DNA from: Octopus bimaculoides
Taxonomy: Eukaryota
DNA length: 60,887 bases
NCBI RefSeq assembly: GCF_001194135.2
Contig: NC_068998.1
Location: 13,993,371 to 14,054,257, forward strand
Direction of reading: 5' to 3'
Positions 1 through 60,887 of the stretch are shown one piece after another. A program made the translations under genes and the position numbers. Each line of letters opens with the position of its first letter. Positions within the stretch are counted from its first letter, which is position 1. A model generated the notes under the pieces. That model saw nothing but the letters and a program-made list of their open reading frames with translations. It made no database searches and had not been told where the DNA came from.

Positions 1-1277
1 TATCTTTTACATGCCAGCAATGACCTTCTCAGGCTCTACAATATTTGGAATTATGAAGAGAAACAATTGAGGCCGGGCAGTGGGATTGAAAAAAACAATC
101 ATACATTAAAAAAGAAGGTTTTATTGCATAAATGTGTTTATGGTGAGAAAAATATTGAAAAACATCAATACGTGAGTGAGAAAGAAACGAGGAGAGTTGT
201 CATGGGATGCGCTAGAAACAACAGCCAAATCTCCCTTAAATCACACACTTTTTCTTCTGAGAATATTTACAATTCTTTTTTCTTGTTTTACTGAAAAGGA
301 TCCTATCATAGTTTTACGTGCAAAAGAATTGGCTAAAATTGGTCCGGAGTGTGATGCTGAGGTGGGGGTAGTAAAACAGAATAAATTTTGAACAGGTAAC
401 TTCATAAAAAGATACCCCTCCCCTGTTAAATTCACGAAAAATACTGTTTACACATACATTGGCGTTGTTATACTACATGCTATCCGGAGTGTCCCTTAAG
501 ATTGCCATCAACCCACCCCTTACCTCCCAATCTTCTTTGCAGGCTTATACAGTAGATCCGTAAGTACTATACTCGTAAAAGTGCCGTCTGAAGCGGATCG
601 CTACATTGCCTCCTCCCCAAATAAGCTACAGGCAATGATTGTAGAAGTCTTCCGTCAGTGGTTTGCTTTATAAAACATTGTATGTAGTTGTAAAATTTTT
701 ATACTTCAATAATGTTTTACTTCTTTTACATGATTGTTTCTTGAATGTATGTCGTCTATATTTCAACGAAACAGGATATTACTTATTCCGGACATCAAAC
801 AACCGGCCGTACATACACTGGTATATATACAGATATCATATACGTGCGTGTTTGTGTGTGTGTGTATACTCTATTTGATTGCCCCCACTACCGTGTGACA
901 ACCGGCGCTAATTAGTTTTTATCTTTGTAAAAAATAGAAACCATTGTGTGTAATTTGAGGAAGATTTCGCTGTTATATCTAGCATGCCTAACGATCATGT
1001 AAGATGCTCTTTTGTTGGCTCGTTTTGTAGTAGTAAATGTATTACAGTATCTTTATTGGTAAACTTACAAATAAAACTGGAGTTGTCTCCCTTGTTCATT
1101 TGCCTTTACTGTTGAATTAAACAAGGCGATAATGTTTAAATTTCATAATATTTGAACGAATTAAAGCATTAAATTACTAAATCACTTAATTAGAAATAAT
1201 GAATTGTATTAGATGAGTTATAATATATATGATGAAATTTATTGAAAAATTAATAGTAGAATGTAATATTAAAGGCA

Positions 1278-1304
1278 ATATCAGTGAAGTTACAATGCAA
1301 ATAT
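1278..1304 (+). promoter_or_regulatory. Candidate PSE of U1 copy 1 (-61..-35)
   Basis: ATATCAGTGAAGTTACAATGCAAATAT is identical upstream of all five U1 genes at near-fixed spacing; the position is typical of snRNA PSEs. Confidence 0.75.
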
Positions 1305-1338
1305 TGTAATATATGGGTTTAGTGAAAGCGAAAAAAAC

Positions 1339-1501
1339 ATACTTACCTGGCACAGGAGTAAACCATGATCCTCAAGGTGGTTCTCCCAAAGTGAGGTCCT
1401 TCCATTGCACTCCGGTTGGGTTGACCTTTGCGATCGCCCCAAATGTGGGCGACTCGGGTGCGCTATTTCTAAGTGTGGGGTCTGCGTTCGCGCTCACCCC
1501 G
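1339..1501 (+). ncRNA. RNU1: U1 spliceosomal snRNA, copy 1
   Basis: ATACTTACCTGG 5' end; helix H GCAC/GTGC; SL1 AACCAT/GTGGTT; SL2 loop ATTGCACTCC; SL3 TCGCCC/GGGCGA; SL4 with TTCG loop; 163 nt. Confidence 0.97.
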
Positions 1502-1521
1502 TCATATAAATCAAGAATAGA
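1502..1521 (+). terminator. Candidate snRNA 3' box of U1 copy 1
   Basis: TCATATAAATCAAGAATAGA; near-identical 20-mers follow all five genes and end in an AARnnAGA-like motif, as the vertebrate 3' box does. Confidence 0.6.
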
Positions 1522-2843
1522 AATAACCACGAAGATTTTCTTTTTTTTTATGCATTTGCACTCTTAAGGAGGACTCGTTTTCCCAGGCGCCTTCTCTCTC
1601 AGCCCCTTCCTATATTAGAACCACTGTGTTAATTGTACAGAACATTATCAATGATGTTTTGAACTGAGTATGCATAATTGCTTGTTGTGTGAATGATGTC
1701 GTGTTTTCACGTCTGTTACACTGTCTGGTTTCTATAAACAATGGCTTCGCTATCCATCTCGTTAGTAATATTTCGGTATATTACCCAAAATTTTGCCAGC
1801 TAAATTACTCATAACATTGGTAGGTTTTGGCCGGTTTAGCCCCAGAAACAAAATATTTATTCATTAGTTTTCACGTATGTGTGGGTATGTGGTTGGAAGT
1901 TTGCTTTCCACATGGTTCCGAGTTCAGTTCCACTGCATGCACCTAGGGCTTCCAATGTAGCCCCGGGCAACCAAACGTTATCAAGATGAGTAGACTTAGT
2001 CGATAGAAACTGTGTTTGTCCACTGACAACCGGTGGTGTTTTCTTTACATAACTGCTAATTGGAAGTTTTGGGAAAACAGACATAAAAATGATAGTTACT
2101 GGGGTTGATTTATTCGATTAAAATCTTCAAGGCAGTGCCCCAGCATGGCTGCAGTCCAATGACTGAAACAAGGAAAAGAAAAGATTTTTGTTTTCGGCAA
2201 TGTCGTTCATAAACTGGTGATTGTCGAATACTCACACACAAACACACGTTCAGCCGCTGAAACGGTAATTTAAAGAAGCCCTTCATATATATACATACAC
2301 ACACATAGAATAACGACATATTTGTACCCCAGCCCCCACTGACTTTGTTGCCTCATAACTACCAGATAGATACATTCTTACGAAATTTTCAACAAATACC
2401 GCTTACATTCAGAGTATATAGGGATTTGCTGCAATGAATTTTCCCAAAGGGTTGAGGGGAGGAGTTTCAGAAAATTCACACGATCCGAATTTTTTCCCTT
2501 TATATCTTTCGGGAAAATGGGCATCTTCTATTGAAAGTTTATACAAATACCTTTCAAACAACATAGATTACGATTATAAAGAAATTCGTAGGGAACATTT
2601 TTTGCAATGGGCTGGGGAAAGGGGTTTCGTAAAAACGAAGTTTCGGATCAGGAAGACCACTTAAGTTGGAATTTCTCCATTTGACAGGGATTTTTCCACT
2701 ATTTTTCTTCAGTCTTCGAAATGATAGTGGGCATCTCTATGAAAAGCATTTTGAAAATTTATGATTTCTTTCACTCCTCAACATCCCAATCCTGACCGAT
2801 TTGGGCCATATTTTTCCACTTAAAAACTATTATATACATACAT

Positions 2844-2877
<34 letters not shown>

Positions 2878-2964
2878 TACAGTTCTATATTTGAGAGATG
2901 AGGAATTATTTACGTTTGACAGATATTTGTCCTCATCTTGTTTGTTGTTAAAACGTTTCTGCGC

Positions 2965-3190
2965 CGAGCTGGCAGAAGCGTTAGAGCACCGGGCGAAAGG
3001 CTTAGCGGTATTTCGTCTGCTGTTACGTTCTGAGTTCAAATTCCGCCGAGGTCGACTTTGCCTTTCATCCTTTCGGGGTCGATAAATTAAGTACCAGCTG
3101 CGTACTGGGGGAGGGGGTCGATGTAATCGACTTAATCCATTTGTCTGTCTTTGTTTGTCCCCTCTATGTTTAGCCCCTCGTGGGCAATAA
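2965..3190 (+). mobile_element. SINE family B (central GCCTTTCATCCTTTCGGGGTCGATAAA domain, Meta/MESC-like)
   Basis: Head GAGCTGGCAGAA..TTAG..GAGTTCAAATTCCGCC. Other copies approximately: 4052-4225+, 7612-7810+, 27075-27280-, 39368-39590+, 40985-41190-, 48914-49090+. Confidence 0.75.
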
Positions 3191-3741
3191 AGAAATAAAA
3201 AACGTTTCTGCTGATATAATCTCCAGCCCTCTTCAGGTGTCCTGGAGAAATTTCAAACCCAAGTTCTCATTCCTAAGGTATTTTTCGATGTTATTATTAT
3301 TTGTATTCTTATTATCATTCAGGTCACTGCCTGGAATCTTGGGGTTAGTAATCACTGTGCCATATGCCCGTAGGCAATAATGGAGTGAATTTTAGGGCTT
3401 TATTTATATCTAATATTTTCCTATCCTTCCTTAATACTGGTTCCCATATGCTACTCATATCTGCACTGGGTCTGCTTAGGAGGTTATTATGTACTAGCAT
3501 ATGTGCTACTTCTTTTAGTTTTCGCATTTTCTAGTGGTGTTCTGTGTCTATTATTTTAACTTCATCCCACAGGGGAAGGTGGTCTCCTTTTTTCCATACA
3601 TGATCAGCTATATCCGATTGATCAATATCTCCTCATGTCACAGCTTTGCCATGTTCGTCTACCCTTATTTTGAGTGGGTGGCATGTTTTGCCTTTGTATA
3701 AACTACCGCAGCTGTAGTAGTAAATGATGTTTTGAATAGCC

Positions 3742-3822
3742 GGCAAAGGAGGGGCACTGGTCCACTTAGACCAAAGTAAAGCATTCAATATGGTAGACCA
3801 CCAGTACCTGGGGGCTGTAAAT
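3742..3822 (+). mobile_element. L1/Tx1-like LINE reverse transcriptase fragment
   Basis: Translates GKGGALVHLDQSKAFNMVDHQYLGAV, matching the LDQxKAFDRVDHxYL RT motif. Confidence 0.65.
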
Positions 3823-5048
3823 TTCTTGAATTTGAAGAATTATGCAACACATGAGTTTATTAAAGTTTGTTTTCCATCAATAGCTAGTGTGATGCAGTGG
3901 AATGTAACATGAATTTCAAGATGTTATATAGCTAAAGAATATCTCTTCCCTTTGACAGTAAATGTTTGCCCTTAGAAAGATGTGCAACATTAAGAAGCTA
4001 AGAAACAAATGAACATTATCAAAACACCTATTAATTAAACAGCGATATGTAAGGTGGTGAGCAGGCAGAATCGTTAGCACACCAGGCAAAATGCTTAGCG
4101 ACATTTCGTCTGTTTTTATGTTTTAAGTTCAAATTCTGCCAAGGTCAACTTTGTCTTTCATTCTTTCAACATTGATAAAATAAGTACCAGTTGAACACTG
4201 GGGTCGATGTAATTGACTTCATCATCATCCTTTAATGTCCGTTTTCCAGGTTCCAGTTGGCTTGGTTTCTATGGCTGGATATCCTTTCTAATGCCAACCA
4301 CTTTACAGTGTGTGTGCTGGGTGCTTTTACCATGACACTGGCATAAGTGCTTTTAATGTGGCACCAGAGCAGCACTCTTGCAGGCAAAGCCTCTTCATCA
4401 GGAAGAGTGGTATTAACATTTCTGCTGTGGAAGACAGCCCTTTCTCCAAAACTGCTGATGTGCCAAAATTTAAAATGAATTAAATAGTGATACAACTGTT
4501 TCAAATTTCAAGCTATGTCTCCTGGCACTTATTTGGTCAGGCCAGCAAAATTTTTATGGTCAGTGGCAACAGAAAAGTAATAGTGATAGGATTTGAACTT
4601 TAACTATCAATCTAGTAAGGAGATACCTTAACCACTCGACTAACTGTAACACAGTTGACAATGCATTAAAATATTTATAAAAGTCTAAAAAAATACTTGG
4701 AAATCAGAACAGAGAAAAGATCAACCATTGACTAAAACATTACACATGAAAAATATTTTTATTTCTTCCTTTTACAAAACTGAATAAATACATACATAAA
4801 TACATTAAAAAAAAATTTTAAAAAATCTCAGCAACTGATATGTTAAGTCAACAAATACTGAACACAAAAATTCAAATAATTGTTACAGTAAAGCAGATTC
4901 TTCATAAGGCATTTGTGTGTGTCTGTGTGTATGTCTGTTATGTGTGTTTGCGTGTGTGTAATGTATGTATGTATATACATACATATATGTGTGTAAATAT
5001 ATATAAAAAGTTTGTGCATGTGTGTGTTACTCAAAAGCTTTATTTAAC

Positions 5049-40690
<35,642 letters not shown>

Positions 40691-43041
40691 TTACTTTGAA
40701 ATGGAAATAAAACAAAAAAGAAAGAAAGGAAAGGTTAGTAAAATTTAAACAACTAAATAGCTTAAGTGAAACATAATTGTGTCTTAACAATTGCTCAGTT
40801 GCTACAAGTATTAACTGTACCTCCTAACCTAGCAATTCTATAGCATCTCATCTCGATAACAATCATAATCAGATGGTCTACTAGATAGGGGGGGGATAAA
40901 CCTTTCTCAAATTACACTTTGTCATCTATAAAGAGCACAGGATAATGTAGTCCTAGTCGTTAAACATAAAAATAATAATCCATTCTACTATAGGCACAAG
41001 GCCTGAAATTTTTTTGGTGGGGGTGGGGGGGATAAGTACACAAAAGGTACTTACTTTATCAACCCCGAATGGATGAAAAACAAAAAACGAACTCAGTAGA
41101 ATTTGAACTCAGAACGTAACGACAGATAAAATGCCACTAAACATTTATTTTGTCCAGCATGCTAATGATTCTACCAGCTTGCCACCTTAGACCTGAAAAT
41201 AATAATACAGATATGAATGTCAAAGCTACCTACCTGGGACTAACCATTAATGCATATGATGTACCAAACTCCTCTCTTACTAAACACCTTATTCAACTTC
41301 GATCAACAAGGCTGTTATTCTTTTCAATCTCTTTCACCTCCCATGTTCCCACGCCCACCTCAATCTACTAACCAGCAACAATTTAAAACAAACTCATAAC
41401 TTGATTAGATGAGACAACTGATGTTTTGTATGTTTCCATCAAAATTCTTTATCACTCGAAGGAAGGCTTATCGGAAATTTAATGCATATTGTAGTCAGGA
41501 GTGTCACAAGTAAATCCAACAACCCAGTCTTCGATGACACCATAATGTTAATAATAACTTTCCGCATAGCATAAAGAGTTCTCTTAACTGTAAATCAGAA
41601 CGAACAGTTGACATTCATGAGGACAAATGCCTTGTTAACATTAAGAGATTAGCCATGACAGAGAGGGAAGCCAATAATATGTCATTACGAAACGTAAACA
41701 AAAATTTTAGTTGAAAAGCCCTGGCGTAACGACGGGTTGGTGTCCCACCCGACTTGTTTTACATATAGCTGTCAGAAAAATGCATATTTTTTAATGAAAT
41801 TTTGCAGAGATACATTTTCGGAAATGTAGATTGCGATTATGAATATATATAACGGATCTTTCTGATTTGGCGGGCGCCACTTTTTATCTATGTTTTATTT
41901 AGTGTGTTTTCTACCGAAACACTTTCAAACTTCGTATACTTGTATATTTTATGTTATAGAAGAGATAAAAAAATTTCTATTCGAAATTACAATTATGTTA
42001 ATAAAATTTAAGAAAGAAAACATGGGGAGAAGAGTTTGGGATTGTTGCTCTTCCTTTCTGCCGCAACTTTGTCACCACAAATTCCCATAACTTTAGCATT
42101 TTAAACTTTTGGGGGAAAGGGAGAGTTTAAATTCATATGTTTGGAACATCAGCATAACGCTATCTATATTCTTTAAACGTATCTCTGCAAAATTTCATTT
42201 AAAAACATAAATGTTAAAGTGAGTGATGCCGAAAGAAACTTGGGAGGGATGGAGAATGATTCAAGTTTTTTTTTCTTTTTACTATATTATCAACATAATC
42301 GTAATCTACACTCTCGAAAACGTGTCTACGCAAAATCTTATTCCAAAATATGAAACTTTCAGAACGTTGTGCCAAGAGAAATTTACGTGGAGCACCAATC
42401 TGTAGTTACGCCTTTAAAGATTTGTTAAAAAACAGAAAAAGAATGGAGTTATTTCCCTTGCAGTGGGTTATTTCTTCAACTTGTTGCAAAGTTATTTCAT
42501 TCATACTAACGGTGTATGAAACTATCTTTCAGGGGAGAGAGTTGATACTAATACAGATTTTACCGCAGTATATTAGATATTCATTCTGTTGACACCAGAG
42601 AAATGAAAGGAAGAAGTCGACTTCAACAAGAACGTTAAGATACCTACACCCAAGTGATGGGACATGATGTATTTGACTTTTATTTAAAATAACAAGAAAA
42701 TACTTATACAGAACCTAATTTAAGAGATGAGGAATATTAGGCGCTCTGTAGTGTGATCGGTAATGCAGTCACCCAGTAAGTAATATCGACATACGATTTT
42801 GTTTCCTCATAGCTTTCAGATAAATGGATGTTTTTAACGAAATTTTCCAAATACCTTTCAAATGGTGTAGATTCTCTTTTACTCTTTTACTTGTTTCAGT
42901 CATTTGACTGTGGCCATGCTGGAGCACCGCCTTTAGTCGAACAAATCGACCCCAGGACTTATTCTTTGTAAGCCTAGCACTTATTCTATCGGTCTCTTTT
43001 GCCGAACAGCTAAGTTACGGGGAACAAACACAGACACACAG

Positions 43042-43072
<31 letters not shown>

Positions 43073-43199
43073 TACGACGGGCTTCTTTCAGTTTCCGTCT
43101 ACCAAATCCACTCACAAGGCTTTGGTCAGCCCGAGGCTATAGTAGAAGACACTTGCCCATTCTGATTATATTTGTTGTGAAAATATTTTTTTTCTGAGT

Positions 43200-44170
43200 A
43201 GAGAAGTTTCGGATAAGTCGGTTTTGTTTCCTCATAACTTTCAGAAAAATAGGCATTTTTTAAATGAAATTTTAAACAAATACCTTTCAGGTAGTGCTGA
43301 TTCAAATTATATTAGAATTTAATGCGCAAAAAAAAAAAAGAAAAAAAAATACTGACAAGTTTTTTTTGTCNNNNNNNNNNNNNNNNNNNNNNNNNNNNNN
43401 NNNNNNNNNNNNNNNNNNNNNNNNNNNNNNNNNNNNNNNNNNNNNNNNNNNNNNNNNNNNNNNNNNNNNNNNNNNNNNNNNNNNNNNNNNNNNNNNNNNN
43501 NNNNNNNNNNNNNNNNNNNNNNNNNNNNNNNNNNNNNNNNNNNNNNNNNNNNNNNNNNNNNNNNNNNNNNNNNNNNNNNNNNNNNNNNNNNNNNNNNNNN
43601 NNNNNNNNNNNNNNNNNNNNNNNNACTCCTTTCTTCTCACTCCTCCGAAAACATTTTCACAAATTCCGATATAATCAGAATCTGGTAATTGTTCAGTTTG
43701 ATTAAAAAAGTAAATAAAAAATTAAGGGGGAGATAAGTCAACTTTTTACACAAACACAACGAAATATGACGTCTCTCAAAAACCGAACGGTAACGAACAG
43801 ATTTGCTCCTTTTACAACGCTTGCAGTGCCATAATTTTCCATCGGTAACGTCACCACGTGTAGTAAGGCCACATGGTGAATTACAATGTTCACAGGTGTA
43901 CACATTCATAGTTAGTCGATGCCGTGCCAACCACTGAAAAATGTTGTCTCCAGTTTTTCCTAGTCCACAGTTCCTCTAAGATTGATTCGTCCCTTTGCTT
44001 CGTTTACTACTTATCTCCCGCCTCCCGCCTTGATTTTTATTTACTTTTTTAATTTCACCAAACTGAACAATTACCTCAGAATCTATACCACCTGAAAGGT
44101 GTTTGTAGAAAATTTCATTACAAAATTTCCATTTTCTGTAAGTTATGAGGAAACAAAGTCGGTGGTGGTG
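43200..44170 (-). mobile_element. Merlin (IS1595-like) DNA transposon deletion derivative with long inverted arms
   Basis: QWLARHRL..YTCEHCNSPCGL...DGKLWHCKRCKRSKSVRYRSVFERRHISL (zinc-ribbon N-terminus). Inverted arms: 43217-43295 vs 44085-44162, and 43688-43738 vs 44011-44072. Confidence 0.6.
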
Positions 44171-44330
44171 GTGGGGGGTACACTTGCAGCTATCAAAAAA
44201 GTGAGAGTAAAAGGTATGTTCAAGTATCTCAGCTACATTTCAAATGCCCACTGTTAATGCTTTTCTTGCTAAGCCATGATTGAGCAAATCAATTATCAAA
44301 AGTGTTGAAGCTGTCATGTGATCATGTTTC

Positions 44331-44501
44331 GGTAAATTTTCAGATTAACACCCGCACGATTTTCACTAGGGGGTTAGGGTTACGGTTACAATTAGGGGGT
44401 TAGGGAATTCCGTCCCTAACTCTAACCCCCTAACCGTAACCGTAACCCTAAACCCTAACACCTTAGTGAAAATCGTGCGGGTGTTAATCTGAAAATTTAC
44501 C
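44331..44501. mobile_element. 171-bp MITE with perfect 38-bp TIRs and internal telomere-like repeats
   Basis: TIR GGTAAATTTTCAGATTAACACCCGCACGATTTTCACTA; TSD CATGTTTC/CATGTTTT; inner TTAGGG-like and CCCTAA-like tracts. Confidence 0.85.
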
Positions 44502-46034
44502 CATGTTTTTTCCTTAAAGTATGTTTCAGGTTACATTAGCCTGTGTCCTTCCTTTTTAAAGTTTCGTGTGTGATTTGAGGTATACTTGACTGTTACTTCC
44601 AGCAGATCGAGCAGCAACGTAAAGATCCCGTTAATAATTTGGAATTAGAAAGATGTTTCAATACAATTGAAATGCAGACACCGATAGAAGAACAAAAATA
44701 TTTAATAGAACATTCAATTTCGCAATTCTAAGGAATACGCTTTANNNNNNNNNNGAGGAAAAGGTATTTGCACTCACACATACATAAATTCAAGTATTTA
44801 AATTTCATAAGGTGCTCCAGCATGGCCACAGTCAAAAGACTGAAACAAGTAAAAGAGTAAAAGAGTAATTTCAGATACGGAGTAGGTTAAATTGCTATAT
44901 CATAACTGACGTTCGAAAATATTTTATCGAAATGGTTAAGTTACCTCCCACCTCACCCCCATTCACTAACGGAATATTGTTGCTGAAATATATAAAAAAA
45001 AAATTTCACAAATGTTATGTACTTAAACAATAGACAACGAGTAAGAAAGAATACATCAATAGGGCGTGTAATAAATACAGACAATAAGTGCTAAGACCGG
45101 ACCAGATACGTTAAATCCAAAGTCAAAGTGGAGAACGGAATCCCAGCAAACGAGATCGCAAATTTAAAGAATATGAATATGAAAAATTCAAATAAAGGAA
45201 AAATTAAGGAATAAACTTTGCATATCATGTCTTACAAAGGAGGTCATGCCATTAACTACCGTCTATGCACTTTTTATTTTATTGATTTAAAAAATTCCTC
45301 AGAAATGGTTTCAACAGTTTTAACAGAAAGATTTGGAAGAATTCGGTGAAAGTTCTCCGGTAATTTTCTTTCATGTAAATAAATGTTTGTTAATTTAAGA
45401 ATTTGCCAGCAGAATCTTATAAAATAACAATGTTCTCAAAGATGAACATGTTTATATGTTATATATGAAAATAAAATACTTTTGAGGCTGTTTTACAAGA
45501 CAACGTAACTTTGATGATCTCACTGAGATTATCAAAGCCTAATTTATTTACAATCAGGAAATTATTTATTATTTTAGCTTTCTTTAATAATCTACCGTCA
45601 CTTAATGCTGACTTGACTTTAAAAAAAAAAAGTCTGGACTTAATCCCAAAACTTAGTAATAGCAAAATAGTAGCTGAGAGAGAAAGTATCTGATTACTGT
45701 CTGTCTTCAATTGATTCAGTATACTGCATGCTGCAAGCATTGTTTGCACACGTGTGCGTGTGTATGTTGGCGCGTATATTTATTAGTATGTGTGAGCGTT
45801 GATGTGTGTTCTCATGCTGCTGTATATGTGTATTACAGAATATTTTGATTCAGTTTACAAAATTGGACTCTTGGTACCTCGCATTCAGGGAATAAATACT
45901 CTAAAAAAATATTTGTCTGGTTGATATATTTTACAGAACGCTCGTTTAAAACAACCATCTAATGGGTTCCTAGACAGGAGGAGTGTCTGTGAAAGAATTG
46001 AATTTTTACTGCTCGTTTTAATTGTTATCTAGAG

Positions 46035-46298
46035 CAGGGGTTTTCAAACTTTTTGACTTGCGGACCTCTCTATATTTCAGGCTTTACCTTAGGGACCCCT
46101 TATAAACGCTTATGAAATTTATACATAAATATTTGCTTAAAATAGCATATATTTTTATATTTATTTATTTAACAAATAGGTTTACTGTCAATTAAAAGAT
46201 TTCGATTAAAAAACATATATAAAATCAAATTGCCCATAAAAAGTATTTGCTGTCCACGGACCCCCTGTGGTCCGCGGACCACAGTTTGAAAACCCCTG
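46035..46298. mobile_element. hAT (Charlie-like) MITE
   Basis: 16-bp TIR CAGGGGTTTTCAAACT; perfect 8-bp TSD ATCTAGAG. Confidence 0.9.
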
Positions 46299-46835
46299 AT
46301 CTAGAGTTTATTTGGTAATAGGATGTCAGTCTACTAATTTTTTTTTCTTTCTCATCATTAAGGCAGCAAGCTGGCGGAATTGTTGGCACATGAGACGAGA
46401 CGTTTATCATTACCAATATTGCGTTGAATCAATAGCAAAAACTTGAATATCCAACATCCAGACCTAAATAGATGTGAATAGGTACCAACAACGATATAGG
46501 AACCACTGCTACAGAAAACTTGCATGATGTAAAATTGATATTTATTTTGTTTGGAATGCTCAACTCAAATCCATCTATTGGAAGAAAAAAAAAAAAATAC
46601 CCAGCAGGATGCCGTGCTATTGGCGAGAGAATTGTATATATTAAACTGTGTAACACCTTCAAAACTGAGAATGGGTTCTCAGTGTTGGGAGGCAGGTTAA
46701 AAATAAAAGTAATTTGAAGTAAATACTCATCATATCAAACTAATCATAATCTTAATTTTCAAATGAACTGAAGTGATTTAAATCCAATTCGATTGCAACC
46801 AATAACATTTCAGCTCCAAATGTAGTTGGTTATAT

Positions 46836-47227
46836 TACTCTTTTACTTGTTTCAGTCATTTGACTGTGGCCATGCTGGAGCACCGCCTTTAGTCCAGGAA
46901 ATCAACCCCAGGACTTATTCTTTGGAAGCCTAGTACTTATTCTATCGGTCTCTTATTGCCGAACCGCTAAGTTACGGGGACGTAAACAGACCAGCATCGG
47001 TTGTCAAGCGATGTTGGGGGGACAAACACAGACACACAAACATATACACATACATACATATATACGACGGGCTTCTTTCAGTTTCCGTCTACCAAATCCA
47101 CTCACAAGGCTTTGGTCGACCCGAGGCTATAGTAGAAGACACTTGCCCAAAATGCCACGCAGTGGGAATGAACCCGGAACCATGTGGTTGGTAAGCAAGC
47201 TACTTACCACACAGCCACTCCTGCGCC
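46836..47227 (-). mobile_element. SINE family A, full length
   Basis: Reverse complement of 47483-47866; the two form a head-to-head pair about 255 bp apart. Confidence 0.85.
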
Positions 47228-47482
47228 TATACTTATTTTCTATCGAGGCCGTTCGTTCGATTTTTTATAACGCTGATCTTGTTTTATTGTCATGAATTGT
47301 GACATGCCAAATTCATCTCTTTCAAACTAGATATCGTCTGCACTACTCCTACAACTATTTTTTTTTAAATGCATAAATTCAAATGTAAACCTTTTCAGCC
47401 AACACAAGTCACTCGTCTTGCTAGTAGTAACCATAAACCAAAAATCGATAATAGACACTTTGACTGAAAAAATATATAGATT

Positions 47483-47866
47483 GGCTGTGTGGTAAGTAGC
47501 TTGCCTACCAACCACATGGTTCTGGGTTCAGTCCCGCTGCGTGGCACCTTGGGCAAGTGTCTTCTACTATAGCCTCGGGCCGACCAAAGCCTTGTGAGTG
47601 GATTTGGTAGACGGAAACTGAAAGAAGCCTGTCGTATATATGTATGTGTATATGTTTGTGTGTCTGTGTTTGTCCCCCCCTAACTTCACTTGACAACCGA
47701 TGCTGGTGTGTTTACGTCCCCGTAACTTAGCGGTTCGGCAAAAAGAGACCGATAGAATAAGTACTAGGCTTCCAAAGAATAAGTCCTGGGGTCGATTTGC
47801 TCGACTAAAGGCGGTGCCCCAGCATGGCCGCAGTCAAATGACTGAAACAAGTAAAAGAGTAAAGAG
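47483..47866 (+). mobile_element. tRNA-derived SINE (family A, most abundant), full length
   Basis: Head GGCTGTGTGGTAAGTAGC..GGTTCAGTCCC; internal (TA/TG)n; tail GAAACAAGTAAAAGAG. Confidence 0.85.
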
Positions 47867-49499
47867 GATGGTCACAACTGGAATGCCCTTTGATCATATG
47901 TCCGCTCCACCAAGACTGACCTGGAGTTAAACGGTTACAACAATGGCAACTTTAATGATGTTGTAAAACAGCAGCGGCAGCGCTAGCCAAATCATCATTT
48001 TTGTTATTATTATAATAATTTATTTGGCAAATTCTTGCTCGTACATGCACAAGAATTGTGTACAATTCATTTCAAACTCATTCAAAACAATGAACTTGTT
48101 TGGCTAGTTTCTTTGTGTAAGACATGAACGTTAAAACCTCACTCTATTTCTTCTCTTTCAATTCCTCGTGTGTTCACTATACAAGGAATGGAATATAAGA
48201 AATCAATGTTATCAAATAAGGAGCACGAGTTATGGTATTGCGCCGGATTCAATAAACTTAGTATTTAGTTATATATCTCAACTATATGAGTTAAAAATCC
48301 CATCTTTCATTCCTCTGGGATCGATAAAACAAAACTCTTATCAACAACATACCAGAATCGATTCGCGAGACAGTACTCAGCAAATATCAATATTGTGTCA
48401 AATCTATTGAAAAGAAATAGTTTTGAAATAAATATATTTCAGCTTTCGTTGTTATTGTTTTGTTTTTCTCCGATTAATTCTTCTAAAATGAAACTCAATG
48501 AAATGGTGAAAAATATTCAACACATCTGCGCTGTTTGTTAAAAGCCATATAAATACATGCATATACACACTGACCCAAACACGAATCATAATAAAAAAAT
48601 ATATATATACAAAGATCGGCTAAAATATATTATAAACTTCAATAAAAATTCTGTATAAATAAAATGTGGTTACCGAAGGACGAATAGCTGATCATAAATA
48701 AGTCTTCTACGAAAAGGAAAATAAACAAGTAGGCCCCTAAATATAACTAAGCGCACATGTCTTTTCATCAGAGCAACAAAGGAGCCACGGATTCTATGCA
48801 TCACTAGGAACGCCACGGTAACGCAGCACTAACACTAAAGAATGCGTCAAGGGAGAGAACAGGCTAACAACCTACCTCGCTACTTGCGCTGAATTTATTA
48901 TTGCAAAAATATTAAGGTGGCGTGCTGGTGGAATCGTTAGCACGCCGGAAAAATGTTTAACAGTATTTCTCCCGACTTGAGTTCAAATTCCCCCGAGGTC
49001 TTCTTTGCCTTTCATCCTTTCGAGGTAGATAATGTAATCGACTTGTCCCCTCCACCAAAATTTCAGGTCTTGTGCCTATAGTAGAAAAATTCCAGGCAAT
49101 AATGTCTTAAATTTTCACCATGTTTATCAACACATCATCAAAAGTTTCAAAATTATGGAAAAGGTTTTTTTTTTTTGGTTTTTTTTAATACTTATAAACT
49201 ACCANNNNNNNNNNNNNNNNNNNNNNNNNNNNNNNNNNNNNNNNNNNNNNNNNNNNNNNNNNNNNNNNNNNNNNNNNNNNNNNNNNNNNNNNNNNNNNNN
49301 NNNNNNNNNNNNNNNNNNNNNNNNNNNNNNNNNNNNNNNNNNNNNNNNNNNNNNNNNNNNNNNNNNNNNNNNNNNNNNNNNNNNNNNNNNNNNNNNNNNN
49401 NNNNNNNNNNNNNNNNNNNNNNNNNNNNNNNNNNNNNNNNNNNNNNNNNNNNNNNNNNNNNNNNNNNNNNCACCAAAAACAAATATATATACACACTTT

Positions 49500-50600
49500 A
49501 AATAATTGTAAAATAGGTTATTATTAAAATAAATTTCATTTTCAAAATTTGATAGAATCTACAGACATTATTTTATTGTTTTGTTAATGCCTGTTTCCAA
49601 CTGACATCCGTTCTGGTCCAGCCACTACTGACAACGCGAAGCAATGGAATCGCAAACATCATGAAATAATTTGTTTGGTATTTGTGTGCATTCTCATTCA
49701 ATGGCTGCTCTCAAATCAGTGACTGTTGCAGGTTTCATAGCGCAAACTTCGTCTTTTAGGTAGTCTAGTGGTGTGAGGTCTGGTGAACACGGAGGGTATT
49801 CAATGAACCCCCTTCGTCCAATCCACCTGTTTGGCAAGATCTCATCAAGGAAGGATCTAACATCGCGATAGTAGTGTGGGGGGTGCCCCATCTTGTTGAA
49901 AAAAAAAAACTCCTCATCTTCAAAGTCTTCTCTAATGTTTGGCATGACAATCGGTTACAGCAAGTCAATGAGACCAATCACAGTAGTATAAAAAAAGAAT
50001 GGTCCAATTAATCCTCTTGATGATAAACTGCATCACACTGTAATTCTTGGTAAATTAACATGGTGTTCCACCATAACATACGCGGATTCTCAGGTCCCCA
50101 GTAGGTGCAATTGTGGCAGTTAATTGAACCATTTAATTTGAATGTGGCCTCACCATTCCGTACAATCTTTGTTGGAAAATGTGCATCTTCTACACATCGT
50201 GCCAGGTACCACTCGCAATACTGCACTTTTCGGTCTGGATCATCGTCATTAATAGCATGGACTAATCATGGAATGTAACTTAACATTGAAAACGCTTCAA
50301 AATGCATTGGACAGACGATTTTGAAATACCTACTTCATGACCCGCTTGCCGCGTAGATTTTCTTGGACTTTGGTGACATGTTTCCAGCACTCCTTGCTTT
50401 GTGGGGGTTGTTGATGCATGTGGTCTTCCGGAACGCTTCTCGTGGACATTCTGAACAGTTCCATCGGCTTCAAACTTATTTTTAATTCGAGTGATCGTAA
50501 GTCACGTTGGTGGATCTGTTTGAAGCTCCTTCCTAAACGGTCTTTGCACTTCAACTGCATTTTACACACTTCCAGCAGCAATTTAGAATGAATTTCCTAT
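49500..50600 (-). mobile_element. Tc1/mariner-superfamily DD41D (rosa/Visitor-like) transposase pseudogene
   Basis: Frameshifted motifs [21 protein letters not shown] and QQDGAPPHY...RWIGRRG..EYPPCSPDLTPLD; 41 residues between D2 and D3 after removing a +1 C. Confidence 0.8.
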
Positions 50601-50609
50601 GTTCAAAGC

Positions 50610-50830
50610 TTAGTAAGACTGCTATCATTAATTCCAACGGGTTTAATCTGGAAAGAAAAAAACATCAATTGAGTTATCTGCTGCTAATAATAACATCGAA
50701 AAATACCCCAGGAATGAGAACCAGGTGCGAAATTTCCCCAAGATACCTAACGAAGGCTGGAGGGTATATCAGCCGAAACGTTGTTAACAACCAAGAGAGG
50801 ACAAATATCCGTCAATTCTAAATAATGTAA
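50610..50830 (+). mobile_element. Penelope-like element terminal fragment with decayed hammerhead core
   Basis: CTAACGA-A-GGCTG..CAGCC-GAAACGTT motif, then CAAGAGAGGACAAATATCCGTC; the same tail occurs on - at about 2880-2960. Confidence 0.6.
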
Positions 50831-50968
50831 ATACCTACAACTTCCTTAACTTAGAAAAGTAACGGTATATTTTTCGTTTAATTTACGGGGTGAATGTGAA
50901 CATCTGAAACGATACAGCACATAATGGCAGAGAAGCTTCTTGATAATGTCTATTCTTGATTTATATGA

Positions 50969-51131
50969 CGGGGTGAGCGCGAACGCAGACCCCACACTTA
51001 GAAATAGCGCACCCGAGTCGCCCACATTTGGGGCGATCGCAAAGGTCAACCCAACCGGAGTGCAATGGAAGGGCCTCACTTTGGGAGAACCACCTTGAGG
51101 ATCATGGTTTACTCCTGTGCCAGGTAAGTAT
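50969..51131 (-). ncRNA. RNU1: U1 spliceosomal snRNA, copy 2 (equals the consensus of the five)
   Basis: Reverse complement of copy 1 with 1 difference; full 163 nt. Confidence 0.97.
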
Positions 51132-51165
51132 GTTTTTGTCTCTTTCACTAAACTCATATATTACT

Positions 51166-51192
51166 ATATTTGCATTGTAACTTCACTGATAT
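51166..51192 (-). promoter_or_regulatory. Candidate PSE of U1 copy 2
   Basis: Same invariant 27-mer at -61..-35. Confidence 0.75.
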
Positions 51193-53113
51193 TGCCTCTA
51201 ATATTACATTCTAATATTAATTTTTCAATAAATGTCATCATATATATTATAACTTAACTACTACAATTCATTATTTCTAATTAAGTGAATTAGTAATTTA
51301 ATGCTTTAATTCGTTCAAATACTATGAAATTTAAACATTATCGCCTTGTTTAATTCAACAGTAAAGGCAAATGACCAAGGGAGACAACTCCAGTTTTATT
51401 TGAAAGTTTACCGCTAGATACGAACTGTAAAACATTTACTACTACAAAACGAGCCAATAAAAGAGCATCTTACATGATCGTTAGGCATGCTAGATATAAC
51501 AACGAAGTCTTCCTCAAATTACACACAATGACTTCTATTTTTTACAAAAATGAAAACTAACCAACGCCGGTTGTGAAGCGGTGGTAGGGGACAAATACAG
51601 CACGCACGCACACACACAGACACACACGCTCGCACGCACACACGGTATCTCTACTTATACCAGTGTAGTATGACCAGGTGTTTGATGCCCAGAATAAGTA
51701 ATATCTTGTTTCGATGAAATATAAACATACGTTCAAGAAACAATTATGTAAAAGAAGTAAAATATTATTGATGTATAAGAAACGTTTAACATCAAAATAC
51801 ATACAACATTCGATAAAACAAACTACTGACAGGAGACTTTTACAATCAATACCTGTAGCGTAGTTGGAGAGACGGCCAGGGAGGGGGGGGTTCCGCCTCA
51901 TGTGGTATAGAGGGTAGGGGAGGTGGTAACAGCAATCACAAGAGATACTCCGAATAGCACACTGTATAGCAATGACAATATATGTGTAAATAATATTTTT
52001 AGTGAATTTAACATTTTTCCTGATGGGTATAGTAAATTGATNNNNNNNNNNGGTGGGGGAAGTGGTAACAGCAATCTCAAGAGATACTCCGAATAGCACA
52101 CAGTATAGCAACGACAATATATGTGTAAACAATATTTTTAGTGAATTTAACATTTTTCCTGATGGGTATAGTAAATTGATTTGACTAGCAAAAATTTTTG
52201 TCTGGAGTATCCCCAACTCTAACAGAGAGATTGACGGACGAACAGGCAGGCAGACAGTTAGATACATAGATATGTGGGTAGGCAGGCAGGTAGGTCGGTA
52301 GGTAGGTAGGCAAATATGTAGGTACACAGATAGATACATGGCATTTATTACAGTGAAGAAAGTAACTTATAAAAAATTAACAGAAAATAACGAATGAGAA
52401 ACTTCATGAAACGGAAATTCTCAATTCTCTTTCCATTTTACGATAAACTTATTTTGATCGTGTTGAGAAATGTGTATGTGTTCGTACATACATACACAGA
52501 TAAAAGCAGAGTGCTAGAGAGGAAATTGCAATGTGTGTGTGTGTAACCGGATTCTTTAAATTTCCATCTACCATATCCAATCATAAGCCTTTGGTCGGCC
52601 CGGGACGATACTAGAAGGCACTTGCCCAAGGTGCACACAGTAAGACTAAAGTTGGATCCAGGTGTTTGGGAAGCAAACATCTAACGACATATTCAGCGTA
52701 ACAGGCGTGAAAATACGAAATCATTCACACAACAAGTAACTATGCGTACTCAATTCAAAACATTATTGAGAGAGTTTTTGCACATTAACACAGAAGTCCT
52801 CATATAGGAAGGGGCTGAGTGGGGTGAGGTGATGCGAACGTTGAAATACTGCAGGAAAACAAGTCCTCGTTAGTAGTGCAAATGGATAAACAAAAAACAA
52901 AAAAAGAATCTCCGCAACTGTTTCGTTAATAGGGTGAGGATAATCTCAGATCTACAACGAAAAGAGATAATGAATATTGTGTGTACAATAGTTGTAGTTC
53001 TTAAACGAGAGCCACTATTCTTCGTTTGAATCACGGGGTGTATCTGGTACTTTGCAACAAAGTACACAATGTAAGAGAATCTTCTCAATTAGGTCTGTTC
53101 TTGAATTATATGA

Positions 53114-53276
53114 CGGGGTGAGCGCGAACGCAGACCCCACACTTAGAAATAGCGCACCCGAGTCGCCCACATTTGGGGCGATCGCAAAGGTCAACCCAAC
53201 CGGAGTGCAATGGAAGGGCCTCATTTTGGGAGAACCATCTTGAGGATCATGGTTTACTCCTGTGCCAGGTAAGTAT
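53114..53276 (-). ncRNA. RNU1: U1 spliceosomal snRNA, copy 3
   Basis: 163 nt; 2 substitutions vs consensus (53224, 53238). Confidence 0.96.
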
Positions 53277-53310
53277 GTTTCTTCCGGTTTCACTAAACTC
53301 ATATATTACA

Positions 53311-53337
53311 ATATTTGCATTGTAACTTCACTGATAT
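53311..53337 (-). promoter_or_regulatory. Candidate PSE of U1 copy 3
   Basis: Same invariant 27-mer at -61..-35. Confidence 0.75.
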
Positions 53338-53994
53338 TGCCTCTAATATTACCCTTAAATATTAATTTTTCAACAAATTTCGTCATATATATTATAACTC
53401 AATTACTACAATTCATTATTTCTAATTAAATTATTTAGTAATTTAATTCGTTCAAATATTACGAAATTAAAAAATTATCGCCTTGTTTGATTCAACAGTA
53501 AAGGCAAATGACCAAGGGAGACAACTCCAGTTTTATTTCTAAGTTTACCGATAAAGATATTTACTATAAAACATTTACTACTACAAAACGAGCCAACAAA
53601 AGAGCATCTTACATGATCGTTAGGCATGCTAGATATAACAACGAAGTCTTCCTCAAATTACACACAATGACTTCTATTTTTTTACAAAGATGAAAACTAA
53701 CCAGCGCTAGTTGTTAAGCAGTGGTGGGGGAAAATCAAATAGAGTATACACACACACACAAACACGCACGTATATGATATCTATATATATACCAGTGTAT
53801 GTACGACCGGTTGTTTGATGTCCGGAATAAGTAATATCCTGTTTCGTTGAAATATAGACGACATACATTCAAGAAACAATCATGTAAAAGAAGTAAAACA
53901 TTATTGAAGTATAAACATTTTACAACTACATACAATGTTTATAAAACAAACCACTGACGGAAGACTTGTACAATCAATGCCTGTAGCGTAGTTG

Positions 53995-54311
53995 AAGGCG
54001 CATTGCTCAGTGGTGAGAGCGTCGAGCTTACGATTGTGAGGACTGCATGTTGTGTTCTTGAGCAAGACACTTTATTTCACGTTGCTCCAGTTAATTCATC
54101 TGTAGAAATGAGTTGCGACATCACGGGTGCCAAGCTGTATCGGCCCCTTTGCTTTTCCCTTGGATAACATCAGTAGTGTGGAGAGAAGAGGCTGGTATGC
54201 ATGGGCGACTGCTGGCCTTCCATAAATACCCTTGCACGGACTTGTGCCTCAGAGGGTAACTTTCTAGGTACAATCCCATGGTCATTCATGACCGAAGGGG
54301 GTCTCCCTCCC
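53995..54311 (+). mobile_element. tRNA-derived SINE (family C) inserted in the U1 copy 3 upstream flank
   Basis: Absent from the homologous copy 1 flank; flanked by an AGTTG direct repeat (53990-53994, 54312-54316). Confidence 0.85.
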
Positions 54312-55029
54312 AGTTGGGGAGGAGGCACTGGGGGCAATCCGCTTCCGACGGCACTTTTACGGGGATAGTACTTACGGATCTACTGTATAAGCCTGTAAAG
54401 AAGATTGGATGGTCAGGGGTGGGTTGATGGCAATTTTAAGGGACACTCCGGATAGCATCTTTTTATGAAGATACGTGTTCAAAATTTATTCTTTTTTACT
54501 CCCCCACTACCTCACCATCACACTCCGGACCAATTTTGGTCGATTCTTTTGCACGTAAANNNNNNNNNNNNNNNNNNNNNNNNNNNNNNNNNNNNNNNNN
54601 NNNNNNNNNNNNNNNNNNNNNNNNNNNNNNNNNNNNNNNNNNNNNNNNNNNNNNNNNNNNNNNNNNNNNNNNNNNNNNNNNNNNNNNNNNNNNNNNNNNN
54701 NNNNNNNNNNNNNNNNNNNNNNNNNNNNNNNNNNNNNNNNNNNNNNNNNNNNNNNNNNNNNNNNNNNNNNNNNNNNNNNNNNNNNNNNNNNNNNNNNNNN
54801 NNNNNNNNNNNNNNNNNNNNNNNNNNNNNNNNNNNNNNNNNNNNNNNNNNNNNNNNNNNNNNNNNNNNNNNNNNNNNNNNNNNNNNNNNNNNNNNNNNNN
54901 NNNNNNNNNNNNNNNNNNNNNNNNNNNNNNNNNNNNNNNNNNNGTAACAATTTTAATTACCATTTTTTTTTTTGTGAAAAAAGACAGAAGCGAAGAGATA
55001 ATTATAGTAGTCTTACAGTAGTCGGTCCG

Positions 55030-56165
55030 GAGAGAGGGTAACTTTCAACATCTACGTGCTGTCACGATCTCCAAGGTTCACTCCACGTCCACGTGCGCTA
55101 CCCGTTACTCTACCGTCTCATACGTCCGTTCTGATGTGCTGTTCGCAGTCTCTCAGCCACATGCAGCTGCAGGTGTGCCGACTTCAAGTCAACGATTGTG
55201 GAGGCCCTCGTCATCTGTCTCCACTCTCTCAAGGTTTCGCTACAAATATCCGTAGCTTCACCGTACGTATGGCACAATACGTGGTCGTTCAGCTCCCGGA
55301 AATCCAATGTTGGCCTGACTTTATGTTTCGTCGGCTGCACCACTGCCCTCAGCGGTAGCACTCCGGTCTTCACGTCCTCCTTCCAAGGAATCAGAGCACC
55401 TTCCTTGATCCACCTCTCCCTCGAACTCGTTTCTGGCATCCCCTCTCAGGGTATGCTTATAGCAGCCTACTGCGTTCTTCAATGTCGGAAGATCTCCTTT
55501 CCAGTGCCATTCCACTGCCGGCCATCGAACACAGCTCGAAAATCTTTATCTGTCATGGTGTGTGCAGCATATTTTTCTTCGCAGCTCTCACCACTCTCCT
55601 GTCGCGAACTCACAGCGCATAGCGCCCCCGCATCACCGAACACTACATCGGCTTCATTGACCGTTACACCTCCCAAACGGACAATGGCGTTCCATCCCCA
55701 TCACGACATCGATCCCGTCCACTACACGATCTATTACAATAGACCGCAACTTCAATCTGGGTCCTCGTACCACCGTCTCCACATCGCTACTTCCTCTGCA
55801 TTCAACTACCGTACCGTATACAGCCCTTACACTACTCACTCCACTCCATTCTTCTACAACTTCTGGGGTCATTAGGGTTGTTGAGCAGCCCGTGTCCACG
55901 AGGGCTCGTGACACTTTTCACTACGACTTCTACTACCGGCAACGACTGTAAACGTGACTCTATTCCTTCGACTGGACAACTACCAGCGCAGTAGTCTCCC
56001 TTGGACCGTTTCCCTGCACACATTCACTAGCGATGTGGCCTATCTGTCCGCATCGACAGTAAATCACTCCAGGCCTGGCTTCCCTGCAGTCTCTCGCCAT
56101 GTGCGAACCCTGACACCGAAAACGCCCTTTGAAGGGTCGCGCACGTTCCTTGTTCGACCCCTCTC
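55030..56165 (-). mobile_element. Ty3/Gypsy LTR retrotransposon relic (gag zinc knuckles, protease, RT N-terminus)
   Basis: CRCGQIGHIASEC knuckle; ALVDTGCSTTLM...IDVVMGM retropepsin; KVRPTLDFRELN...VDLKSAHLQL RT; many frameshifts. Confidence 0.88.
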
Positions 56166-56798
56166 NNNNNNNNNNNNNNNNNNNNNNNNNNNNNNNNNNN
56201 NNNNNNNNNNNNNNNNNNNNNNNNNNNNNNNNNNNNNNNNNNNNNNNNNNNNNNNNNNNNNNNNNNNNNNNNNNNNNNNNNNNNNNNNNNNNNNNNNNNN
56301 NNNNNNNNNNNNNNNNNNNNNNNNNNNNNNNNNNNNNNNNNNNNNNNNNNNNNNNNNNNNNNNNNNNNNNNNNNNNNNNNNNNNNNNNNNNNNNNNNNNN
56401 NNNNNNNNNNNNNNNNNNNNNNNNNNNNNNNNNNNNNNNNNNNNNNNNNNNNNNNNNNNNNNNNNNNNNNNNNNNNNNNNNNNNNNNNNNNNNNNNNNNN
56501 NNNCCTTATAAATATATATATATATATATATAAAATACAAAAATCAGAAACATCCTGACAGACGATACAAAGAAAACAAGGGTCATTCGGAGTTTTCTTT
56601 CCTCAGTCGAGTTCCAGATTATGTTTGCAATTTCGGGTGGTTATACTCGAGATTGCTCCAATCTGGCCAGCCCCAGGCAAAAACGGAGCTAAGAGCACTA
56701 GATTCAACCAAATAGGCTCCTCTCAGTCTTGAAGTGCCAAAATCGATAAGGATCATTCCAACTTCTGTAGATTGACTGTCTATTTTTTAATTATATGA

Positions 56799-56961
56799 CG
56801 GGGTGAGCGCGAACGCAGACCCCACACTTAGAAATAGCGCACCCGAGTCGCCCACATTTGGGGCGATCGCAAAGGTCAACCCAACCGGAGTGCAATGGAA
56901 GGGCCTCACTCTGGGAGAACCACCTTGAGGATCATTGTTTACTCCTGTGCCAGGTAAGTAT
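56799..56961 (-). ncRNA. RNU1: U1 spliceosomal snRNA, copy 4
   Basis: 163 nt; 2 substitutions vs consensus (56911, 56936). Confidence 0.96.
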
Positions 56962-56995
56962 GTTTTTTTCGCTTTCACTAAACTGATATATTACA

Positions 56996-57022
56996 ATATT
57001 TGCATTGTAACTTCACTGATAT
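56996..57022 (-). promoter_or_regulatory. Candidate PSE of U1 copy 4
   Basis: Same invariant 27-mer at -61..-35. Confidence 0.75.
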
Positions 57023-57499
57023 CGGCTCTAATATTACTTTCAAATATTAATTTTTTAATAAATTTCATCATATATATTATAATTCTACTAATACAATTCA
57101 TTATTTCTAATTAAGTGATTTAGTAATTTAATGCTTTAATTTGTTCAAATATTACGAAATTTCAAAATTATAGCCTTGTTTAATTCAACAGTGAAGGCAA
57201 ATGAACAAGGGAGATAATTCCATTTTCATTTGAAAGTTTACCGATAAAAATATTTGCTGTAATACATTTACTGCTACAGGATCACTTCCTTTTCATAATT
57301 GTTTCTTGAATGTATGTCTATATTTCAACGAAACACAATATTACTTATTCCGGGCAGCAAACAATCTGTCGTACATACACTGGTATATATATAGATATCA
57401 TATATGTGCGCGCGCGCATGTCTGTGTTTACTCTATTTCATTTGCCCCCACCACTGCTATTTTGTTGGCTCGTTTTGTAGCAGGGATCCTTCTGAATTG

Positions 57500-58160
57500 A
57501 CGGGCACCACTTTTCATTTATGTCTTATGTAGTGTTTTTTGGTACCGAAACACTTTCAAAGTTCGTATACTTGTATATTTTGTGTTATAGAACAGATAAA
57601 AATCTTTTGTATTCGAAGTTATTTCATGTAAAAAATTGACGTATTTCGGTAATTTCAACCAATCACTGACGTCTATTGAGGTGAAAACAATTACTGCTGT
57701 GAATTGTGAACGCCACACGTTGTGCGGTGTAATGGGATCTTTTCCCTTGAATAAAATTAGTGCCGTTGTTTGTCAACAAGAACTATCGGCGATACTGTTA
57801 TTTATAACATCGTTCGTGCGTTTGTACTGGTTTTAGCTTTAGGATTTTGATTATTTTTGCCATAACCTAACTCACAACCCTAACCCTAAAACTCGAACCC
57901 TAAACCCTTATTAGGGAATAACGATATAATTAACGGGGAATAACGATCTTGACACTGGCAAAAATTATTATTTACAAAAACAGCAGTAACTGCATTCAGC
58001 TGAATAGACGTCAGTGATTGGCTGAATTTACAGAAATACGACAACTTTATTATGAAATAACTTGCGATGTAGAAATTTTTGTTAAGAAGGCTAAGAGAAA
58101 AAGATGTTTTATATGACACATTCTACCAGTATCCCTAGTTTGAAAGTGTTTCGTTAAGAA
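57500..58160. mobile_element. MITE with long imperfect TIRs and internal CCCTAA-like repeats
   Basis: CCAATCACTGACGTCTATT (about 57660) vs AATAGACGTCAGTGATTGG (about 58003); CGAAACACTTTCAAA on both arms; the left end matches 41870-41990. Confidence 0.7.
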
Positions 58161-58704
58161 AACAAGTGGGCTATGTTAGAAGCCAAAGGTGCACATAATG
58201 GGACTGAACTCGGTTTGGGAAGCAAACTTGTAACCACATACACCTACATAACAAATAATGAATAAATATTACGTTTCTGTAAAGTGTCGAGAAATCAGTT
58301 GGCAATATTTTGAGTAATGAGACTTGTACCGATACATTACTAACGAGACGTGAAAATACGAAATCAATCACGATGCAAAACAATATTGAGTGGTTCTCGA
58401 GATCACGGGGTGGGGTTCGATCCGTGAACGTTGAAATGCTGTAGCACAAAAAGTCATCATTAGTAGTGCAGATGGATAAAAAACAAACTTTGCTACTGAT
58501 TTGGTACGTGGGTGGGATTAGTATTTGTCAGTTCGACAACCAAATGAGATAACGAACATGTGAGTGTAGTAGTAGTATCTAAGCGAGAACAAGAAAGTTA
58601 CTATGAAATAACTGTTTAAATTACGGGCCAGCGCGTCTGAATCAATACATTTAATTCAAACGTGATAGAGCGTTATCACTTAAGTCTATTCTTGATTTAT
58701 ATGA

Positions 58705-58867
58705 CGGGGTGAGCGCGAACGCAGACCCCACACTTAGAAATAGCGCACCCGGGTCGCCCACATTTGGGGCGATCGCAAAGGTCAACCCAACCGGAGTGCA
58801 ATGGAAGGGCCTCACTTTGGGAGAACCACCTTGAGGATCATGGTTTACTCCTGTGCCAGGTAAGTAT
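58705..58867 (-). ncRNA. RNU1: U1 spliceosomal snRNA, copy 5
   Basis: 163 nt; 1 substitution vs consensus (58752). Confidence 0.96.
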
Positions 58868-58900
58868 GTTTTTTTCGCTTTCACTAAACTCATATATACC

Positions 58901-58927
58901 ATATTTGCATTGTAACTTCACTGATAT
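58901..58927 (-). promoter_or_regulatory. Candidate PSE of U1 copy 5
   Basis: Same invariant 27-mer at -60..-34. Confidence 0.75.
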
Positions 58928-60673
58928 TGCCTCTAATATTACCTTTAAATATTAATTTTTCAACAAATTTCATCGTATATATCATAAGCCATCTACAACC
59001 AATCAATGTTTCTAATTAAATGATGTGGTAATTTAATTCCTTAATCCGTTAATATATTTTTGAAATTATAATCTTGTTTAAATTAACGGTACTGGCAAAT
59101 GAACAAGGGAGATAATTCCAGTTTTGTAAGTTTCCTTATAAAAGTATTTGTTGTAATACATTTACTACTACAAAACGAACCAACGAAAGAGTCATTACAT
59201 GGTCGTTAGACAAGCTAGACATAACAACCAAATCTTCCGCAGATTATACACAATGATTTATTTTTTCTTTTAAAAAAATAATGACATTTAGTATTAGTAA
59301 TGTAATTTTAGACACAGAGATAAAAAGGTATTGTCATGTATGGAATATTTTTCATCATAGTTCTGATTGACTTTTGTTAAGATTTATTTGCAATTTATTT
59401 TTTATATTTCTACAATGCACAAAATATTTCAAACAATTTTCTTTATATAACTACTAATAATATTTAATAATGAAAAGAATAATATGATCTTTTTAAACAT
59501 TGGATTGCTCCAATAAAGTAATTCTCCTGTAAAGTAATCATCTGAGGAATATTTGTCTGCTATTTCTTCTCTCGAACCCGGCACTGGATTTAGGATTAAA
59601 GATCCTCCAACCATGACCATCTTGTCTATTTGCTGACATAGTATAGGATCTCATGTCGAGCAAGTGGCTGGATGACATTGGCTGAAAAGAAGCGATCAGC
59701 AGGGCTGTAGAGCCGCCCCTTGAACACATGCCTGGGCTTGATCAAGCCAAGTTGTGTTGCCTGGATGAGGGTGTAGGCAACTTCAGCATTTACCCAAGTA
59801 TCTATTGTGTTTGTAGATTTATGTTGAACTGTATTATTACATAATCCAGTGAGTTCTTTTTAGAAATTGAAATATATGATTTGAAAAAGATTTAGCTGTT
59901 ATTTCTAGCAGGTTGAATGATCACGTTGCATACTCCCTCGTACATTCTATATATTTTCAATATGATTTTTTTTAGTGTTGTGTCTGGGGAGAGTGGTAAA
60001 TTTTCACTGATCAAATCAACAACAGAGCTTTTATGTGGCTGCTCAACCAGGCTAGAAACAGCAACAAAAATTTCCTTGAAACCACACTCAGCTATCTTAA
60101 TAGTTCTAAAAAAAATCTTGTGTCTTAGAAGGATAATTACACCAATAATAATAAAGATACAAGATTTGTTTCAGCACACGAATTCGCATCAAGAATCTTG
60201 CAACCCAAGTACAGAAACACAGTAATTCAGAAAATATTTATGATTTTTATCTCCCTTGAATCATTAAAAGTCTAAGGGAGATAACCTCGAACATTCTTTT
60301 ATATTGGAACAGACGAAACTTGAATGGAGTTTTGCTGAGTCACCAAGATACGAGGTAAATAAAGACACACACATACACACAGACACACACGTCAATGATA
60401 ACTTTTATGAGCCGTTGAAAGATATTTTTCCTTTTCCTGAGTCGTGACTGTGTGGTAAGAAGCTTGCTTCCCAACCACGTGGTTCCCTGTTCAGTGCCAC
60501 TACGTAGCATCTTGGGCAAGTGTCTTCTTCTATTAAAGCTTCAAGCCGATTAAAGCCTTGTGAGTGGATTTTGTAGACGGAAACTGAAAGAAGCCCTTCG
60601 TAGGTGTGCGTATGCGTATATATATATATGGTGGTTGTCTACTCCTTACACAGAGTTTGACCACCTCCTGCAC

Positions 60674-60887
60674 CTACACCTTAGTCCTTTCATGGCGTCT
60701 AATGTGGCTTTTTAAACCAGACAGTGTTTTGAAAAAACACCCGCACAGATTGCACCTCTGATTTGCACTACCGATACCTGCAAGTAAGTTTTGCTCATTG
60801 TGGATCCTAACATGTCTTTTAAGACCCCCATTGGATTTGCAAACGCTCTGGCACACACCACATTCAAACGTGTGCACAGACATATAA
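60674..60887 (-). mobile_element. Two C2H2 fingers at an ORF C-terminus, probably the end of an RTE-type LINE ORF (open at window edge)
   Basis: CGVCQSVCKSNGGLKRHVRIH and CNLCGCFFKTLSGLKSHIRRH; no TGEKP linker; stop followed by a short tail. Confidence 0.5.

What the first reader, a model, noticed from the sequence alone, without database searches (positions are those of the whole stretch)
1461..1475. Non-canonical Sm site (UAUUUCUAAG) fixed in a five-gene U1 cluster: candidate variant U1 snRNP class
Seen: between helix H and SL4 every copy reads GCUAUUUCUAAGUG, where human U1 has AUAAUUUGUGGUAG. The AUUU core is kept, but the preceding A is U and the conserved GG after the U-tract is AA. Established: the consensus is RAU3-6GR, the seven Sm proteins each bind one base of AUUUNUG, and U7's deviant site (AAUUUGUCUAG) selects a different ring (Lsm10/11). 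Inference: together with the altered loop I, intact promoters and structure-preserving covariation, this may be an undescribed cephalopod U1 variant with an unusual Sm/Lsm core or tissue-specific role. Alternatively it is a lineage-wide rewiring of the major U1. The resemblance of CUAAG to U7's CUAG is only suggestive.
Basis: partly seen in the sequence, partly recalled or inferred. Interest (0 to 1): 0.78.

Follow-up and report, generated by a model that had tools for sequence, protein, structure and literature searches.

The report
Conserved off-consensus Sm site in U1
Five intact U1 spliceosomal RNA genes share an Sm-protein binding site (UAUUUCUAA) that breaks the textbook consensus. The identical site occurs in U1 genes of at least five other organisms, so it is most likely the normal U1 of a lineage and not a special U1 class.

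Summary
All five Rfam-confirmed U1 genes in the window read GCUAUUUCUAAGUG between helix H and stem-loop 4.

The site is not private to this cluster. ORFs that happen to lie over U1 genes led me to five other U1 lineages in marine and other metagenome contigs (35-57% GC, unrelated promoters). Their stems differ by compensatory changes, yet the 20-nt block CGCUAUUUCUAAGUGUGGGG is invariant. One of these contigs also carries a U2 gene with a canonical GAUUUUUGG site. About 20 related U1 genes with the same stem-loop 3 have the canonical AAUUUNUG(G/U/A)UAG.

The Sm ring holds AAUUUGU, so here U-A-U-U-U-C-U. A2, U3-5 and U7 are kept. Position 6 is already flipped out in human U1. Positions 8-9 are dispensable in vitro. 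Only the purine in the SmF pocket is lost from the heptad.

The resemblance to U7 is not positional. The "altered loop I" also occurs with a canonical Sm site. There is no compensatory covariation within the cluster.

Most likely this is a lineage-fixed, selected Sm-site variant of ordinary U1 that still binds a standard ring and probably leans on the U1-70K assembly route. A coexisting canonical U1 class could not be excluded, because I had no genome census, no reads and no taxon. Interest is moderate.

The parts
1339..1502 (+). U1 snRNA gene, copy a (one G-C to G-U change in SL2 relative to the cluster consensus)
   Evidence: Rfam RF00003, 131.6 bits; alignment
1464..1472 (+). Sm-site nonamer of copy a: U-A-U-U-U-C-U-A-A. 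The heptad is 1464-1470.
   Evidence: Sequence; pattern search; register taken from PMC4756616
1024..1338 (+). Conserved promoter of copy a (about -315 to -1). It has an invariant PSE-like core at about 1278-1304 that contains the octamer ATGCAAAT (1295-1302), a TATA-like TAATATATG near -31, and distal conserved patches at about -315/-295 and -256/-237.
   Evidence: Five-copy flank alignment and identity profile
1503..1524 (+). 3'-box-like element (CATATAAATCAAGAATAGA). Similarity among the copies stops about 20 nt after the 3' end of the RNA.
   Evidence: comparable A-rich CAAA..AAAG elements lie downstream of the related U1 genes
50968..51131 (-). U1 snRNA gene, copy b. It equals the cluster consensus and has the best Rfam score. 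Sm 14-mer at 50995-51008; promoter about 51132-51446.
   Evidence: Rfam 133.1 bits
53113..53276 (-). U1 snRNA gene, copy c. One change keeps a pair (U-G to U-A in SL1) and one breaks a pair in SL2. Sm 14-mer at 53140-53153.
   Evidence: Rfam 128.3 bits with an extra non-canonical pair flagged
56798..56961 (-). U1 snRNA gene, copy d. It has one broken pair in SL1 and one A-U to G-U change. Sm 14-mer at 56825-56838.
   Evidence: Rfam 126.6 bits
58704..58867 (-). U1 snRNA gene, copy e. It has one broken pair in SL3. Sm 14-mer at 58731-58744.
   Evidence: Rfam 128.5 bits

Best explanation
These are ordinary, promoter-bearing U1 snRNA genes. Their Sm site has an old, selected, lineage-specific sequence, the nonamer U-A-U-U-U-C-U-A-A, where other animals have A-A-U-U-U-N-U-G-R. 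It is most likely the normal (major) U1 of the source organism and of a wider group that shares the site, not a minor class.

It most likely still nucleates the standard seven-protein Sm ring. The positions that make base-specific contacts are intact: A2 in SmE (irreplaceable), U3 in SmG, U4 in SmD3, U5 in SmB and U7 in SmD2. Position 6 (C) is the position that is G in human U1, where it is flipped out of the SmD1 pocket. Positions 8-9 (AA for GG) lie outside the pockets and are dispensable for ring assembly in vitro. The one real loss in the heptad is the purine in the SmF pocket.

Inferred, not shown: the two lost purines (A1, called A0 in the Gemin5 papers, and the G after the U-tract) are among the positions linked to chaperone choice. 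A0 is needed for efficient human Gemin5 binding, and positions 6, 8 and 9 distinguish the U7 site, which Gemin5 does not recognise, from a spliceosomal site. U1 can tolerate their loss because, alone among snRNAs, it can reach SMN-Gemin2 through SL1 and U1-70K. U2 in the same kind of organism keeps the canonical site.
For: Shown here:
- There are five full-length U1 genes with a canonical 5' end AUACUUACCUG and loop II CAUUGCAC.
- About 315 nt of promoter and a 3' box are conserved among copies whose other flanks are unalignable.
- An identical Sm block occurs in five further U1 lineages (L001, L004, L005, L006, L007/8). These come from contigs with 35-57% GC and unrelated promoters. Compensatory changes occur in helix H, SL1 and SL2. 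47 of 169 columns vary, but none of the 20 in the block does.
- L004 carries a U2 gene with a canonical GAUUUUUGG site 600 nt from its variant U1.
- Contigs or samples with several U1 copies are homogeneous in site type: the window has 5 variant copies; L003, L010 and L013 have 2 canonical copies each; the JAAUYA01 set has 9 canonical copies.
- A decayed U1 pseudogene of the variant type exists in an independent AT-rich Logan contig, L028.

From the literature:
- Heptad register, pocket contacts, dispensability of nt 8-9, the flipped-out G6 in U1, and assembly of a ring even on U9: PMC4756616.
- Gemin5 needs the 5' adenine, whereas U1 uses SL1 and U1-70K: PMC5131779 and PMC12390936.
Against: - I have no census of U1 genes in the source genome, no RNA or read data and no taxon. 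'Major U1' is therefore inferred from homogeneity and conservation, not shown.
- In the 5' 123 nt the window's U1 is at least as close to two canonical-site U1s (L002 93.5%, L003 91.1%) as to the other variant-site U1s (85-91%).
- Monophyly of the variant group is weakly supported: 56 of 300 bootstraps, and 0 of 300 without SL4. Two coexisting paralogous classes therefore cannot be excluded.
- The block is completely frozen, even at position 6, which varies A/C/U/G in the canonical relatives. A merely 'tolerated' site would not be expected to be frozen in this way, so an added constraint is suggested.
- Three of the five copies carry one pair-breaking substitution each.
Confidence: 0.6

Rival explanations
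1. This is a variant U1 class. The genome also holds canonical-site U1 genes that make the bulk of U1. The cluster would encode a conserved minor, stage-specific or tissue-specific U1 paralogue kept alongside it, as with human vU1, Xenopus embryonic U1 or Bombyx U1 isoforms.
For: Canonical-site U1s (L002, L003) are as close or closer to the window's U1 in the 5' two-thirds than other variant-site U1s are, and L002 has the identical loop I. The tree does not separate the two types cleanly. The frozen 20-nt block suggests a specialised interaction.
Against: No contig or sample with several U1 copies mixes the two types. All functional elements other than the Sm flanks are standard. With only 8-11 differences over 123 nt, the similarity ranking is not significant. 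The only pseudogene found in an independent contig derives from the variant type. Known variant U1 classes differ by scattered substitutions, not by one frozen block shared across distant genomes (this last point is from my own knowledge).
Confidence: 0.2
2. The ring has a different composition. The changed flanks (positions 1, 8 and 9) would select a non-standard ring on U1, for example an Sm/Lsm paralogue replacing SmF or SmD1/D2, by analogy with U7 and Lsm10/11.
For: In U7, changing only positions 6, 8 and 9 switches between the Lsm10/11 ring and the spliceosomal ring, and the U7 site escapes Gemin5 (PMC12360213). Here positions 1, 8 and 9 are changed and then frozen.
Against: Positions 8-11 read AAGU here and CUAG in U7, so the similarity is not in register. 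The heptad contacts for SmE, SmG, SmD3, SmB and SmD2 are intact. Everything else is a normal U1, which needs the Sm ring surface for U1-70K and U1C (PMC4383343 abstract). U2 in a variant-site organism is canonical, so the standard ring exists there. No data on Sm/Lsm paralogues were obtainable.
Confidence: 0.07
3. The block has an added RNA-RNA role. The new 3' flank UAAGUGU would pair with nt 1-7 of U1 (AUACUUA) and so mask the 5' splice-site-binding arm and/or the Sm site in the free or precursor RNA. This would explain why the block is frozen. It is compatible with the best explanation and would not replace it.
For: Both the minimum-free-energy fold and the alignment fold close the molecule with a 7-bp helix between nt 1-7 and UAAGUGU. 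Canonical relatives manage only 4-5 bp. Structures near the Sm site are known to gate assembly of other snRNAs (PMC10584915).
Against: This was noticed after the fact. 4.7% of shuffles of the 17-nt segment reach 7 bp. Both strands are invariant, so no covariation can support the helix. In canonical relatives the pairing is not conserved. The z-score of the whole fold is only -1.5.
Confidence: 0.1
4. The cluster is dead: these are untranscribed or decaying U1 copies whose Sm site has drifted.
For: Copies c, d and e each have one pair-breaking substitution. No expression data could be obtained.
Against: 315 nt of promoter plus a 3' box are conserved among copies with otherwise unalignable flanks. 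The site is identical in five other lineages that show compensatory stem changes. A real pseudogene (L028) looks quite different: it is truncated and CpG-decayed.
Confidence: 0.03

Closest known systems
Canonical metazoan U1 snRNA (Rfam RF00003; human RNU1)
   Same: Length of about 164 nt. 5' end AUACUUACCUG. Four stem-loops plus helix H. Loop II CAUUGCAC. SL3 loop CCCCAAAUGUGGG. A UNCG tetraloop in SL4. A single-stranded Sm region of nearly the same length between helix H and SL4. Multi-copy genes with a proximal promoter element and a 3' box.
   Different: The Sm nonamer is UAUUUCUAA instead of AAUUUGUGG, and the following nucleotides are GUG instead of UAG. The purine for the SmF pocket is lost. 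So are the G after the U-tract and the A at +11, which in human U1 lies next to U1-70K Tyr38. The middle of loop I differs (CCUC for CACG), but that is common among related U1s with canonical Sm sites.
U7 snRNA Sm site (AAUUUGUCUAG; Lsm10/Lsm11 ring)
   Same: An Sm-type site that departs from the consensus after the U-tract and lacks the GG. In U7 such departures decide ring composition and escape from Gemin5.
   Different: When anchored on A2-U5, the residues do not match (AAGU here, CUAG in U7). Position 1 is A in U7 and U here. The RNA is a complete U1, not a 60-nt RNA that pairs with histone pre-mRNA.
Variant U1 genes within one genome (human vU1, and stage-specific U1 isoforms of frog, fly and silk moth; from my own knowledge and PMC10870369 and PMC8457000, listed)
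   Same: Multi-copy U1 families can contain transcribed variants, some of which have altered protein-binding sites.
   Different: Those variants coexist with a canonical major U1 and differ by scattered substitutions. Here all five copies are alike, and the deviation is one frozen block shared with distant genomes. Coexistence with a canonical U1 was not testable.
U1-specific Sm-core assembly through SL1 and U1-70K (So et al. 2016, as described in PMC5131779 and PMC12390936)
   Same: This route gives a known reason why the U1 Sm site can depart from the Gemin5-preferred AAUUUUUG. Human U1 already has G at position 6.
   Different: The known case is a one-nucleotide departure. Here three or four further positions are changed. 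Use of this route in the source organism is inferred, not tested.

Membership tests
U1 spliceosomal snRNA (RF00003) | Covariance-model score above the curated gathering score over the full model | tested here: met
   126.6-133.1 bits against 69.5, model positions 1-166, for all five copies
U1 spliceosomal snRNA (RF00003) | 5' arm AUACUUACCUG that pairs with 5' splice sites | tested here: met
   Identical in all five copies and in all related loci except the degenerate L018
U1 spliceosomal snRNA (RF00003) | Four-way junction (helix H, SL1-SL3) plus SL4, supported by covariation | tested here: met
   Across six variant-site lineages, 7 predicted pairs have compensatory double changes, in helix H, SL1 and SL2. 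Within the cluster there are only single-sided changes.
U1 spliceosomal snRNA (RF00003) | U1A-binding loop II (CAUUGCAC) | tested here: met
   Invariant
U1 spliceosomal snRNA (RF00003) | U1-70K-binding loop I (consensus GAUCAaGAAG) | tested here: inconclusive
   GAUC....AG is kept, but the middle reads CUCA. The same middle variation occurs in relatives with canonical Sm sites, including an identical loop in L002. Binding was not testable.
U1 spliceosomal snRNA (RF00003) | Sm site matching RAU(3-6)GR / AAUUUNUGR | tested here: not met
   UAUUUCUAA: pyrimidine at position 1 and AA at positions 8-9. A2, U3-5 and U7 are retained (register).
U1 spliceosomal snRNA (RF00003) | Pol II snRNA-type gene: proximal and distal promoter elements and a 3' box | tested here: inconclusive
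   About 315 nt upstream and about 20 nt downstream are conserved among copies with unalignable flanks. No reference promoter consensus exists for this unknown taxon, and promoters of the related loci do not align.
U1 spliceosomal snRNA (RF00003) | Expressed, trimethylguanosine-capped and Sm-bound RNA | not testable with these tools
U7-type Sm site (Lsm10/11 ring) | AAUUUGUCUAG, with C-U at positions 8-9, in a ~60-nt RNA whose 5' end pairs with the histone downstream element | tested here: not met
   Positions 8-11 are AAGU, and the RNA is a full U1 (definition from PMC12360213)
Intragenomic variant U1 class (vU1-like) | Coexists with a canonical major U1 in the same genome and is a minority of U1 RNA | not testable with these tools
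   Only 60.9 kb of the genome is available and it holds only variant-site copies. There were no reads. Multi-copy contigs elsewhere never mix types.

The most novel reading that the evidence does not exclude
The frozen 20-nt block CGCUAUUUCUAAGUGUGGGG marks a re-specified U1 core in a whole animal lineage. Either the Sm ring on U1 has a changed subunit or binding register, or assembly is fully Gemin5-independent, possibly combined with a helix that masks the U1 5' arm (nt 1-7 paired with UAAGUGU). U2 keeps the standard site. That would be the first natural case, outside U7, of an Sm-class spliceosomal snRNA whose Sm site was rewritten at the positions that decide chaperone and ring choice.
Probability: 0.12. 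Interest if true: 0.8.

Novelty: new variant of a known kind. Interest (0 to 1): 0.45.

Why it matters
The Sm site is treated as nearly universal, to the point that surveys discard snRNA candidates 'lacking the complete Sm site' (PMC10584915). Those surveys would have filtered out this U1.

A U1 family that has lost both flanking purines, yet is conserved to the nucleotide across very different genomes, is a natural experiment. It shows which Sm-site positions matter for ring binding (kept here) and which matter for chaperone recognition (lost here). It also bears on how far the U1-70K route frees U1 from the Gemin5 code.

In practice, it means annotation filters for U1 should not require RAU(n)GR. 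If the rarer readings hold (a changed ring, or masking of the 5' arm), it would matter considerably more.

Tried and rejected
- Sequencing runs and reads.
- Labelled comparators.
  - Searching the literature for the site as a sequence string gave only an unrelated siRNA hit.
  - Searches for the assembly and sample accessions found nothing.
  - No held paper links cephalopods with U1 snRNA.
  - The razor-shell U1/5S paper and Krol et al. 1990 are not held.
  - Marz et al. 2008 appears only in reference lists.
  - The schistosome ncRNA paper gives no U1 Sm sequence in its text.
- Other collections. GTDB genome contigs and IMG/VR gave zero matches.
- Taxon of the window. ULK4 exon peptides returned only unlabelled Logan and ENA fragments plus mammals. 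The related ULK4 locus L029 aligns only in exons (73-84%) and has no U1 within 10 kb upstream. 'Cephalopod' therefore stays unverified.
- Phylogeny. Neighbour-joining trees of 19 U1 genes, built without the Sm columns, do not resolve whether the variant-site U1s form one clade.
- Reverse-frame peptide search. It was meant as a census that would not depend on the Sm-site type. It returned only canonical, mostly vertebrate-like U1 ORFs plus one variant-type pseudogene.
- Bias in the forward-frame search. Canonical GUAAUUU puts a stop codon in that frame, so the 5:2 ratio of variant to canonical says nothing about frequency.
- Rejected: the U7 analogy (out of register).
- Rejected: a link between loop I and the Sm variant.
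- Rejected: covariation within the cluster.
- Rejected: the microRNA-family hits below gathering score in the window, which are microsatellite or palindrome artefacts.

Full report
OBSERVATION

Rfam finds five complete U1 snRNA genes in the window, at 126-133 bits against a gathering score of 69.5. One lies at 1339-1502 on the + strand. Four lie on the - strand at 50968-51131, 53113-53276, 56798-56961 and 58704-58867. All five read GCGCUAUUUCUAAGUG between the 3' strand of helix H and stem-loop 4. The exact 14-mer occurs at 1462-1475, 50995-51008, 53140-53153, 56825-56838 and 58731-58744.

However, the five copies are 98-99% identical. 'Fixed in five genes' is therefore close to a single observation.

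ARE THE GENES LIVE?

Similarity among the five copies starts about 315 nt upstream and stops about 20 nt after the RNA's 3' end. Outside that span the flanks do not align.

The stretch from -60 to -35 is identical in all copies and contains the octamer ATGCAAAT. A TATA-like TAATATATG sits near -31. An A-rich 3'-box-like element follows the gene.

This pattern is what selection on a Pol II snRNA transcription unit would leave. It is not what a decaying cluster would leave. Copy b equals the cluster consensus.

The six substitutions in the other copies are all single-sided. Three keep a pair (G-C to G-U, U-G to U-A, A-U to G-U) and three break one.

HOW I FOUND RELATIVES

I used the fact that one reading frame runs open through the U1 gene. 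A search of the protein collection with that peptide found seven short ORFs that gene callers had placed over U1 genes. I fetched their contigs.

Rfam confirmed a U1 gene on each contig. Five distinct lineages carry exactly the same GCGCUAUUUCUAAGUG: L001, L004, L005, L006, and L007 together with L008. Two carry canonical sites: L002 has GCGCAAUUUUUGUUAG, and L003 has GCACAAUUUCUGGUAG in two copies.

This search is biased towards the variant, because canonical GUAAUUU puts a stop codon in that frame. The ratio is therefore meaningless.

A scan of JGI metagenome contigs for the shared SL3 sequence (CCCCAAAUGNGGGCGACUCGG) gave 19 loci. All those with a readable site carry A-A-U-U-U-N-U-G-(G/U/A)-U-A-G, apart from one degenerate copy, L018.

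A second peptide search in a reverse frame that stays open through both site types found only canonical U1 ORFs. It also found one truncated, CpG-decayed pseudogene of the variant type (GCGUUAUUUCUAAGUGUUGGG) on an AT-rich Logan contig, L028.

WHAT THE RELATIVES SHOW

The six variant-site lineages come from very different genomes. Contig GC ranges from 35% to 57%. Their promoters do not align with one another. Their U1 sequences are 82-93% identical.

Of 169 alignment columns, 47 vary. Seven base pairs in helix H, SL1 and SL2 show compensatory double changes. The SL4 tetraloop switches among UUCG, UCCG and UACG. Yet the 20 nt CGCUAUUUCUAAGUGUGGGG never change. The site is therefore old and under purifying selection, and it is not an oddity of this cluster.

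On L004, a U2 gene 600 nt from the variant-site U1 has the standard GAUUUUUGG. The change is therefore specific to U1 and is not a general shift of the Sm code in such organisms.

No contig or sample set with several U1 copies mixes the two site types. The window has five variant copies. L003, L010 and L013 have two canonical copies each. The JAAUYA01 set has nine canonical copies.

WHAT THE CHANGE MEANS STRUCTURALLY

[quoted passage not shown] In that register the site here is U1-A2-U3-U4-U5-C6-U7, followed by A8-A9. Position by position:
- A2 is called irreplaceable, through its SmE contact and an SmF backbone contact. It is kept.
- U3, U4, U5 and U7 are the U-specific pockets of SmG, SmD3, SmB and SmD2. 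They are kept.
- Position 6 is the one where human U1 has a G that sits outside the SmD1 pocket. Among the canonical relatives it is A, C, U or G.
- The real heptad change is a pyrimidine in the SmF pocket, where a purine is preferred. Even U9 assembles a ring, though a less stable one.

The A at +11, which in human U1 lies next to Tyr38 of U1-70K, is also gone, because the flank changes from GGUAG to AAGUG.

On these grounds a standard ring is the most economical expectation.

ASSEMBLY (INFERENCE)

Human Gemin5 stacks Trp422 on the adenine 5' of AUUUUUG and needs it for efficient binding (PMC5131779). That adenine is the position that is U here.

In U7, changing only positions 6, 8 and 9 converts the Lsm10/11-type site into a spliceosomal one. 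The U7 site is not recognised by Gemin5 (PMC12360213).

Some of the changed positions are thus among those implicated in chaperone and ring choice in humans. Position 1 is needed for Gemin5 binding. Positions 8-9 are two of the three U7 switch positions.

U1 is the one snRNA that can reach SMN-Gemin2 through SL1 and U1-70K. This would explain why U1 could lose these purines while U2 did not. This step is inferred from human biochemistry and was not tested.

The U7 resemblance (CUAAG against CUAG) is out of register once both sites are anchored on A2-U5. Positions 8-11 are AAGU here and CUAG in U7.

The 'altered loop I' (GAUCCUCAAG) is not linked to the Sm change. L002 has the identical loop with a canonical Sm site. 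The four middle loop nucleotides vary freely in both groups, while GAUC....AG is constant.

'Cephalopod' could not be checked. The window carries exons of a ULK4-like kinase gene (Pfam Pkinase and HEAT_ULK4), but searches with them returned only unlabelled fragments.

WHAT REMAINS OPEN

I could not search the rest of the genome, so a coexisting canonical U1 is not excluded.

In the 5' 123 nt, the window's U1 is 93.5% identical to canonical-site L002 and 91.1% to L003. It is 85-91% identical to the other variant-site genes. Neighbour-joining trees without the Sm columns recover the variant group in only 56 of 300 bootstraps, and in none when SL4 is also left out.

With 8-11 differences per comparison this is noise-level. 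It nevertheless means I cannot show a single origin, nor rule out two paralogous classes spread over one clade.

The total invariance of the block, including position 6, also exceeds what a merely tolerated site needs.

One candidate extra constraint is that UAAGUGU is complementary to nt 1-7 of U1. Both the single-sequence fold and the alignment fold form this 7-bp helix, while canonical relatives reach only 4-5 bp. However, 4.7% of shuffles do as well, and no covariation is possible because both strands are invariant. I record it as a lead only.

VERDICT

The best reading (confidence about 0.6) is a lineage-fixed, selected, off-consensus Sm site in otherwise ordinary U1 genes that still bind a standard ring. 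The rivals are:
- a coexisting variant class, about 0.2;
- a changed ring, about 0.07;
- a dead cluster, about 0.03;
- an added RNA-pairing role, which is compatible with the best reading, about 0.1.

I found no description of this site in the searchable literature. I therefore file it as a new variant of a known kind, of moderate interest.

Noticed in passing
window 1339-1345 with 1470-1476 (the same in all five copies): U1 nt 1-7 (AUACUUA), the arm that binds 5' splice sites, is complementary to UAAGUGU just 3' of the Sm heptad. This gives 7 bp including one G-U, and folding predicts the helix. Canonical relatives reach 4-5 bp, and 4.7% of shuffles reach 7 bp.
   Followed up: partly
window 1295-1302; 51168-51175, 53313-53320, 56998-57005, 58903-58910 (- strand): An exact octamer ATGCAAAT lies inside the invariant -60..-35 promoter core of all five U1 genes. 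Five of the six octamers in the window are here. In vertebrate snRNA genes the octamer belongs to the distal element, not the proximal one (from my own knowledge).
   Followed up: partly
window 8259-8377 (-): A 5S rRNA-like element scores 57 bits against a gathering score of 38, with many broken pairs. It is probably a 5S pseudogene or a 5S-derived SINE and not a working gene.
   Followed up: no
window 40421-40687, 34743-35090, 13000-13194 (all -): These are exons of a ULK4-like kinase gene: an N-terminal MENFILY... exon, a Pkinase exon and a HEAT_ULK4 exon (Pfam). The four-copy U1 cluster lies 10-18 kb upstream of exon 1, and copy a lies beyond the last exon seen.
   Followed up: partly
window 49694-49945 (-): By eye, this 83-aa ORF resembles the C-terminal part of a mariner/Tc1-type transposase. 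Pfam gave no hit at E<=0.01.
   Followed up: partly
window 12.1-13.0 kb, 14.7-15.0 kb, 19.3-19.5 kb, 37.8-38.3 kb, 43.4-43.6 kb, 49.2-49.5 kb, 54.5-54.9 kb, 56.2-56.5 kb: Runs of N (assembly gaps) are flanked by TA/CA/GA microsatellites. The sub-threshold microRNA-family hits (mir-297, mir-3149 and others, for example at 15.8 kb) fall on such simple or palindromic repeats and are artefacts.
   Followed up: no
window 53113-53276, 56798-56961, 58704-58867: Copies c, d and e each carry one substitution that breaks a base pair (in SL2, SL1 and SL3 respectively). Copy b is the consensus. Whether all five copies are equally functional is open.
   Followed up: partly
L004 384-582 and 1196-1362; L009 and L027; L017; L016: snRNA genes are linked to other small-RNA genes on short metagenome contigs: U2 with U1 (L004, L009, L027); U1 with 5S rRNA (L017); and U1 with RNase P RNA and RNase MRP RNA within 2.4 kb (L016).
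   Followed up: no
L028 229-347 (-): A 5'-truncated, CpG-decayed U1 pseudogene derived from the variant-site type sits on an AT-rich Logan contig (run SRR8281664). It is the only variant-type sequence found outside intact genes.
   Followed up: partly
L001, L004-L007 and the window, SL4 loop: The SL4 tetraloop varies among UUCG, UCCG and UACG in the variant-site lineages (always UNCG). It is UUCG in nearly all canonical-site relatives.
   Followed up: no
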